From positions 1,088,001-1,152,000 of the forward strand of contig CBDCMT010000001.1 in NCBI GenBank assembly GCA_965219095.1: 64,000 bases of DNA, written 5' to 3'. Each line of letters begins with the position of its first letter. Position 1 is the first letter of the stretch. The notes beneath the pieces are model-generated. The model had not been told where the DNA came from. It made no database searches and saw only the letters and a program-made list of their open reading frames with translations. The stretch is from Bdellovibrionales bacterium (GTDB lineage Bacteria; Bdellovibrionota; Bdellovibrionia; Bdellovibrionales; UBA1609). This document shows positions 1 through 64,000 of this stretch, piece by piece. The position numbers were made by a program, and so were the translations under genes.

Positions 1-2
1 AT

Positions 3-977
3 AATGCAACAGATCTTTTTAGAGAGTATGCAAAGCAATGTAAGGATAAAAAATGGGTTACTGATATTCTATTTAATCTAATTGTAAAAGACGATTATGG
101 GCTTCGTGAAGAACTAAGCACCAAAGTAGACGAATTTCTACCTGAAAAAGAAATAAGGAGGATTATAGATAGACTTTGGAATCTCCGTAAATCCAATAAA
201 AACAAGGGTTATCCCTATTTTTTGTTAGAACGTATGGCAAAGGCTATAAAAGATCCTTTTCTCTATGAAAAAATAATTGACCTTAGTGGTAAAAAAGATA
301 ATGGTAATAACTTCTTTAAATTAGGAAAGATGTGGCTTTTTTGTGGTGATCCTAATAAAGCTCTCTTTTATTTACAAAAAATAAATAAAGATAATTACTA
401 TGGTTCATCTGGCGATCTTGACGATCTTTTATTAAAAATCTATAGAGAGTTAGGAGATAGGAAGAAACAAAAAGAAATTTCTTGGGAGATTTTCAGGGAC
501 TATCGAATAAAGGAAAAGTTTGATGAGGTTGTAGCTATTGAAGGAAACAGCAAAAGACCAAAGCTTTTAAAAAATGAAGTTGCGCTTATTTTTCGAAATA
601 AGCAGCTAGCAGAAGAAGATGTTAATTTTATGTTGGAGTTAAAACTTATTGATGAGTCTGGTGATTATATTTTCAAGAGAAGACAACATATTGATGGAGA
701 CTATTACCTCGATCTTGTGGAATGGGCTGATATTTTCAATAAAAATAAAAAGCCTCTTATTGCAACAATCATCTATCGTGCTCTATTGGATTCTATTTTA
801 GGTAGGGCAAAATCACGTGCTTATCACCATGGTGTAGATTACCTTCGTTGTCTTGATAGAATTAATAAAGATGTAAAGGATTGGATGGGAGTTCAAACTC
901 ATGATGCTTACTTTTTAGAAATCAAAGAAAATCATGGAAGGAAGTATAGTTTTTGGGAGCAGTATAACGGCAATTAG
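3..977 (+). CDS. DUF6880-like helical protein, 5' end outside the window
   Basis: Frame is open from base 3 (NATDLFREYAKQC...DDYGLR). The C-terminus LLDSIL..AKSRAYHHGVDYL...HGRKYSFW resembles this family (from recall). Confidence 0.6.
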   Translation, partial: NATDLFREYAKQCKDKKWVTDILFNLIVKDDYGLREELSTKVDEFLPEKEIRRIIDRLWNLRKSNKNKGYPYFLLERMAKAIKDPFLYEKIIDLSGKKDNGNNFFKLGKMWLFCGDPNKALFYLQKINKDNYYGSSGDLDDLLLKIYRELGDRKKQKEISWEIFRDYRIKEKFDEVVAIEGNSKRPKLLKNEVALIFRNKQLAEEDVNFMLELKLIDESGDYIFKRRQHIDGDYYLDLVEWADIFNKNKKPLIATIIYRALLDSILGRAKSRAYHHGVDYLRCLDRINKDVKDWMGVQTHDAYFLEIKENHGRKYSFWEQYNGN

Positions 978-1168
978 CCTCACTAACCCAATAGTATCAG
1001 GCGATAAAAATGATATTCAAGGTGGAGAAGGTGGAAATTAAAGATTTTTATAGCATTACTCTGTCCTGAGTTTGTCTTTTGTGATAGTGCGACTATCACA
1101 ACTAATTATTGGATTTTTTGGATATTCATTTTGGAAGTCAGAGGGCACAAAATTATGCAACAAGTCAA

Positions 1169-1510
1169 CTATTTGAGCTTTTTCTTTAGTTTTTTGTATT
1201 TTCTAGCCTTTAGACTTCCTTCGACCAAAATTAACTGATGCTTCCTCAAAAACTCTATATCTCTTTCTATTGTCCTCAGAGTAACTTCTTGCTCTTTAGC
1301 AAATGAAGATACAGAAAACCTTTCACTTTCTATTAATAGTATTATTTTCAATAACTTATAAGCCCTTTTGGGGCCGATCTTTAGTGCTACTCCGACATTT
1401 TCAGCGACATCATCTCTGGAATACTCCCTATTCTCTGCAGGAGCAGAAGAAGAAATGAAGTTCCCTCCAGGGAGAGGATTTCTATAAAAAGTCACTGTCG
1501 TAAAATTGGT
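1169..1510 (-). pseudogene. C-terminal winged-HTH remnant of an AlbA/RecG-C-type ATP-binding regulator, truncated by IS66
   Basis: HTH-like SFAKEQEVTLRTIERDIEFLRK. The annotated start lies inside the IS66 end at 1511. Confidence 0.45.
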
Positions 1511-1727
1511 GTAACTGCTCACTCTCGTAAGTTTTTATTTAAAGCCATAGAGATGGCTTCTAAAGAAGAATACCCTCTATTTCTCATTGTTTTAACATAG
1601 CTGGTAATGCGACAAAAATATTTCGCCATTTCTTCTGTTCTGAAACACCCTGACACTTTCTTTTTCACCTTAGTCATTCTTAGATCTCTTTCAGCTCTGT
1701 TATTAGTAGGATCTACGTTCTTTCTTT
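1511..1727 (-). mobile_element. IS66 3' remnant (transposase C-terminus plus right end)
   Basis: PTNNRAERDLR motif; terminal GAGCAGTTAC; near-identical to the 3' ends of the copies ending at 22477 and 49378. Confidence 0.9.
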
Positions 1728-2107
1728 GTAACTGCTTACCCACATTGTTCAGTTATCCCTAACTTTAGACCTGTTTTAAGATAAAAGTCTTGCTCTTACA
1801 AATTTTCTTTTAAATACTCTTTTAATTAGGTTGCCAGATTCTGAGTTTTTACATTTATCGGAAAGTCTTTGGCTTTATTGATTTTTAACAGGTGATTTTT
1901 TAAATTCTCCTCTTTCTTTTTCAATTTTTTTTATACTTAAGAAAACAATTGCTAATGTTTAATATTATATAAAGGGATTTTTCAAAACAAAAGTCTAGAT
2001 TTATTGAAAAAAATCAAAAAAGGTTTTCTGTTTCTTTCCATGAGTTAGAGTCAGTTGCTAGGCTTTAAGCAAGGTAACTAACTACAAATCAAAACAAAGG
2101 AGATAAA

Positions 2108-3592
2108 ATGAAAATGAAATGGACTTTAAATATAGTAGCTCTATTATTCTTAGGGGGTTTAGGAGTTGAAGCCAAGGAGTATCTTATTAAACTGGATTCT
2201 GAGCAAGTAACAAAGACTCAGTTTCATGTAGCTTTATCTATAGTAAGTTTTTCAAAGATAGAGGCTAGAGATATTAAGTTTAACGGCTGGCATGTAATTG
2301 ATCTAGATGAAAGTTCCCCTCTTTCACATGAAGCCTTAGAAGTTTTAATAGAAGAGGGAGTCCTTCAAGAGAACTTTACTTACCGTTATGCTTTCCAATT
2401 GCCAAAAGTTTCAGAAGATTTTCTTGAGAATCTAGAGCAGATCAGTTCTCAGGGTTTAGACTTATCGTTTAGAGATTTTTTACAAGCTCCTCCAGATAAC
2501 CCTGACTTTCTGAAACCTTCTTCTCAAAATAGGGGTAGGGATCCTCTCTTTAATAAGCAATGGGGTATGAAGAATATAGGCATGGATATTTCTATGGCGA
2601 ATGAAAAGGGAGAAGAGATTGTTGTGGCTGTGATTGATACAGGGGTGGACTACACACACCCCGATTTAGTAGAGAATTTGTGGGTTAATAAAAATGAAAT
2701 TCCTAACAATAACATTGATGATGATGAAAATGGTTATGTGGATGACATTTATGGCTGGGATTTTGTATCCAACGATAACAAGCCTTATGATTTGAAACTC
2801 CCCGATTATCAAATTATTCTTTTGAAAGGAAATCCAGGTCATGGAACTCACTGTGCTGGTAATGTGGCAGCAAGAGGAAACAATAAAGAAGGAATTTTAG
2901 GTGTTGCACCTTATGCAAAAATTATGGCTATAAGATTTTTAGGGGAACGAGGACAAGGTTCATCCGAAGGAGCTGTTAAGTCCATTCGTTATGCTGTAGA
3001 TAATGGAGCTAAAGTTCTTTCTAACTCTTGGGGAGCTCCTGCAAGTAATTGGAGGCAAGATCCTAATGCTGATAGAGCTTTAAAGGAGGTCATAGAGTAT
3101 GCTGAGTCAAAAGGAGTTTTATTTATAGCAGCTGCAGGTAACGGTGACAAACAAGGTAATGGTTATAGTAATGAAGATCAATCTAGAGCTGTTCTTCCTG
3201 CTAGTTATGAGTATGAAAGTATTATTAGTGTGGCGGCTTTAGATATAAACGATGGTTTAAGTAAATTTTCTAACTACGGAGCTACAACTGTTGATATAGG
3301 AGCACCTGGAGTGGATGTTTTTTCAACAGTTGTAACTTTAGCCCCTGTTCGATACAACAATGTAGTTTTAGATTTATCTAGTTTAGGAGGGCCAAAAATC
3401 ACTTGGAGTGGAACCTCTATGGCAACACCCCATGTAGCAGGAGCGGTAGCTCTTTACTGGAGTCAAAACCCTGAAGCTCATTGGAGGCAAGTGAAGAAAG
3501 CTATTCTTGAATCTGTAGTTAAAATAAATGCTTTATCAGGAAAAGTCACATCGAATGGTAAGTTGAATTTAAAACAACTTATGAGAAAATAA
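2108..3592 (+). CDS. Secreted subtilisin-like serine protease (S8)
   Basis: Signal peptide; catalytic motifs VIDTG, HGTHCAG, AAAGN and SGTSMATPHVAG. Confidence 0.95.
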   Translation: MKMKWTLNIVALLFLGGLGVEAKEYLIKLDSEQVTKTQFHVALSIVSFSKIEARDIKFNGWHVIDLDESSPLSHEALEVLIEEGVLQENFTYRYAFQLPKVSEDFLENLEQISSQGLDLSFRDFLQAPPDNPDFLKPSSQNRGRDPLFNKQWGMKNIGMDISMANEKGEEIVVAVIDTGVDYTHPDLVENLWVNKNEIPNNNIDDDENGYVDDIYGWDFVSNDNKPYDLKLPDYQIILLKGNPGHGTHCAGNVAARGNNKEGILGVAPYAKIMAIRFLGERGQGSSEGAVKSIRYAVDNGAKVLSNSWGAPASNWRQDPNADRALKEVIEYAESKGVLFIAAAGNGDKQGNGYSNEDQSRAVLPASYEYESIISVAALDINDGLSKFSNYGATTVDIGAPGVDVFSTVVTLAPVRYNNVVLDLSSLGGPKITWSGTSMATPHVAGAVALYWSQNPEAHWRQVKKAILESVVKINALSGKVTSNGKLNLKQLMRK

Positions 3593-3675
3593 AAAATAGC
3601 AATTGAAGAGGGATCTAAGATAAAGAGTTAAGAAAAGTTAAGAGATGGCATAAGTATTTGAAATTTTAAAAATTT

Positions 3676-3712
3676 AAAAAGAGTTTTCCATAGGAGGGAA
3701 AACTCTTTTTTT
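3676..3712 (+). terminator. Rho-independent terminator of the S8 gene
   Basis: AAAAAGAGTTTTCC-7 nt loop-GGAAAACTCTTTTT followed by T run. Confidence 0.75.
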
Positions 3713-3743
3713 ATGAGAGTATTCGATGTACTTTACTAAATTC

Positions 3744-3791
3744 GCCTCCTCAAAAGAATCTGTGGGTTCCCGGAGGTTCTTTTGAGGAGGC
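3744..3791. repeat. 48-bp ISL3-end-derived fold-back mini-element
   Basis: GCCTCCTCAAAAGAA...TTCTTTTGAGGAGGC, 15-bp perfect arms; identical to 27471-27518. Confidence 0.85.
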
Positions 3792-3855
3792 ATTTTTTTT
3801 AACTCTGAATATCTCATACTCAACCCCTCCTTAGGTATCTTTGAGCCTATTATAA

Positions 3856-5260
3856 TACCATTTCCAAAAATTAATTCGACATTCTTTTAACGCATAGCGT
3901 CCTGGCTTTTTGATCAAACTCTGTTAAATTTTTAGAGTGTCGAAAAAAGATTTAGTTACACAGATTCAAGGGTATAATTTTCTAGCTACTTACAAAGTAG
4001 AAAGAAGTGCCAACATCAAGATAAAACTCCAAGCTTTGCAGCATATGCAAGAAGGAAAATCGATTCAAGAAACAGCAAGTATAGTTTTCTATCACCGTCA
4101 CAGTATCAAATCCTGGTTACAGTCTTTTGTAGACTTTGATTACGAGGGGTTGATAGATCGAGAAGGCAGAGGGCGCAAGCCTCGTTTACCAGTGACAGAA
4201 GAAGAGAACTTCAAAATCAAGTTAGATGAAATTCAAGACACAAGAGAAGGAGGAAGCATAGGAGCAAAGGGAATACAGGAACTTTTAGCAGATGAATTTG
4301 ACTGTTGCTATTCTCTTTCTGGGGTTTATGCTCTTTTAGACCGTCTTAATATTGTATGGATCAGTGGTCGTTCTCTTCATCCTAAAACTTCACAAGAAGC
4401 TATGGAACAGTTTAAGGAACATTTTCCAGAAGAGGTGGAGAAAATAAAGGAAAAGATTCAGACTCATAAAATAGAGATTTGGTGGCAGGATGAATGCAGA
4501 ATAGGCCAGCAAGGTTCTTTAAGCAGGATTTGGGCAAGAAAAGGCACACGACCTAGAGTTGTGAGACAAAGACAATTTTTATCCACTTATATTTTTGGAG
4601 CAGTTTGTCCGGATAAAGATAAAGGCTGTGCTTGGGTTTTACCGGAATGTAATTCAGGGATGATGCAAATTCACTTAGATGAGATATCTAAAAATATTCA
4701 AGAAAACTATCATGGAATTGTTTTAATGGACAGAGCCAGTTGGCATACCACAGAGACTTTGATAGTTCCTAAGAATTTATCCCTGATGCCTTTACCTCCT
4801 TATAGTCCAGAATTAAATCCCATGGAACAAGTCTGGCAACAATTACGAAGGATCAAATTATCGAATGCATGTTTTAAAAACTATGACCATATACTGAATA
4901 CTTGTTGTGAGGCCTGGAATACTTTTTGCGATCAGGAGGGCAGGATTAAAAAATTATGCACTCGATCTTGGGCAAAACAACAAGATGAATCAAGCTTGTA
5001 AATTAATTTGAACCTATAAATTAAATTGCGTAACTGATTTTTTTCATTTTACATCTTAACCTCACTTTTTTACACTTATTTTAACCCATCAATCGATTCA
5101 CACAACAATAGATATACATAAAATAAACATATCTTATGAAAACTCAACCTCCCTTCAAAAAAAACTTTTTTAAAGCCTCCTAATTGAAACTTTTCCTTAA
5201 GTCAATTTTAAAATTTTAAATTTGAACATAAAAATGTCGAATTAATTTCTGTAATTGGTA
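3856..5260 (+). mobile_element. IS630 element type A with intact transposase (CDS 3937-5001)
   Basis: WWQDE, MDRASWH and PYSPELNPMEQVW motifs; IRs TACCATTTCCAAAAATTAATTCGACAT / ATGTCGAATTAATTTCTGTAATTGGTA; TA on the right flank. Confidence 0.93.
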
Positions 5261-5541
5261 TAACACAACTTAATTCACTTGCCAAAGTAGTACTAAGTAT
5301 TTTTGATAATTTTTTACAAATTCTCTTTTTCCAACGAAAAGGGTTTTTTGAAAGTCCTTGCCCTAGAATTTGATCTCGAAATTAGTTCTTCTCTTCTCCA
5401 TCAAAACAAATAAGAATTTTTTGTGAAAAAATTGTAAAAATACACACTCAAATATGAAAAAATTGTTGAACTGGATTCCTCAGTCGTTTAGAGCTTTTAA
5501 AGGCTTTTCTGAAAAAGTATCGCAAAAAAAATGTGCAAAAA

Positions 5542-5562
5542 AGTGTATAAATTTTATACACT
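5542..5562. promoter_or_regulatory. Perfect 10-1-10 palindrome, possible operator
   Basis: AGTGTATAAA-T-TTTATACACT, about 150 bp upstream of the 5711 start. Confidence 0.35.
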
Positions 5563-5710
5563 GACAAAAATTATCACATCTTCTCAAAGTCTTTCTGCTT
5601 CAAGTTGCTGTTATAAATAAAAAAAATAAAAAAATTTCTTGATTTTTTTGCAAACTTAGCTTACTATATTCTAATAAAAGAAGTAAAGATAAGGAAAGGA
5701 GATAAAGAAC

Positions 5711-8300
5711 ATGAAAACAAAAGACATTTTTAAAACTATTTTTCTGCTAGGAGTTCTAACAGTTGTTTTTCCTTCCGTAAGTTCTGCTACAAGAGGAAAA
5801 CCCAAAGCTGACATGAGAAAAAAAGGAATTGATGCAAAAAACATTATCGGCAAGAACGTAAATAGTAAAGTAAGATTAGGAGAACTAGGAAAAATACTAG
5901 AACAGAAGAAAGTTTCTGATGAATCGTTCAATACGCTAAGAGCAGGAGCTGGAAAAGAACTTTTAGAGGCTCTTACAACATCTAATTAAAGCAGATGATG
6001 AAGCTAGTGTTCTGACCAGTAAATTTTTTCACAATTTTCAAGCCTTTAATCCAGGTCATTTTATTAAATTATTTTTATATTAAAAAGAATAAAAGTGAAA
6101 TGTTTAGAGTTATACCAATTCCAAAAGTTAATTCTACATTTTCATGTATAAGTTTGGATTTTTACTTCTAGAAATTTATAACTTTTAAGTATGGGTAAAG
6201 AGTGTATCAAATTCATTGGAAAGATATGATTTTCTAATGTTTATATACAATTTAGTTTACAGGCTCTTACAGGCTCGTCTCATTTTTTATAATGGAACTT
6301 TTCTCTGGCTGATTTTCTTGAAAAATTCCATTTTATTGTCATCTTCCGTCTGTTCATAATATTCACCCAAGCCTTGGTTCTTTTTCTTAAAGTTTCTATG
6401 TCAGGTATTCTTGATTTTCCTAAACATTGACGAGAGTACATATTGATTGCAATTTCTGCTTGATTTAACCAACTTCCATGACTCGGAGTATAATGAACCT
6501 CAAAGCGAGACCATAGATGCAAACCTCGATCTTTTCCATAAAAATCAGTAAGACTTTTTTTTCTATGAGTGTTCAAATTATCCATAACTAGAACAATCTT
6601 CTTGGAATCAGAATAATGTCTCTCAACAGAAGATAAAAACTTAGCAAAATCCGGACCTGTCCTTCTCTCTGTTACCTTATTCATATAAAAACCTCTCTTA
6701 GGCTCCACAGCACAGAAAACATTTGCTGTACCCTCTCTTTTATACTCATAATCTACTTTTTTTACTTCCGAGGGATGACAACCCGATGGAGGACGAACAT
6801 CATCAAGTAACTGAAGAGGCTTTTCATCAATACACACAACAGGCTTTCCTTTAATCGGAGGCTTCTCATACACTTTCAAAACATCCTCCATCCTCTCTAT
6901 AAATTCATCATTAAGCTCTGGTACACACCAACTCTTCTGTTGCCAAGGTTTTAGATCATGTTCTAAAAGAATAATCCTAACTTTTTCTTTGCTAATAGAG
7001 TCTACAATCTTGTTTTTTTCTGCCCTCTCTTTAATGAGCTCTAAAGTCCATCGATCAAAGCCCTCCGGAGGATCTGAGCAGACTATAGCTATAATCTTTG
7101 ACTTTATGCGATCATCAAACTTTGGAGGTTTTCCAGGACGAGGATCATCTTCAAGAGCTTTTTTCAGCCCAGAATTCTCATAGTTTTTTTGGATGTTGAA
7201 AACAGTTCTAGGAGTTATCTCTAAGTAATCTGCTGTCTCTATGGCAGTTAAATTTTTGTTCCTTAAGTTTAGAACATTGGCTCGATATATGGCTCTTGGA
7301 TTTTTAGACTTCTTTATAATTTTAAGAATTTCTCTCTTATCTTTTGGCTTTAATAAATTTAACATATGAGTATTAAAACATAAAAAAAAAAATAAATAAA
7401 ATGACCTGGATTAAAGGCTTGAAAATTGTGAAAAAAATTACTGGTCAGAACACTAGGGATATTCTTAGGACAATTTTTCCAAAAGAGTTGGCTGGATCTT
7501 GGAAACTCCGTTCTACATCAAAACAAATTTTGAGAGGAAGGCTAGGCCTTGGCCTTATAAATGTAAATAATTCTCAATGGCCCGGGCCTGAACCGATACC
7601 GATATCACGTGTAGTGGATGATCTTAAGTCTCTCCTCGATCAAAGAAAGGATACTAATTTTAGAGTTCAAATGGAAGAATTGATAGAAAGAGGAAGTTTT
7701 GATGTTGAGAAATTAACTGAGCAGGACATACAAAGAGATGACATAAGTTTAGCAGAACATCTTAGCCAAAAAGAAAATTCTTTGAAATTTATAAGCTCTT
7801 TAGTTAGCAGCAAAAGCCTTTGCCATTATGTTCATTTTTTTCTCGCAAAAGAAATTTTAATAGACAAATCAATAATGGAGAAGTTCTCCTCGTATTTTGA
7901 TGTTTGGGTTACGAAAGTCCTGATGAGAAGATTAAGATTTAAAGGGTTCTATACTTTTTTCGAAAACCCCATGCTAGACCTCTTGGCAAAAGATTTCGTA
8001 ATTCTAAAACACGCTCTCTTATGGGAAAGTTGGATTAAAGAATTGATAAGAATAAGGAGCTATGATTTTCAACGTACTCTATGGAAGAAAGTTTTGTCAA
8101 GAGAAATGGCAATGAAACATCCTCAGTGGGAAAAGTTAGTTAGAGCTTTAGACGAATCTCTTTTAAAAGACGAATCCATCCAAAAGCTTCTTTTAAAATA
8201 CAAGGCTGCCCAAGTAGCAGCACCAACGAAACAAGAAGAAAAACCTAACACAACTCCATCTTCAGAAAACGACAGCAACTCATGCAAATCATTTTTTTAG
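5711..8300 (+). pseudogene. Signal-peptide protein gene broken by a frameshift (about 5975) and an IS630 insertion (6007-7453)
   Basis: Signal peptide at 5711. Removing the IS joins ...LQHLIKADDEA to RDILRTIF in the 7401-8300 frame. Ends SNSCKSFF. Confidence 0.65.
6007..7453 (-). mobile_element. IS630 element type B with intact transposase (CDS 6280-7365)
   Basis: CIDEK, MDNLNTH and SWLNQAE motifs; IRs of about 55 bp (GTGTTCTGACCAGTAA...); inserted in CTAG with TA duplicated. Confidence 0.93.
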
Positions 8301-8325
8301 CATAACTCAGTCGTTGAGCCACCTA

Positions 8326-9382
8326 TAGTGCTTCTGCTTAGGTTTTCCGTTTTTTTTTTGAGTTGAGGTCTAGTTTTTATTCTAAGGCCTTGATAAAAAG
8401 TCATTTATTTTTAAAAATAGTTTCATATGTCAGGGTTTCTATCAAAAAAAGAGCGAAAAGATTTACTCTATGAACTATCTCTAGAGAAAAATCTTAAATA
8501 CGCAAAAAGGATTATGACAATTCTCCATATAACAAAGACGGGATAGAGTGCTTAATCAACGACAATTACAACCCTAAAAGGTCCTTTTTAACTAAGAAAG
8601 AGGAGAAAATGCTTTTAAAGGAATTAGAGAAAAGAATTTTTCCATCATCACAGGCCCTTATTCAGTTCATTGAGGAGAATTTTGGTGTTACGTACTTTAA
8701 CAAGTGGTGTAATTGATCTTCTCCATCGCCTTGGTTTTTCTTATAAAAAAGCCACAGCGATACCGGGTAAGGCAAAGAGAGAAGAGCAGAAAAAGTTTGT
8801 GCGTAAATACAAGAGAATTAAGAAGAAAGACGGTCCTGTTTACTTTGCTGATTCCACACATCCTGAGTGGGGCCCTACGATTTTATATGGTTGGATAAGA
8901 GAGGGTAAGAAGTTTGAAGTGAAGACCAATTCAGGCTGGAGAAAAAGAGTGAATGTTTGTGGAGCTATTGAGATCAATAGTTTGAAGACGGTAGTCAGGA
9001 GTTATAAGACAGTTAACAAAGTTTTTCTATGTGATATGCTCTATCATATTCATTAAGAAGTATTCCGATGAAAAAGAGATTCATCTTATCTTAGATGGGG
9101 CCGGATACAATAGATCGAAGTCTGTCAAGAAGTTAGCGAAAGAGTTGAATATAAAACTTGTTTACTTCCTCCGTACTCACCGAATTTAAATCCTATAGAA
9201 AGGCTTTGGAAGTTTATGAAAAAAGAGGTCACGGCGAATCGATATTATGAAAACTATGACGATTTCAAGGGAAGTTTAAGTCAATTTTTTAGAGGAATAC
9301 GAAACCACAGGCCTAAATTAGAAACTTTGATAACTGATAACTTCTCCATCTTAGGAAACTGAAAACCTAAACGGAAGCACTA
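8326..9382 (+). mobile_element. IS630 element type C, defective (about 82-bp internal deletion plus frameshifts)
   Basis: IRs TAGTGCTTC...GAAGCACTA with TA flanks; nearly identical to 51449-52586 apart from the deletion near 8529. Confidence 0.9.
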
Positions 9383-9464
9383 TATACTATACAAAGCTAA
9401 TTTGCCTCCTCAAAAGAATCTGTGGGTTCCTAAGGCTCTTATCTTATGTTTTTTTTAAATAATT

Positions 9465-9986
9465 TTAGTTTACAGGATCAAATTTTAAATTTTCACGAAG
9501 TTGTCGTCTTTGTTCATCAATTTCGGCTTGTTTTGTTGTATTGAACTGAACTTTTTTAATAAGGCCACTATTTACTTCTTTGACTTTGAAATAAAGAAAT
9601 TGGTTTTCCTGAGTATGAGAAATAACAGTAATTTCAAAAGATACTTCCTTTAGTTCTCTGAGGATTTGGGGGGTTCTTCCTTGAAGCTCACCCTCTTTGA
9701 GGGTGATTTTTTTAGGCAAGATCCATCGATAAGTATAATCTATAGAACTTAAGAGTTTGTGAGATAAGGTCGCTTTTAAAGTAACCTCTTCTCCTTTAAC
9801 GATGGGGTCTGTTTTTTCATCAGATCTTTTAAGAGAGATTTTTATAGAAGAAGTAGCTTTTCTGTAGTAGTGATGAACATGTGAAATCTCCTCCTGTGGG
9901 GGATGAGAACGAAAACAACCTGCTAAAAGTAAAGAAAAAATAAATACCACTAAGTGATAAAAAAGTGGATCTTTTTTTAAAAACAT
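9465..9986 (-). CDS. Hypothetical lipoprotein
   Basis: Lipobox LLAGC; lies directly downstream of the metalloprotease gene on the same strand. Confidence 0.7.
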   Translation of the reverse strand: MFLKKDPLFYHLVVFIFSLLLAGCFRSHPPQEEISHVHHYYRKATSSIKISLKRSDEKTDPIVKGEEVTLKATLSHKLLSSIDYTYRWILPKKITLKEGELQGRTPQILRELKEVSFEITVISHTQENQFLYFKVKEVNSGLIKKVQFNTTKQAEIDEQRRQLRENLKFDPVN

Positions 9987-10023
9987 AAATTCTCCTTTCC
10001 TAAAAGGGTTTTGATTTTTTTCA

Positions 10024-11991
10024 TTAGTTTTGGCATAAATATTTATTTCCTAATTTTAAACTAAAATTAACAGGATCAAGATTATCTCCTTTAATAATAT
10101 CAGAAATGGAAACGAATCTGTTAACCCAGATGATGTACTGTTCTCCTTTTTTTATATTGAAGCCTTCTAAGTCAACTCTTGTTTTATTTTTTCTTTCACC
10201 TACAAGGCACCAATCCTTTATAAGTCTTTTTTCTGGTAAGTGTTGTGGGCATGTTGTATCATTATTTTTTCTTAAAAGATAAAGACTTAAATTATTATTG
10301 CTATTTTCAAGTTCAAGAAAAAAAGAGAGGTTTTTTTCTGGTGTATAGATATCTGGTGTATAGATAAAAAAGAGGTTGTTTTGTGGATGTGTGTACTCCC
10401 AAGCTTCTTGTTGTTTTTCAGGGCTTAAGGGGAGATCTGTTGAAAGATAAGGAACACCTTCTATTTCTATAGAAGAAGGACAAGAAGAGGAAGAGGGGAA
10501 AAAAGATTTAAAATAGGGAGTTTGATCTTGTTTTTCTTCTGTCAGGAAGTTTTGAATTTCAACATTTACAGATGTTGAACATGAAGCAATAGAATCTGTT
10601 TTAAAAAAAATTAAATAAGACTTAAGAAAGTGGCTGAAATCTATATAGTCTTTTGAATTCTTTAATTCTCTTAAAGCTGAATAAATTCTTAGATAGGATT
10701 TTCTTTTATCATCAGGAGTGTTTCCCTCTATTTTGTACATTTTCCACAAGGTGCGTGTTATAGAAGTTTCTCTATAATTTCCTTCTCCCTCCACTTCCAT
10801 TCTAGGAATATCAATCTCTCCCCAATATTCAACCGATTCTTTTAAAACGTTTTCTTTTGTAGAAAAAGTTAACCTCAACGAATCCTCTCCTCCCAGAAAG
10901 TCTATATAATAAGGAAAATCTTCTCCCCTTTTGTCAGTTAGTGTGAAAATAGAGAAGAAATCACTCATAGCCTCACTATAAGCCAATCTAGGGTCAAAAG
11001 TTCCCCCTCTATCATGAGACCCACCTGGGCTTGATGTTTTAGAAAGAAAATAATCAAGATAATGCCAGTACTCATGAAGGATGACAGAATCATCAAAATG
11101 ATCTGTATCAGCTTCTTTGGTATCTCCAGAAATTCCTCCTAAAATAAACATACGTTTTTCTTTATAAGAATTAATCACAAAACTAACTCCTAAGTCTTCT
11201 ACACTATAATAAAAGTTAGGATTAAAACCATAATCCCAATAAACACCTAAAAAACTATCAAGAGAGCTGGGGATACTAAAACTTGAAGCCTTACAGTATG
11301 TAGAGTTAGTCTGATTAGAATTAGAACAGTCACTGGGAGGATCTCTAGTGACTTTCATAAGGATGTCGTTAGCTGTTAGGAGGAGGTTAAAAATATGAAA
11401 AGCTCCTGTGGTTTGTTCTTCTTCTAAAGTAAGATTCAACTCCCCTTTATCTTGATGGAGGCTGAAAGTTTCTGAAACAAAAGTATAAGGTTTTTGTTCT
11501 TCAGGACAGTTGAAAATGGCAAAATTTCCTTTGCTTCTTTCTACTTGTGTTCTCACCTCAAGGGTGTACTTATTTTTTTCATCAGGATCTTTAGGAACTG
11601 TAAAACTAAAGTTTCCGTTCTCTTTAGTGTAGGCATATTGTATTTCACTTGTGTTGTTGTTGTTTGTGTTATAGGACTTCACAATCAAAAGAGCATGGCG
11701 GATGGGTCTTATTTCTTCATCAAAACTTTCAGCCTCCATTTTAATAACTTTAGCTTTATATTCTGCTCTTCCTGAAAGTATGACAGTGGGAAAACTTAAT
11801 GTTTTAGGGACTTTAAAGTATTTAGAAGAATCTGTAATAATGTTCTCATGAGGACTTCTTCTTTCTTTACAAGAATATGAGGAGAGGATTGTAACAATTT
11901 TTTTTTTGTTACAAGCTGTAAGAAGACTTAAGGCTAGTATTAAAGAGATACTTTTCATCATGAATTTATCGTAAAAACGCACACTTTTCAT
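10024..11991 (-). CDS. Lipoprotein zinc metalloprotease (gluzincin-like)
   Basis: Lipobox LLTAC; HEYWH plus downstream AYSEAMSDFF. True start is probably MMKSISL. Confidence 0.75.
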   Translation of the reverse strand: MKSVRFYDKFMMKSISLILALSLLTACNKKKIVTILSSYSCKERRSPHENIITDSSKYFKVPKTLSFPTVILSGRAEYKAKVIKMEAESFDEEIRPIRHALLIVKSYNTNNNNTSEIQYAYTKENGNFSFTVPKDPDEKNKYTLEVRTQVERSKGNFAIFNCPEEQKPYTFVSETFSLHQDKGELNLTLEEEQTTGAFHIFNLLLTANDILMKVTRDPPSDCSNSNQTNSTYCKASSFSIPSSLDSFLGVYWDYGFNPNFYYSVEDLGVSFVINSYKEKRMFILGGISGDTKEADTDHFDDSVILHEYWHYLDYFLSKTSSPGGSHDRGGTFDPRLAYSEAMSDFFSIFTLTDKRGEDFPYYIDFLGGEDSLRLTFSTKENVLKESVEYWGEIDIPRMEVEGEGNYRETSITRTLWKMYKIEGNTPDDKRKSYLRIYSALRELKNSKDYIDFSHFLKSYLIFFKTDSIASCSTSVNVEIQNFLTEEKQDQTPYFKSFFPSSSSCPSSIEIEGVPYLSTDLPLSPEKQQEAWEYTHPQNNLFFIYTPDIYTPEKNLSFFLELENSNNNLSLYLLRKNNDTTCPQHLPEKRLIKDWCLVGERKNKTRVDLEGFNIKKGEQYIIWVNRFVSISDIIKGDNLDPVNFSLKLGNKYLCQN

Positions 11992-12053
11992 AAGAGATAA
12001 AGGACTAGTTTTAAACTCTTGTGAAAATAAGGTGTTTCGTAGTAAAGTTAAGT

Positions 12054-12332
12054 ATGGTTCAAGGCTTTAATACAGACATTGATTTAGGAAATATAAAATA
12101 CCATGTTCAAACAGAGGATTGGGGTGTTGATCACCCCTATTTTATCACGTCTATTTTTAAAGCTGGTATTCTTTTAAAATCTATTAAAGTTGCCTATAGG
12201 GATGTTTTTGAAACCAGTGATGATATTGATTTTATTCAAGTGCGTTCTGTATTAAAAACACAACACAGCTACGTTCTCAATTGGGTTCGAAATCAATTTG
12301 AACAACAGAACATGGGAAGAAGGGATTTGTGA
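12054..12332 (+). CDS. Conserved hypothetical protein (GFNTDI...YHVQTED type)
   Basis: Motif recalled from small deltaproteobacterial/Bdellovibrionota proteins; ATG at 12054. Confidence 0.65.
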   Translation: MVQGFNTDIDLGNIKYHVQTEDWGVDHPYFITSIFKAGILLKSIKVAYRDVFETSDDIDFIQVRSVLKTQHSYVLNWVRNQFEQQNMGRRDL

Positions 12333-13104
12333 AGTTTGGTTTGTTTAGTTCTTTTCTCTTTGTAAGTGCCTTTAGCTTTGCAGAAAGTGTTAGTATCTTA
12401 CAAAAAAAACTCTTTGAAACCAAAAAAACTCTTTACAAATTCTCTCAAGATTTAAAGTCTGATCTTTTTGTATTGGAGCTTGTAGAGCATCAGATAGGAG
12501 ATGTCAAAAGTAATCTCTTTCATTTCAAACAGCAAAAAAAAAACTAGATAGTCACAATCAAAAAAGTTTAGAAAGAAGTTTAATTTTAAAAAAAGAATAT
12601 TTGCTATCTGAAATAAAGAAGAAAAGAAAATACATGAAAACTCTTCAAAAGAAAAAAAAGAATCTTATTGACCTTTTGAGTCAAAAAAGAAAGAAGAAGA
12701 AAGAACTTCTCCCTCTTTCCTTTGATGAAGCTAAGGGTCTTCTTTCTCATCCTTGTCAGTTTTGTGTTGTAAGAAAAAGATTTGGTTTTCGAGAGTACTT
12801 CCATTCTATTCTTATACCCTATAAAGGAATCCGTTATCGTTTGCAAAAAAACGATCAAGCAAGAAGTGTTTTTAGAGGAAAAGTTATGTGGGTTGAAGCT
12901 ATTAAAGGTTATGGCAAAACAATAATTTTAAAACACTTAAGCAACTATTATACAGTTTATGCAGGACTTAAGTCCATTAACGTAGTAAAAGATCAACTTG
13001 TTGCAAAAGGGCAAACTTTAGGCCAAATTAGAGGAGAATTATATTTTGAACTTAGAGAATTTGATGAAGCAGTTGACCCTCTTCTGTGGTTTCAGAGACA
13101 ATAA
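12329..13104 (+). pseudogene. envC: EnvC-like M23 murein hydrolase activator, split at an A10 run
   Basis: Signal peptide and coiled coil in 12329-12547; M23 domain (GYGKTIILKH...LYFELR...VDPLLWF) in the frame open from 12541; upstream of ctpA. Confidence 0.7.
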
Positions 13105-13109
13105 AGAAT

Positions 13110-14408
13110 ATGAAAAACATTTTTAAAATCATATTTATGATCAGCTTTTTGAGTTGTGCTTTCATCTTCCATAGACCTCTTTTATTGTGGGCTAAAGATA
13201 AATATACAAGATTTAAAACGATTACGGAAGTTTTGAATTTAGTCGAAAACAACTATGTTGAAAAGGTTAATATTGATAAACTGTTAGTCGGTGGCATCAA
13301 AGGTATTCTCAGTGAACTGGATCCTCATACTACTTTTTTGACCAAAAAAGCTTTTGAACGATTTCAAGATGACTCCACAGGAACATATGGAGGTTTAGGA
13401 ATTAACATTACTTTGAGGGAGAAGTTTATTATAGTGATTGCCCCCATTGAAGATAGCCCCGCATGGAAGGCCGGTGTAAAAGCAGGAGATAAGATCATAG
13501 GGATTAACAAACAAAGTATTGAAGGTCATAACCTTTCTCAAGTTTCTGAAAAACTAAAAGGAAAGCAGGGTACAAAGGTCACATTAACAATTTTAAGAAA
13601 GGGACTAAAAAACCCTAAATTCATTACCATTAAAAGAGGAAAAATTTTTCTTAAGTCAGTCAAATACAAAAGCTTAGGAGATGGTTATGTTTATATAAGA
13701 ATTACAAGTTTTATTAATAAAACAACAAAAGATTTAAAGAGAGTTTTAAGAAAATATATGAAAAAAAATAAAACAATTAAGGGGCTTGTTTTAGATCTTA
13801 GAAACAACCCTGGAGGTCTTTTGAGCCAAGCCATAAAAGTCAGTGATCTTTTCTTAGATAAAGGTGATATTTTATCTACAATAGGGAGAGATAAACAAGT
13901 TAAAAAAACAGTAAAATCTACAAAGCTTGGAACTTACAAAGGCTTTCCTATTGTAGTTCTCATCAATGCTTATTCAGCAAGTGCTAGTGAGATTGTGGCA
14001 GGAGCCTTGAAAGATAACAAGAGAGCTCTTCTTATAGGAAAGAGAAGCTTTGGAAAAGGCTCTGTTCAAACATTGATTGAACTGCATGACGGTTCGGCTT
14101 TAAAACTAACCGTCTCTCGTTATTACACACCTAAAGGAATTTCTATTCAAGCTGAAGGAGTAAAGCCCGATATAGAAATCAAACAAATTGATTTAACTAC
14201 AGCTTATGAAAAGGAAGAAAAAAAGTTTTCAATTTTTAGAGAGAACAACATAAGAGGCCATTTAAAAAAAGAAGATTCTTTAAAAACCAAAAACCACCAA
14301 TATGAGGTTTCAAAAAAGGTGCGTGAGTTACTCCAAAAAGATTACCAACTTTTGGAGGCTTATCGTTATGTAAAGGCTTTTAAAACCTTTGAGAGTTTTA
14401 GTCGCTAG
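13110..14408 (+). CDS. ctpA: Carboxy-terminal processing protease (S41)
   Basis: LDPHT, PDZ domain, DLRNNPGGLL, SASASEIVAGAL, FGKGSVQ. Confidence 0.95.
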   Translation: MKNIFKIIFMISFLSCAFIFHRPLLLWAKDKYTRFKTITEVLNLVENNYVEKVNIDKLLVGGIKGILSELDPHTTFLTKKAFERFQDDSTGTYGGLGINITLREKFIIVIAPIEDSPAWKAGVKAGDKIIGINKQSIEGHNLSQVSEKLKGKQGTKVTLTILRKGLKNPKFITIKRGKIFLKSVKYKSLGDGYVYIRITSFINKTTKDLKRVLRKYMKKNKTIKGLVLDLRNNPGGLLSQAIKVSDLFLDKGDILSTIGRDKQVKKTVKSTKLGTYKGFPIVVLINAYSASASEIVAGALKDNKRALLIGKRSFGKGSVQTLIELHDGSALKLTVSRYYTPKGISIQAEGVKPDIEIKQIDLTTAYEKEEKKFSIFRENNIRGHLKKEDSLKTKNHQYEVSKKVRELLQKDYQLLEAYRYVKAFKTFESFSR

Positions 14409-14436
14409 CCTTAATAAATGTGATAGTTGTAACTTA

Positions 14437-14566
14437 TACCATTTCCAAAAATTAATTCGACATTCTTTTAACGCATAGCCTCCTGGCTTTTTAATCAAAC
14501 TCTGTTAAATTTTTAGAGTGTTGAAAAAAGATTTATACCAATTACAGAAATTAATTCTACATTTTT
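14437..14566. mobile_element. Stacked IS630-A end remnants
   Basis: Left end matching 3856-3953, followed at 14536 by a copy of the right IR in the same orientation. Confidence 0.8.
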
Positions 14567-14596
14567 TAAAAAAACTTCTCTAACACGAAGCGGCGT

Positions 14597-14621
14597 ATAA
14601 TTGAAAGTTATTTTCAATTAT
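14597..14621. promoter_or_regulatory. Probable Fur box upstream of fur
   Basis: ATAATTGAAA-GTTAT-TTTCAATTAT palindrome ending 17 bp before the fur ATG; resembles TTGAAAATCATTTTCAA-type boxes. Confidence 0.65.
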
Positions 14622-14638
14622 GAAATAATCCCACTTAT

Positions 14639-15181
14639 ATGAGCGAAACAAAAAATGAACTTTTTCTGCCAGGAGGACTAAATGTTAGTCCTCCTAAGGC
14701 GTATAAATTTGACAAACAAGTTTATTCAGACAATGACTTGAAAGATATGATCAGGGAGATGGGTTTGAAATTCACCTCTCAGAGGCTTTTGATTTTAAAA
14801 ACGATCTTCTCTTATGATAAAAAGCACATTACAGCACAATCTCTTTTTGAGAAGCTGTCTGAAATAGAACCCTCCTTAGGATTTGCTACAGTTTATAGGT
14901 TCTTAAGAGTTTTAACCCAACATGGTTTTATGATAGAGGTGCGTATGGGGGCTATGCCTGCTCGTTATGAACTTACACCTCAAAAGCATCACGATCATTT
15001 AACTTGTATATACTGCGGGAAAATTGTGGAGTTTGAGGATGATCGTATTGAAAGACTTCAGGAAGAGGTTAGTCGGAAAAACAAATTTATCTTAGTTCAT
15101 CACATACTAGAACTCTACGGTGTGTGTGAAAACCAACATTGTAGAACAAGATACAAAGAAAAAAACTTATTACCCCATTAA
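14639..15181 (+). CDS. fur: Ferric uptake regulator family protein
   Basis: T.QR..IL, GFATVYRFL, HHDHLTCIYCG and C-terminal Cys pair. Confidence 0.9.
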   Translation: MSETKNELFLPGGLNVSPPKAYKFDKQVYSDNDLKDMIREMGLKFTSQRLLILKTIFSYDKKHITAQSLFEKLSEIEPSLGFATVYRFLRVLTQHGFMIEVRMGAMPARYELTPQKHHDHLTCIYCGKIVEFEDDRIERLQEEVSRKNKFILVHHILELYGVCENQHCRTRYKEKNLLPH

Positions 15182-15294
15182 AAAATAAAACATTAGAGAA
15201 CATGGAAAATATAGAAAATATAGGGAAAAAGGGTTTTATGGGGGGAGTAAAAAACCGCAATCTTAAAACTAAAAATAAAAAAAATATGAAAAAC

Positions 15295-17850
15295 ATGGAA
15301 AATAGAGGAAAAAAGATTTCTGTAAGAGGAGCAAGAGAACACAATCTTAAAAATATCAATTGCTTTTTACCTCGTGATAAACTGGTTGTAATCACTGGTT
15401 TAAGTGGCAGTGGAAAATCGAGCTTGGCTTTTGATACAATTTATGCTGAAGGACAGAGACGTTATATTGAAAGTTTATCATCTTACGCTAAGCAATTTTT
15501 GAAACAACTTAAAAAACCGGAATATGAATCCATTAAAGGACTTTGCCCCTCTATTGCTATTGAGCAAAAAACAGTCAGCTATAACCCTCGTTCTACTGTG
15601 GGAACAGTAACAGAAATTTTTGATTACTTAAGACTCTTATTTGCGAGGGTGGGAGAGCCTTTTTGTCCTAACCACAAAGAATCTCTTAAGGGTCAAAGTT
15701 TAGATGAGATTTTTAGCGACATTATGAAACTTTCTCAAGGAAGCAAATTCTTAGTCATATCACCTGTTGTAAGAGGAAGGAAAGGTGAGTTTTTTAACAA
15801 AGCCCAAGAATGGCTTAAGAAGGGTTTTCTGAGGGCACGAGTTGATGGTGTTTGGCTGGAACTTTCACGAATGAACAAGCTTTCAAAACAAAAAAAACAT
15901 AACATCGATATTTTAATTGATCGTTTGGTTATGAGACCAGAATACTCTGATCGTTTAAAAGAGAGTTTAAAATGGGCTACAAAACTTTCTGGAGGCTTTG
16001 TAGGAATAGAGCTTCTTGAAAAGAAAATAAAAAATTACTCTATAAAAAACTCTTGTACTTTTTGTGATTATGTTTGTCCTGATCTTGAACCAAGAACTTT
16101 TAGTTTTAACGATCCTAAAGGTATGTGTACTGTGTGCCATGGTTTAGGTTCTTGCAAACTTAAGATCTATGATAATAGTTATGAATATGAGGAGAATGAT
16201 GAAATTGATGAATTAGCTCTTGACCTATGTCCTACGTGTAGAGGTTATCGTTTGAATCAGTCTGCTTTGAATGTTTTTCTTCAGTCTCGTCATATTGGAG
16301 AACTTTCAGAACTTTCCTGTGATAGGCTTTTGAAATTTATGAAAGAACTTTCTTTTGAATTAAATGATCGTAAAAAACAGATCGCTGAAAAAATCATTGA
16401 ACAGATTGTTGTACGTTTGGAATACATGGTTCATATAGGTACTGGTTATTTAAGTTTGAACCGTCCTACTCGTACCCTTTCAGGAGGAGAAGGACAGAGA
16501 ATTCGTTTAACTCATCAACTAAGCTCTTCTATGAGAGGTATTCTCTATGTTTTAGATGAGCCCAGTATCGGTCTTCACCCTAAAGATCATTTTAAGCTTT
16601 TAAAAATCTTAAGAGAGATTCAAAAAAAAGGAAACACAGTAATCCTAGTAGAGCACGATGAAGAGACCATAAGGTTTGCTGATCATATTTTGGATCTAGG
16701 GCCTAGGGCTGGTTCTTTAGGAGGAAAACTTATTGCAGAAGGTAGTCTTCAAGATATTATGAAAAACAAAAAAAGTCTTACAGGACAGTATTTGTCAGGA
16801 AAATTATCCATTCCTATACCGAAAACAAGACGAAAAGCAAAACGATTTTTAGAAGTTAAAGGAGCTTCCGGCCACAATTTGAAGAATTTAAATGTAAAAT
16901 TTCCTTTAGAGACCTTTTGTGGTATTACAGGGGTGTCAGGAAGTGGGAAATCAACACTCGTAAGAGAAACCCTTTACAGAGTTTTAGCACGGAAGTTCAA
17001 GAAAAGCTCTTTTAAACCAGCTTCTTACAATAAGATTTCAGGTTTTAAAAACTTGGATAATGTAATTGAGATCAACCAAAAGCCTATAGGAAAAACCTCC
17101 CGCTCCGTCCCCTCTACTTACATAGGAGTTTTTACTCTTATAAGAGAGCTTTTCAGCCAACTTCCTGAAGCTCAGATGAGAGGGTATAAGACGGGACATT
17201 TTAGTTTTAATGTGTCGGGAGGACGTTGTGAAAAATGTTCCGGCCTAGGAGAAGTGAAATTAAACTTTCGATTTATGAGAGATTCTTATGTGCTTTGTGA
17301 TGAGTGTTCAGGCCTTCGTTATAATAGCGAAACTTTAAGCATTCGCTTTAAGGATCAATCCATTGCTGATATTTTAAAAATGACTGTAAAAGAGGCTTGT
17401 GATTTTTTTTCTCATCACAAATTGATTTATAAGAAACTTGATACTCTTCAGAAAGTAGGGCTTTCTTATTTAACTTTAGGACAAAATTCTGCTACTCTTT
17501 CAGGGGGCGAGGCTCAGAGAATTAAGCTAGGACGTGAAATTTCTAAACAATCAAAAAAACATACACTTTATATTCTTGATGAACCTACTACAGGACTTCA
17601 CTTTGATGATGTATATCTTCTTATAAAACTTCTTCATAGTTTAGTTGACAAAGGCCATACAGTTTTAGTGATTGAACATAATTTAGATATTATTAAAAAC
17701 TGTGATTACATTATAGATATGGGGCCTGAGGGAGGTGTTAAGGGTGGCTTTGTTTTAGCTGAAGGAACCCCTGAGCAAATTGTAAAAATAAAAAAAAGTA
17801 TAACAGCTCCTTTTTTGAAGCCTCTTTTTAAAATCAGAGCTTCTAAGTAA
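15295..17850 (+). CDS. uvrA: Excinuclease ABC subunit A
   Basis: GAREHNLKN, two Walker A motifs (GSGKS), two LSGGE signatures, zinc fingers. The ORF track starts at 15202; 15295 is the likelier start. Confidence 0.97.
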   Translation: MENRGKKISVRGAREHNLKNINCFLPRDKLVVITGLSGSGKSSLAFDTIYAEGQRRYIESLSSYAKQFLKQLKKPEYESIKGLCPSIAIEQKTVSYNPRSTVGTVTEIFDYLRLLFARVGEPFCPNHKESLKGQSLDEIFSDIMKLSQGSKFLVISPVVRGRKGEFFNKAQEWLKKGFLRARVDGVWLELSRMNKLSKQKKHNIDILIDRLVMRPEYSDRLKESLKWATKLSGGFVGIELLEKKIKNYSIKNSCTFCDYVCPDLEPRTFSFNDPKGMCTVCHGLGSCKLKIYDNSYEYEENDEIDELALDLCPTCRGYRLNQSALNVFLQSRHIGELSELSCDRLLKFMKELSFELNDRKKQIAEKIIEQIVVRLEYMVHIGTGYLSLNRPTRTLSGGEGQRIRLTHQLSSSMRGILYVLDEPSIGLHPKDHFKLLKILREIQKKGNTVILVEHDEETIRFADHILDLGPRAGSLGGKLIAEGSLQDIMKNKKSLTGQYLSGKLSIPIPKTRRKAKRFLEVKGASGHNLKNLNVKFPLETFCGITGVSGSGKSTLVRETLYRVLARKFKKSSFKPASYNKISGFKNLDNVIEINQKPIGKTSRSVPSTYIGVFTLIRELFSQLPEAQMRGYKTGHFSFNVSGGRCEKCSGLGEVKLNFRFMRDSYVLCDECSGLRYNSETLSIRFKDQSIADILKMTVKEACDFFSHHKLIYKKLDTLQKVGLSYLTLGQNSATLSGGEAQRIKLGREISKQSKKHTLYILDEPTTGLHFDDVYLLIKLLHSLVDKGHTVLVIEHNLDIIKNCDYIIDMGPEGGVKGGFVLAEGTPEQIVKIKKSITAPFLKPLFKIRASK

Positions 17851-17852
17851 AT

Positions 17853-18890
17853 ATGAAATATTACATTCATCAAATGGATCCTTTCTTAATACAATTCACA
17901 GATAATTTTGGAATCCGTTGGTATGCTTTAGCTTATATTTTGGCTTTTGTTGTGGGCTATTACTTCATGATTCATCTTGTAAAACATAAGAAAACGGTTT
18001 TAAAAAAAACTAAAGATGTTTCTGATTTTTTGACGTTTGTGTTTTTAGGAGTTTTCTTAGGAGGACGTTTAGGCTATGTACTTTTTTACTCCCCTGAAAC
18101 TTTCTTCCAGTTTTCATCTTCTTTTCCGTTTTGGGAGGCTTTGAGCGTTCATAAAGGAGGTATGTCCAGTCATGGAGGCTTTATAGGTGTTATTTTAGCT
18201 TGCTGTTTGTATGGTCGTTTTTTCTCGCTACCTTTCTTAGGCCTCTTGGATCTTTTAGCTCTGCCTGCAAGTTTAGGTTTTTTTTTAGGGCGTTTAGCAA
18301 ATTTTATTAACGGAGAACTTTATGGAAGGGTAGTGGAGAGTCCTTTTCGGTGGGCTGTTCAGTTTCCTTCAGAAATGTATGAATGGGTTGTAAGGGGTGA
18401 AAAAGAAAAACTCTATACCCTTTCTCATGCTGTTAAGGCTCTCGATCCTCATATTTTAAATTGGAAAGAAATAGTTTTTGAATTTCCTCTTCAAAATAGA
18501 AATTTGATTTTTTCTGCGGTAGATCGATTGATTAAAGCTTCACAATCACACAATGAAGCTGTGTTAGAGGCTCTCTCTTATGTCCTTTCACCTCGCTATC
18601 CCTCTCAACTTTATCAATCTTTTTTAGAGGGCTTTTTAGTGCTTTTAGTTTTGATGTTTGTTTGGAAAGTTCCGAGAAAGTATGGCGTTGTGGTTAGTGT
18701 TTTTGGCATAACTTATTCTCTTATGAGAATTTTAGGAGAAAATTACCGTATGCCTGATTCCCATATTGGTTTTGAGCTTTTAGGTCTGACAAGAGGGCAG
18801 TGGTTGAGTATAGGTCTTTGTTTAGCAAGCATAGGATTTTTACTTTATTCTTTAAAGACATCTTTGAAAAAACATGGAGGCATTTTTTAA
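17853..18890 (+). CDS. lgt: Prolipoprotein diacylglyceryl transferase
   Basis: IRWYAL, GGRLGYVLFY, GGMSSHGG, GRLANFINGELYGR, RYPSQLY. Confidence 0.95.
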   Translation: MKYYIHQMDPFLIQFTDNFGIRWYALAYILAFVVGYYFMIHLVKHKKTVLKKTKDVSDFLTFVFLGVFLGGRLGYVLFYSPETFFQFSSSFPFWEALSVHKGGMSSHGGFIGVILACCLYGRFFSLPFLGLLDLLALPASLGFFLGRLANFINGELYGRVVESPFRWAVQFPSEMYEWVVRGEKEKLYTLSHAVKALDPHILNWKEIVFEFPLQNRNLIFSAVDRLIKASQSHNEAVLEALSYVLSPRYPSQLYQSFLEGFLVLLVLMFVWKVPRKYGVVVSVFGITYSLMRILGENYRMPDSHIGFELLGLTRGQWLSIGLCLASIGFLLYSLKTSLKKHGGIF

Positions 18891-20222
18891 GTGTCCATTT
18901 TGAAAATACCAAACTGTTTTGATAGTCATGTTCATTGGCTTGAAACAGGAGCTTCAGCTCGTAGACTTAGTCTGTCAGGTTTGAAAAAGGCTGAAGATGT
19001 GAAAACTCTTGATATAAAAAAAGAAAATTTTTTAGGTCACTGGCTTATGGGGTTTGGCTGGGATGAGCATAACTGGCCTAGGAATAGTCAAGCTCATAGG
19101 AAGATTTTAGATGAAGTTTTTGATCATCCTGTTTGTTTTTACAGAACAGACTTTCATGCTCTTTGGCTTAATACCTTAGCTCTCAAAGAGGTGGGTCTTT
19201 ATGAAAAAAACTTGTCTCAAAAATTCTCTTTAGATAAAGGCAGAATTTTTGAAGATGAAGAGGGTTTGCCTACAGGTGTTTTAGTGGAAGGAGCTTTTTC
19301 ACTTGTAGAAGAAAGAAAACCTAAAGCGTCTTGTGAGGACATACGATGTGATCTTTTAAAAGGTATGGAGATTTTTAACCAAGCGGGGTTTTCTCATATT
19401 AGGGATTTTATGGCCATGGACACACCTTTGGAGCAAGCTTTGAAAATTGAAAAAGAAGGCCAACTGACTTTAGCGGTAGAGACGTATTTTTATGCTCAAG
19501 ATGATTTTGCACGAAGTTTAAATAAAGCCCTTGAAGTAAAATCAGAATGCTCTTCTGAACAGTTGAGATTCAAAGGTTTAAAGATCTTTTTAGATGGAGC
19601 TTTAGGTTTAGAAGGAGCTTATTTAAGTAAAAACTATAAGGATTCAAACCATTCAGGATTCTTATTGTTTTCTTTTTCTGAACTCAAAGAAAGGCTTGAA
19701 GTTGCTTGGGAGTACGACTTAGAAGTAGCCGTTCACTGTATAGGAGATGAATCTAGTCATCAGCTAGCTTTGGCTACAGAAGCACTTTTTAAAAATAATA
19801 AAAAAGGAAAGCTACATGTTGAGCACGGAGAAGTTTTAAGAAAAGAAACCATTCGATGTTTCAAAAAACTGGGAGTAAGAGTTCATATGCAACCTTGTCA
19901 TTTTCTTACTGATAAGAAATGGCTTTATAATAAGTTAGGAAGCTTTGAGAACGTTTTTAACTGGAGTTATTTAGAAGAAAAAGATGTTAAATTTGACTTT
20001 GGAAGTGATAGCCCTATTGAAAGCCCTTCTCTTTTTGACACTCAAAAAGCCCTGAAAGAAGCTCATAAAAAGGGAATTTTACCTATAAAACGAGACTGGT
20101 GGCTTTATCATAGTCATGAAGATAGTCATTGGGTTAGTGATACTTATACAGAGGTTGAAGATTTTAAAAAAATAAAAAGACTTGTTTTCAAAGGAAAGAC
20201 AGTTGCTTTCAGTATGATATAG
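18891..20222 (+). CDS. YtcJ-like metal-dependent amidohydrolase
   Basis: DSHVH, K.FLDGALG, VHCIGD, VEH, FGSDSP. Confidence 0.85.
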   Translation: MSILKIPNCFDSHVHWLETGASARRLSLSGLKKAEDVKTLDIKKENFLGHWLMGFGWDEHNWPRNSQAHRKILDEVFDHPVCFYRTDFHALWLNTLALKEVGLYEKNLSQKFSLDKGRIFEDEEGLPTGVLVEGAFSLVEERKPKASCEDIRCDLLKGMEIFNQAGFSHIRDFMAMDTPLEQALKIEKEGQLTLAVETYFYAQDDFARSLNKALEVKSECSSEQLRFKGLKIFLDGALGLEGAYLSKNYKDSNHSGFLLFSFSELKERLEVAWEYDLEVAVHCIGDESSHQLALATEALFKNNKKGKLHVEHGEVLRKETIRCFKKLGVRVHMQPCHFLTDKKWLYNKLGSFENVFNWSYLEEKDVKFDFGSDSPIESPSLFDTQKALKEAHKKGILPIKRDWWLYHSHEDSHWVSDTYTEVEDFKKIKRLVFKGKTVAFSMI

Positions 20223-20355
20223 ATACTCATAAACAATAACATCTTTTATACTGAGGGAGTCGGACATACTTTTGGCTCTGTTAATCGAGCTCAAAGGTGC
20301 GAGAAGGAAAGAAATTTCATAAGCTCAAAAATTGATTTTTGGAAATGGTATTAAT

Positions 20356-21451
20356 TGTAATAGACGTTATATGATCTGACAGTTACCCTTTCTGGGTTGA
20401 TAAAAAACTGTCTGTCAGTTTTCGTTCTGTTCAATCATCTTTTGCCTTACTTTTTGTTTTCCGTCAAGGAAAGTTTCCATAGGTGTTCGACCACAACACA
20501 TTTTTCCCTGATGAGTTCTCCTTTCATTATATTTTACAAGCCACAAGTCAAGGTCAGACTGCAACTCTTCTATGCTTTTGTACACTTTTTTTCTAAACTC
20601 CACTTGATAAAACTCCTCTAAAATTGTTCTATGAAATCTTTCACAGATGCCATTGGTTTGAGGATGTCTTGCCTTTGTTTTTGTGTGTTCTATATTGTTG
20701 ATAGCCAAATAAAGCTCATAATCGTGACGATCTTGAACTCCACAGAACTCTGTACCCCTATTTGTTAACATACGAAGCAGGGACACATCATGGTCTTCAA
20801 AGAAAGGGAACACTCTATCATTGAGAAGGTCAGCTGCTGTGATAGGTGTTTTCGTTTTATAGAGCTTACAGAAAGCAACTTTTGAGTAAGTGTCCACAAA
20901 GGTTTGTTGATAAAGACGTCCTACACCTTTCATAGTTCCCACATAAAAAGTGTCCTGTGAGCCTAAATAACCAGGATGAGCTGTCTCTACCTCTCCGCAC
21001 TCTAAATCCTCTTGTTTCTTCTTCTCTAGGGCTTGTAACTGCTCCTCTGTGAAAACCAAGCCTTCCTCTGCAGACTTCTTTTCTAAAGCTTTCAAACGCT
21101 TTTTGAAAGTCTCTAAATTATTTCTTAGCCAGACCCCTCTAACTCCTGCAGGAGAAATAAAAATTCCTTTTTTCCTTAACTCATTGGACGCTCTCAACTG
21201 TCCATAGGCAGGAAGTTCTATAGCGATCCTTAAACAAGCCTCTTCTGTCGTTTGATCAACTCTGTTTTTTAAATTAGGCTTTCTACGACTTTGCTCTCTT
21301 AATGATTCTAAACCTCCTTCCTCTTTGAGTGTCTTGTAACGATAAAATGTATCTCTTGAAAAGCCCATCACCTTACAAGCTTGAGATACATTGCCTAACT
21401 CTTCTGCTAATTGCAAAAGACCTACTTTTGATTTTATAATTCTTTCTTTTA
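20356..21451 (-). mobile_element. IS481 copy 1 (CDS 20415-21458); left end lost, second catalytic Asp mutated
   Basis: Right end TGTAATAGAC...; near-identical to 49492-50535 but LTNRG instead of LTDRG. Confidence 0.9.
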
Positions 21452-21511
21452 CCTCCATTTTATGGAGACTTTAAGAGAAAATTGACTGTCCGCAGAAACA
21501 GGGGAAGTTCA
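21452..21511 (-). mobile_element. IS3-family-like terminal remnant
   Basis: Minus strand reads TGAACTTCCCC...GGACAGT, similar to the arms at 48352-48395. Confidence 0.5.
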
Positions 21512-22477
21512 ATTCCCTAAAGGTATGAGTGGTCCTCTTCAGTATGGTGTAGGCATTAGAGCTTCCATCATCAATTTCATTATAGTTCAGATGCTGTCTT
21601 TTCAACGTGTTGGGGAACATTACATGGGGCTTATAGGTCGAATGATTTCTCCTGCAGTTATGTTGAGATACATTGCTGAATTAGGAGAGTTTCTTAAAAG
21701 TTGGGAAGAGCAGATGAAAGAAAAGATACTTGAATCAGAGGTCATTCATGTTGATGAGACCTCTATGAGGGTTAAGGGTAAAAACTACTGGATTCATACT
21801 TATAGTTCAGGAGAATTAGTCTTGCAGTTTCTACACCTTTCAGGTGGAAGGGAAGCCATAAAAGATATTGGTCTCTTGGATAGATATACAGGAGTGCTTG
21901 TGCATGATTGTTGGAGTCCTTACTTTTGTTATGATAAGATAACTCATGCTTTGTGTGTGGCTCACCTTTTGAGAGAGCTTAAATTTATAGAAGAAAGCAA
22001 TGGATTCAAATGGGCTACAAATCTCAAAAAACTTCTTAAAGAGACTGTGGAGTTAGTTCATAAAAAAGAGTCAAGAGTTCTGACTCAAAAAGAGTACGAA
22101 ACTCTTCAGAGAAGGTATAGGAGTATTCTTACAAAAGGCTTAAAAGAGCTTCCAGAATTTCCTAAGAAAAATGGCAAGAAAGGACGAATAAAGCATACAC
22201 AAGCTCAAAACCTTTGGCTGCGATTTAAAAAGTATGAAGCAGAAATACTGTGCTTTGCTAAAAGAAAGAACGTAGATCCTACTAATAACAGAGCTGAAAG
22301 AGATCTAAGAATGACTAAAGTGAAAAAGAAAGTGTCAGGGTGTTTCAGAACAGAAGAAATGGCGAAATATTTTTGTCGCATTACCAGCTATGTTAAAACA
22401 ATGAGAAATAAAGGGTATTCTTCTTTAGAAGCCATCTCTATGGCTTTAAATAAAAACTTACGAGAGTGAGCAGTTAC
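21512..22477 (+). mobile_element. IS66 5'-truncated copy (transposase C-terminal 314 aa, 21525-22469)
   Basis: HVDET, LVHD, HALCVAHLLREL, PTNNRAERDLR; right end GAGCAGTTAC. Confidence 0.92.
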
Positions 22478-22628
22478 AATTAAACATCTTAGACCTCCTT
22501 GTATGTTTTTTGCAACTCTCAAGGTGTTTTTCCTTGTAAGTTGCTTCTTCAAGAAAATCTTACAAAGGTCTGAGGTGTTTGTTGATATCAGCTAGCCTTT
22601 AGCCCTGAAAAAAGTCGAAACTCGGGTT
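22478..22628 (-). mobile_element. IS982 left-end remnant
   Basis: AAAAGTCGAAACTCGGGT IR; reverse-complement similarity to 24761-24862. Confidence 0.75.
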
Positions 22629-22650
22629 ATTATATCTTATATCACAGCAT

Positions 22651-22699
22651 TGGAAAACTGACAGAACCTCCGGGAATCCACAGATTCTTTTGAAGAGGC
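22651..22699. mobile_element. Solo ISL3 right-end remnant
   Basis: Reverse complement of 57645-57693. Similar solo ends occur at about 9403, 32903 and 46210. Confidence 0.8.
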
Positions 22700-22721
22700 A
22701 AAAACTTTAGTTGTGCTCTCT

Positions 22722-22760
22722 AAAAAGAGAGGCTGAAACCAAATTCCAGCCTCTCTTTTT
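22722..22760 (-). terminator. Rho-independent terminator
   Basis: AAAAAGAGAGGCTG...CAGCCTCTCTTTTT just downstream of the 22782 stop. Confidence 0.75.
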
Positions 22761-22781
22761 AAGTGTGATAGTTGTGTTGTT

Positions 22782-23624
22782 TTAATCTTCCCAAGAGTTA
22801 ACACCATAAACATCAGAGGTTTGACCATTGTCATTTGTAAATTGAACAATATAAGTACCCCTAAAAACAGAAATAAAAGTCTCTTTCTTTTCTATATCAT
22901 AAGTGTGACTAACAGCATGTCGTCCCTTTGAAAACCAGAAAAAACTAGAGTTTTCACCATCAAAAGAAAAATATGGAACTTCATAACTTCCATCTTCATT
23001 AAATCTTATCATTTTAGCATATTCATCAAGGTTTTTTGATGCGTTATATTTACACATAGTTTTTGTATCAGGACTGTAATTCCCATATAAATTACACCAT
23101 CTAATACTGCTTTTATTATAAGAATTTATATAAATATCTCTGATTATCAAATCTTGCATTTTCTTGTTAGTAAGATCCAAATAAAGAGAGTATTTTTGAC
23201 CTTGAGAATTGATCTTAATTGTGTCAAGATCGATATCAATTAGAGTTTCTTCTTTCACTTCAATAAATTGCCTTGTGGTACTATAAATTAAGGCATAAAG
23301 CCCTTTTTTAAGAGACACCTCTTTGTTTAATTCTTTTTTTGTTAAGTAATGGCAACTATATTTTTTGGGAACCTCGAGAGTTCCTTCACAGGCAAAGATA
23401 CCATATTCAGAATCTTGCCCTTCTCCTGGAACGCCATTAACCCTTAAAATCCCTTCTGTATTTTTAGGAGGAGTTACTGCTAAGGGTGAAGCCTCCAGAG
23501 AGTGATGTGATTGTTCTAGTGAAGCTTGTAAAGTTAAGCTCTGAACTTCTCCTTCCACGACGTCTCCATAAGAAAGTCCTCCTAAAGACATCAAAAATAA
23601 AAATGTTAGTATTAGTTTTTTCAT
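22782..23624 (-). CDS. Secreted hypothetical protein
   Basis: Signal peptide MKKLILTFLFLMSLGGLSYG; RBS GGAGG; own terminator. Confidence 0.8.
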   Translation of the reverse strand: MKKLILTFLFLMSLGGLSYGDVVEGEVQSLTLQASLEQSHHSLEASPLAVTPPKNTEGILRVNGVPGEGQDSEYGIFACEGTLEVPKKYSCHYLTKKELNKEVSLKKGLYALIYSTTRQFIEVKEETLIDIDLDTIKINSQGQKYSLYLDLTNKKMQDLIIRDIYINSYNKSSIRWCNLYGNYSPDTKTMCKYNASKNLDEYAKMIRFNEDGSYEVPYFSFDGENSSFFWFSKGRHAVSHTYDIEKKETFISVFRGTYIVQFTNDNGQTSDVYGVNSWED

Positions 23625-23878
23625 AACGTAAAATCCCTCCTTTTCTAATGTTTTTTCGTTATTTTGTTTCTTAAGTCCTATTTTCTAACCTACATAATAA
23701 AGGAAAAGACTCTTATCCTTTGTTAAAAGCATACCTTGTATGAAAAAAAAAAGAAGAGATAACTTTTTGCGTTATGATTCTTATTTCGGGGTGGTAAAGG
23801 GTTTTAAGCTAAAGTTTAAAAAATACAGTTAAACAAAGACTATTTATTTTTCTACTTTTTTAAATCTTAAAGTTAATA

Positions 23879-25761
23879 ACCCGAGTTTCGACTTTTTTCC
23901 TGACTTCGACACAACACACTGCAATAAGTGAATAATTTCAAATAGTTACAATTTTTGGGGCCACAGGAAAGGGTAACTGTCAGATCATATAACGTCTATT
24001 ACAGTTAAACAAAGACAAGGTGTTCTCAGATACCTTTTTCTTCGAGGTCTCAATAAAAGGATAAAAACGATCCATAGCCCTATAAACTTTCTCTAAAGGA
24101 ATCTGTCGGTTAAAATCTTCAAAAAGTGTTTCTACACTACCTCTTTTTGATTCTGGATTAAAAACTCTTGATAAAACACAGTGCTTTAAAATATCATTCC
24201 ACTCTAAATCTTTCTTTGTACCCTCAATCAAATTTACAAAACCTAACTCAGCATAAAGCTCATTAAAAACTTTCTCAATACCACAAACAACACGCTTTTT
24301 CTCCTCTAAAATACTGCCTGAAAACTGGAAATCTTTCTCACTCTTTTTTTTCTTCTCTTTCTTCTTCTCCTTAGGCCTTCTACCATAAACTAGCTTCTCA
24401 CAACCTGGAAGCACAGGATTTCTTTGATTCTTAATGTCTATGATCAACTCTTCTGCTAACTTCTTAGCTTTTTTAACTTCCTTATCGTTTGCAAAAATAC
24501 CCATAGAACGAATGGTCTTTTGTACGCACTTCCCCTTAAGCCAAACAGACTCTACAATCCGTACACTTTTTTTACCTTTAGACTTTGATGTTACTTTTAC
24601 AAACATTCTTTAAAAAGGCTAAACAACTTTTGCAAACTTGTAAAATGGACCGGGGCCACAGAAACAACCTAAAACCTGTGTATAACTCCTTCAACTAAAA
24701 GCTAGAACCAAAAGAACGGAAATATTTTTTTTTAACTCACTGTGTTGTGTCGAAGTCAGGACTTTTTTCAGGTCTAAAGGCTAGCTGATATAAACAAACA
24801 TCTCAGTTCTTTGATAAGATGTCTTGAAGAAGCAACTTACAAGGAGGTCTAAGATGTTTAATTCTAATTCTAATTATATCATATCAATTTATGTTCTTGT
24901 CGATGATTTTTTAACCCCTCTCATACAGCAGCATCCAGAACTAGTTTGCTAAAAATAAAAGAGGTTTTTCTTGTGCTATGTCTTCCAGCGAAATTATCAC
25001 TCTTTGCTTACTTTTCCAAAGTTCTGTCTTTAGGAATTTTAAAGCCTTTTATCAGTTTGCAGAAGTCTATCTTAAACCTTATTTTCCTAAAATGTTGTCT
25101 TACTCCCGATTTGTGAACATAAAAAAAGACATGGCTTTTTTGATGTTTCTTTTCTCGACAAGCCTTATGAGTAAAACCACCGGCATATCATTTATTGATT
25201 CCACATCGATTTTTCTTCAAAAATAAAAGAATAGGACGAAATAAGGTGTTTCAAAAGTTAGCTAAAAAAAGGTAAAAGGAGTCACAGGCTGGTTCTTCGG
25301 ATTTAAACTCCATATTGTTATCAATCACCTAGGAGAGCTTTTAAGTTTTACCTTAACTCCGGGAAATGTAGATGATCGAAAGCTGAGTTATGGATTTATA
25401 GTAAAGGGCTGGTGGGGAAACTCTTTGGAGACAAAGGTTATATTTCATCAGACCTTTTCAAAAAGCTTTTAAAAAAGGGAGTTAAGCTTATTACAAACGT
25501 CAAATTAAATATGGAGAATAAATTGATTCCCTTATTTGACAAGTTGATGTTGAAAAAACGTTCTGTTGTGGAGGTCAGTGATTGGAGTGTTAAAAGGAGA
25601 GTTTCATCTTGAGCATTCTCGCCATCGTAGCCCACAAAACTTTGTCATCAATCTTTTAGGTACTCTCATCTCCTATTGTTTAAAACCTAAAAAACCCTCC
25701 ATTCAACTTAAAACTCAAGAACAGGGGCCTCTGAGCAATATATAAAAGTCGAAACTCGGGT
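23879..25761 (+). mobile_element. IS982-family element, frameshifted, with an IS1634 remnant inserted in its left end
   Basis: 18-bp perfect IRs ACCCGAGTTTCGACTTTT; fragments SFIDST, GWFFGFKLH and GKLFGDKGYIS in different frames. Confidence 0.88.
23899..24760 (-). mobile_element. IS1634-family element, internally deleted (transposase N-terminus 24004-24606) and carrying an IS481 end at 23967-24003
   Basis: IRs CCTGACTTCGACACAACAC; 8-bp TSD ACTTTTTT. Confidence 0.85.
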
Positions 25762-26225
25762 TATAAATTAAATTGCGTAACTGATTTTTTTCATTTTACA
25801 TCTTAACCTCACTTTTTTACACTTATTTTAACCCATCAATCGATTCACACAACAATAGATATACATAAAATAAACATATCTTATGAAAACTCAACCTCCC
25901 TTCAAAAAAAACTTTTTTAAAGCCTCCTAATTGAAACTTTTCCTTAAGTCAATTTTAAAATTTTAAATTTGAACATAAAAATGTCGAATTAATTTCTGTA
26001 ATTGGTATAAGGAGCCCTGTTCAGTGTATGACAGCAGGAAATCATCACAGGACTTTGAATCCCTTCCTATTTTAAGTTACAGGGTGTTTTTTGTTTATTT
26101 TGTCCTAAAATCCTGCTGAGTTATAACTAGTGTTCTGACCAGTAATTTTTTTCACAATTTTCAAGCCTTTAATCCAGGTCATTTTAAAAGAATCTGTGGG
26201 TTCCCGGAGGTTCTTTTGAGAAGGC
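25762..26225. mobile_element. Stack of IS remnants: IS630-A right end, ISL3 internal piece, IS630-B end, ISL3 hairpin
   Basis: 25763-26007 matches 5016-5260; about 26014-26103 matches the reverse complement of 58663-58752; 26127-26185 matches 6004-6062; hairpin at 26186-26225. Confidence 0.85.
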
Positions 26226-26377
26226 CAAAAATTTTATAAAAAATATAGTAAAAAAGTTAGTTGAACTTTTTTAATTGTCTTACTGTATAAAAAATGATAA
26301 TAATGATGAAAAAATAATTGCGCTGGGTGTTTCAGTTAGTTTCAGAGGATAAATACGATTTTAAGGAATACAATTTT

Positions 26378-27470
26378 ATGAACTTTAAAACCTTCTTGTT
26401 TGCTTTAAGCTTTTCAGTTTTTTTCTCATTCTCGCAGTCCACTTTTTCACAAACTCATGTGAGTTCAGACCAACTCACCGAAGCTATCAAAGAAGCTCGC
26501 CTCACAAATCCAGAACTTCGGTACATCAAAAACTTAGCTAAAAGAATGGGAGTCCGGGTCTGGCTTTTGGGAGGATCAGCCTCCAGCTTAGCTTACTATG
26601 TGAAAAAGGATCTAGAACGAAAGGAAAATGAGAACAAGGGCTGGTTTAAACCCCAAAAAGAACATTTCGATTACGACTACACAAAGATCTTTTTTCCCAC
26701 TCAGGATATAGATTTAGTCGTAGAAGGGGGGTCAGAGGAAAAAGTCTCAAGGCTAGAAGAAGAAATCTCTAAAAAGTTTCCCTACTTTCAAGGAAATAGC
26801 AATAAAAGTGCTTGGGAGGTAAGGCCTTTAAGAGAATCAAGAGGTCCAAAGGCACCTTTATTGGAAGGAGATGTATTAAAACAGCATACCGATTCTTATT
26901 CTGTGATGATGATAGAACTGAGCGAATCTAAAGATCCTGTAGTAAGAAGCATCAAGGAGTGGGATTCCAGAAACCCTTCCCTTTTAGAAGATCTTCTAAA
27001 AGGAGAAATAAGCTATTATGATTCAAAAAATCATAAAGAAACTCAAAGGTACAACGAGGGTATGAATCCTGAGATCTTTTCAGTCATCCGTTATTTGATT
27101 AAAATGTTTCAGTATGAACTAAAGCCTAAAAAAGAAGATTTAGAAAGGATTAAAGAAATTATAAATGAATTTTCAGCTTCAGAATTAAAAACAGGTTATG
27201 CGAAGTTCTGGTGGGAGATGAATGTAAGAAAATTATTTATGCAAAATTCTGATCTAGAGAGAACTTGGAGAGTGCTTGATGAATTAGGTTTAAAAGAAAA
27301 GCTCATAAGCCTGGGAGGAAATAAATGGGAAAAAGGAAGTCTTACTTTTTGGCTTCATAAAGAACCTTTAAGAACTAAGAAAATAGGAGAAGGAGAAGGA
27401 AGGACAGCTAAGGATCTGGGAATAGAGATCGTATCTCATGAAACAAGTGATTTCGAAGCTTATGAAATTA
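26378..27470 (+). pseudogene. Signal-peptide protein with a nucleotidyltransferase-like domain, 3' truncated
   Basis: Signal peptide MNFKTFLFALSFSVFFSFSQSTFS; VWLLGGS...QDIDLVV motif. The last 18 codons of the called ORF come from the hairpin element. Confidence 0.6.
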
Positions 27471-27518
27471 GCCTCCTCAAAAGAATCTGTGGGTTCCCGG
27501 AGGTTCTTTTGAGGAGGC
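27471..27518. repeat. 48-bp ISL3-end-derived fold-back mini-element
   Basis: Identical to 3744-3791. Confidence 0.85.
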
Positions 27519-28139
27519 AAATTTAATTGCTTGCTGATCTCTCGCAAAAGATGCACCCCCCCAACACCTACAGAACTTATAGGATGTTTGTTCAACTTGG
27601 CTTCAAGCTTCCCCGTAGATTGATTCTTCTTGCCCAAATAAACTCTTCTCTGACGAGATTGTTTTTTTTCTTTGTCCCAGTAACTGCTTATCTCATACAC
27701 ATAGATGCTTCCATTTCTTTTCTCTTCATACCTATAAGACATAGTTCAAATTGAACTATGTTTTAGGGGCTTTGTCAACTCCCTGTTGATGACTCAAAAC
27801 TCTTAACGACAGGATCAAATTTCAATCCAAAAACAGAGCCTATGAAAAACATAGCTTTAAAAAGACCTATAAAAATAGTGTGTTATAAGTTCTCCAGAAA
27901 AACTCAATGAGACTAAATTAACTCGTTCTTATGATTTATCAGGAGTATTCTGTTGAAAAAAAACAGGCTCTTAGTCCTGAAACCTAGTATCAAAATTAAC
28001 AGATTTCAGGAAGCATAGGCAAGAGTATTTATCTCTAAAAATTCTATAAAATCCTACTTTTTACAAGGGGGAATAAGAAATTTTCCAGATTCTGAGCAGA
28101 ACTTAAATCCTAGTGTATATTTTTTGTCGGGAATTTAGG
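27519..28139 (-). mobile_element. IS1634/IS4-like remnant (transposase N-terminus 27519-27742 plus end)
   Basis: YVYEISSYWDKEKKQSRQRRVYLGK N-terminal motif; candidate terminus CCTAAATTCCCGAC on the minus strand. Confidence 0.65.
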
Positions 28140-28231
28140 TCATTAGTATTTAAGAATCAAGGCAAAATACTTTCGTTGTTGCTTAATGGAAGTTCGATAC
28201 ATCCAAAGTACTGAAACGACTATTTTATCTT

Positions 28232-28349
28232 TAAAAAAAGATTTCTGACACTACAAACTTACTTTCTGGAAAAATGCCCTCCACTTCTATTTTAAACATA
28301 GCTTACGTACTTTTATGTAGTATTAGTAGTAGAAAACGCTGAAGTCGGG
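28232..28349. mobile_element. IS1634-type solo end
   Basis: Diverged copy of 34952-35067 (GACACTACAAA...GCTGAAGTCGGG). Confidence 0.65.
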
Positions 28350-28489
28350 TTTAAACTGAGTTTTTTTTATGATTTTTAGTGGGAAAATTGTAGTACCAGT
28401 TTTTTAATCACTCTGTGCAAGAATTTGCTTCCCATGCAGACTTTTTTAAGTGAACGAACTATCATAGGAAAGCTTTTTTGAAGATACTG

Positions 28490-31400
28490 CTAAAAAATTT
28501 TGTTACAGACTCCTCCTCCTACACCATTTATAATATTATTAATTTTTTCTTCATTGAGCGCACCTTCCTTTAAAAGAGCTTGAGTAAAAGCTTCTACTGT
28601 TTCCTTTTTTTCATCTAAAATTTTATTAGCTACTTCTTCCGCCTCTTGAAATATTTCTGATCGAAAGTTCTTAAAATTCTTTTTCTTTCTCCATGAAGAG
28701 TTCCCTGCAGCACCAGACTCATAGAATTTCTTTGTGACCTTTTGAGCTTTTTCGTAATCATTAGACATTCCTGTATCATAAGGATAACCAGCTCTCTTTT
28801 GGCTGATTCCTCCAGCTAAAAGTTGAGCTACTAGTATGACAAGAGCCTCTCTATCAAGATTTAATTTAGGAATAGAAGAGTTTTCCTCTTCATATCGTGC
28901 ATAACCTGCAACATCACCTCCAGGAATGATAGTAAGATAAACTAATTTTTGGCCTGTTATGTGGGGATCATTGAGAACAGCATGCCCTGCTTCATGATAA
29001 GCTACTATTTTAGCCTCTTTTTTTCCGAGTAGTATCTTCTTTGTAGCATTCTGAGTTACGTCTAATGTTTCTTGGAAAAGCTTTGTGTTTTTAGAAGAAA
29101 CTTCTGCTGTAAAACTTACTTTTCTTTTAAAGTCTTTACCTTCGACATAAAAGGTTTTAGGAAGATTATCTTCCAAAGATAAGGTGATTGTAATAGAATC
29201 ATTTTGTTTATTTTCCTGGGTTAATCTAAATCGAGCTTGAGTAATAAGAGACTTGATTTGTTGGTCAACAACATTTTTCAAACTCCGGCCCCCTTGGCCT
29301 TGAGTAAAGAAGACTTCTGAAAAGGAATTTAAAAATTCCTTACTATAATTGATTTTGCCTCCCCATTTTTCAGTTTCTTTTTTAATAGGTTCTAAGAACT
29401 TTTCAACAATGACATTTACTTCGCTTGTTAATAAAGGCTTGTAAAGAGCAATGAGAGACATCCTGCTTAAGAAAGCTTCTGGAACCCCTGCCTCTAAGAG
29501 AAGCTTTCTTAATTGCTCTGTCTCTTTAGCCTCTTCCCAAATAGCTAAGCGCAGGTCCTCGTGGCTGACACCTTGAAAAATCTTTTCTCCATCATTTCCT
29601 GTAAAAATAAATGTATATTTTGATAGGTTATAAGTTTGATCTGTTACATTGGAAGTCCATTTTCCCTCATCGGTTAAGTTATAAAAATGTTTCATTATAG
29701 TTTCTTTTAAGTGCTTATCATAGCCTCCTGCATTAGAAGCTTCATCAAACACAATAACGCCACCAGTTGGATTGTTTCTCAGAGCTCGCTCAAAAAGACT
29801 TTCCCTATCTGAGCCTGCAAATCCTTTGGGGGAGCCAAAAATATCGTTCATTTGTCCTGTGTACGTTATGTTTGAAAGAGGTATAATGACAGCTCGCTCT
29901 TCACTTCCGTGAAAAATCTTAGCTATAACACGTGCTGTTTCTGTCTTTCCTGTACCTGTGCTTCCTAAAAGAAAGAAACTTAGAGGCTTCTTATTATTTG
30001 TGAAGCTTTTATGAGCTAAAATAGCTTGGCTTATCTTCTCAGCAAGCTCATCCTGACCTATAAGACTTTTTGTAAAGATCTCTTTAAAATGAATCAGCTT
30101 ATTTATGAATTCTTGGTTCTCAAAAACATCTTTAAATTTCTTTTTAGGAGCTGATGAAAGAATCTCATCTCCTCCTTTCTTTCTCTTAGATGAAACTTTA
30201 ACCTGACTTCCTTTTTCTAAAAGGCTGATCTGAATTACTTCCTGATCCTTTAAACTCCATTGAGAGCGAAAGTTGACGATAGCTTCTCCAATGTATTTTT
30301 CTAGATTTTTGATAACAATACGTACACCGTTTTGTGGATTAAAAACATTTTTCACAAGATATTCTATTAATTTATCATCAATCTCTAATTTTATTTTAAA
30401 AGTTTTTTCTGTATCTTTGATTATTTGATCAGCCTTTTTTCTTGCAATTCTCAATGCTAAATTTAAATCAATAGGATTAGCAATGATATAAGAATCCACT
30501 CTTTCAAGAATAAGGTTAGGGAGTTGAGCTGTGTCAAGTCCGTTAACTTTTTCCCTAAAGATATTTTTTATCATAGAGGGATTGTCTTTAAGAAGAGTTA
30601 TATGTTCATTCCACTCTCTTTCGGTCCAGTTTTTCATCCCTTTAGGAAATAAGACATTATCTCCTCGGTTGCTTGTTAAAAGAATAATGACGTTGTTCGC
30701 CTTTCTTATCTTCCCATCAGCACCTGTAATCGTTCCTGTATCGAAAAATTCCATAAATTTTTCCCAAAAATCTTTATGAGCTCTCTCTGCTTCATCTATA
30801 ATAATAATACCTCCTTTGCCTCCACGAGCTGGATCATCTAACCAATTCATAAGCTCTCCTGAAGTTTTATCAGAAGATATAACTCCCGGTGGTGCTCCCA
30901 ATAAAGCATTAAGAGAGAGGCTTCCATCTTTATATGTGTTGGCGTCAATATGCATCACTGGATTGTTTGCAGAAGGGAAAGCTAATTGAGTAAACTCTTT
31001 AGCAACCATGGTCTTTCCTACTCCTGTGGAACCTAGTAAAAGACCTACCCTGATTCTACGTTCTTTATCCTGGATGTTCTGAAGCCATAAATTAACAATA
31101 TCATTGATCATATGACTCTGACCGAGAACTTCTTCATTTAACTTCTTTTTTAAATCATCAGCATACTTTGCAAATCTTACCCCATCTCTAGGATCAGCAG
31201 GTAGATCATATCTTTTAATTAAAAAATCTGAAAAATCTTGCTTTGTAATAGAGACAGTCTTCTTATTTTCCCCTTTCCTTCTTTGAACAAAAATAGCTAA
31301 GTCCATAAGAGCTTTTATTGAAGCACTCACTCTTCCATTATCCGGAACAATAAATAGTGATTCCTCCACAACTCTCCTAATGACTTCATTGTCTTCGAAT

Positions 31401-32596
31401 TCAACCTGATATTTTCCTTCTATTTTGGGAATCCAAGAAAACTTTAAAAGCTCCATGACCTCTTCAACATTGAACTCAGGCACTGCAACCTTTTCAAAAC
31501 GACGTTTAATAGCATCGTTGTCTTTAAATTTAGCCATAAATTCTTTTGAGGTTGTCGCTCCTATAAAATGAATGCCGTTACGCTCAGAATCTAAAAAAGG
31601 CTTCAAAGATTCAACTTGAGATTTACTTAATGTATGGACTTCATCTAAAAATACAATGATGGGTTTTTTTGTAGCTTCTTGAATGGCAAGTACAGCTTTA
31701 AAATAATCTTCTATAGCAGCGGCTTGTGCAGAGGAGCTATCCGACAAAGCTATTTTAGAAATACGAGCTGGTGATGTAGAAAGCAGTTCAGCTTTTCTTA
31801 AATAATCATAAAAACTCAGATCAGGGAATTCTTTGTCTATGATCATTTGTGTTATCTTTTCAACAACAGTGGTTTTTCCAGAACCTGCCGGACCGATAAG
31901 AATGGGGTTTTTTCCTTTCAACCTCACAAGAATGTCAATTGTATGATTAGCTTCCTCATTTCTTCTATAAATAGTACGCTCAGGAGAATTTCTTTGGATA
32001 TCAGTAAGGAATTCATTGGTTCCGTTAAACAAAGTATCTACATATTCCATCAGTTTTCTTGAAGATACCTTAAGCAATTGATCTTTAAAGTATAAACTTT
32101 CTTTATCTTCTAATTGAGGATTTGTTTCTATTTTTTCCTCAAGATTTTCTATAGAACTCTCTATATGAGAGAATGAACGAGGGTCTATTCTTTCTTTGTT
32201 TTTATCTATTAATCCCTTCAAGTCATTAAAGTTATCATCATATTTCTTATGCACCATATTGGATAAGCTTACTAAAGCATCTCCAACTATATACGAATTA
32301 GGAGCATTGGAGGCTTTTATAGAGAATTCCTTCTTAATAGTTTCCATCAAAAATTCTATGACAACATTATTGTGATACTCCCCTAATTTTTTAAGAGAGT
32401 TGCTAGCTTCTATAAGTTTTTGAGTTGAGCGTCTAGGATTATATTCATCTTGAACTGGGCTTATTTTGTTAAATAAATTATATGCTTCTTCAAGCTTTGT
32501 TGAATCAGTCTGTTCTTGTGCGAAAGTTAGCCCATGAAGAGCCGCTAAAATAAAAAAAATGCATAAATATGAAATGATTGTTTTTAATATTTTCAT
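28490..32596 (-). CDS. Signal-peptide protein with three Clp-type AAA+ modules and a C-terminal peptidase M41 domain
   Basis: Walker A GPAGSGKT, GSTGVGKT, GSTGTGKT; Walker B VFLDE, IIIDE, IVFDE; IGATT...F..D.A.KRRF; AYHEAGHAV...TIIPGG...GMSND. Confidence 0.88.
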   Translation of the reverse strand: MKILKTIISYLCIFFILAALHGLTFAQEQTDSTKLEEAYNLFNKISPVQDEYNPRRSTQKLIEASNSLKKLGEYHNNVVIEFLMETIKKEFSIKASNAPNSYIVGDALVSLSNMVHKKYDDNFNDLKGLIDKNKERIDPRSFSHIESSIENLEEKIETNPQLEDKESLYFKDQLLKVSSRKLMEYVDTLFNGTNEFLTDIQRNSPERTIYRRNEEANHTIDILVRLKGKNPILIGPAGSGKTTVVEKITQMIIDKEFPDLSFYDYLRKAELLSTSPARISKIALSDSSSAQAAAIEDYFKAVLAIQEATKKPIIVFLDEVHTLSKSQVESLKPFLDSERNGIHFIGATTSKEFMAKFKDNDAIKRRFEKVAVPEFNVEEVMELLKFSWIPKIEGKYQVEFEDNEVIRRVVEESLFIVPDNGRVSASIKALMDLAIFVQRRKGENKKTVSITKQDFSDFLIKRYDLPADPRDGVRFAKYADDLKKKLNEEVLGQSHMINDIVNLWLQNIQDKERRIRVGLLLGSTGVGKTMVAKEFTQLAFPSANNPVMHIDANTYKDGSLSLNALLGAPPGVISSDKTSGELMNWLDDPARGGKGGIIIIDEAERAHKDFWEKFMEFFDTGTITGADGKIRKANNVIILLTSNRGDNVLFPKGMKNWTEREWNEHITLLKDNPSMIKNIFREKVNGLDTAQLPNLILERVDSYIIANPIDLNLALRIARKKADQIIKDTEKTFKIKLEIDDKLIEYLVKNVFNPQNGVRIVIKNLEKYIGEAIVNFRSQWSLKDQEVIQISLLEKGSQVKVSSKRKKGGDEILSSAPKKKFKDVFENQEFINKLIHFKEIFTKSLIGQDELAEKISQAILAHKSFTNNKKPLSFFLLGSTGTGKTETARVIAKIFHGSEERAVIIPLSNITYTGQMNDIFGSPKGFAGSDRESLFERALRNNPTGGVIVFDEASNAGGYDKHLKETIMKHFYNLTDEGKWTSNVTDQTYNLSKYTFIFTGNDGEKIFQGVSHEDLRLAIWEEAKETEQLRKLLLEAGVPEAFLSRMSLIALYKPLLTSEVNVIVEKFLEPIKKETEKWGGKINYSKEFLNSFSEVFFTQGQGGRSLKNVVDQQIKSLITQARFRLTQENKQNDSITITLSLEDNLPKTFYVEGKDFKRKVSFTAEVSSKNTKLFQETLDVTQNATKKILLGKKEAKIVAYHEAGHAVLNDPHITGQKLVYLTIIPGGDVAGYARYEEENSSIPKLNLDREALVILVAQLLAGGISQKRAGYPYDTGMSNDYEKAQKVTKKFYESGAAGNSSWRKKKNFKNFRSEIFQEAEEVANKILDEKKETVEAFTQALLKEGALNEEKINNIINGVGGGVCNKIF

Positions 32597-33215
32597 GGCT
32601 TATCACTATTTTTTATCGAACACCCTCTTTAATTATTTAAAAATCACCAACCTTTAAGTGATTTTAAACTTTGTATTAGAGAAATTCAATAGAGTATGTA
32701 TTTTTTTTAATGAAATAATAAAATTTACATAAGAGCTTTATATTATCGAGACATTTTGACAAAAACTAGGCCTATTCTCTGTGTGTGGATTTTGAAGTGC
32801 AATCAGTATAGAAGAAAAATCAAAAAGATATCTATGAGAATCTCTTATGACAAAGAGTTTTCTGTGGATTCTGAAAGGGAGATTATAAAAACAAGTTTTA
32901 ATAAAAACTGCCAGAACCTCCGGGAACCCACAGATTCTTTTGAGGAGGCGATTTTTCTTTTAAGAACTCTTTTCTGAAATTTAAAGGTAAAATCAACTAT
33001 TCTACTCTATCAAAAATTATCAAATCTTGGGAATACTCCACATCCCTTTTGCTTCCAGGAGAATGCGGCACTGTAAATTAAATTGTGTAACTGATTTTTT
33101 CATTTTAAATTATGGACTCTTTTTTGTAACATTCTTTGCAAAGCTCTTAATAATCAGGTCTTTCGTTATTACATTTTAAAATCATATAAAGAAGAACACC
33201 TGTACCCTCACAGGT

Positions 33216-35067
33216 TTATCTAATCCTTTTTTCTTCTTTAAGTTTCTTTAAATCTACCAACTTCTTTTCTCTTTTCCTAGGAGCATGAGCTAAGACTTCT
33301 ATACTCTTAAAAGCAGGCTTTTTTTCGTTTTTTATATTAATAATAATCTGTTCTGCAAAAGATAGGGCTTGTTCCGAGGATGTCCCATTTCTCGGTGGAA
33401 TTCTGTTCAAAAATGGAGCAGATAAGAGGACTCCCTGGTGGATTTTTAAGTCCACCTAGGATTTAATAAATATTTAGAATGAATTAAAAATTAAACAAAA
33501 GGAGTCCAAAATGAAGAATACAAAAGAAAAAATATCAATTCAAGAACTATCGGATCACAAGGAGATTCAAGATGCTGTTCATAACTATATGAAGCATAGA
33601 ATTCTTGACGTAATCTACTGGATATTTAATGACGAAGTCACTAAGCTCTGTGGTCCACTATACGATCGAGAGGAAGAATGCATGCGAAATGGAAGCGATC
33701 CTGGGTCTGTTTATGCTCAAGGACAAAGAGTTTCGATTCGAAAGCCCAGAGTTAAAAAAGACGGAAAAGATGTCAAACTGCGAACATACTCTGCTTTGAG
33801 AAACTACGATGTTTTCACTGAAAAGATTCAGAACCACCTTCTCCATGGAGTTTCAACAAGGGACTACGATCCTCTTTTAGAGGAGATCTCTGGTGGCACA
33901 GGAGTTAAGAAGAGTTCTGTTTCTAGAGCTTTTGTAAATTCCTCTAAGAAGGCTTTAGATGAGATAAGCTCTAAGGACTTGTCTAAGCATGAGTTTGTTT
34001 CAGTCATGATAGATGGAGTAGGCTTTGGAGATCGTACAGTGGTGGTTGCTTTAGGTATCGACGTGACGGGCAAAAAGCACATTATAGGGTTACGAGAAGG
34101 AACTACAGAAAATTGCGAGCTGACAAAAGATCTTTTAGAGAACCTTGTTTCTAGAGGTATGGATTCAGATAAGGGCTATCTTTTTGTTATTGATGGTTCT
34201 AAAGCTCTAAGGAAGGCTATCAAGGCAGTTTGGGGAAAAAAGTCTGTTGTTCAACGTTGCATTCGTCACAAAGAAAGAAATATCCTCAATTATTTGCCAA
34301 AAGAAAGACATCAAGAGTTTCGCATTCGTTGGAAAAGACTTCATGGTTCAGTAGATTATGAATCGGCTTTGAAAGAGCATGAGGAGTTAGTTTGTTGGTT
34401 GAAACAGATCAACCATTCAGCTTTAGAATCTCTTGAAGAAGCTTGTAAGGAGACTTTGACTGTGATTCGTCTTAAAGCTACTCCCTCCTTAAAAAAGACT
34501 TTACTGTCTACAAATCCTATAGAGTCCATGTTTTCCTACACAAGGTATAGAACAGGGAGAGTTAAGAACTGGAAAAGAGGAGCAGACCAAGTGAGTCGTT
34601 GGGCTGCTGTTACTCTCTTTGATGCTGAGAAAAGATTTAAACGAATCAGAGGCTTTATGTATTTAAAAAACTTTAAAGAAAACTTAGAAAAAATGGTTGC
34701 AAAACAAAGAAAGGTCGCTTAAACATGAAATCGCCCTCTAACTAATTCCACCGAGAAATGGGACATCCTCCTTGTTCCAGTCTCTTTTTATCTGTATATT
34801 GCCCCAAATGTTGAATGGTTTTTTGGATGACTTTATTCTGCACTCTCTTGTTCTCTACAATCTGAACTGAAATAGAACCATTTTCTCTTGAAATCTTTTT
34901 TACAAACATATTTAAATATTAAAAGAAGTTTCCAGTCCTGAAAAGACCTCAAAAAAAGATTTCTGACACTACAAATGCACTTTCTGGAAAAATACCCCCC
35001 AACTCTGTTTTAAACATAGCCTGCACACTTTTATGAAGTTTTAGTAGTGGAAAATGCTGAAGTCGGG
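33216..35067 (-). mobile_element. IS1634-family remnant interrupted by IS256
   Basis: ATG at 34909 gives MFVKKISRENGSISVQIVENKRV..., which rejoins ...EQALSFAEQII after IS256 is removed; end CCCGACTTCAGC. Confidence 0.8.
33376..34770 (+). mobile_element. IS256-family element, intact (CDS 33511-34722)
   Basis: 27-bp perfect IRs GAGGATGTCCCATTTCTCGGTGGAATT; 8-bp TSD CTTGTTCC; GVSTR, IDG, QRCIRHK and STNPIES motifs. Confidence 0.96.
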
Positions 35068-35420
35068 ACACTCTAAAAATTTAACAAAGTTTGATCAAAA
35101 AATCAGAACGCTATGCGATAAAAGAATGTCGAATTATTTTTTGGAATTGGTATGAAGAGGATGTTTCTTAGATTTTAAAGGAGAAGTTTTTATTGATCTT
35201 GTTGTAAAACGACTTTACAGGGACAATCTCGAAAGTTCGCTAAAACATTACAAAAAAAGTCACTTAGGCCTAGCTAAAAATTAGACACTTTAACCCCTTA
35301 AAATTATTACACTTTTTCTGATCCGGGAAAAATCTTTATCAATCTAACAGGGTTGGTCTTTAGGGGATTTTCTAGAAACAAAAAAATCAAGCAATTTCAA
35401 TAGGTTAAAAAATGCCTTTT

Positions 35421-35436
35421 TGGCACACTTTGTGCT
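35421..35436 (+). promoter_or_regulatory. Candidate sigma-54 promoter
   Basis: TGGCAC-N5-GTGCT with correct -24 GG / -12 GC spacing, 12 bp before ATG 35448. Confidence 0.5.
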
Positions 35437-35447
35437 TCTAAAAGGGT

Positions 35448-36581
35448 ATGAAAGAGAATATGATAGCTTTTATTTCAGGTATTTTCATAACTTTGTTTTT
35501 CCTCGTTCCTACAAAGAGAGAAAAACAAAGTAGTTTTTATCAAGATAAAAAGTCTTTTTTTGAAGAAAAATCTTATACAACAAAGATGGCAAATAAAAGA
35601 ATTCAGCTTCCTAGAAAACAATCTTACAAAAGAAAAAAACTAAGGCTCTCTAGTCGTGGAAAACAACTAAGGTTCTCTACTCATGGAAAAAAACTTCAAA
35701 AAACAGATTCTCTTATAAAAAACTCTAAAGATAAACGGGTGCATCAAGTGCAAATCGGTAATGAATCAAAGCCTTCAAAAAGCAAACAACTTCAAAAAAA
35801 TAAAGACAAAACAAATAGCAAAAAGGATGGTTCCTTGTCACAAAGCAAAAAAGAGTCTTACAAGAAAGATTCTAAAGCAAAAAAAACAGCACCCTCTTCT
35901 CTAAAGCCTCAAACGGCAATTACTTTATATCCTCCGCACTCTTTTGTTGAAAATGGAAAACGCCCTGCTCATATGAGAACAAAACCTAAAAACTTCCATT
36001 TCACAAATGAAGAAAAAACTCTCAGCCATTGGATGGATCGTATTGTAAAAAAGGAAGACAAAAAAGCTCTAGAAGAGTTTGTCTATTTTTTGAATTTAAA
36101 AAAGATCAAAAATTCTATCTTTAAAGATGTTTTAGAAGCTATGTTAGAAAAAGGATCTCTTTATCCAAAAGCTATGAATCTTTTAGAAAAAAACCCTTCC
36201 TCTCTATCCTTTTATATCTTAAGCCAACACTTAAGAAAGGTGTCAGATGAAGAGAAGGAAAACTCTTTAAGGGAGAGTCTGCATTCTTATTTAGAGCCTC
36301 ATAAAATAAGTTATCTCATACAAGTTTTAAGAAATGAAGGGCTTTCTTCTCAAACGACATACAAAGCTCTTGAAATCCTGTCTCAAAGGGAAGAAAACAT
36401 ACAAAACTTAGCTTATGACACAAAAAGAAACCTCTTTACCGCTTTAGCTTATTTCCAAGAAGAACACAATAAACTTCTTTATTCTCGAAAAGAACTTTCT
36501 AAACTAGAAGAAGAAAACTATAGTCTAGCTTATGATATTATGGGACTTATGAAGAGAATTGGTTCTTCAGAAGCTATTTAG
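35448..36581 (+). CDS. Membrane-anchored hypothetical protein (basic linker, helical C-domain)
   Basis: 377-aa ORF with an N-terminal hydrophobic segment. Confidence 0.75.
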   Translation: MKENMIAFISGIFITLFFLVPTKREKQSSFYQDKKSFFEEKSYTTKMANKRIQLPRKQSYKRKKLRLSSRGKQLRFSTHGKKLQKTDSLIKNSKDKRVHQVQIGNESKPSKSKQLQKNKDKTNSKKDGSLSQSKKESYKKDSKAKKTAPSSLKPQTAITLYPPHSFVENGKRPAHMRTKPKNFHFTNEEKTLSHWMDRIVKKEDKKALEEFVYFLNLKKIKNSIFKDVLEAMLEKGSLYPKAMNLLEKNPSSLSFYILSQHLRKVSDEEKENSLRESLHSYLEPHKISYLIQVLRNEGLSSQTTYKALEILSQREENIQNLAYDTKRNLFTALAYFQEEHNKLLYSRKELSKLEEENYSLAYDIMGLMKRIGSSEAI

Positions 36582-36693
36582 CTTTAGACTTTTTTCTTGT
36601 TTTTGATTTTTTCTCCTGACCTTCATCTATTTTTTTCCTTCTTCAGCTATAGAAATGATTAAAGGTTCCGATAATGAAATAAAGGGGAAGAAC

Positions 36694-37065
36694 ATGAAAG
36701 AAGTTATAAAAACTCTAAAAGCCAGGAATTTAATTTTAAAAAATTTTTACAAAAAAAATCGAGAACAAATTTCAAAAATGAAAGTCTCTCGAGATTTTGA
36801 TATTAGAAAATTCTATTTTCAAAAAGAGAGTTTATACCAACAGCTTAACTTTACAAATCAAAACCTTCGTGAATCTATGAAAGAACTTGAAGATCTATCT
36901 GCCTCCCATCTTATGATTTTTAAAAAAGATATTCTAAGAGAGCTTATGGTTAAGGATCATTTATCTAAAGCGATCCTTGATCAAGATCTTGAGATTCTCT
37001 CTATCTTAGATTCTATGAAATCAAACATCATCAGGAAGCTATCCACAGCAGATATTGCAGGTTGA
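36694..37065 (+). CDS. Coiled-coil hypothetical protein (possibly FlgN-like)
   Basis: Helical ORF with a GGGGA RBS before MKEVIK; the family guess is weak. Confidence 0.55.
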   Translation: MKEVIKTLKARNLILKNFYKKNREQISKMKVSRDFDIRKFYFQKESLYQQLNFTNQNLRESMKELEDLSASHLMIFKKDILRELMVKDHLSKAILDQDLEILSILDSMKSNIIRKLSTADIAG

Positions 37066-37095
37066 AATTTGATTGAAAAAGTTTAAACTATAGAT

Positions 37096-39000
37096 ATGGA
37101 CTTTCTATGGCTCTCTAGAGGAAACCTGCCCTTGCTTCTAAAAAATTCTTGCTATGCTTTTAAAGAGCTTAGAAAAAATGAAGCTCAAAATATAAAATCT
37201 TCTATCCTTGTTTTTGATAAAAGCTTCAAAGAAGTGTGGCATGAAAACCTTGCATCTGCAGTTAAAGTCTTTTTTTGCCACAACAAAAGTCAAGATCAAG
37301 GGCTTATTGAAGCTGTGAATGGCTTAAAAGTTTTTAGTGTTATCGATGAAGCAAGTTCAGAAAATGAAGTAGACTTTATTTTAAAAAAAGCTTTAAATCA
37401 CTATGAAGAAAAAAGTGCTCAAAAGCTTTTTTTAGAAGGCTTAAAATTAGAAAATGAAAAATTAGTACAAAAAAAATCTAAGAAAGAAAAAGAGTATCAT
37501 AAGTATACTCTAAATTTTAAACATATAAATTCAGAAACTCAAAAAGCTCTAAGAAAAAGAAAAGACATAGTACATTTAGCAAAAAAACTCTCTGGTATCA
37601 CAGTCATTGATGATTTTTTCAAAGTTCTTCAACAAGAGATAAAAATCTTTCATAAGGTTCACAGTCTTTATCTTGTTTATACGGATCATAATAAACAGTC
37701 CTTTCTCTTGTTTTCTAAAGAAAGGTTTATCAAAGAAAAACCCTTAGGAAGGGTTGACCGTCTTCTTCAAGCTTTCAACCATTCTCACAAGCTAGCAAAT
37801 CTTATCAAAAGGCCGGTTTTACCTATAAAACAATTTGTTCTTTTGAAGAATCCTCCTTGTACTCTCATTTTTGAAGCCACTTTAAATGTTGAAGAAGAAA
37901 AGGTGTTTTCGTCTTTTCTAGAGAAAAGACAAAAGATTCTAGAACTTACTTTTGAATTAGCCTTATTTCAAAATCAAATGAGAAAAACCATGCAAACGTG
38001 GGAAAAAGTTTTCAATGGCATACAAAACCCTCTTGCTGTAATCAAAAGAGATGGTTCCGTGATAAGAGCTAATAAACACTTCTTTCAGATGAACTTGTCC
38101 CGTAAATGCTATCAAACTCTACAAAATCAAAATAAGATTCGTGTTAATAGTTTTCTTGAAAACCACCTTTTTGAAGAAAAAACTCAACGAACCCCTATTG
38201 TTGTTAAAGACAAAATTTATGAACTTCATTCTTTTCCTATTAAGTTCTCTTATGAAAAAAAAACCTCTGCTGTTATTAATTATTACATTGATGTAACTAA
38301 GGCAAAAAAGCTTTATAGCCAAATGATACAAAATGAGAAAGCCATGGCTTTGGGACACTTAGCCCAGCAACTCACCCATGAACTTAACAACCCTTTAACA
38401 GGAATCAAGTCTATGGCCCAGATTTTATCTTCAAAAGCCTCGTCTGCGGTCAAAGAAGATCTCAACTACATTCAAGAAGGTGTAAATCAGTGTCTTTCTA
38501 TTATTCAAAATCTTCATGATTTTTCTTGTGAAGCACTTGATCTTAAAGTTGTATCCTTAAGGTTTCTTGTAGAAAAAACCCTTCCCCTTTTAAAATCTGC
38601 AGTCAGTTTTTTTGAAAGAGAGACCACATTGGATCAAAAACAAGATTTTGTAAAAATACAGCCTCAGCTTATACAGCAAGTGATCTTCAACCTTGTCAAA
38701 AACGCCTCCCAAGCTATGGAAAAGCACAAAGGAAAAATTGAAATCAGAACCAAAGTTTTAAAAAACACAGTGCGATTTTCCGTAAAAGATACAGGCTCAG
38801 GGATTGATGACAAGTTAAAAAAGGCCATCTATGAACCTTTTTTTACTACTAAATCATCTTCCGATGGAACAGGCCTAGGCCTTCATTTATGTAAAACTAT
38901 CATTGAAAAAATGGGGGGGGAACTTGACTTTCAAACTTCCCTTTCAAAAGGAAGCCTTTTTTATTTTGATCTACCCCGGATTGAAAGACACTCCCTATGA
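37096..39000 (+). CDS. Cytoplasmic sensor histidine kinase
   Basis: H-box HELNNPL, N-box NLVKNA, DTGSG, PFFTTK, GTGLGL. Confidence 0.92.
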   Translation: MDFLWLSRGNLPLLLKNSCYAFKELRKNEAQNIKSSILVFDKSFKEVWHENLASAVKVFFCHNKSQDQGLIEAVNGLKVFSVIDEASSENEVDFILKKALNHYEEKSAQKLFLEGLKLENEKLVQKKSKKEKEYHKYTLNFKHINSETQKALRKRKDIVHLAKKLSGITVIDDFFKVLQQEIKIFHKVHSLYLVYTDHNKQSFLLFSKERFIKEKPLGRVDRLLQAFNHSHKLANLIKRPVLPIKQFVLLKNPPCTLIFEATLNVEEEKVFSSFLEKRQKILELTFELALFQNQMRKTMQTWEKVFNGIQNPLAVIKRDGSVIRANKHFFQMNLSRKCYQTLQNQNKIRVNSFLENHLFEEKTQRTPIVVKDKIYELHSFPIKFSYEKKTSAVINYYIDVTKAKKLYSQMIQNEKAMALGHLAQQLTHELNNPLTGIKSMAQILSSKASSAVKEDLNYIQEGVNQCLSIIQNLHDFSCEALDLKVVSLRFLVEKTLPLLKSAVSFFERETTLDQKQDFVKIQPQLIQQVIFNLVKNASQAMEKHKGKIEIRTKVLKNTVRFSVKDTGSGIDDKLKKAIYEPFFTTKSSSDGTGLGLHLCKTIIEKMGGELDFQTSLSKGSLFYFDLPRIERHSL

Positions 39001-39353
39001 AAGTTTTAGTAATAGATGATGAAGAGCTTATAAGAAGAACTTTGGTGCATGTAGCTGAGAGCTTTGATTTTACAGTCAAAGAAGCTCAAGACAGTCATGA
39101 AGGAGAAAGAATTTGGTGTTCTTTTCAACCCGATCTAGTGTTTGTAGATGTTCTTATGCCAGGTCAAACGGGTCCAGAATTGATAAAAACGATGTCAAAA
39201 AGACATTCCTCAAAAATTGTCCTTATGTCAGCTCTCACTCAAGACTATGACACCAAAAAGGCCCAAGCTTTGGGTGCTGATTGGTTTGTAGGTAAACCTT
39301 TTGACAACATCTTTGATGTTTTTCAAAAAGCTAAGTGTCTCATAGACAAGTAA
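38997..39353 (+). CDS. Single-domain response regulator
   Basis: VIDDE, FVDVLMP, KPF. Confidence 0.92.
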   Translation: MKVLVIDDEELIRRTLVHVAESFDFTVKEAQDSHEGERIWCSFQPDLVFVDVLMPGQTGPELIKTMSKRHSSKIVLMSALTQDYDTKKAQALGADWFVGKPFDNIFDVFQKAKCLIDK

Positions 39354-39407
39354 GGCAAGACAAGTTTTTTTCTTGACAAGACCTTATAAACCAAAGAAGT
39401 ATTAAGT

Positions 39408-39893
39408 ATGAAGAAAACGGCTCTTTATGCTGGAAGCTTTGATCCCATCACTTACGGGCATATAGATCTTATTGAAAAAGCTCAAAAAATTTTTAATAAA
39501 ATCATTGTTCTTGTCTCTTCTTCTGAAAAAAAACCCCCTCTCTTCTCATTAAAAGAACGTCTCAATCTTGTAAGAGAAAGCGTCAAGCATTTTCAATCTG
39601 TAGAGGTTGATTCCTCTGAAATCCTTACAGCAGAGTATGCTAGAGAAAAAGATATTTGTATTTTGCTAAGAGGCCTTCGTACAGCATCTGATCTTGACTA
39701 CGAACTGCGTTTGAATTGGATGAATCAACAAATCAACAAATCATTGGAAACAGTTTTTGTCACTCCCTGTCCTAAAAATTTCCTTATTTCTTCTCAAATT
39801 ATAAAAGAAATCGCAAAAATAAAACCTAAGGAATTAGAAAATTTTGTTCCTCCTTTAGTGGCTCAAAAGCTAAAAGAAAGATTGAGCCTATGA
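39408..39893 (+). CDS. coaD: Phosphopantetheine adenylyltransferase
   Basis: GSFDPITYGH, RGLR, ISS. Confidence 0.95.
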   Translation: MKKTALYAGSFDPITYGHIDLIEKAQKIFNKIIVLVSSSEKKPPLFSLKERLNLVRESVKHFQSVEVDSSEILTAEYAREKDICILLRGLRTASDLDYELRLNWMNQQINKSLETVFVTPCPKNFLISSQIIKEIAKIKPKELENFVPPLVAQKLKERLSL

Positions 39894-41071
39894 ATCAACT
39901 GTCACAAAGAGCTTGCAATTTAAAAAGCTCTCCCACACTTCGTTTAAACCAAAAGACAAAAGAACTAAGAGATAGAGGTGAAAAAGTAATTTCCTTTGCA
40001 ACAGGAGAGCCTCAATGGCAGGCACCTCAATACGTTATTGAAACTGAATATGAAAGCCTTAAAAAAGGGGCCACTCGCTACACTCCTTCTTCAGGAATAG
40101 AGGAGCTTAAAAGTGCTATTGTCAACAAAATTAGAAAGAATCTCTTTCTAGACTATGAAGTAAATGATGTTAGTGTTTCCACAGGAGCTAAGTTTGCCAC
40201 CTTCGCAGGCCTTCAAATTCTTTGTGATCCTAAAGACGAAGTCATTGTGATAGCACCTTATTGGGTTAGTTATCCTGAGATGATTCGTTTAGCAGGTGCT
40301 ACACCTTCTGTGATTTCTACTTCCAGAGAATCAAACTTTAAACTCACAGCCGAACAGTTAAAAAGACACATCAATGAGAATACAAAAGCTCTCATACTTA
40401 ACAATCCTGTCAATCCAACAGCTCAAGTTTACACAAAACAGGAGTTAGAAGGCTTAGCTAAAGTTTTAAGGCGTCATCCTCAAGTTTTTGTTCTTTGTGA
40501 TGATGTTTATTATGATCTCTCCTTTAGTCGTCCTACGCACTTTTTAGAAATAGCTGGCGATTTAAAAGATAGAACCCTTCTTTTAAATTCTGTATCTAAA
40601 AGCTATTCTATGACAGGCTGGAGGATTGGTTGGTCTGTGTGCTCTCATAAAGAGGTCATTTCGGCCATTAACAAATATCAAAGCCAATCCATTAGCTGTA
40701 CTTCTCATGCAGGACAATTTGCTGCTGCTGCAGCTCTTCAATCAGGTGATCTTTTTATTAAAGAATCTCTTGAAAAACTCATTGATAAAAAAAATTTTGT
40801 TATGACAAAACTTTCAGAATTAGATCTTAAAGCTATTACCCCTCAGGCTACATTCTACCTCTGGGTATGTATTGAAGACTATCTTACAGGGCCTTTAAAA
40901 ACCTCTCGTGAATTTTCAGAAGCTCTTCTAGAAAAACATATGGTGGTTGCTGTTCCCGGTATTGACTTTGGACTAGATGGTTACTTACGTTTAAGCTATT
41001 GTCTTAGTTTTGAAGACATTAGAGAGGGGCTGATGCGTTTGAAACTTTTTACATCTTCTTTAAAAAACTAG
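39890..41071 (+). CDS. aspC: Class I/II PLP aminotransferase (aspartate aminotransferase-like)
   Basis: PYWVSY, NNPVNPT, SKSYSMTGWRIG. Confidence 0.88.
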   Translation: MNQLSQRACNLKSSPTLRLNQKTKELRDRGEKVISFATGEPQWQAPQYVIETEYESLKKGATRYTPSSGIEELKSAIVNKIRKNLFLDYEVNDVSVSTGAKFATFAGLQILCDPKDEVIVIAPYWVSYPEMIRLAGATPSVISTSRESNFKLTAEQLKRHINENTKALILNNPVNPTAQVYTKQELEGLAKVLRRHPQVFVLCDDVYYDLSFSRPTHFLEIAGDLKDRTLLLNSVSKSYSMTGWRIGWSVCSHKEVISAINKYQSQSISCTSHAGQFAAAAALQSGDLFIKESLEKLIDKKNFVMTKLSELDLKAITPQATFYLWVCIEDYLTGPLKTSREFSEALLEKHMVVAVPGIDFGLDGYLRLSYCLSFEDIREGLMRLKLFTSSLKN

Positions 41072-41142
41072 TCTTTTATCTAAGTTTACCTTTACAGACC
41101 TTTGTTTTAAAATAAAAGTGTCCTTATATTAGGAATTTAGAT

Positions 41143-41631
41143 ATGGCTTTTCTTATTTTTATACAGATGGTTTTTAATGTGGCTCTTAGTTTTTTTGTAT
41201 TAGCTTTGTTAAAAAAACAAAATGCAGATAGGAAAGATGAAAGACTTAGTCAAGCCCTTAGGCTTTTAGAGAAAAAAATATCACTCCTTCAAGAACTTTC
41301 TAGGCAGATTGATCATCAAGTTTTTTCTACAGCTAACGCATATAAGATGGGCAGATCAAAAATAGAGAAAGCAAAAAAACAAACTCAAACCTTTAAAGAC
41401 AGCTGTGATCAATTTAAAAATAAAAACAGCAAAGACAACTGGCCTTCTAAAGTTTATGACTTTAAAAACCATGTATCCCTAAAAGCTAAGTCTTTTGCTT
41501 ATGATTTAAAGAACGTTGCTTCTAAAGAGCCTCCCTTAACTTTAAAAGATAAGCTTCAAACAAAAAAGGACAAGCCTCAAACAAATTTAAAACTTATTTC
41601 AAAAGATGATTCACCAGAAGACAGCTTATAA
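41143..41631 (+). CDS. Membrane-anchored coiled-coil hypothetical protein
   Basis: N-terminal transmembrane segment plus heptad pattern. Confidence 0.65.
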   Translation: MAFLIFIQMVFNVALSFFVLALLKKQNADRKDERLSQALRLLEKKISLLQELSRQIDHQVFSTANAYKMGRSKIEKAKKQTQTFKDSCDQFKNKNSKDNWPSKVYDFKNHVSLKAKSFAYDLKNVASKEPPLTLKDKLQTKKDKPQTNLKLISKDDSPEDSL

Positions 41632-42126
41632 CTCTTGTTGACTTACACGAATGAAGTGAGTTAAGTAATAACGAACCATAGAGGTTAAGTCCACACGAAG
41701 ATTTTTGAAAGACCATTCTAACTCTCCGTAGGCAATAAATTGTGCTTGAATTTTATGCTCATCTTGCAAATCATTTTTCTTGTCATTTTGAATTAAGTGG
41801 ATGCAAATCTCCCCTGGTTTAAGAGTGTAAAAAACCATCTGAAAACCATGTCGGAACAACATAAATCCAGGTCTTTTTATAGATAGCTTGTAGATTTTAA
41901 GGCGGGCTTTACGACCTTCTTCTGTATCTTCTTTAAACTCATTGAAATAGATAATGTATTTTTCAAAAATATCCTTTATTAAGGATAAAGATTCTTTGGT
42001 TTTTTCTTCTAAAATTTCTTTTGGGCTAGTTTGTACTCCATAAAAATTATTGGACAAAAGCTCGCCTTCTGTCATAGCCTGTTCTTCTAGAACTAGTTTT
42101 TCTAACCAATCATGTTGAATTTCCAA
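41626..42126 (-). CDS. Hypothetical protein
   Basis: 166-aa ORF with an AAGG RBS and TTG start. Confidence 0.7.
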   Translation of the reverse strand: MEIQHDWLEKLVLEEQAMTEGELLSNNFYGVQTSPKEILEEKTKESLSLIKDIFEKYIIYFNEFKEDTEEGRKARLKIYKLSIKRPGFMLFRHGFQMVFYTLKPGEICIHLIQNDKKNDLQDEHKIQAQFIAYGELEWSFKNLRVDLTSMVRYYLTHFIRVSQQEL

Positions 42127-42299
42127 AACACCTTCCTTCTTTTCAATATAACCCTAAGTTTATGGTTATATTGTGATTTATGAAAGTCAACGTAGTTTTT
42201 TTGCTAAGCGTCATAGCTCCATTTTAAACTCAAATCCATCTAAGCTAGTTAGAGAAGGTATAGTAAAATTATAAATAAAACTAAAAAAGGACATTTTTT

Positions 42300-42791
42300 A
42301 TGACAAAAATAAAACAATTTATTTTCTCCTCTTTTCTTCTTATGTTTCTTGCATCTTGTTCTTCTATGAAGGCCAAGGTAGGAGATGTAGAAAAGGATCC
42401 TAGCATTAGTACGACAGAACTTAGTTTTAAACCTCAAGGAAGTGATGCAGGTTTTGATGGTTTAACAACTATTAATTTTGAATTCGATCGTGCGGACTTA
42501 ACAGAAAAAAGTCGCAAAACCCTTGAAGAAAATGCTCACTGGATTAAAACTAATCCTAATTATATTATCGAAATTGAGGGTCATTGTGATAATCGAGGTT
42601 CTGTACAGTACAACATTGCTTTAGGCGAAAGAAGATCTAATATGGTAAGAGGTTATCTTATTAATTTGGGTGTACCTAGAGAGAGGATGTCTGTTATCAG
42701 CTATGGAAAAGAAAAATTAATTGCTTTAGGAAATGATGAGGCCTCTCACTATAAAAATAGACGAGCTAACTTTAAGCCCATCAAGAAATAA
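42300..42791 (+). CDS. pal: Peptidoglycan-associated lipoprotein
   Basis: Lipobox LASC; EGHCDNRGSVQYNIALGERR, SYGKE, NRRA. Confidence 0.93.
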   Translation: MTKIKQFIFSSFLLMFLASCSSMKAKVGDVEKDPSISTTELSFKPQGSDAGFDGLTTINFEFDRADLTEKSRKTLEENAHWIKTNPNYIIEIEGHCDNRGSVQYNIALGERRSNMVRGYLINLGVPRERMSVISYGKEKLIALGNDEASHYKNRRANFKPIKK

Positions 42792-42794
42792 ACT

Positions 42795-43136
42795 ATGAAA
42801 AAAACTTTTCTTAAAAGTTTTTCATTTTGTTTTATATCCTTATTTTTCCTACAATGTGCAGGAACGCCTCCCGTTTATATTTACAATCAGGCTTCCCTAG
42901 CTTTAAAAAAAGCCAGAGAAGCTTATGGTAAAACGTACTCTCCTAAAACTCTTAAAATATCTCAAAGGTATTACAACCAAGGAGAAAAACTCTATACAGA
43001 AAGAAGGTACAGAAAAGCGAAAGAAGAATTCCTAAAAGCCATTAAATGGGCTGAAAAAACAGAAAACCTTTCTTTAATAAGAAAGATAAAAGAACAGGAA
43101 GAAATAACAGAAGAAGAAAGAAAGTCAGCACAATGA
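42795..43136 (+). CDS. Small helical lipoprotein (DUF4398-like)
   Basis: Lipobox-like FLQC; lies between pal and cpoB. Confidence 0.6.
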   Translation: MKKTFLKSFSFCFISLFFLQCAGTPPVYIYNQASLALKKAREAYGKTYSPKTLKISQRYYNQGEKLYTERRYRKAKEEFLKAIKWAEKTENLSLIRKIKEQEEITEEERKSAQ

Positions 43137-43873
43137 AAAAAAAATTACTGCTTATCATAACTACTTTGCTTTTTAGCACTTCTTGTTTTAAAACAAGAAG
43201 TGAATTGCAAGGTAGAATCAACACTGTTCCTGAAGCTATACCTCTTGAGTCCCAAGAAAACTCACAAACTACACCCTACAGTAAGAGAAGTATAAGAACT
43301 TGGGATCGGTTGAATGAAATCGAACAACAACTTCAAGAGCTTCGTTCAGAAATTGAGATTTTACAAAATCAAATCTCTCAGGCCAATTACAAGGACAAAA
43401 ATCCTCCCGTCAATTCTTTAAATAAAAACTATTCAAACAAAGCTTACGAGGAGGCTTTGTTTGATTTTGAAAAAAATCTGAAAAATTTAAACAAACGGCT
43501 CAATCAATTGGAAGAAAAACAAAAAGTTTATAAAAAAAAGAGTACAAAAGGAAGTAAAAAGAGTACAAAAAAGAGTGTAAAAAACAAAACCATTGTGAAG
43601 AAAGAAAACATTCTAAATTTTTTACACCATCGTGCTGAGAAAGCCTTTAAGACAAAAAACTGGACTCTTTCCATAGAACTTTATCAAAAGTTAAGGAAGA
43701 ACTCAAAAGGGAAAACTTACAGACAAGCCACTTATAAGATTGGAGAGGCTTTCAGTCGTTTAGGTATGAAAAAAGAAGCCCAACCTTTTTTAGAAGAACT
43801 TGTTAAAAAGTACCCTAAAACTTTAGAGGCTAAACAAGCGAAAATAAAGTTAAATCAGTTTTATCATCAGTGA
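43133..43873 (+). CDS. cpoB: CpoB/YbgF-like TPR lipoprotein
   Basis: Lipobox, coiled coil, TPR-like YKIGEAF..LG...EA..FLEELVKKYP; follows pal. Confidence 0.7.
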   Translation: MKKKLLLIITTLLFSTSCFKTRSELQGRINTVPEAIPLESQENSQTTPYSKRSIRTWDRLNEIEQQLQELRSEIEILQNQISQANYKDKNPPVNSLNKNYSNKAYEEALFDFEKNLKNLNKRLNQLEEKQKVYKKKSTKGSKKSTKKSVKNKTIVKKENILNFLHHRAEKAFKTKNWTLSIELYQKLRKNSKGKTYRQATYKIGEAFSRLGMKKEAQPFLEELVKKYPKTLEAKQAKIKLNQFYHQ

Positions 43874-44913
43874 TTAAAAAAGTTCTAGCTATTGAAACAA
43901 GTTGTGATGACACAGCTGTGTCTGTTGTCAAAGAACCACAGGAAGTGGAGGTCTCTTTATCTGCAGATCAAATAAAAGCTCACATGCCTTTTGGCGGTGT
44001 TGTACCTGAAATAGCAGGACGCAGGCATTCTCTTGTGCTACTTTCTCTTGTGAAAGAAGCCCTTCGTTTAAGTGAAAGTACTTGGGAGGACATTGATGGC
44101 TTATCTGTTACTAACAGACCTGGTCTTTTAACCTCCCTTTTTGTAGGAGTGATGACAGCAAAAACCTTAGCTCTTTGTCAGAAAAAACCTCTCATAGGAG
44201 TCAATCACTTAGAAGCCCACATCTATGCTCCTTTTTTAAGTGATAAAGAACATAAAGCTCCCCGCTTTTGGAAAAATTCTTTTCTAGCTCTTGCTGTAAG
44301 CGGGGGACATACTCACCTTTACAAAGTACACAAGTTTACTCGCTACGAACTTTTGGGAAAAACACTGGATGATGCTGCAGGAGAGGCATTCGACAAATTT
44401 GCTCAACTTCTTTCTTTGGGCTTTCCGGGTGGCACTCTTGTGGATCGTATGTCTCAAGGTGGAGATGCTCACAAATATCTTCTTCCAAGACCTCTTATAA
44501 AAGAAGATCATTTCAACTATAGTTTTTCGGGGCTTAAAACAGCCTCCTATCGGTTGATTCAAACTATGACTCCGCAGGAGAGAAAGGACCATCTTAAGGA
44601 TCTTTGTGCTAGTTTTCAACAGGCTGTTTCAGAGTCTTTAATGAAAAAACTCAAAAAAGCTCAAGAAAAGTTAAAAATTGACCGTGTTGTTCTTACAGGA
44701 GGTGTAAGTGCTAACTCTCTTTTAAGAAGCATGTGTCTTCAGTGGGCTCAAAAAAAAGGTCTTGAAGTTGCAATACCCCCTTTAAGATATTGCACAGATA
44801 ATGCAGCTATGGTGGGGCTTGTGGGTCTTAAAAGACTTCAACTTTATGGAGGAGAAAGACTTCAAGCCATTCAAGCTATGTCTTGTGTCAAAAAGGACGA
44901 TTTTATTTCATGA
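43870..44913 (+). CDS. tsaD: tRNA t6A threonylcarbamoyltransferase
   Basis: IETSCDDT, GGVVPE, HLEAH, SGGHT, DDAAGEAFDK, CTDNAAM. Confidence 0.97.
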   Translation: MIKKVLAIETSCDDTAVSVVKEPQEVEVSLSADQIKAHMPFGGVVPEIAGRRHSLVLLSLVKEALRLSESTWEDIDGLSVTNRPGLLTSLFVGVMTAKTLALCQKKPLIGVNHLEAHIYAPFLSDKEHKAPRFWKNSFLALAVSGGHTHLYKVHKFTRYELLGKTLDDAAGEAFDKFAQLLSLGFPGGTLVDRMSQGGDAHKYLLPRPLIKEDHFNYSFSGLKTASYRLIQTMTPQERKDHLKDLCASFQQAVSESLMKKLKKAQEKLKIDRVVLTGGVSANSLLRSMCLQWAQKKGLEVAIPPLRYCTDNAAMVGLVGLKRLQLYGGERLQAIQAMSCVKKDDFIS

Positions 44914-45722
44914 ACTCTCAGAGCGTCAAAGATAAGCTCAGACAATTAGGAATCTCTCCTAGAAAATCACTAGGACAAAATTTTCTTATCAATAAAAGCA
45001 TTTGCTATCAAATTATAGAAAAAACCCGTCAACTCAAACCCTCTTATTACGTAGAGATAGGTCCTGGTCTAGGAGCTTTAACACAGTTCTTAAACCCTAA
45101 AAAAAGTCTTCTCATTGAAAAAGAGAAAGCTTTTTTGCCTTATTGGAAAAAGTCAGGCTTTCTTGTTTTAGAAAGGGACGTTTTAAAAGTTGATTTTAGT
45201 ACTCTTCAACTTAAGCCTAAGACTATTCTTCTCAGTAACCTCCCCTACACCATAAGCTCTCGTTTTTTAATTCAGATCTCTTTACAACATAAGAATTTGA
45301 TCGAGTGGATGGTTTTAATGTTTCAAAAAGAGGTGGCACAAAGAATACTAAGCCCTCAAGGGAGTAAAAACTATGGTATTTTATCTGTTATGACCCAAAC
45401 CTTATGGAATATAGAAAATTTTTTAGAAGTTTACCCTAAAGACTTTTATCCTCCTCCCCAAGTTGCAGGACAGGTTCTTGTATTTAAAAAAAAACTCTCT
45501 CCTTTCAAGACCTCTCACCAAATAAAAAAGTTTCTTTTATTTGTAAAAAAAGCCTTTCTTTATAGAAGAAAGTACCTGAAAAGTAACTTAAAGTTAAAAG
45601 ATTTAAAAACCTTAGAGGCTCTTAACATTTCCTACAAAGCAAGAGCTGAGGATCTAAGTCCAAGAGACTTTGTCAAACTTTTTTGCTATATTAAAAAACA
45701 TGAGACAAAAGAATCCACCTAA
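44910..45722 (+). CDS. rsmA: 16S rRNA dimethyltransferase
   Basis: KSLGQNFL, EIGPGLGALT, NLPY, MFQKEVA, RAEDL. Confidence 0.95.
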   Translation: MNSQSVKDKLRQLGISPRKSLGQNFLINKSICYQIIEKTRQLKPSYYVEIGPGLGALTQFLNPKKSLLIEKEKAFLPYWKKSGFLVLERDVLKVDFSTLQLKPKTILLSNLPYTISSRFLIQISLQHKNLIEWMVLMFQKEVAQRILSPQGSKNYGILSVMTQTLWNIENFLEVYPKDFYPPPQVAGQVLVFKKKLSPFKTSHQIKKFLLFVKKAFLYRRKYLKSNLKLKDLKTLEALNISYKARAEDLSPRDFVKLFCYIKKHETKEST

Positions 45723-46179
45723 GAATGCTTTGTTTGTTGCAAAAAACAAAAAAGCCAGTTTTAACTATGAAATTTTAGAAAGCTTTGAAGCAGGCCTGCA
45801 ACTCAAAGGTAGCGAAGTGAAGTCGTTGAGATTAAAGCTCTGTAGCCTTTCTCAAGCCTACATTTCTTTTGCCAAAAAGGAGGCTTTTGTACAAGGTATG
45901 CATATTGCCCCTTACCCTCATGGGGGTTTAAATAACCACAATCCTCTACGTCTTAGAAAGCTTCTTCTTCACAGAAGGGAAATTAATCGTTTGATGGGTC
46001 TTTCCGATAAACAGGGAGTTACGTGCGTTCCTTTAGAAATTTATTTTAATAAAAAACAAAAAGTGAAATTGAAAATAGCTCTTGTAAGAGGAAAGCATAA
46101 AAAGGACAAACGAGAAACATTGAAGAGAAGACAAGCTCATAGAGAGATGGCTCGTGAAATGAAAAAGAAAAATCTGTAA
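45700..46179 (+). CDS. smpB: SsrA-binding protein
   Basis: NKKA.FNY, EAGLQLKGSEVKSLR, RKLLLHRREI, DKRE. Confidence 0.97.
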   Translation: MRQKNPPKNALFVAKNKKASFNYEILESFEAGLQLKGSEVKSLRLKLCSLSQAYISFAKKEAFVQGMHIAPYPHGGLNNHNPLRLRKLLLHRREINRLMGLSDKQGVTCVPLEIYFNKKQKVKLKIALVRGKHKKDKRETLKRRQAHREMAREMKKKNL

Positions 46180-46363
46180 ACAATATCTATAGCGATAGCA
46201 TTTAATTTTGCCTCCTCAAAAGAATCTGTGGGTTCCCGGAGGTTCTGGCAGTTTTCCAAGGTTATGATATAAGGCGATTTTTTAAGTGTAGTGAGGTCTA
46301 GTTTTTTGATAAAATCTTGATAAAGAAGAAGTTTTTTTAAGAACGTAGTTGTATGAGTAAATT

Positions 46364-47740
46364 TTAATTAAGTTTTATTTTCTGATCTTCAAGAATTTCT
46401 TTTGTTTTCTGAGACCTATAAGAAAAAATTTTTTCTAAATTTTTTCTTATAAAATAGTCTGTTACTCCGAGATCTAAAAATCTTAAGGGAAGTGTGTAAA
46501 AAATTCGATCCTTTATAAGAGTTCCCCTTTGAACTTCTTCAAAAAAATGATCATGCATCCAATGATTGTAAGGACCTTTTTTTTGGGAGTCTGTAAAATA
46601 GTGAGGAGGATTCCAGTCTGTGATTTCTGTGATCCAAGAAAGAGGAAATTTAGAGATTTTGAATTTGTAGTGAATGTGGGTGTGTTTTTTTATTTGTTCT
46701 GTTGAGATATGAATGATTTGCAATTGCAAAGAAGGGGGAGTGATCTTTTTAAGATTGTAGGGGTTGGAAAAAAACTTAAAAACCTTTTGAAGAGGTTGAA
46801 AGACCCATAAATTTCTTTCAAGAAGAGAAGCTCCTTTATGAAGATAAAGATCTTTGAAAGCTGTCTGGAGTTGAGGGAATTGAAACTTAAAATTTGTTTC
46901 TTTTGAGAATCTGTGAGGTATAACTTTTTGACTTGCTAAAACTAAGTTGGCTCTTTGTCCTAACATAATCTTAAGAGCTATTTTTGGAGCAGGGAGATTG
47001 AGTTTGAAAAGAGGCTTTAGCTTTAAAGTTTCATAAAAAATTTTTGTAAAATCTTTGTTTCTTATAGGGGAGTTTGTTGTGGCATTAAAAGCCCCGTAGA
47101 GGTTCTCATTGTCTAGAACGTAAAGAAAAAGTCTCACAACGTCTTTAATATGTATCCAGCTCATCCACTGACGTCCAGAAGCTAAGGGTCCTGCTATGCC
47201 TTTTCTAAAAAGAGGTTCTAATTCTTTTAAAAAGCCTTTATTGCGATCAAGGACAAGTCCTAAACGTAAAACAACAACTCTTAAAGCTTTAAGTTCTAAG
47301 AGGGGGTTTTCCCATTCTTCACAAACTTTCGAGAGAAAACCATTCCCCTTGGCAGAATCTTCTGTTTGCTCTTTCTCTCCTTCACCATAAAACCCAATAG
47401 CTCCTGCTGAAATAAAAGCTTTCACATCCGTTCTATGATGATTTAAGGCTTTAACAAGCTTTGTAGTCAGTTGAGAACGGGAGTTAAGAATTTCTTTTTT
47501 TTGAGTTGTGGTCCATTTTTTTGAAGCTATAGCTTCTCCTGCTAAATGAAATACAGCTTCCACACTTTCAAAAGCCTCTTTATTTTCTATGTCATCCCAT
47601 AAAAGAAGTTTGTGGGGGTAAGGAAAGTTAGGTTTTTTTTGTCGACTTACAATTTTTAATTTATAACCTTTTTTAAGTAAACTTTCAGAAAGTTTTTGGC
47701 CGATAAATCCTGTAGCACCTGTAATCATCACATACTTCAT
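46364..47740 (-). CDS. TIGR01777-type NAD-dependent epimerase fused to an SRPBCC domain
   Basis: ITGATGFIG, HLAGE, GRQWMSWIH; C-terminal VFKFFSNPYNL...F.D.Q.KGPY..W.H.H.F. Confidence 0.88.
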   Translation of the reverse strand: MKYVMITGATGFIGQKLSESLLKKGYKLKIVSRQKKPNFPYPHKLLLWDDIENKEAFESVEAVFHLAGEAIASKKWTTTQKKEILNSRSQLTTKLVKALNHHRTDVKAFISAGAIGFYGEGEKEQTEDSAKGNGFLSKVCEEWENPLLELKALRVVVLRLGLVLDRNKGFLKELEPLFRKGIAGPLASGRQWMSWIHIKDVVRLFLYVLDNENLYGAFNATTNSPIRNKDFTKIFYETLKLKPLFKLNLPAPKIALKIMLGQRANLVLASQKVIPHRFSKETNFKFQFPQLQTAFKDLYLHKGASLLERNLWVFQPLQKVFKFFSNPYNLKKITPPSLQLQIIHISTEQIKKHTHIHYKFKISKFPLSWITEITDWNPPHYFTDSQKKGPYNHWMHDHFFEEVQRGTLIKDRIFYTLPLRFLDLGVTDYFIRKNLEKIFSYRSQKTKEILEDQKIKLN

Positions 47741-47788
47741 GCTTTGTTAGAGTACCATAAAAGAGAGGCTTAAATATTTAACTTAATA

Positions 47789-48251
47789 ACCCGAGTTTCA
47801 ACTTTTTTCAGGGCTAAGGTCTAGCTTATATAAAAAAACACCTTTAGACCTTTGTAAGATTTTCTTGAAAAAGCAACTTACAAGGAAAAACAACTTGAGA
47901 ATTATAAAAAAAACATACTAAAGAGGTCTAAGATATTTAATTCTAATTATATCAATTTATGTTCCTGTCGATGATTTTTTAACCCCTCTCGTACAACAAT
48001 CCAGAGCTGATTTTTCAAAACAAAAGGAGTTTTTCTTCTGCTTATCTCCCAGAGAAATCATCACTCTCTCTACTTTTCCAAAGTTTTAGGCTTTAGGAAT
48101 CTTAAAGCCTTCTACCAGTTTATAAGAAGTCTATCTTACAATCTTATTTTCCTAAAATGTTGTCTTATACCATTTCCAAAAATTAATTCGACATTCTTTT
48201 AACGCATAGCCTCCTGGCTTTTTAATCAAACTCTGTTAAATTTTTAGAGTG
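47789..48251 (+). mobile_element. Degraded IS982 left part followed by an IS630-A left end
   Basis: ACCCGAGTTTCAACTTTT IR with similarity to 24761-25100; from 48167 matches 3856-3940. Confidence 0.8.
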
Positions 48252-48351
48252 TCTATCAAAAAGAAAATATAGATGACCAGCCTTTTTTTGAAAAACTGGG
48301 ACTTAAAAACCCTGATTAGAAGAGTTAGACTCATCTAAGAAGTAAGCTCAT

Positions 48352-48395
48352 TGAACTTCCCCCAAAAAAGTGGACAGTTTTTTGGGGGAAGATCA
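48352..48395. repeat. 44-bp palindrome of IS3-type ends
   Basis: TGAACTTCCCCCAAAAAA-GTGGACAG-TTTTTTGGGGGAAGATCA; TG...CA termini. Confidence 0.6.
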
Positions 48396-49378
48396 CTAGA
48401 AATAAAGGTCAATTTCCTAAAGGTATGAGTGGTCCTCTTCAGTATGGTGTAGGCATTAGAGCTTCCATCATCAATTTCATTATAGTTCAGATGCTGTCTT
48501 TTAGAGCGTGTTGGGGAACATTACATGGGGCTTATAGGTCGAATGATTTCTCCTGCAGTTATGTTGAGATACATTGCTGAATTAGGAGAGTTTCTTAAAA
48601 GTTGGGAAGAGCAGATGAAAGAAAAGATACTTGAATCAGAGGTCATTCATGTTGATGAGACCTCTATGAGGGTTAAGGGTAAAAACTACTGGATTCATAC
48701 TTATAGTTCAGGAGAATTAGTCTTGCAGTTTCTCCACCTTTCAGGTGGAAAGGAAGCCATAAAAGATATTGGTCTCTTGGATAGATATGCAGGAGTGCTT
48801 GTGCATGATTGTTGGAGTCCTTACTTTTGTTATGATAAGATAACTCATGCTTTGTGTGTGGCTCACCTTTTGAGAGAGCTTAAATTTATAGAAGAAAGCA
48901 ATGGATTCAAATGGGCTACAAATCTCAAAAAACTTCTTAAAGAGACTGTGGAGCTAGTTCATAAAAAAGAGTCAAGAGTTCTGACTCAAAAAGAGTACGA
49001 AACTCTTCAGAGAAGGTATAGGAGTATTCTTACAAAAGGCTTAAAAGAGCTTCCAGAATTTCCTAAGAAAAATGGCAAGAAAGGACGAATAAAGCATACA
49101 CAAGCTCAAAACCTTTGGCTGCGATTTAAAAAGTATGAAGCAGAAATACTGTGTTTTGCTAAAAGAAAGAACGTAGATCCTACTAATAACAGAGCTGAAA
49201 GAGATCTAAGAATGACTAAAGTGAAAAAGAAAGTGTCAGGGTGTTTCAGAACAGAAGAAATGGCGAAATATTTTTGTCGCATTACCAGCTATGTTAAAAC
49301 AATGAGAAATAGAGGGTATTCTTCTTTAGAAGCCATCTCTATGGCTTTAAATAAAAACTTACGAGAGTGAGCAGTTAC
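48396..49378 (+). mobile_element. IS66 5'-truncated copy (frameshift near 48503)
   Basis: Near-identical to 21512-22477. Confidence 0.92.
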
Positions 49379-49380
49379 GT

Positions 49381-50594
49381 TGTAATAGTCGCAACTTAAT
49401 CTGACACGTCTCGAAATGTCAAAGAGATGAAAAGAGGTTACCCTTTTAAATAAACAATACCACCCCAAAGGGTGGAGAAAGGATAACAAAAATGACATAT
49501 CAAGAAAGAATTATAAAATCAAAAGTAGGTCTTTTGCAATTAGCAGAAGAGTTAGGCAATGTATCTCAAGCTTGTAAGGTGATGGGCTTTTCAAGAGATA
49601 CATTTTATCGTTACAAGACACTCAAAGAGGAAGGAGGTTTAGAATCATTAAGAGAGCAAAGTCGTAGAAAGCCTAATTTAAAAAACAGAGTTGATCAAAC
49701 GACAGAAGAGGCTTGTTTAAGGATCGCTATAGAACTTCCTGCCTATGGACAGTTGAGAGCGTCCAATGAGTTAAGGAAAAAAGGAATTTTTATTTCTCCT
49801 GCAGGAGTTAGAGGGGTCTGGCTGAGAAATAATTTAGAGACTTTCAAAAAGCGTTTGAAAGCTTTAGAAAAGAAGTCTGCAGAGGAAGGCTTGGTTTTCA
49901 CAGAGGAGCAGTTACAAGCCCTAGAGAAGAAGAAACAAGAGGATTTAGAGTGCGGAGAGGTAGAGACAGCTCATCCTGGTTATTTAGGCTCACAGGACAC
50001 TTTTTATGTGGGAACTATGAAAGGTGTAGGACGTCTTTATCAACAAACCTTTGTGGACACTTACTCAAAAATTGCTTTCTGTAAGCTCTATAAAACGAAA
50101 ACACCTATTACAGCAGCTGACCTTCTCAATGATAGAGTGTTTCCTTTTTTTGAAGACCATGATGTGCCCCTGCTTCGTATGTTAACAGATAGGGGTACAG
50201 AGTTCTGTGGAGTTCAAGATCGTCACGATTATGAGCTTTATTTGGCTATCAATGATATAGAGCACACAAAAACAAAGGCAAGACATCCTCAAACCAATGG
50301 CATCTGTGAAAGATTTCATAGAACAATTTTAGAGGAGTTTTATCAAGTGGAGTTTAGAAAAAAAGTGTACAAAAGCATAGAAGAGTTGCAGTCTGACCTT
50401 GACTTGTGGCTTGTGAAATATAATGAAAGGAGAACTCATCAGGGAAAAATGTGTTGTGGTCGAACACCTATGGAAACTTTCCTTGACGGAAAACAAAAAG
50501 TAAGGCAAAAGATGATTGAACAGAACGAAAACTGACAGACAGTTTTTTATCAACCCAGAAAGGGTAACTGTCAGATCATATAACGTCTATTACA
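49381..50594 (+). mobile_element. IS481 element, intact (CDS 49492-50535)
   Basis: TGT...ACA termini; GTTACGT repeated on both flanks; QDT, LTDRGTEF and NGICERFH motifs. Confidence 0.95.
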
Positions 50595-50601
50595 GTTACG
50601 T

Positions 50602-51295
50602 TTTATTATTATTTACATTTTTACGTTCTCCATAAGGTTTATATTTTTTCCCAGACTTGAAAACACCTAAAGTTAAAGCTGCAATTCTTCTAGTTGGTAG
50701 CGTTTCTAGCAGTATGTGGTGGTAAATTTTTTTTGATCAATTCTTCATAAAAATCATTAAATTCATTGTTATTTCCTATAACTGAGAGTGCAGCTGTCTT
50801 AAAAACACTTTTCATTTGTGGGCAAAACCTAGACTTCTTAGTTCCATAAGACCTTCCACCACTCATTTTATGTAGCTTTACAAGTCCGCAGTCCACTCCA
50901 CCAGGAATTACGTTTAAATCAGTGAGGCACTACAACCCTATCTTCTTACCTTTCAGAGTTTTTAAATAGGCACGAAGATTCCCAAGATCTGAAATCGTGT
51001 CCATAGTCTTAATATCTTTTGATTTGCCTGTCATCCTTGAAATGGCCATGTTACTTTGTGCCTAATCTACGGCTATATAGTGATCATACATTTTATTTTC
51101 CTCCTTTGTTGGTTGTTCATAAATAAAGTCTTGAAATCCTATTTTACATCTTTTTTTTGCTTTTTCCTTTGAGGCCTTAAAAAGCAGGACAGCTAAAGGG
51201 TTTAGAATTTGTCTCGAAAAGCTCACCTCCTTCTGCAAGTACTTTAGGGTCACTATCATGGCTTAAACCAGTGACCTGTCTTTTTGATTTACCGT
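50602..51295 (-). mobile_element. IS110-family remnant: decayed recombinase plus upstream non-coding end
   Basis: ATG 51091 gives MYDHYIAVD*AQSNMAI (RuvC-like start with a nonsense codon); CGLVKLHKMSGG is the Tnp-domain Ser motif; large internal deletion. Confidence 0.75.
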
Positions 51296-51448
51296 CGAAT
51301 TAATTTCTGTAATTGGTATTACTTGTAGTTTTATAAGAGCTTAGCTTTTGTACTTACTTTTGAAAGCCAGGATTTAATTGTTGTATTATCTCTAGCGACA
51401 TCCTTTCTGGTACTTTTTTATCTGGTACTTTCTTATTTTCCTGTTATA

Positions 51449-52586
51449 TAGTGCTTCCGCTTAGGTTTTCCGTTTTTTTTGAGTTGAGGTCTAGTTTTTA
51501 TTCTAAGGCCTTGATAAAAAGTCATTTATTTTAAAAAATAGTTTCATATGTCAGGGCCTCTATCAAAAAAAGAGCGAAAAGATTTACTCTATGAACTATC
51601 TCTAGAGAAAAATCTTAAATACGCAAAAAGGATTATGACAATTCTCCATTTAGATAAAGGTGAGTTGTGTAAAGATATTTCCCGTTTTCTTTTCCTTGAT
51701 GAGGGCACGATAAGAGCCTATAGAGATCGTTATAACAAAGGCGGGATAGAGTGCTTAATCAACGACAATTACAACCCTAAAAGGTCCTTTTTAACTAAGA
51801 AAGAGGAGAAAATGCTTTTAAAGGAATTAGAGAAAAGAATTTTTCCGTCATCACAGGCCCTTATTCAGTTCATTGAGGAGAATTTTGGTGTTACGTACTT
51901 TAACAAGTGGTGTAATTGATCTTCTCCATCGCCTTGGTTTTTCTTATAAAAAAGCCACAGCAATACCGGGTAAGGCAAAGAGAGAAGAGCAGAAAAAGTT
52001 TGTGCGTAAATACAAGAGAATTAAGAAGAAAGACGGTCCTGTTTACTTTGCTGATTCCACACATCCTGAGTGGGGCCCTACGATTTCATATGGTTGGATA
52101 AGAGAGGGTAAGAAGTTTGAAGTGAAGACCAATTCAGGCTGGAGAAAAAGAGTGAATGTTTGTGGAGCTATTGAGATCAATAGTTTGAAGACGGTAGTCA
52201 GGAGTTATAAGACAGTTAACGAAGTTTTTCTATGTGATATGCTCTATCATATTCATTAAGAAGTATTCCGATGAAAAAGAGATTCATCTTATCTTAGATG
52301 GGGCCGGATACAATAGATCGAAGTCTGTCAAGAAGTTAGCGAAAGAGTTGAATATAAAACTTATTTATCTTCCTCCGTACTCACCGAATTTAAATCCTAT
52401 AGAAAGACTTTGGAAGTTTATGAAAAAAGAGGTCACGGCGAATCGATATTATGAAAACTATGACGATTTCAAGGGAAGTTTAAGTCAATTTTTTAGAGGA
52501 ATACGAAAACACAGAGCTAAATTAGAAACTTTGATAACTGATAACTTCTCTATCTTAGGAAACTGAAAAACTAAACGGAAGCACTA
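51449..52586 (+). mobile_element. IS630 element type C; transposase split into three frames
   Basis: ORFs 51548-51919, 51873-52259 and 52234-52566; YFADST, LDGAGYN, PYSPNLNPIERLW; TA flanks. Confidence 0.92.
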
Positions 52587-52588
52587 TA

Positions 52589-52795
52589 GATAGTTTCAAC
52601 CTCTTTTGTATTTTCAAGAATTTTATCAAGTTCATTTGCATAAACATGATTTCTTTTCTTCCTTTCATTATTTACGTATTCTTTAGCAAACGAATAGAAA
52701 GAATGTGAATCTCCATCAACATGGGCTTTTAAAATTTTTTTCATATAATCTTTATTTGCACTCATTATAATTTTCCTCTCTATTTTTGATTCCAA
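52589..52795 (-). pseudogene. N-terminal stub of a probable AAA ATPase (IetA-like), cut by IS630
   Basis: MSANKDYMKKILKAH..GD...F...A.EY...ER.K.NHVYANEL.KIL resembles the N-termini of ATPases paired with S8 proteases in defence islands (from recall). Confidence 0.4.
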
Positions 52796-55254
52796 ACTTT
52801 TTCTATTTTTTTCTTAATTTTATTTTCGTTTATTTCGATTAGTTTTTTACAAGAGTCAACATAATTTTTCTCTTTTTCAATTTCAGCGACAAATTCTTTT
52901 TGGACTAAAAGGGAGGGGATGGATAGCTCAAGAGATTTTACCATGGGAACAGTTAATTGTTTAATAGAACTGCCTGTATCTCCAATATAAGCCTTTTGAA
53001 TTGAATAATTTAAAAAATGAACATCTACTTTCTTATTTTTTGGTGTTACAGTAATTAGTCTTATAGCAGGATAAAATCTTTCCAATCGAACTTCGCTGTA
53101 CCCTATAGTTCCTCTTGCTGATATAGTTACGCTTTCTTCTTCAATTTTAGCTTCTTTTGCGTACCCATATAAAGCATTGTTTTCTGTGCCATTTGTATAT
53201 ATGGGTATTTTATACAACTTATCTTTAACCTTAGAGTAGTTTTTTGGAACATCTCCTCCTGCTGATACTTTAAAAAAACTTGCATCTCCCAACTTCACCA
53301 TAGGCCATTTGGGATCAATTTTAAAAGTAGGTTTCCAGTTTTCAACAACTTGTTTAGCTCCATCAATAATTTTTTGATAGCCGTCAATTTCAGCGACAAT
53401 TTCTTTTTGAACTGAGAGAGGAGGGAGGGGGATTTGGATTTTTTTAACTTTATCTATAGTAATAGAATCAAAAACCGATCCTCCACCTCCTTTTATTTCT
53501 TTCTCCATTGCTTTCAAAATTACAAATAAAAAAACTCTGCTAATTTTAATAGATCTAATGGCACAAAGCCCTCTTCCAATGCAAATTTTTTGTTTTGCTA
53601 TATTAACAGGTCCGACAGGGGCTCTAACCGACATTAGAATATCATTTTCATGAGCTATTTTTGTTGTCTTAGATGTCCAAAGTTTAGGTTTGCTAATATA
53701 TTTTTCTGTAAATTCAGCTTTTCCCTGATAAAAAGGTAAGCCTTGTCTTTCTTTGTTATAATACTTACTTTCTGGAGATTGCCCTGCAATAATCTCACAC
53801 ACATCCCCCAATTTCACCATAGACCATTTGGTAATAACTTTCTTTTTAGGTCGATAAAAATTACTGCTTAAACTATAACTTCCCTCTCCTATGATTTTTT
53901 TCTTCTTACACCAAAAAGAAACCTCACTCTTTTCTTTGTTCTCTTTAGACCAAGATTTTAAAACTCGAAAAGCTTCTGGCAAATCATTTTCATCAATCTT
54001 TCTTCGAGTAGCTCCAAGTTCAAAGCCATCATTTTGTACGTCCACAAATAAAATCTCATCGGACTTTTTAGCTCTTTTTCTATCTAAAAACAAAATAGAA
54101 GTTTTAACACCACTATAAGGCTCAAACACTTTAGCTGGAAGACTCACTACAGCCCAAAGGAAACTCCTTTCTACAAGCATTTTTCTTAAAGCCTTGTAAG
54201 CTTTGTCTGATTTAAAGATAATTCCCTCCGGCACAATAATACCTGCTCTTCCATCTAGCTTTAAATGCTCTGCTATGTAATCTACAAATAAAACTTCTGA
54301 GCGATTGGCTCGTACTGAAAACTTATTATGTGGCCTAATACCTCCTTTAGGCGTCATAAAGGGAGGGTTAGCTAATACGACATCAAAATCATTTCCCCAA
54401 CGATTATCACTTGTTAAGGTGTCGTATTCAAAAATTTTAGGCTCTTTAAACTTATGAAGGTACATATTAACTAATGCAAGCTTTACCATATCAGGAGATA
54501 TATCATAACCTTCAAAGTTTTTCTGTAACTGTTTTCGCTCACTCGGCTTTAGTTTTTTACCTTTGTATCTGCCATTACTCTGAATTTGAATAGATAAACC
54601 GTCGTTTTCACTTCTTTCAAAACTGTGTTCAGGTTTTTTTGGATCATAATTCCTAGAGTTATTTTTAACAATATGTTTATAAGATGAAATTAAAAATCCT
54701 CCTGTTCCACAGGCTGGATCAAGAATCGATTCATTTTTCTTAGGATCTAAAACCTCCACAATAAAGTCGATAATATGTCTTGGCGTCCTAAACTGCCCTG
54801 CATCTCCTTGGCTTCCTAAAATAGAAAGTAAATACTCAAAAGCATTGCCTAAATTTTCACTGTCATCATAGCTAAACCAGTCAATTTCTTTTAGGAATAA
54901 GCTTAAAGTTTCTGCATCTCTATAGGGGAGAAAAGCATTTTTAAAAACGTCTTTAAAAAGAGAGGGCAGTGTTTTATGTGTAGGGATTTGGTTAATAGCT
55001 TGAATGTAAAGATCAAGTCGTTCTTGGCCTGATAGCTTTTTTTCAATAATTTTAGGCCAACTGTATTTTTTAAACTCCCCTGTAAAATAGGAAGCGTTTC
55101 CTCCAAGCTCTCTAGACTCTTGATCCATGTCGTCCATAAATTTGTAAATTAAAGCTGTGGTAATTTGATCTACTTGAGCTTTGGGGTCGGGGACTTTACC
55201 TACAAGAATGTTTCTCGCAGAGTCTATTCTTTTTTTTGTTTCTTGATCTAACAT
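52780..55254 (-). CDS. Type I R-M methyltransferase-specificity fusion (HsdM-HsdS)
   Basis: GQFRTPRHI, DPACGTGGF and NPPF motifs, then two TRD modules (KW.MVKLGD...IPLPPL..QKEIV). Confidence 0.92.
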   Translation of the reverse strand: MLDQETKKRIDSARNILVGKVPDPKAQVDQITTALIYKFMDDMDQESRELGGNASYFTGEFKKYSWPKIIEKKLSGQERLDLYIQAINQIPTHKTLPSLFKDVFKNAFLPYRDAETLSLFLKEIDWFSYDDSENLGNAFEYLLSILGSQGDAGQFRTPRHIIDFIVEVLDPKKNESILDPACGTGGFLISSYKHIVKNNSRNYDPKKPEHSFERSENDGLSIQIQSNGRYKGKKLKPSERKQLQKNFEGYDISPDMVKLALVNMYLHKFKEPKIFEYDTLTSDNRWGNDFDVVLANPPFMTPKGGIRPHNKFSVRANRSEVLFVDYIAEHLKLDGRAGIIVPEGIIFKSDKAYKALRKMLVERSFLWAVVSLPAKVFEPYSGVKTSILFLDRKRAKKSDEILFVDVQNDGFELGATRRKIDENDLPEAFRVLKSWSKENKEKSEVSFWCKKKKIIGEGSYSLSSNFYRPKKKVITKWSMVKLGDVCEIIAGQSPESKYYNKERQGLPFYQGKAEFTEKYISKPKLWTSKTTKIAHENDILMSVRAPVGPVNIAKQKICIGRGLCAIRSIKISRVFLFVILKAMEKEIKGGGGSVFDSITIDKVKKIQIPLPPLSVQKEIVAEIDGYQKIIDGAKQVVENWKPTFKIDPKWPMVKLGDASFFKVSAGGDVPKNYSKVKDKLYKIPIYTNGTENNALYGYAKEAKIEEESVTISARGTIGYSEVRLERFYPAIRLITVTPKNKKVDVHFLNYSIQKAYIGDTGSSIKQLTVPMVKSLELSIPSLLVQKEFVAEIEKEKNYVDSCKKLIEINENKIKKKIEKVWNQK

Positions 55255-55263
55255 AATTAAAAT

Positions 55264-56539
55264 TTAATCCATATAAGTATTTAATGTCACATAGTTTTTT
55301 ACATACTCTGGGACTTTGGTCTGCCACTTAGTGTTGCCATTTAATGCCTTGAAATCCGTCATGCTAAAACCTGTGTAGCTATGGAGATCCCCATATTTCT
55401 TACTATCAATGATTTCCCTAAATTCACTATCTACAATATAAGCACTCAAATAATTCTTAATAGGGAGAACGTGCTGATTTTCTGGTTTATAAATAGAAAC
55501 AAATTTCTCACACTCATTTTCTAAAAGCTCTTCTTTAGTTGGAAAACGATCAATAAAGCCAAAAGTTCGCTCTAAAACCTCTTTCCATGAAAGCCTTCTA
55601 TCTAGATTTTCAGATCTTCTTATCTTCTCTAAATTCAAATAAAGCTCTGGTTTATCCTCGTATTTATATCTTACAATATTTTCTGCCACTTGCCAATTCT
55701 CCTCTTCAACAGCCTTTTTGATTCGATTATCATTATAAAAAACCTCTTTAGCCTTATCCCATAATTCTCTATCAACTTTCATGCCAGCCTCACCTACCTG
55801 TATTTCAGAGATAGTGCTTATTTTGTCCGGAACATGGATTTCAATCTCATCTATAGTTATGGGAGGACTTTCTTCTCCACTCCCGGCTTCTACAGTTAAT
55901 TGAGGTAGCTTTAAAGCTTCATCATAATTAAATTTTTCTTCAAAATACTCACAATTGGCAAAAAAATCAAAGAGTTTAAATTTTTCCTTTTCTATCTGAT
56001 GTTTTTTTTTGTTCTTGTCCTCATATTTAAATACAAACTTTCTCGTTCCTCGTCCTTTCATTTGCACAAAGTTAGTTGGAGAAAAAATTAGTCTCATTAA
56101 GCAGAGGTTTAAAATATCTTGGCAATCATAACCTGTTGTCATCATGCCTACTGTGACACAGACTCTTGTTTTACTGGTTTTATAGCCCTCAAAAAATTCT
56201 GTATAACCACGAAGTTTGTTGTTGATAAAAAGAATAGTGTTTTGTTGAGAGTTTTCTGTATCAGAAGTGACTTGTCTAGCAAAATCTGAGTTGTATTTAT
56301 CAGGCCACATCTTTTGAGCCATTTGATTTAAGATATGAGTGATTTTAGAAGCATGTTTTTGACTTACACAAAAAATGATAGATTTGCCAATTTCACCACT
56401 TATAGGATCTTTCAAGGCCTTTTCAAGGAAACTTTTACAAAAGACAATATTCGTTTTCTCAGAAAAGAACTTTTTTTCAAAATTCTTATTAAAAAAGACT
56501 TGTTCTTCTTCACCCTCAGTATTTTCTATTTTAATGCTA
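55264..56539 (-). pseudogene. hsdR: Type I restriction subunit HsdR, C-terminal part only
   Basis: GKSIIFC, TVGMMTTGYD and QMKGRGTR helicase motifs; the frame is open up to the MITE at 56540; nuclease and Walker A/B parts absent. Confidence 0.85.
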
Positions 56540-56609
56540 TAGTGCTTCCATTTAGATTTTCAGTTTTTTTCTCTAGAGAACCGACCGGAAAATCTAAGCG
56601 TATTCACTA
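56540..56609. mobile_element. 70-bp IS630-C-related MITE
   Basis: TAGTGCTTCC...ATTCACTA with TA on both flanks. Confidence 0.8.
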
Positions 56610-56831
56610 TATAGCTGACTTTTTCATGGAGAAGAGAGTGGAACTACGCAATCCAAGTTTAAACATAAATATCTAAGTTATTTTTGCACAGATCCTAATG
56701 AAATATTTCAGGGTCACTGTGGTGCTTAAACTGGTGACTTTCTTTTTAATTTAAAGGAAAAAATTGAAGGAAAATGTATGACAATTTTTGTCACTTTTTT
56801 CTGTCATAACCATGAAACATCTTACATTATA

Positions 56832-56901
56832 TAGTGCTTCCGCTTAAGTTTTCAGGTTTTTTTTCTATAGAATCGACCGGAAAATCTAAGCGTATTCACT
56901 A
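56832..56901. mobile_element. 70-bp IS630-C-related MITE, second copy
   Basis: Same termini and length as 56540-56609. Confidence 0.8.
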
Positions 56902-58898
56902 TATTACAGTAGATTATACCATTTCCAAAAATTAATTCGACATTTTTTTAACTCATTGCGTCCTGGCTTTTTGATAAAACTCTGTTAAATTTTTAGAGTG
57001 TCGAAAAAAGATTTAGTTACACAGATTCAAGGGTATAATTTTCTAGCTACTTACAAAGTAGAAAGAAGTGCCAACATCAAGACAAAATTATTGGCTTTGC
57101 AGCATATGCAAGAAGGAAAATCGATTCAAGAAACAGCAGGTATGGTTTTGTATCACCGTCACAGTATCAAATCCTGGTTACAGTCTTTTTTTGTAGACTT
57201 TGATTACGAGGGATTGATAGATCGAGAAGGCAGAGGACGCAAGCCTCGTTTGCCAGTAACAGAAGAAGAGAGGTTCAAAATCAAGTTAGATGAAATTCAA
57301 GACAAAAGAGAGGGAGGAAGCATAGGAGCAAAGGGAATACAGAAACTTTTAGCAGATGAATTTAACTGTTGCTATTCTCTTTCTGGGGTTTATGTTTCTT
57401 TAGACCGCCTTAATATTGTATGGATCAGTGGTCGTTCTCTTCATCCTAAAAGTTCATTAAGAAGCTATGGAACAGTTTAAGGAACATTTTCCAGAAGAGG
57501 TGGAGAAAATAAAAGAAAAGATTCAGACTCATAAAATAGAGATTTGGTGGCAGGATGAATGCAGAATAAGCTCAGCAAGGTTCTTTGAGCAGGATTTGGG
57601 CAAGAAAAGGCACACGGCCTAGAGTTGTGAGGCAAAGACAATTTGCCTCCTCAAAAGAATCTGTGGATTCCCGGAGGTTCTGGCAGTTTTCCAAGGTTAT
57701 GATATAAGGCGATTTTTATAGCTTTAGAGGTTCTAAAGCCGTAAGATTTTCTCATAGTGAGTTTTACTTTGTTGTTTAAACCCTCTACAATCCCTGAGGA
57801 GAAGGCTTTTTTAGCCTTGAAGTAATTAAGAATAAGTAGCTTATGTCTTCGTATGGTTTTTGCTTCTCTTTTCATAGGTTCAATTTTTGAAAGCATGACT
57901 CGTCTCGTCCAACTGTCTATAAATTTACCAGCCCAAGTTGGTGAAACATAGGTCCATAACTGTCGGAAGTCTTCTTTTAAAAGATAACAGCGGATACTTT
58001 TTAAATTGTACTGTATTAAATGCCTTAATTTTACTTTTTCATAAGATTTTAAATTTTCTGCATTTTTTAACAAGGGCCATCTAGCTTTTGTTAAAAGGGG
58101 TTCATACCCATCTTCTTTCATTTTTTTGTGTTCTGAAGCTCTCACTTCGTCTAAAGCCTTATTGAGTCTTGCTACGATATGAAACCGATCTAATATATTC
58201 AAAGCTTGACTTGCCCTCTCCTTTATGACTTTTAAATAAGGCTTCCACATGTCAGAGCACACAAACCGTATCTCTTTTGACTTCTCTCCTAGTAAATCAA
58301 AGAATTTTCTAAAACTCTTTTCTGTTCTTTTTTCTCCTATCCATAGCAAACAAACACTTTCTTTGCTTATTTCATAGACTAAGGTGAGATACTGATGGTT
58401 CTTTTTCCATTGTATCTCGTCGACTCCTATAGCATATATCCCCTTTAAAACCCTTTGTTTTAAACCATATTCTACGACCCATTCTACCGAAGCATAGACC
58501 TGATTCCAACTGACCTGAAACTTACAAGAAACCTCTTTCCAAGACAGGTGACGACACCAGTCTGCTAAGTACTTCATGTAAAAGATCGTTAAACTCTTCT
58601 TACCATCGGCCCAAGGTAAATACTCAACTTTTACCCCACAGCAAGGACAATTAACTCTTCTTACAAAATAAACAAAAAACACCCTGTAACTTAAAATAGG
58701 AAGGGATTCAAAGTCCCGTGATGATTTACTGCTGTCATACACTGAACAGGGCTTCTTACAAACACTACAAAAAGCTTGGCCATTTTTACGAGCCTTAATA
58801 GGAACATTAATTGACTTTCTATCTTTTGAAAAATAAATGTCTCCGTATACAAAAGACTTCCATCTTAAACAATCATTTAGTATAGTCTTCAAAAGCAT

Positions 58899-60749
58899 CC
58901 TGAGTTCGCCCTCAAGAAAGGATTAAATTTATAACTATTTGATTTCATTGGTATTTTTTTGCTTGACAACATAGTATGTCTTTAGTATGTTCATATTTAT
59001 AGGGGGGGGATTATGTACATAACAAGTCCTAAACGCAAAAACGGTAGCACAGTGGTTCGTCTTGTGGAATCTTTTTGGAAAGAAGGCAAAGTAAAGAATC
59101 GCATTATCAAAACCATAGGACAATCTAAAGATTCCAAGATCGTAGAGAAATACAAACAAGAAGCTAAAAAGCTTCTTGAACAACATAAAAAGGGTCTTCT
59201 TTCACTTTCAAGCCTTTCAGAAAAGATTCCTATTGATCTCCTACGTTTCCAAGGTGAGAGAAGACATAACCATGGTTTTGAGGACATTTTCGGAACAGCA
59301 TGGGAGGATTTAGGTTTTAAAGATTTAATAGAAACTGGAAGAAAAAAAGAGGCTATAAACCAAGTACTCCGTGAGGTGGTTTTTATGAGAGTTTTCTCTC
59401 CTTCAAGCAAGCTAAGAAGCTGTTCTCTAATAGAGAAGTTCTTTAGTAAACAAATATCTCATAAACAGGTCTTGACTATGATGGATAGAGTTTTTAAAGA
59501 GGAGGATGTTTTGAGGCAAAAGGTTTTCGAATCTCTAGCATCCAAAGGTTCGGACTTTAATGTTTTACTGTTTGATGTAACAACCCTATATTTTGAATCT
59601 ACCATGCAGGGAGAATTAAGGGACTTTGGTTATAGCAAGGACGGAAAGTTTAATGAAACTCAAGTGGTTTTGGCTGTGCTAGCCAATACAGAGGGTTTGC
59701 CTTTAGCTTACGAGGTGTTTCCTGGTTGCACATCAGAGACCAAGACTTTGCAATTTGTTTTAAACCAAGCTGTAAAGAAGTATAAGGTAAAACGAATTCG
59801 TGTGGTGGCTGATAGAGCTATGTTTTCAGATAGCAATTTTAAGTTTTTTGAAAGTTTAAATAAGAAAGGAATTGAGGCTGAGTATGTGGTATCCTGCCCT
59901 TTAAAGAAACTACCTAAAGAGAAAAAAGAAAAAATTTTTGAATTTAAAGAACTTAAAAAAGAGAGCCAAAATTCTGAAGTTTATGAGTTTTCCTACAAGA
60001 ATCGCAAGGTATTTGTTTCTTACAGTGAAAAGCGGAGATTACAGGATGAAAAAAAACGACAAAGATTGTTAGAAAAACTCAAAAAAATTTGTAAAGACGG
60101 TAAAATTTCAGCCACTAAGTTAGTAAGTAATCGTGGGGTTCGAAAATACCTTAAAACTCTAAAAGGAAGTGTTCAGATAGATGCAGATAAAATCTTTCAG
60201 GACAGCCTTTGGGATGGCCTCTATGGAGTTTGCTCTAACATAGAATGTGAAACAAATAGGAAACCTTTAGAATTATACCGGTCACTTTGGAAAATTGAAG
60301 AACTGTTTCGTATTAACAAGCATACCTTGAAGATGCGTCCTATCTATCACAGACTCTCTGAAAGAATTAAATCTCATCTTTTTATTTGTTTTTTGGCTTA
60401 CACTGTCTTGAAGTATGTAGAACTCTCTTTAAAAAAAGCTACTCTTCATTACAGCCTTAATGAGCTTATTGATACTTTAAAAGAGGTTGAATCTTTTGTG
60501 ATTGGAGACAAAATGAAAAAACCTTCTGTCTCCTATTTTGTCCCCAGAGCTTTATCCAAAGAAGCCAAACAGATTTATGCTGTATTTAAAAAAGATTACA
60601 TAAAAAAACCTTTTCGCATAGAAAACTCTTCCTAAACTTAAAATAACCCATCTAAAACCTAGTATGTCTAAAATCTGGAGGCAATCCAGAAAAATCTAAT
60701 ATATTCAAATACTTATGAATTTTATCGTTTGTTAAAGGGCGAACTCAGG
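58899..60749 (+). mobile_element. IS1634-family element, intact (CDS 59013-60635)
   Basis: 14-bp perfect IRs CCTGAGTTCGCCCT; FDVTTLYFE, GYSKDG, VADRAM and Y..LWKIEELFR motifs. Confidence 0.94.
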
Positions 60750-61067
60750 AAAAATTGTTAGGTTTTTCTTCCCATCTGCCCAAGGTAAATACTCAACTTT
60801 TACTCCACAGCAAGAACAATTAACTCTTCTTACAAAATAAACAAAAAACACCCTGTAACTTAAAATAGGAAGGGATTCAAAGTCCCGTGATGATTTACTG
60901 CTGTCATACACTGAACAGGGCTTCTTACAAACACTACAAAAAGCTTGGCCATTTTTACGAGCCTTAATAGGAACATTAATTGACTTTCTATCTTTTGAAA
61001 AATAAATGTCTCCGTATACAAAAGACTTCCATCTTAAACAATCATTTAGTATAGTCTTCAAAAGCAT
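60750..61067 (-). repeat. 318-bp direct repeat of 58581-58898 (5' part of ISL3 transposase)
   Basis: The two copies abut the IS1634 termini exactly. Confidence 0.9.
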
Positions 61068-61349
61068 CTCTTCCCTCCTTTTTTTTTTTTTTGAATAACA
61101 TTTTAAGGCATCTGGGAAGTAGGTGCTTCTTTTTTAAAATTTTAATGTAATACAGCAAATAAAAGCAAATAAAATGAATGTTTTTGAGTTCAATCACCGG
61201 AGGTGATAGAGGCCAGTAAGGGCCTCAAAGAACTCAAAAATACAAGATAGGATGTCTTACTACTCTTACTTTGATTAATATGAGCCTTTTTGGGGGATTT
61301 CTAGCTACTTTTCACCCACAGATTTCCGGAAGGAGCCGACAATTTTTAT

Positions 61350-63025
61350 CCACGCTAAAAATGATCACTACTGGTTTTCATTTCTCTGAGAAGTTTTTTG
61401 TCAATAGCCTTTATGATATTTTCTTGAATTTTGCTTAGAGCAACTGTTCGAGACATTTGAATTTTTTTCTTTTTATCAGAAAAATAAACTTTGTACAGGT
61501 TCTCTAGCTCTTTTAATGCTTGAATTGGCGAAATATCCAAATTGTAGAGATGCAACTTTAATACGGAAAGCAGAAGATAAGATAAATAACAAATAAAAAC
61601 ATGAGCCACTACTCTGTTGCAAAGCCAGTGTCGCACAGGATTTAAATTTGTAACTCCTTTTAAAATTCTGAAAGCTCTTTCTACGACATCTTTATCAAAA
61701 TAAAATTTGACCATATCTTTACCAGAAATATTCTTTGTAGAAAATATACAGGAGTACCCATCAAATTCTTCTGCTTTTTTCAGTTCCCGATCCTTGATCT
61801 TTCCTGTGGGAGTTAGATATTTTTTCAGCCCCTCCTTAATGGACTTGTTTTGAGATAGACAGTTTTGAGCAGCAACTATCTCATCATATCTCGCCTCTCG
61901 AATTGTATCCTTTCTTTTATGGTTGTAGCAGATTGCCAGTTTTCCTTTAACTTGGCCAAATGTATAATTCATGCTTTTAACGTAAAAAGTATTCTTGTTC
62001 AAAATTACCCTATTTGAAACGTTTACTATAGAACCGGACTTTAAAAAATTTCGTACTGTCTTCTTTTCAACCTCTCTCATAGGAATTCCGCACAATGTAT
62101 TCCAACCCAATCCCCCTATGTGAGAAAGGTTTTTAGACGATGCTATGCCTCGATCATACACCAATAGGCCAGAACGAAGATTGTATTCTGAAAAACTACT
62201 AACAAGTGCCGTCAATGTCCTGCTATCGTGAATGTTACCCTTAAAGGTCTTGTGAAAAACAGGAATCCCTTCTTCTTGAGTTACAGCAAGACCTATCTGA
62301 ATCAGAGGACTCTTCCTTTTCCCATCTTTGCTGTACCCTGGGTTACCTAGTTGACATTTACTTCCATAAAAATAAGTGTTAGTAACATCATAGACAATTT
62401 TATTAGATGATAACTTGTATTCTTTTTTAACATTTTCAAAAATACGTTTCTGCAAAGATGGAGCCTTGGATTCGTTAAGCTGATCGAGAGCTGAAAAAAG
62501 CCTTCTTTCAGTCAGCCCATCTAAGTTTAAAATGCTGTTTAAATCTGTTCGTTCATACCATGATGGCATATTATTGACGCTTCTGTAATCCAAGCAATGA
62601 GCATAGACCATACTTAGTATTTCATCTGAATAATTGCCAAGAACTTCGGGAAGACCAACTTTTTTTGCAAGGGCATGAAGAACAATCAAGGGACCACTGA
62701 TCTTAACTTTATCGAATTGAATGTTCTCGGAAGATATAGAGATAACACGCTTATGATTCACTTCCTTTCCAAGATATCTCAAGTACTTCTGTACGACCTT
62801 GCCCTTGACCCGGACATTTTTCACCTCTGCTAAATAAGTGCTGCCTCCTCTTTTAATCTTCTTTATAAAACTCATAGTAGTTACCATTATGGTAACTACT
62901 TAAAAATAGAAGGGCAAGAGCTTTTCACAGAAAAAAAGGGCAATAAGCCCATTTTTACTGGAAAACTTCCATCTTATGGAACTTATCTTACTGTTAGAGC
63001 AATGTAGTGATCATTTTTAGCGTGG
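61350..63025 (-). mobile_element. Second IS1634-family element, intact (CDS 61355-62887)
   Basis: 22-bp perfect IRs CCACGCTAAAAATGATCACTAC; YDVTNTYF, GYSKDG, VYDRG and Y.DK..VERAFR motifs. Confidence 0.92.
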
Positions 63026-63336
63026 AATTTGGGTAAATTAATTAAATTAAATTGTGTAACTGATTTTTGTCATTTTAAATTTTAACCTCACTTTTTTACA
63101 CTTATTTTAACCCATCAATCAATTCACACAACAAATAGATATACCTGAAATAAACTTATCTTATGAAAACTTAAACTCACCTTAAAAGAAGTTTTTTTAA
63201 AACCTCCTAACTGAAACTTTTCCTTAAGTCAATTTTAAAATTTTAAATTTGAACATGAAAATGTCGAATTAATTTCTGTAATTGGTATAAACTTTCACAA
63301 AAATACAGGCTTAATCGAAAAAAAGGGGAAACACAC

Positions 63337-63466
63337 CCTTTGAGGCCTTAAAAACCAGGCCAGCTAAAGGGTTTAGAATTTGTCTCGAAAAGCTCACCTC
63401 CTTCTGCAAGTACTTTAGGGTCACTATCATGGCTTAAACCAGTGACCTGTCTTTTTGATTTACCGT
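63337..63466 (-). repeat. Second copy of the IS110 non-coding end
   Basis: 130 bp with 2 mismatches against 51166-51295; followed by an IS481 end remnant. Confidence 0.85.
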
Positions 63467-63628
63467 TATATGATCTGACAGTTACCCTTTTATATTATAC
63501 GAAGTAAATTCTGATATCTTGGAGATTTAGGTTTAATGAGAAGAAAGTGTAGATTGGATGATTTTTTGACTGGCCGCACTGTTTCTTGGTAAATGAACAT
63601 AGATGAAGTAAAAACTGTCTAATGGCTT

Positions 63629-63883
63629 TTAGAATGGTTTTTGAAGATGGCAACAAAAAGCTCTGCTATAGAATTTTTTAATGAATGATTCAGTCGAAAA
63701 AGTAAAACTTTCTTTCTGGTCTTTACTAGTTTGGATTTTTGTTGCTAGTTTATTTCGTTTAATTCCCCACCCCCCTAACTTTACTCCTCTTTTGTCTATA
63801 GCTTTATTAGGAGGAGTATATTTTGAAAAAAAGACTTTTAGTTTTTTGCTTACTTTTTTAGTTATTTTTTTAACGGATCTCAT
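63629..63883 (-). CDS. Hypothetical ORF, possibly a remnant
   Basis: ORF track only; no motif recognised. Confidence 0.25.
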   Translation of the reverse strand: MRSVKKITKKVSKKLKVFFSKYTPPNKAIDKRGVKLGGWGIKRNKLATKIQTSKDQKESFTFSTESFIKKFYSRAFCCHLQKPF

Positions 63884-64000
63884 TATAGGACTGCATTCTT
63901 TAATATGGGCTGTTTATTTATCGCTAACCTTTATTATTTGCATGGGATTTTTTCTAAGAAAAAAAGTAGGGATAATTTCTGTTTTATTGATATCTTGCCT

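Follow-up and report, generated by a model that had tools for sequence, protein, structure and literature searches.

Gene and Domain Architecture

The window analyzed here is a stretch of 64,000 nucleotides from a Bdellovibrionales bacterium, and a single open reading frame of 1368 aa with zero internal stops occupies positions 28490–32596 of its reverse strand (Table 1). The encoded protease is organized in the order of a predicted Sec-type signal peptide, an N-domain, a Clp D1 module, two Clp D2 modules (D2a and D2b), a β-linker, an M41 peptidase, and a cysteine (Cys) tag. A Pfam scan of the protein returned AAA at residues 232–369, two AAA_2, two ClpB_D2-small, and Peptidase_M41, the last scoring 50.3 bits (cut-off 29.9); residues 27–201 gave no Pfam match, and HEAT_2 was matched weakly (E-values of 2e-4 to 0.085, under the cut-off) in four of eight homologue N-domains. 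The AlphaFold monomer model (pLDDT 85) contains three AAA+ modules and M41. The architecture claimed in an earlier note on this DNA (i.e., a signal followed by a helical N-domain, then a D1 of ClpA/B type, a pair of D2-type modules, and finally an FtsH-like M41) is thus borne out by Pfam, motifs, and the model.

Table 1. Features of the protease locus (coordinates in the window).
Feature	Coordinates	Strand	Remarks
Convergent neighbor: signal peptide + CCA-type nucleotidyltransferase	26318..27526	+	cut short at repeat/IS remnant
Whole protease gene	28490..32596	-	1368 aa; ORF, Pfam, NCBIfam, AlphaFold model, tree
Terminal tag C-x-x-hydrophobic-F	28490..28516	-	C1364 at 28505-28507; short low-confidence helix in AlphaFold model
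M41 zinc peptidase	28517..29044	-	residues ~1185-1360; H1201, E1202, H1205, D1280
Small β-stranded linker joining D2b to peptidase	29060..29194	-	residues ~1135-1179; AlphaFold model
D2b AAA+ module	29222..30085	-	residues 838-1125; best conserved module
D2a AAA+ module	30257..31153	-	residues 482-780
D1 AAA+ module, ClpA/B type	31277..31984	-	residues 205-440; intact here
Helical N-domain	32012..32518	-	residues ~27-195; variable among family members; putative substrate selector
Predicted Sec signal peptide	32519..32596	-	residues 1-26; sequence, hydropathy, family statistics; heuristic
Flanking insertion sequence	33376..34770	+	whole transposase-like ORF 33511-34722, perfect 27-nt inverted repeats; context only

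As three in-frame stops immediately precede the ATG, the protein truly starts at the hydrophobic leader, barring an internal start. A short-read contig of 4727 nt, possibly from the same sample as the window, spans the gene with 0 differences. A frameshift or an assembly chimera is ruled out by the single ORF, this contig, and the same architecture in more than 100 homologues. Recent acquisition as foreign DNA was also rejected (GC3 of 0.25 vs. a genome median of 0.27). A promoter and terminator scan, which gave 21 and 2 sites vs. 19.4 and 3.0 in shuffles, was uninformative.

AAA+ Modules and M41 Peptidase

The Walker A motifs lie at residues 235, 522, and 878, and each of the three modules in the window protein has its Walker B acids intact, so that the earlier reading of three intact Walker A/B pairs holds for its sequence. 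Catalytic sites and leaders were compared across 106 full-length family members. D1 is degenerate or absent in some of them and, with the Walker A lysine in 75/106, is the degenerate module family-wide. In D2a, the Walker A lysine is retained in 103/106 members, the Arg finger in 101, and sensor 2 in 100; its Walker B Asp, present in the window protein, is replaced by Asn in 77/106. D2b has the Walker A lysine in 106/106, the Arg finger and sensor 2 in 105 each, and a mostly aromatic pore loop, and we infer that this module, beside the protease, would be the main motor. Deviating pore loops had been noted previously; D1 indeed has no GxxYRG, but the third module deviates little, its G-F-A-G being in register with the canonical G-Y-V-G (Y/F/H in 60/106 members). 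The reported absence of an IGF/IGL ClpP-docking motif stands: no IGF/IGL/MGF loop follows sensor 1, a soft negative as the genome's own ClpA (IGA) likewise escaped the pattern. Both D2 modules have a helical insertion there instead, in the sequence and in the AlphaFold model.

HEAGH of the peptidase begins at residue 1201, and GMSND aligns with GAAND from solved FtsH chains, in agreement with its earlier assignment as the third-ligand motif; its Asp (D1280) is presumably the third zinc-ligand residue. All four M41 catalytic residues are kept in 100/106 members. A fold search with D2b plus M41 against the PDB resulted in a clean split between ClpB/C D2 chains and FtsH chains.

Leader and Predicted Export

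The leader of the window protein is composed of a basic n-region, a hydrophobic core, and a small-residue cleavage site, with no lipobox or Tat motif. The sole 19-aa hydrophobic window of the protein begins at residue 1, which agrees with the earlier statement that there is no second transmembrane helix; an internal transmembrane segment occurs in 1 of 110 proteins of the family. By a home-made signal-peptide heuristic, 87/106 full-length members have a leader with N-in/C-out charge polarity, and the predicted export signal is therefore a property that the homologues keep. Among these leaders, the n-region is positive in 85/87 and the segment following the h-region is neutral or acidic in 73/87, a polarity of the export type that speaks against an uncleaved anchor facing the cytoplasm. 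The hydrophobic core has a median of 8 residues; an AxA-type site is found in 62/87, a lipobox in 3, and a Tat motif in 0. Many of the 19 members that fail the heuristic resemble, as judged by eye, late start calls.

Terminal Cysteine Tag

The protein ends in a tag that is missing from the earlier note, and C1364 within it is the sole Cys of the mature chain. Family-wide, the tag takes the near-invariant terminal form C-x-x-hydrophobic-[L/F/Y]. In 102/110 proteins, the last 40 residues include a Cys, vs. 4% expected from the Cys content of the protein bodies; the tag Cys is invariant in 44/44 aligned rows and lies 5–15 residues from the end in 123/139. As a pattern, the tag is short and degenerate. 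The form C-x-x-hydrophobic-F/L is enriched in this genome (12/491 vs. 5/1333, p 2e-4), and neither looser tests (a Cys anywhere among the final 8 residues; Cys at −5) nor the N-terminal form (7/424 vs. 16/1016) gave enrichment there. In unselected 400-kb samples, the pattern occurred in 5/80, 6/46, and 0/67 signal-bearing ORFs, several of which were false matches to lipoprotein or signal cysteines. Prc/Tsp protease, subtilase, and M28 peptidase, none of which needs a cytoplasm, also match the pattern.

A cysteine switch, in which the tag Cys would sit on the M41 zinc, is an unlikely general role, since most tagged proteins are not metalloproteases; for this protease it is conceivable. A search of the genome for DsbB gave no match; as VKOR is present, periplasmic disulfide formation is possible. 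Leaderless alphaproteobacterial copies of the protease still carry the tag, which may thus be structural as well.

Neighboring Genes and Tagged Proteins

Whole paralogues of the truncated nucleotidyltransferase (NTase) neighbor are encoded elsewhere in the genome and have an added ADP-ribosyltransferase (ART)-like domain and a terminal Cys tag. The family profile finds nothing in the PDB by sequence and no useful Pfam match, and only fold searches place it, with Z 12.5 for the CCA-type NTase and Z 5–5.8 for the ART-like domain. Its tag is at the C-terminus in 16/22 members and at the mature N-terminus in 4/22, never at both; 4/4 members with the N-terminal tag end in an added FGE domain. The protease and the NTase-ART family occur together in 10 genomes vs. 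2.1 expected, a figure overstated by non-independent kin, and are adjacent or fused in 9 of these 10, with fusions in both orders (P0125 and P0126). Conversely, 12/22 NTase-family genomes have no protease match and 29/39 protease genomes have no NTase match.

Other signal-bearing tagged neighbors contain PRPP synthetase, SLOG, Macro, EEP, ParB-like, EndoU, and C1B peptidase domains, and at one locus (L046) the protease has tagged genes around it, occupying the center of the island that they form. Many exported tagged proteins (NTase-ART, PRPP synthetase, SLOG, Macro, and nucleases) require cytoplasmic co-substrates or targets. Besides the NTase family, no recurrent neighbor of the protease was detected, and no linked translocon genes were found. 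PADLOC models gave only partial AAA-domain matches to the protease (PDC-M37B and DolB) and no match to the NTase neighbor.

Family Distribution and Genome Context

The protease family is uncharacterized, and no description of it or of the Cys tag was found in the openly accessible literature searched. It occurs in 39/401 genomes of the phylum, the named matches being mostly from Bdellovibrionota. As about 10% of the genomes carry the gene, the protease is not core predation machinery, and this patchy spread, together with the ClpA, ClpB, and FtsH that the genome encodes separately, sets it apart from an already characterized housekeeping protease. Rhodoblastus and Roseiarcus are cultured carriers. 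Alphaproteobacterial copies are rare (1/401 genomes of that order, namely the seed itself) and nest among signal-bearing members (SH-aLRT 97); they have no clear leader, retain the D2 and M41 sites, and appear, from their sequences, to have lost the signal, as would be expected if the enzyme operates in a cytoplasm. The best six matches in a search for shorter stand-alone D2b plus M41 forms were pieces of this same family.

The earlier note took survival of the gene between decayed insertion sequences as a hint of selection. This argument is weak, and the flanking elements are not all decayed, as the element at 33376–34770, whose transposase label is read off the sequence, retains an intact ORF and perfect inverted repeats; the real sign of selection is the conservation of the catalytic sites over 106 divergent members. 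The genome (94% complete) contains three secretins, and searches of it for Hcp (T6SS) and flagellin gave no match. Given the flagellin result and the repeated, IS-like copies that make up 794/2721 ORFs, the organism may be tied to a host instead of being a predator of the classic kind. A search for an ATP/ADP translocase also gave no match, though its control was silent too.

Proposed Mechanism and Alternatives

Bacterial AAA+ proteases are regarded as in-house machines, as they require ATP and the periplasm has none. We estimate a probability of roughly 55% that the protease is a soluble ATP-dependent unfoldase-protease that is exported and reaches the interior of a prey or host cell as one of a tagged cargo class. 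Delivery into another cell, already proposed in the earlier note, is indirectly suggested by the neighboring exported enzymes, which need ATP, NTP, or NAD+. None of the three outcomes that would have overturned the note's proposal (an uncleaved anchor facing the cytoplasm, homologues devoid of signal peptides, and a characterized housekeeping protease) was observed. Sec would carry the chain over the inner membrane of the maker with loss of the signal peptide, and the enzyme would lie idle in the ATP-free periplasm, so that the maker would be protected. Exit may then use a machine built on a secretin (T2SS, T4aP, or Tad), with the terminal Cys helix as a putative signal by which a small cargo class is sorted or tethered, plausibly acting via an intermolecular disulfide that would be reduced upon arrival. 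By analogy with ClpA/B and FtsH, a ring, probably a hexamer, would assemble in the ATP-containing cytoplasm of the prey bacterium or host. Substrates would be captured by the variable N-domain and D1, pulled and unfolded by D2b and D2a, and cut by the fused M41 ring, resulting in removal of target proteins and release of peptides; the co-encoded tagged enzymes would alter the RNA and nucleotide pools of the target alongside the protease. According to two reports, B. bacteriovorus degrades prey contents while the prey cytoplasmic membrane stays intact (PMC13689555), and the bdelloplast receives nucleases that it secretes by means of signal peptides (PMC7925074).

The same enzyme and victim could also be joined by ordinary Sec and T2SS export into the prey envelope without a dedicated step across the membrane, with activity only after a breach of the inner membrane leaks ATP and with the tag as no more than a mark for outer-membrane export or tethering. 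In the model currently put forward for epibiotic B. exovorus, the inner membrane of the prey becomes disrupted (PMC12428579), and B. bacteriovorus is reported to place a pore protein in the prey inner membrane (10.1101/2022.06.13.496000); the protease has no linked translocon gene, and certain tag-pattern proteins require no cytoplasm, all of which would fit. We nevertheless consider this route rather unlikely, as endobiotic predation is said to leave the prey membrane intact (PMC13689555). ATP would be short-lived in a breached cell, and a sustained NTP supply would be needed for the three tiers of conserved ATPase, for PRPP synthetase, and for the NTase. Improbable, in our estimate, is a role as motor or maturase that unfolds, pulls in, or processes the co-delivered tagged enzymes rather than as a killer. 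HSP101 of the Plasmodium PTEX translocon and the FtsH-like plastid-import motors are analogies, and HSP101 chains are among the PDB matches; the NTase-ART family is closely linked to the protease and fused with it in both orders, and this and the mid-island position in L046 point the same way. However, each family is often found in genomes that gave no match to the other, an active protease ring under the pore would destroy threaded cargo, and the protease bears the tag just as cargo does.

The remaining two readings keep the enzyme with its maker. In the first, it would serve quality control of the envelope or digestion outside the cell, located on the maker's surface or in the periplasm and either ATP-independent or run on scavenged ATP; a Sec leader by itself proves periplasmic delivery only, and the D1 that is degenerate in some family members and the Asn in Walker B of D2a would be understandable. 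The D2b catalytic elements, every one kept in 100–106 of the 106 members, are hard to explain without ATP turnover, the periplasm contains no ATP, and the patchy spread and the nucleotide-metabolism enzymes among the tagged neighbors ill fit housekeeping, which leaves this reading with a low probability. That the leader is an uncleaved anchor, with the enzyme facing the maker's cytoplasm as a one-helix FtsH, would suit the single N-terminal hydrophobic segment and the ATP and protein substrates all available there, and the leaderless alphaproteobacterial copies make cytoplasmic life possible. It is very improbable in view of a charge polarity opposite to that of a reverse anchor (85/87 before and 73/87 after the core), the short core, the AxA-type sites, and the FtsH, ClpA, and ClpB already present in the genome.

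An exported AAA+ protease would imply powering by the ATP of another cell. On the preferred reading of delivery into a target cell, the Cys tag may point to a so far undescribed route by which Bdellovibrio-like bacteria deliver proteins. Secretion in B. bacteriovorus is termed largely unexplored (PMC12622784), and the evidence on what its secretion systems do is termed limited (PMC12428579). As a tentative wider proposal, to which we give somewhat less than even odds, Bdellovibrionota would use an as yet undescribed two-step route by which Sec-exported enzymes pass the inner membrane of the target and enter its cytoplasm, the recognized feature being a single unpaired Cys in a short helix of amphipathic character at either cargo end; the cargo kit would take over the ATP, NAD+, RNA, and proteome of a living target, and its flagship, a Clp-type triple motor with an FtsH peptidase, would add an architectural class to the bacterial AAA+ proteases and be the first of them shown to act as an exported effector. 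The five-residue terminal tag with its essential-looking Cys offers a direct handle for mutation, for transfer to a reporter, and for cross-linking to a partner, and it predicts a cargo list from genomes. Even without delivery, a single-chain three-motor Clp/M41 protease would be a new machine for studies of unfolding and degradation.

Comparison with Known Systems

Judged from its sequence, the protease is neither FtsH nor ClpA/B/C/V, and NCBIfam models of ClpA, ClpB, ClpV, and FtsH all score it far under their cut-offs. Like the M41 AAA+ metalloproteases (FtsH, YME1, and AFG3L2), it contains a C-terminal M41 with HEAGH and a GAAND-type third ligand in the same chain downstream of an AAA+ motor. 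Its motor, however, is of the Clp D2 type with three modules, whereas FtsH has one classical AAA module with AAA_lid_3; it has no transmembrane pair or FtsH_ext domain, is predicted to be exported, and scores 51 on the FtsH model against a cut-off of 600. The D2a and D2b profiles match the genome's own FtsH over the Walker A region only. In place of the cytoplasm-facing membrane anchor of FtsH, there is one short leader with export polarity by the heuristic.

The order of D1 followed by D2 and the Walker, sensor, and Arg-finger elements match those of ClpA/ClpB/ClpC/ClpV (Hsp100 class I), and ClpC, ClpA, and ClpB are the best fold matches. The differences are an extra D2, a fused peptidase, a signal peptide, no M-domain match, and no IGF loop; of 41 Pfam families, the 25 listed do not include Clp_N, and the precomputed list has none. 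Scores of 250–273 on the Clp models compare with cut-offs of 885–1232, and D2a and D2b fall outside the 24-row canonical ClpA/B/C/V D2 clade (100/97; midpoint-rooted 55-row tree). Unlike ClpV/TssH, the protease has no recurring T6SS neighbors, in a genome (94% complete) with no Hcp.

Uncharacterized phage and Campylobacterota proteins that combine Clp-D2/AAA with M41 are a lead only. ESM Atlas clusters of 580–720 aa, mostly viral, with ClpB_D2-small in 53–76% and M41 in 93–96% of members, score 0.95–0.97 vs. D2b plus M41, and phrog_30773 (666 positions) matches the M41 part; these proteins are about half the length of the protease, too short for three modules. A viral origin was rejected, as viral contigs gave no alignable relative and phage tblastn only partial Clp or FtsH matches. 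No relative covering 80% was found in cultured phages, where the one match inspected was a canonical FtsH.

Bdellovibrio secretes signal-peptide enzymes into the bdelloplast, namely the nucleases Bd0934 and Bd3507 and the protease Bd2269 (PMC7925074, PMC12546842). These share the signal peptide but are simple hydrolases, for which the available text of both papers mentions neither an ATP requirement nor a terminal Cys signal. The eukaryotic signal-peptide AAA+ proteins (Plasmodium HSP101/PTEX, torsin, and Skd3/CLPB) are also Clp-type ATPases that leave the cytosol, and HSP101 and CLPB chains are among the PDB matches of the protease. They operate in ATP-containing eukaryotic lumina and are not known to carry a fused protease. 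Like the Cys tag, MYXO-CTERM, Synerg-CTERM, and CaaX are short motifs at a terminus, each built around a conserved Cys and common to unrelated exported proteins. Compared with MYXO-CTERM-type signals, the tag of the protease has no C-terminal transmembrane helix or basic cluster and, unlike all three, the Cys tag can shift to the mature N-terminus.

Domain architecture

The protease gene is a single uninterrupted frame with in-frame stops directly upstream, and a 4727-nt contig from a public run, possibly of the same sample, agrees with it at 0 differences. Pfam models for AAA, AAA_2 (twice), ClpB_D2-small (twice) and Peptidase_M41 score above cut-off. Residues 169-1368, modelled with AlphaFold from 37 sequences (pLDDT 85.1, pTM 0.57), are predicted to form three AAA+ modules (a ClpA/B-type D1 and two D2-type modules, D2a and D2b), a pair of small beta-linkers and the helices of M41, and to end in a helix of low confidence. 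Foldseek placed ClpC, ClpA and ClpB at the top ranks, covering about 40% of the model, and a profile built from the C-terminal 550 residues matched ClpB/C D2 at positions ~12-320 and FtsH at 365-560 of PDB sequences, none of which had both the D2 and the FtsH part as its best stretch among the best 60 of 124. The Pfam matches, the model and the profile match bear out the proposal in the earlier note that three Clp-type modules and an FtsH-like M41 peptidase share one chain, and its choice of GMSND as the third-ligand motif beside HEAGH holds as well, these motifs aligning with GAAND and HEAGH of solved FtsH. Separate ClpA-, ClpB- and FtsH-sized proteins are also encoded in the source genome.

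Coordinates of the protease gene and related features
Feature	Location	Strand	Remark
Protease gene	window 28490-32596	-	1368 aa
Neighbour-family ORF	window 26318-27526	+	truncated
65-nt palindromic repeat	window 26186-26228		high-copy
65-nt palindromic repeat	window 27462-27527		high-copy
65-nt palindromic repeat	window 32910-32955		high-copy
Cys-tagged ORF	window 7401-8300		N-terminus apparently missing
Signal-bearing gene with the same tail as ORF 7401-8300	source genome C2:76369		
Homologue of the 960-aa gene	source genome C2:66006		
Homologue of the 960-aa gene	source genome C2:91998		
Island of tagged genes	L046:1182-19738		
Rhodoblastus locus	L056:6923-15136		leaderless protease
Roseiarcus locus	L057:6836-15061		leaderless protease

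The protease family and its conserved sites

A word-seeded search gave 68 matches; besides the query, 22 of these have an M41 domain, with alignments that span 59-99% at 28-43% identity, and those with a name are Bdellovibrionales or Pseudobdellovibrionaceae. A D2b+M41 profile run against 1.84 billion representatives returned at least 150 proteins, nearly all family members. Both searches were pooled (159 proteins), 110 of which are at least 1000 aa long with a Met start, and four of a different, all-D2 type without M41 were set aside to leave 106 members. All four M41 residues are kept in 100 of the 106. In D2b, the Walker A Lys is invariant (106/106), and the Walker B Asp (100), Walker B Glu (104), Arg finger (105) and sensor 2 (105) are nearly so, with a pore aromatic (Y/F/H) in 60. 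D2a retains the Walker A Lys in 103/106 and the Glu in 101/106, its Walker B Asp in just 26 (Asn in 77), and the D1 Walker A Lys is present in 75/106; therefore, D2b, the motor adjoining the peptidase, is the most constrained. In a midpoint-rooted tree of 55 rows, D2a (100/100) and D2b fall outside the canonical ClpA/B/C/V D2 clade (100/97). Both D2 modules of one member (P0069) are of the D2b type, which suggests module replacement via duplication. Proteins of a separate group of ~1020 aa, labelled ClpA at source (P0196, P0201, P0202), have a signal-like leader and two to three canonical-clade Clp D2 modules, with no D1 and no M41, and represent a second sort of apparently exported Clp ATPase.

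Of 401 genomes searched in the phylum, 39 gave the gene, which was found in 29 of 204 genera. Among 31 loci from a species collection, 25 are named Bdellovibrionota, three Alphaproteobacteria and one 'Deltaproteobacteria', and one is a weak Clostridia match. Uncharacterised clusters that combine D2 with M41, for the most part viral, also appear in the ESM Atlas, as does one of 1292 aa from Bdellovibrionota, so that this pairing may extend beyond the present family. A literature search returned no description of the protease family or the terminal Cys signal. Neither is mentioned in the portions covered of PMC12428579, PMC13689555, PMC12622784, PMC3526173, PMC12419801, PMC12546842, PMC12994072, PMC7925074, PMC11656739 and 10.1101/2022.06.13.496000. 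The protein family is real, conserved and apparently undescribed.

Export signal

A hydrophobic leader is found in 21 of 21 Met-start homologues from the word-seeded search, with a best 11-residue hydropathy of 1.95-3.65 vs 0.7-1.98 in 45 ClpA/B/V controls. A signal-peptide heuristic is passed by 87 of the 106 members; the n-region is positive in 85 of these, and in 73 the uncharged stretch is followed by a neutral or acidic 15-residue segment. The hydrophobic core has a median of 8 residues, and an AxA-type site occurs in 62, a lipobox in three and a Tat motif in none. Many of the 19 failing members resemble, by eye, late start calls. The positive-inside rule is the basis for reading charge polarity as topology, and the polarity seen here would therefore place the enzyme outside the cytoplasm, whether the leader is cut or uncut. 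By these heuristic counts, the expectation of the earlier note that homologues would share an export-type leader, instead of a cytoplasm-facing anchor, stands.

The terminal cysteine tag

The tag, a terminal C-x-x-hydrophobic-[L/F/Y] string, contains C1364, the sole Cys of the mature window protein. This Cys is nearly invariant in 23 aligned rows and invariant in 44. Of 110 proteins, 102 have a Cys among their last 40 residues (4% expected from body content), and the body has no Cys at all in 47 of 106 members. Of 139 tails, 123 place the Cys 5-15 residues before the end; position +3 is L/A/I/V/F in 100 tails, and position +4 is L/F/Y in 108. In the source genome, 12 of 491 signal-bearing ORFs end in the strict tag, as against 5 of 1333 soluble ORFs of other kinds (p 2e-4); the enrichment weakens or vanishes with looser forms, and the tag's N-terminal form shows none. 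Near homologous genes, a loose tag occurs in 18 of 44 signal-bearing ORFs (at least 300 aa) vs 8 of 49 others, the 18 comprising ten N-terminal, eight C-terminal and no double cases. Unselected 400-kb samples from three genomes of the phylum gave 5/80, 6/46 and 0/67, several being false matches, and an alphaproteobacterial sample gave 0/21; given this sparseness, the exported proteins that bear the tag are few and clustered. One protease (P0013) and one neighbour-family member (P0218), encoded on contigs of equal length, have nearly identical 20-residue tails in which the Cys is the final residue, which suggests tail exchange between neighbours.

Neighbours and tagged proteins

Among 238 ORFs in 28 loci, a single neighbour family, to which the window's truncated ORF belongs, exceeds three loci, occurring in seven. 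The model of a whole paralogue (pLDDT 88.5) resembles CCA-adding enzymes (Foldseek E 4e-5; Z 12.5, rmsd 4.3, 208 aligned), and its residues ~316-453 resemble ADP-ribosyltransferase folds at Z 4.5-5.8, values that by themselves may reflect no more than a common arrangement. This NTase-ART family has nearly invariant GG and DxD motifs. Of the same 401 genomes, 22 carry it and 10 carry it together with the protease, vs 2.1 expected (kin not being independent), and in nine of these 10 the two genes lie within ~6 kb or are fused. Two fusions (P0125, P0126) have opposite orders, with no tag remaining at the junction. The tag is C-terminal in 16 of 22 NTase-ART rows (including four paralogues from the source genome), at the mature N-terminus in four, all of which end in an FGE domain, and absent in two; two further apparent N-terminal tags fall within signal peptides and were scored as C-terminal only.

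Further signal-bearing proteins with the tag contain PRPP synthetase, SLOG, Macro, EEP, ParB-like, EndoU, C1B peptidase, TPR or FGE domains. Among them is an amidoligase-like lead (Atlas 0.91; family on 24% of members), and many have no Pfam match. In the L046 island, ~10 co-oriented signal-peptide genes, most of them Cys-tagged, surround the protease, among them two SLOG, a PRPP synthetase, an NTase-ART, an EEP nuclease and three unknown paralogues. The NTase-ART family is expanded in the source genome, with four near-identical whole copies and many IS-broken pieces, lying in the window and at least ten other places. The 65-nt repeat stands on both sides of the protease gene in opposite orientation and cuts the neighbour short; contig depth there reaches ~350 vs ~5 on the gene.

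Leaderless alphaproteobacterial copies

The alphaproteobacterial carriers are Rhodoblastus, Roseiarcus and one MAG, whose copy is not a single frame. The copies from the two cultured genera, one of them in Rhodoblastus acidophilus DSM 137, have no clear leader, and their D1 Walker A is degenerate; the D2 motifs, the M41 motifs and the Cys tag are all retained. The gene upstream of them, also without a leader, is homologous to signal-bearing neighbours at locus L033. In a quick tree, the alphaproteobacterial copies nest with signal-bearing P0100, L033 and L035 (SH-aLRT 97-99), and among 401 genomes of that alphaproteobacterial order the gene was found in the seed alone. Most simply read, the gene would have been transferred out of Bdellovibrionota, have lost its export and have stayed in cytoplasmic use. 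At both cultured loci, the protease lies between an unknown 960-aa gene, with homologues at L033 and in the source genome, and a translationally coupled RPE65-family oxygenase.

Proposed mechanism and alternatives

The observed basis comprises the architecture, catalytic conservation, conservation of leader and tag, and gene linkage. The predicted export and a common terminal tag point to an enzyme class meant for another cell's interior. We favour, at slightly better than even odds (about 0.55), a Sec-exported protease that enters a target cell in a tag-dependent manner and carries out ATP-driven degradation there. The protease would be idle in the ATP-free periplasm and leave its maker through a secretin machine; entry might involve a disulfide tether, freed in the reducing cytoplasm, after which rings would assemble, with the variable N-domain and D1 capturing substrates. 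D2b would thread these via aromatic pore loops, as described for other AAA+ proteases (PMC12994072), and the M41 chamber would cleave them. The source genome (3.1 Mb, 94% complete) encodes three secretins, seven T2SSE-family ATPases above cut-off and VKOR; Hcp, flagellin and DsbB were not found in it. About 29% of its ORFs are repeated, IS-like copies; a predator that swims freely would not usually show this together with no flagellin found. The target would be either a prey bacterium or a eukaryotic host.

Two observations weigh on the other side: the tag pattern also occurs in a Prc/Tsp protease, a subtilase and an M28 peptidase, which goes against the pattern seen among the tagged proteins, and the retention of the tag in the leaderless alphaproteobacterial copies speaks against a role in export alone. 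The protease might act only after a membrane breach, which we consider unlikely. Service as a motor or maturase of co-cargo appears improbable, as does work in the maker's own envelope. A leader acting as an anchor for a cytoplasm-facing enzyme is highly improbable in view of the charge polarity.

Comparison with known proteases

The window protein shares HEAGH and a GAAND-type motif with FtsH, whereas its score to the NCBIfam FtsH model is far below that model's cut-off; the ClpA, ClpB and ClpV models likewise match, each far below its own cut-off. Judged from sequence, the family would resemble the FtsH or ClpAP unfoldase-protease in its working, but it falls outside membership in either.
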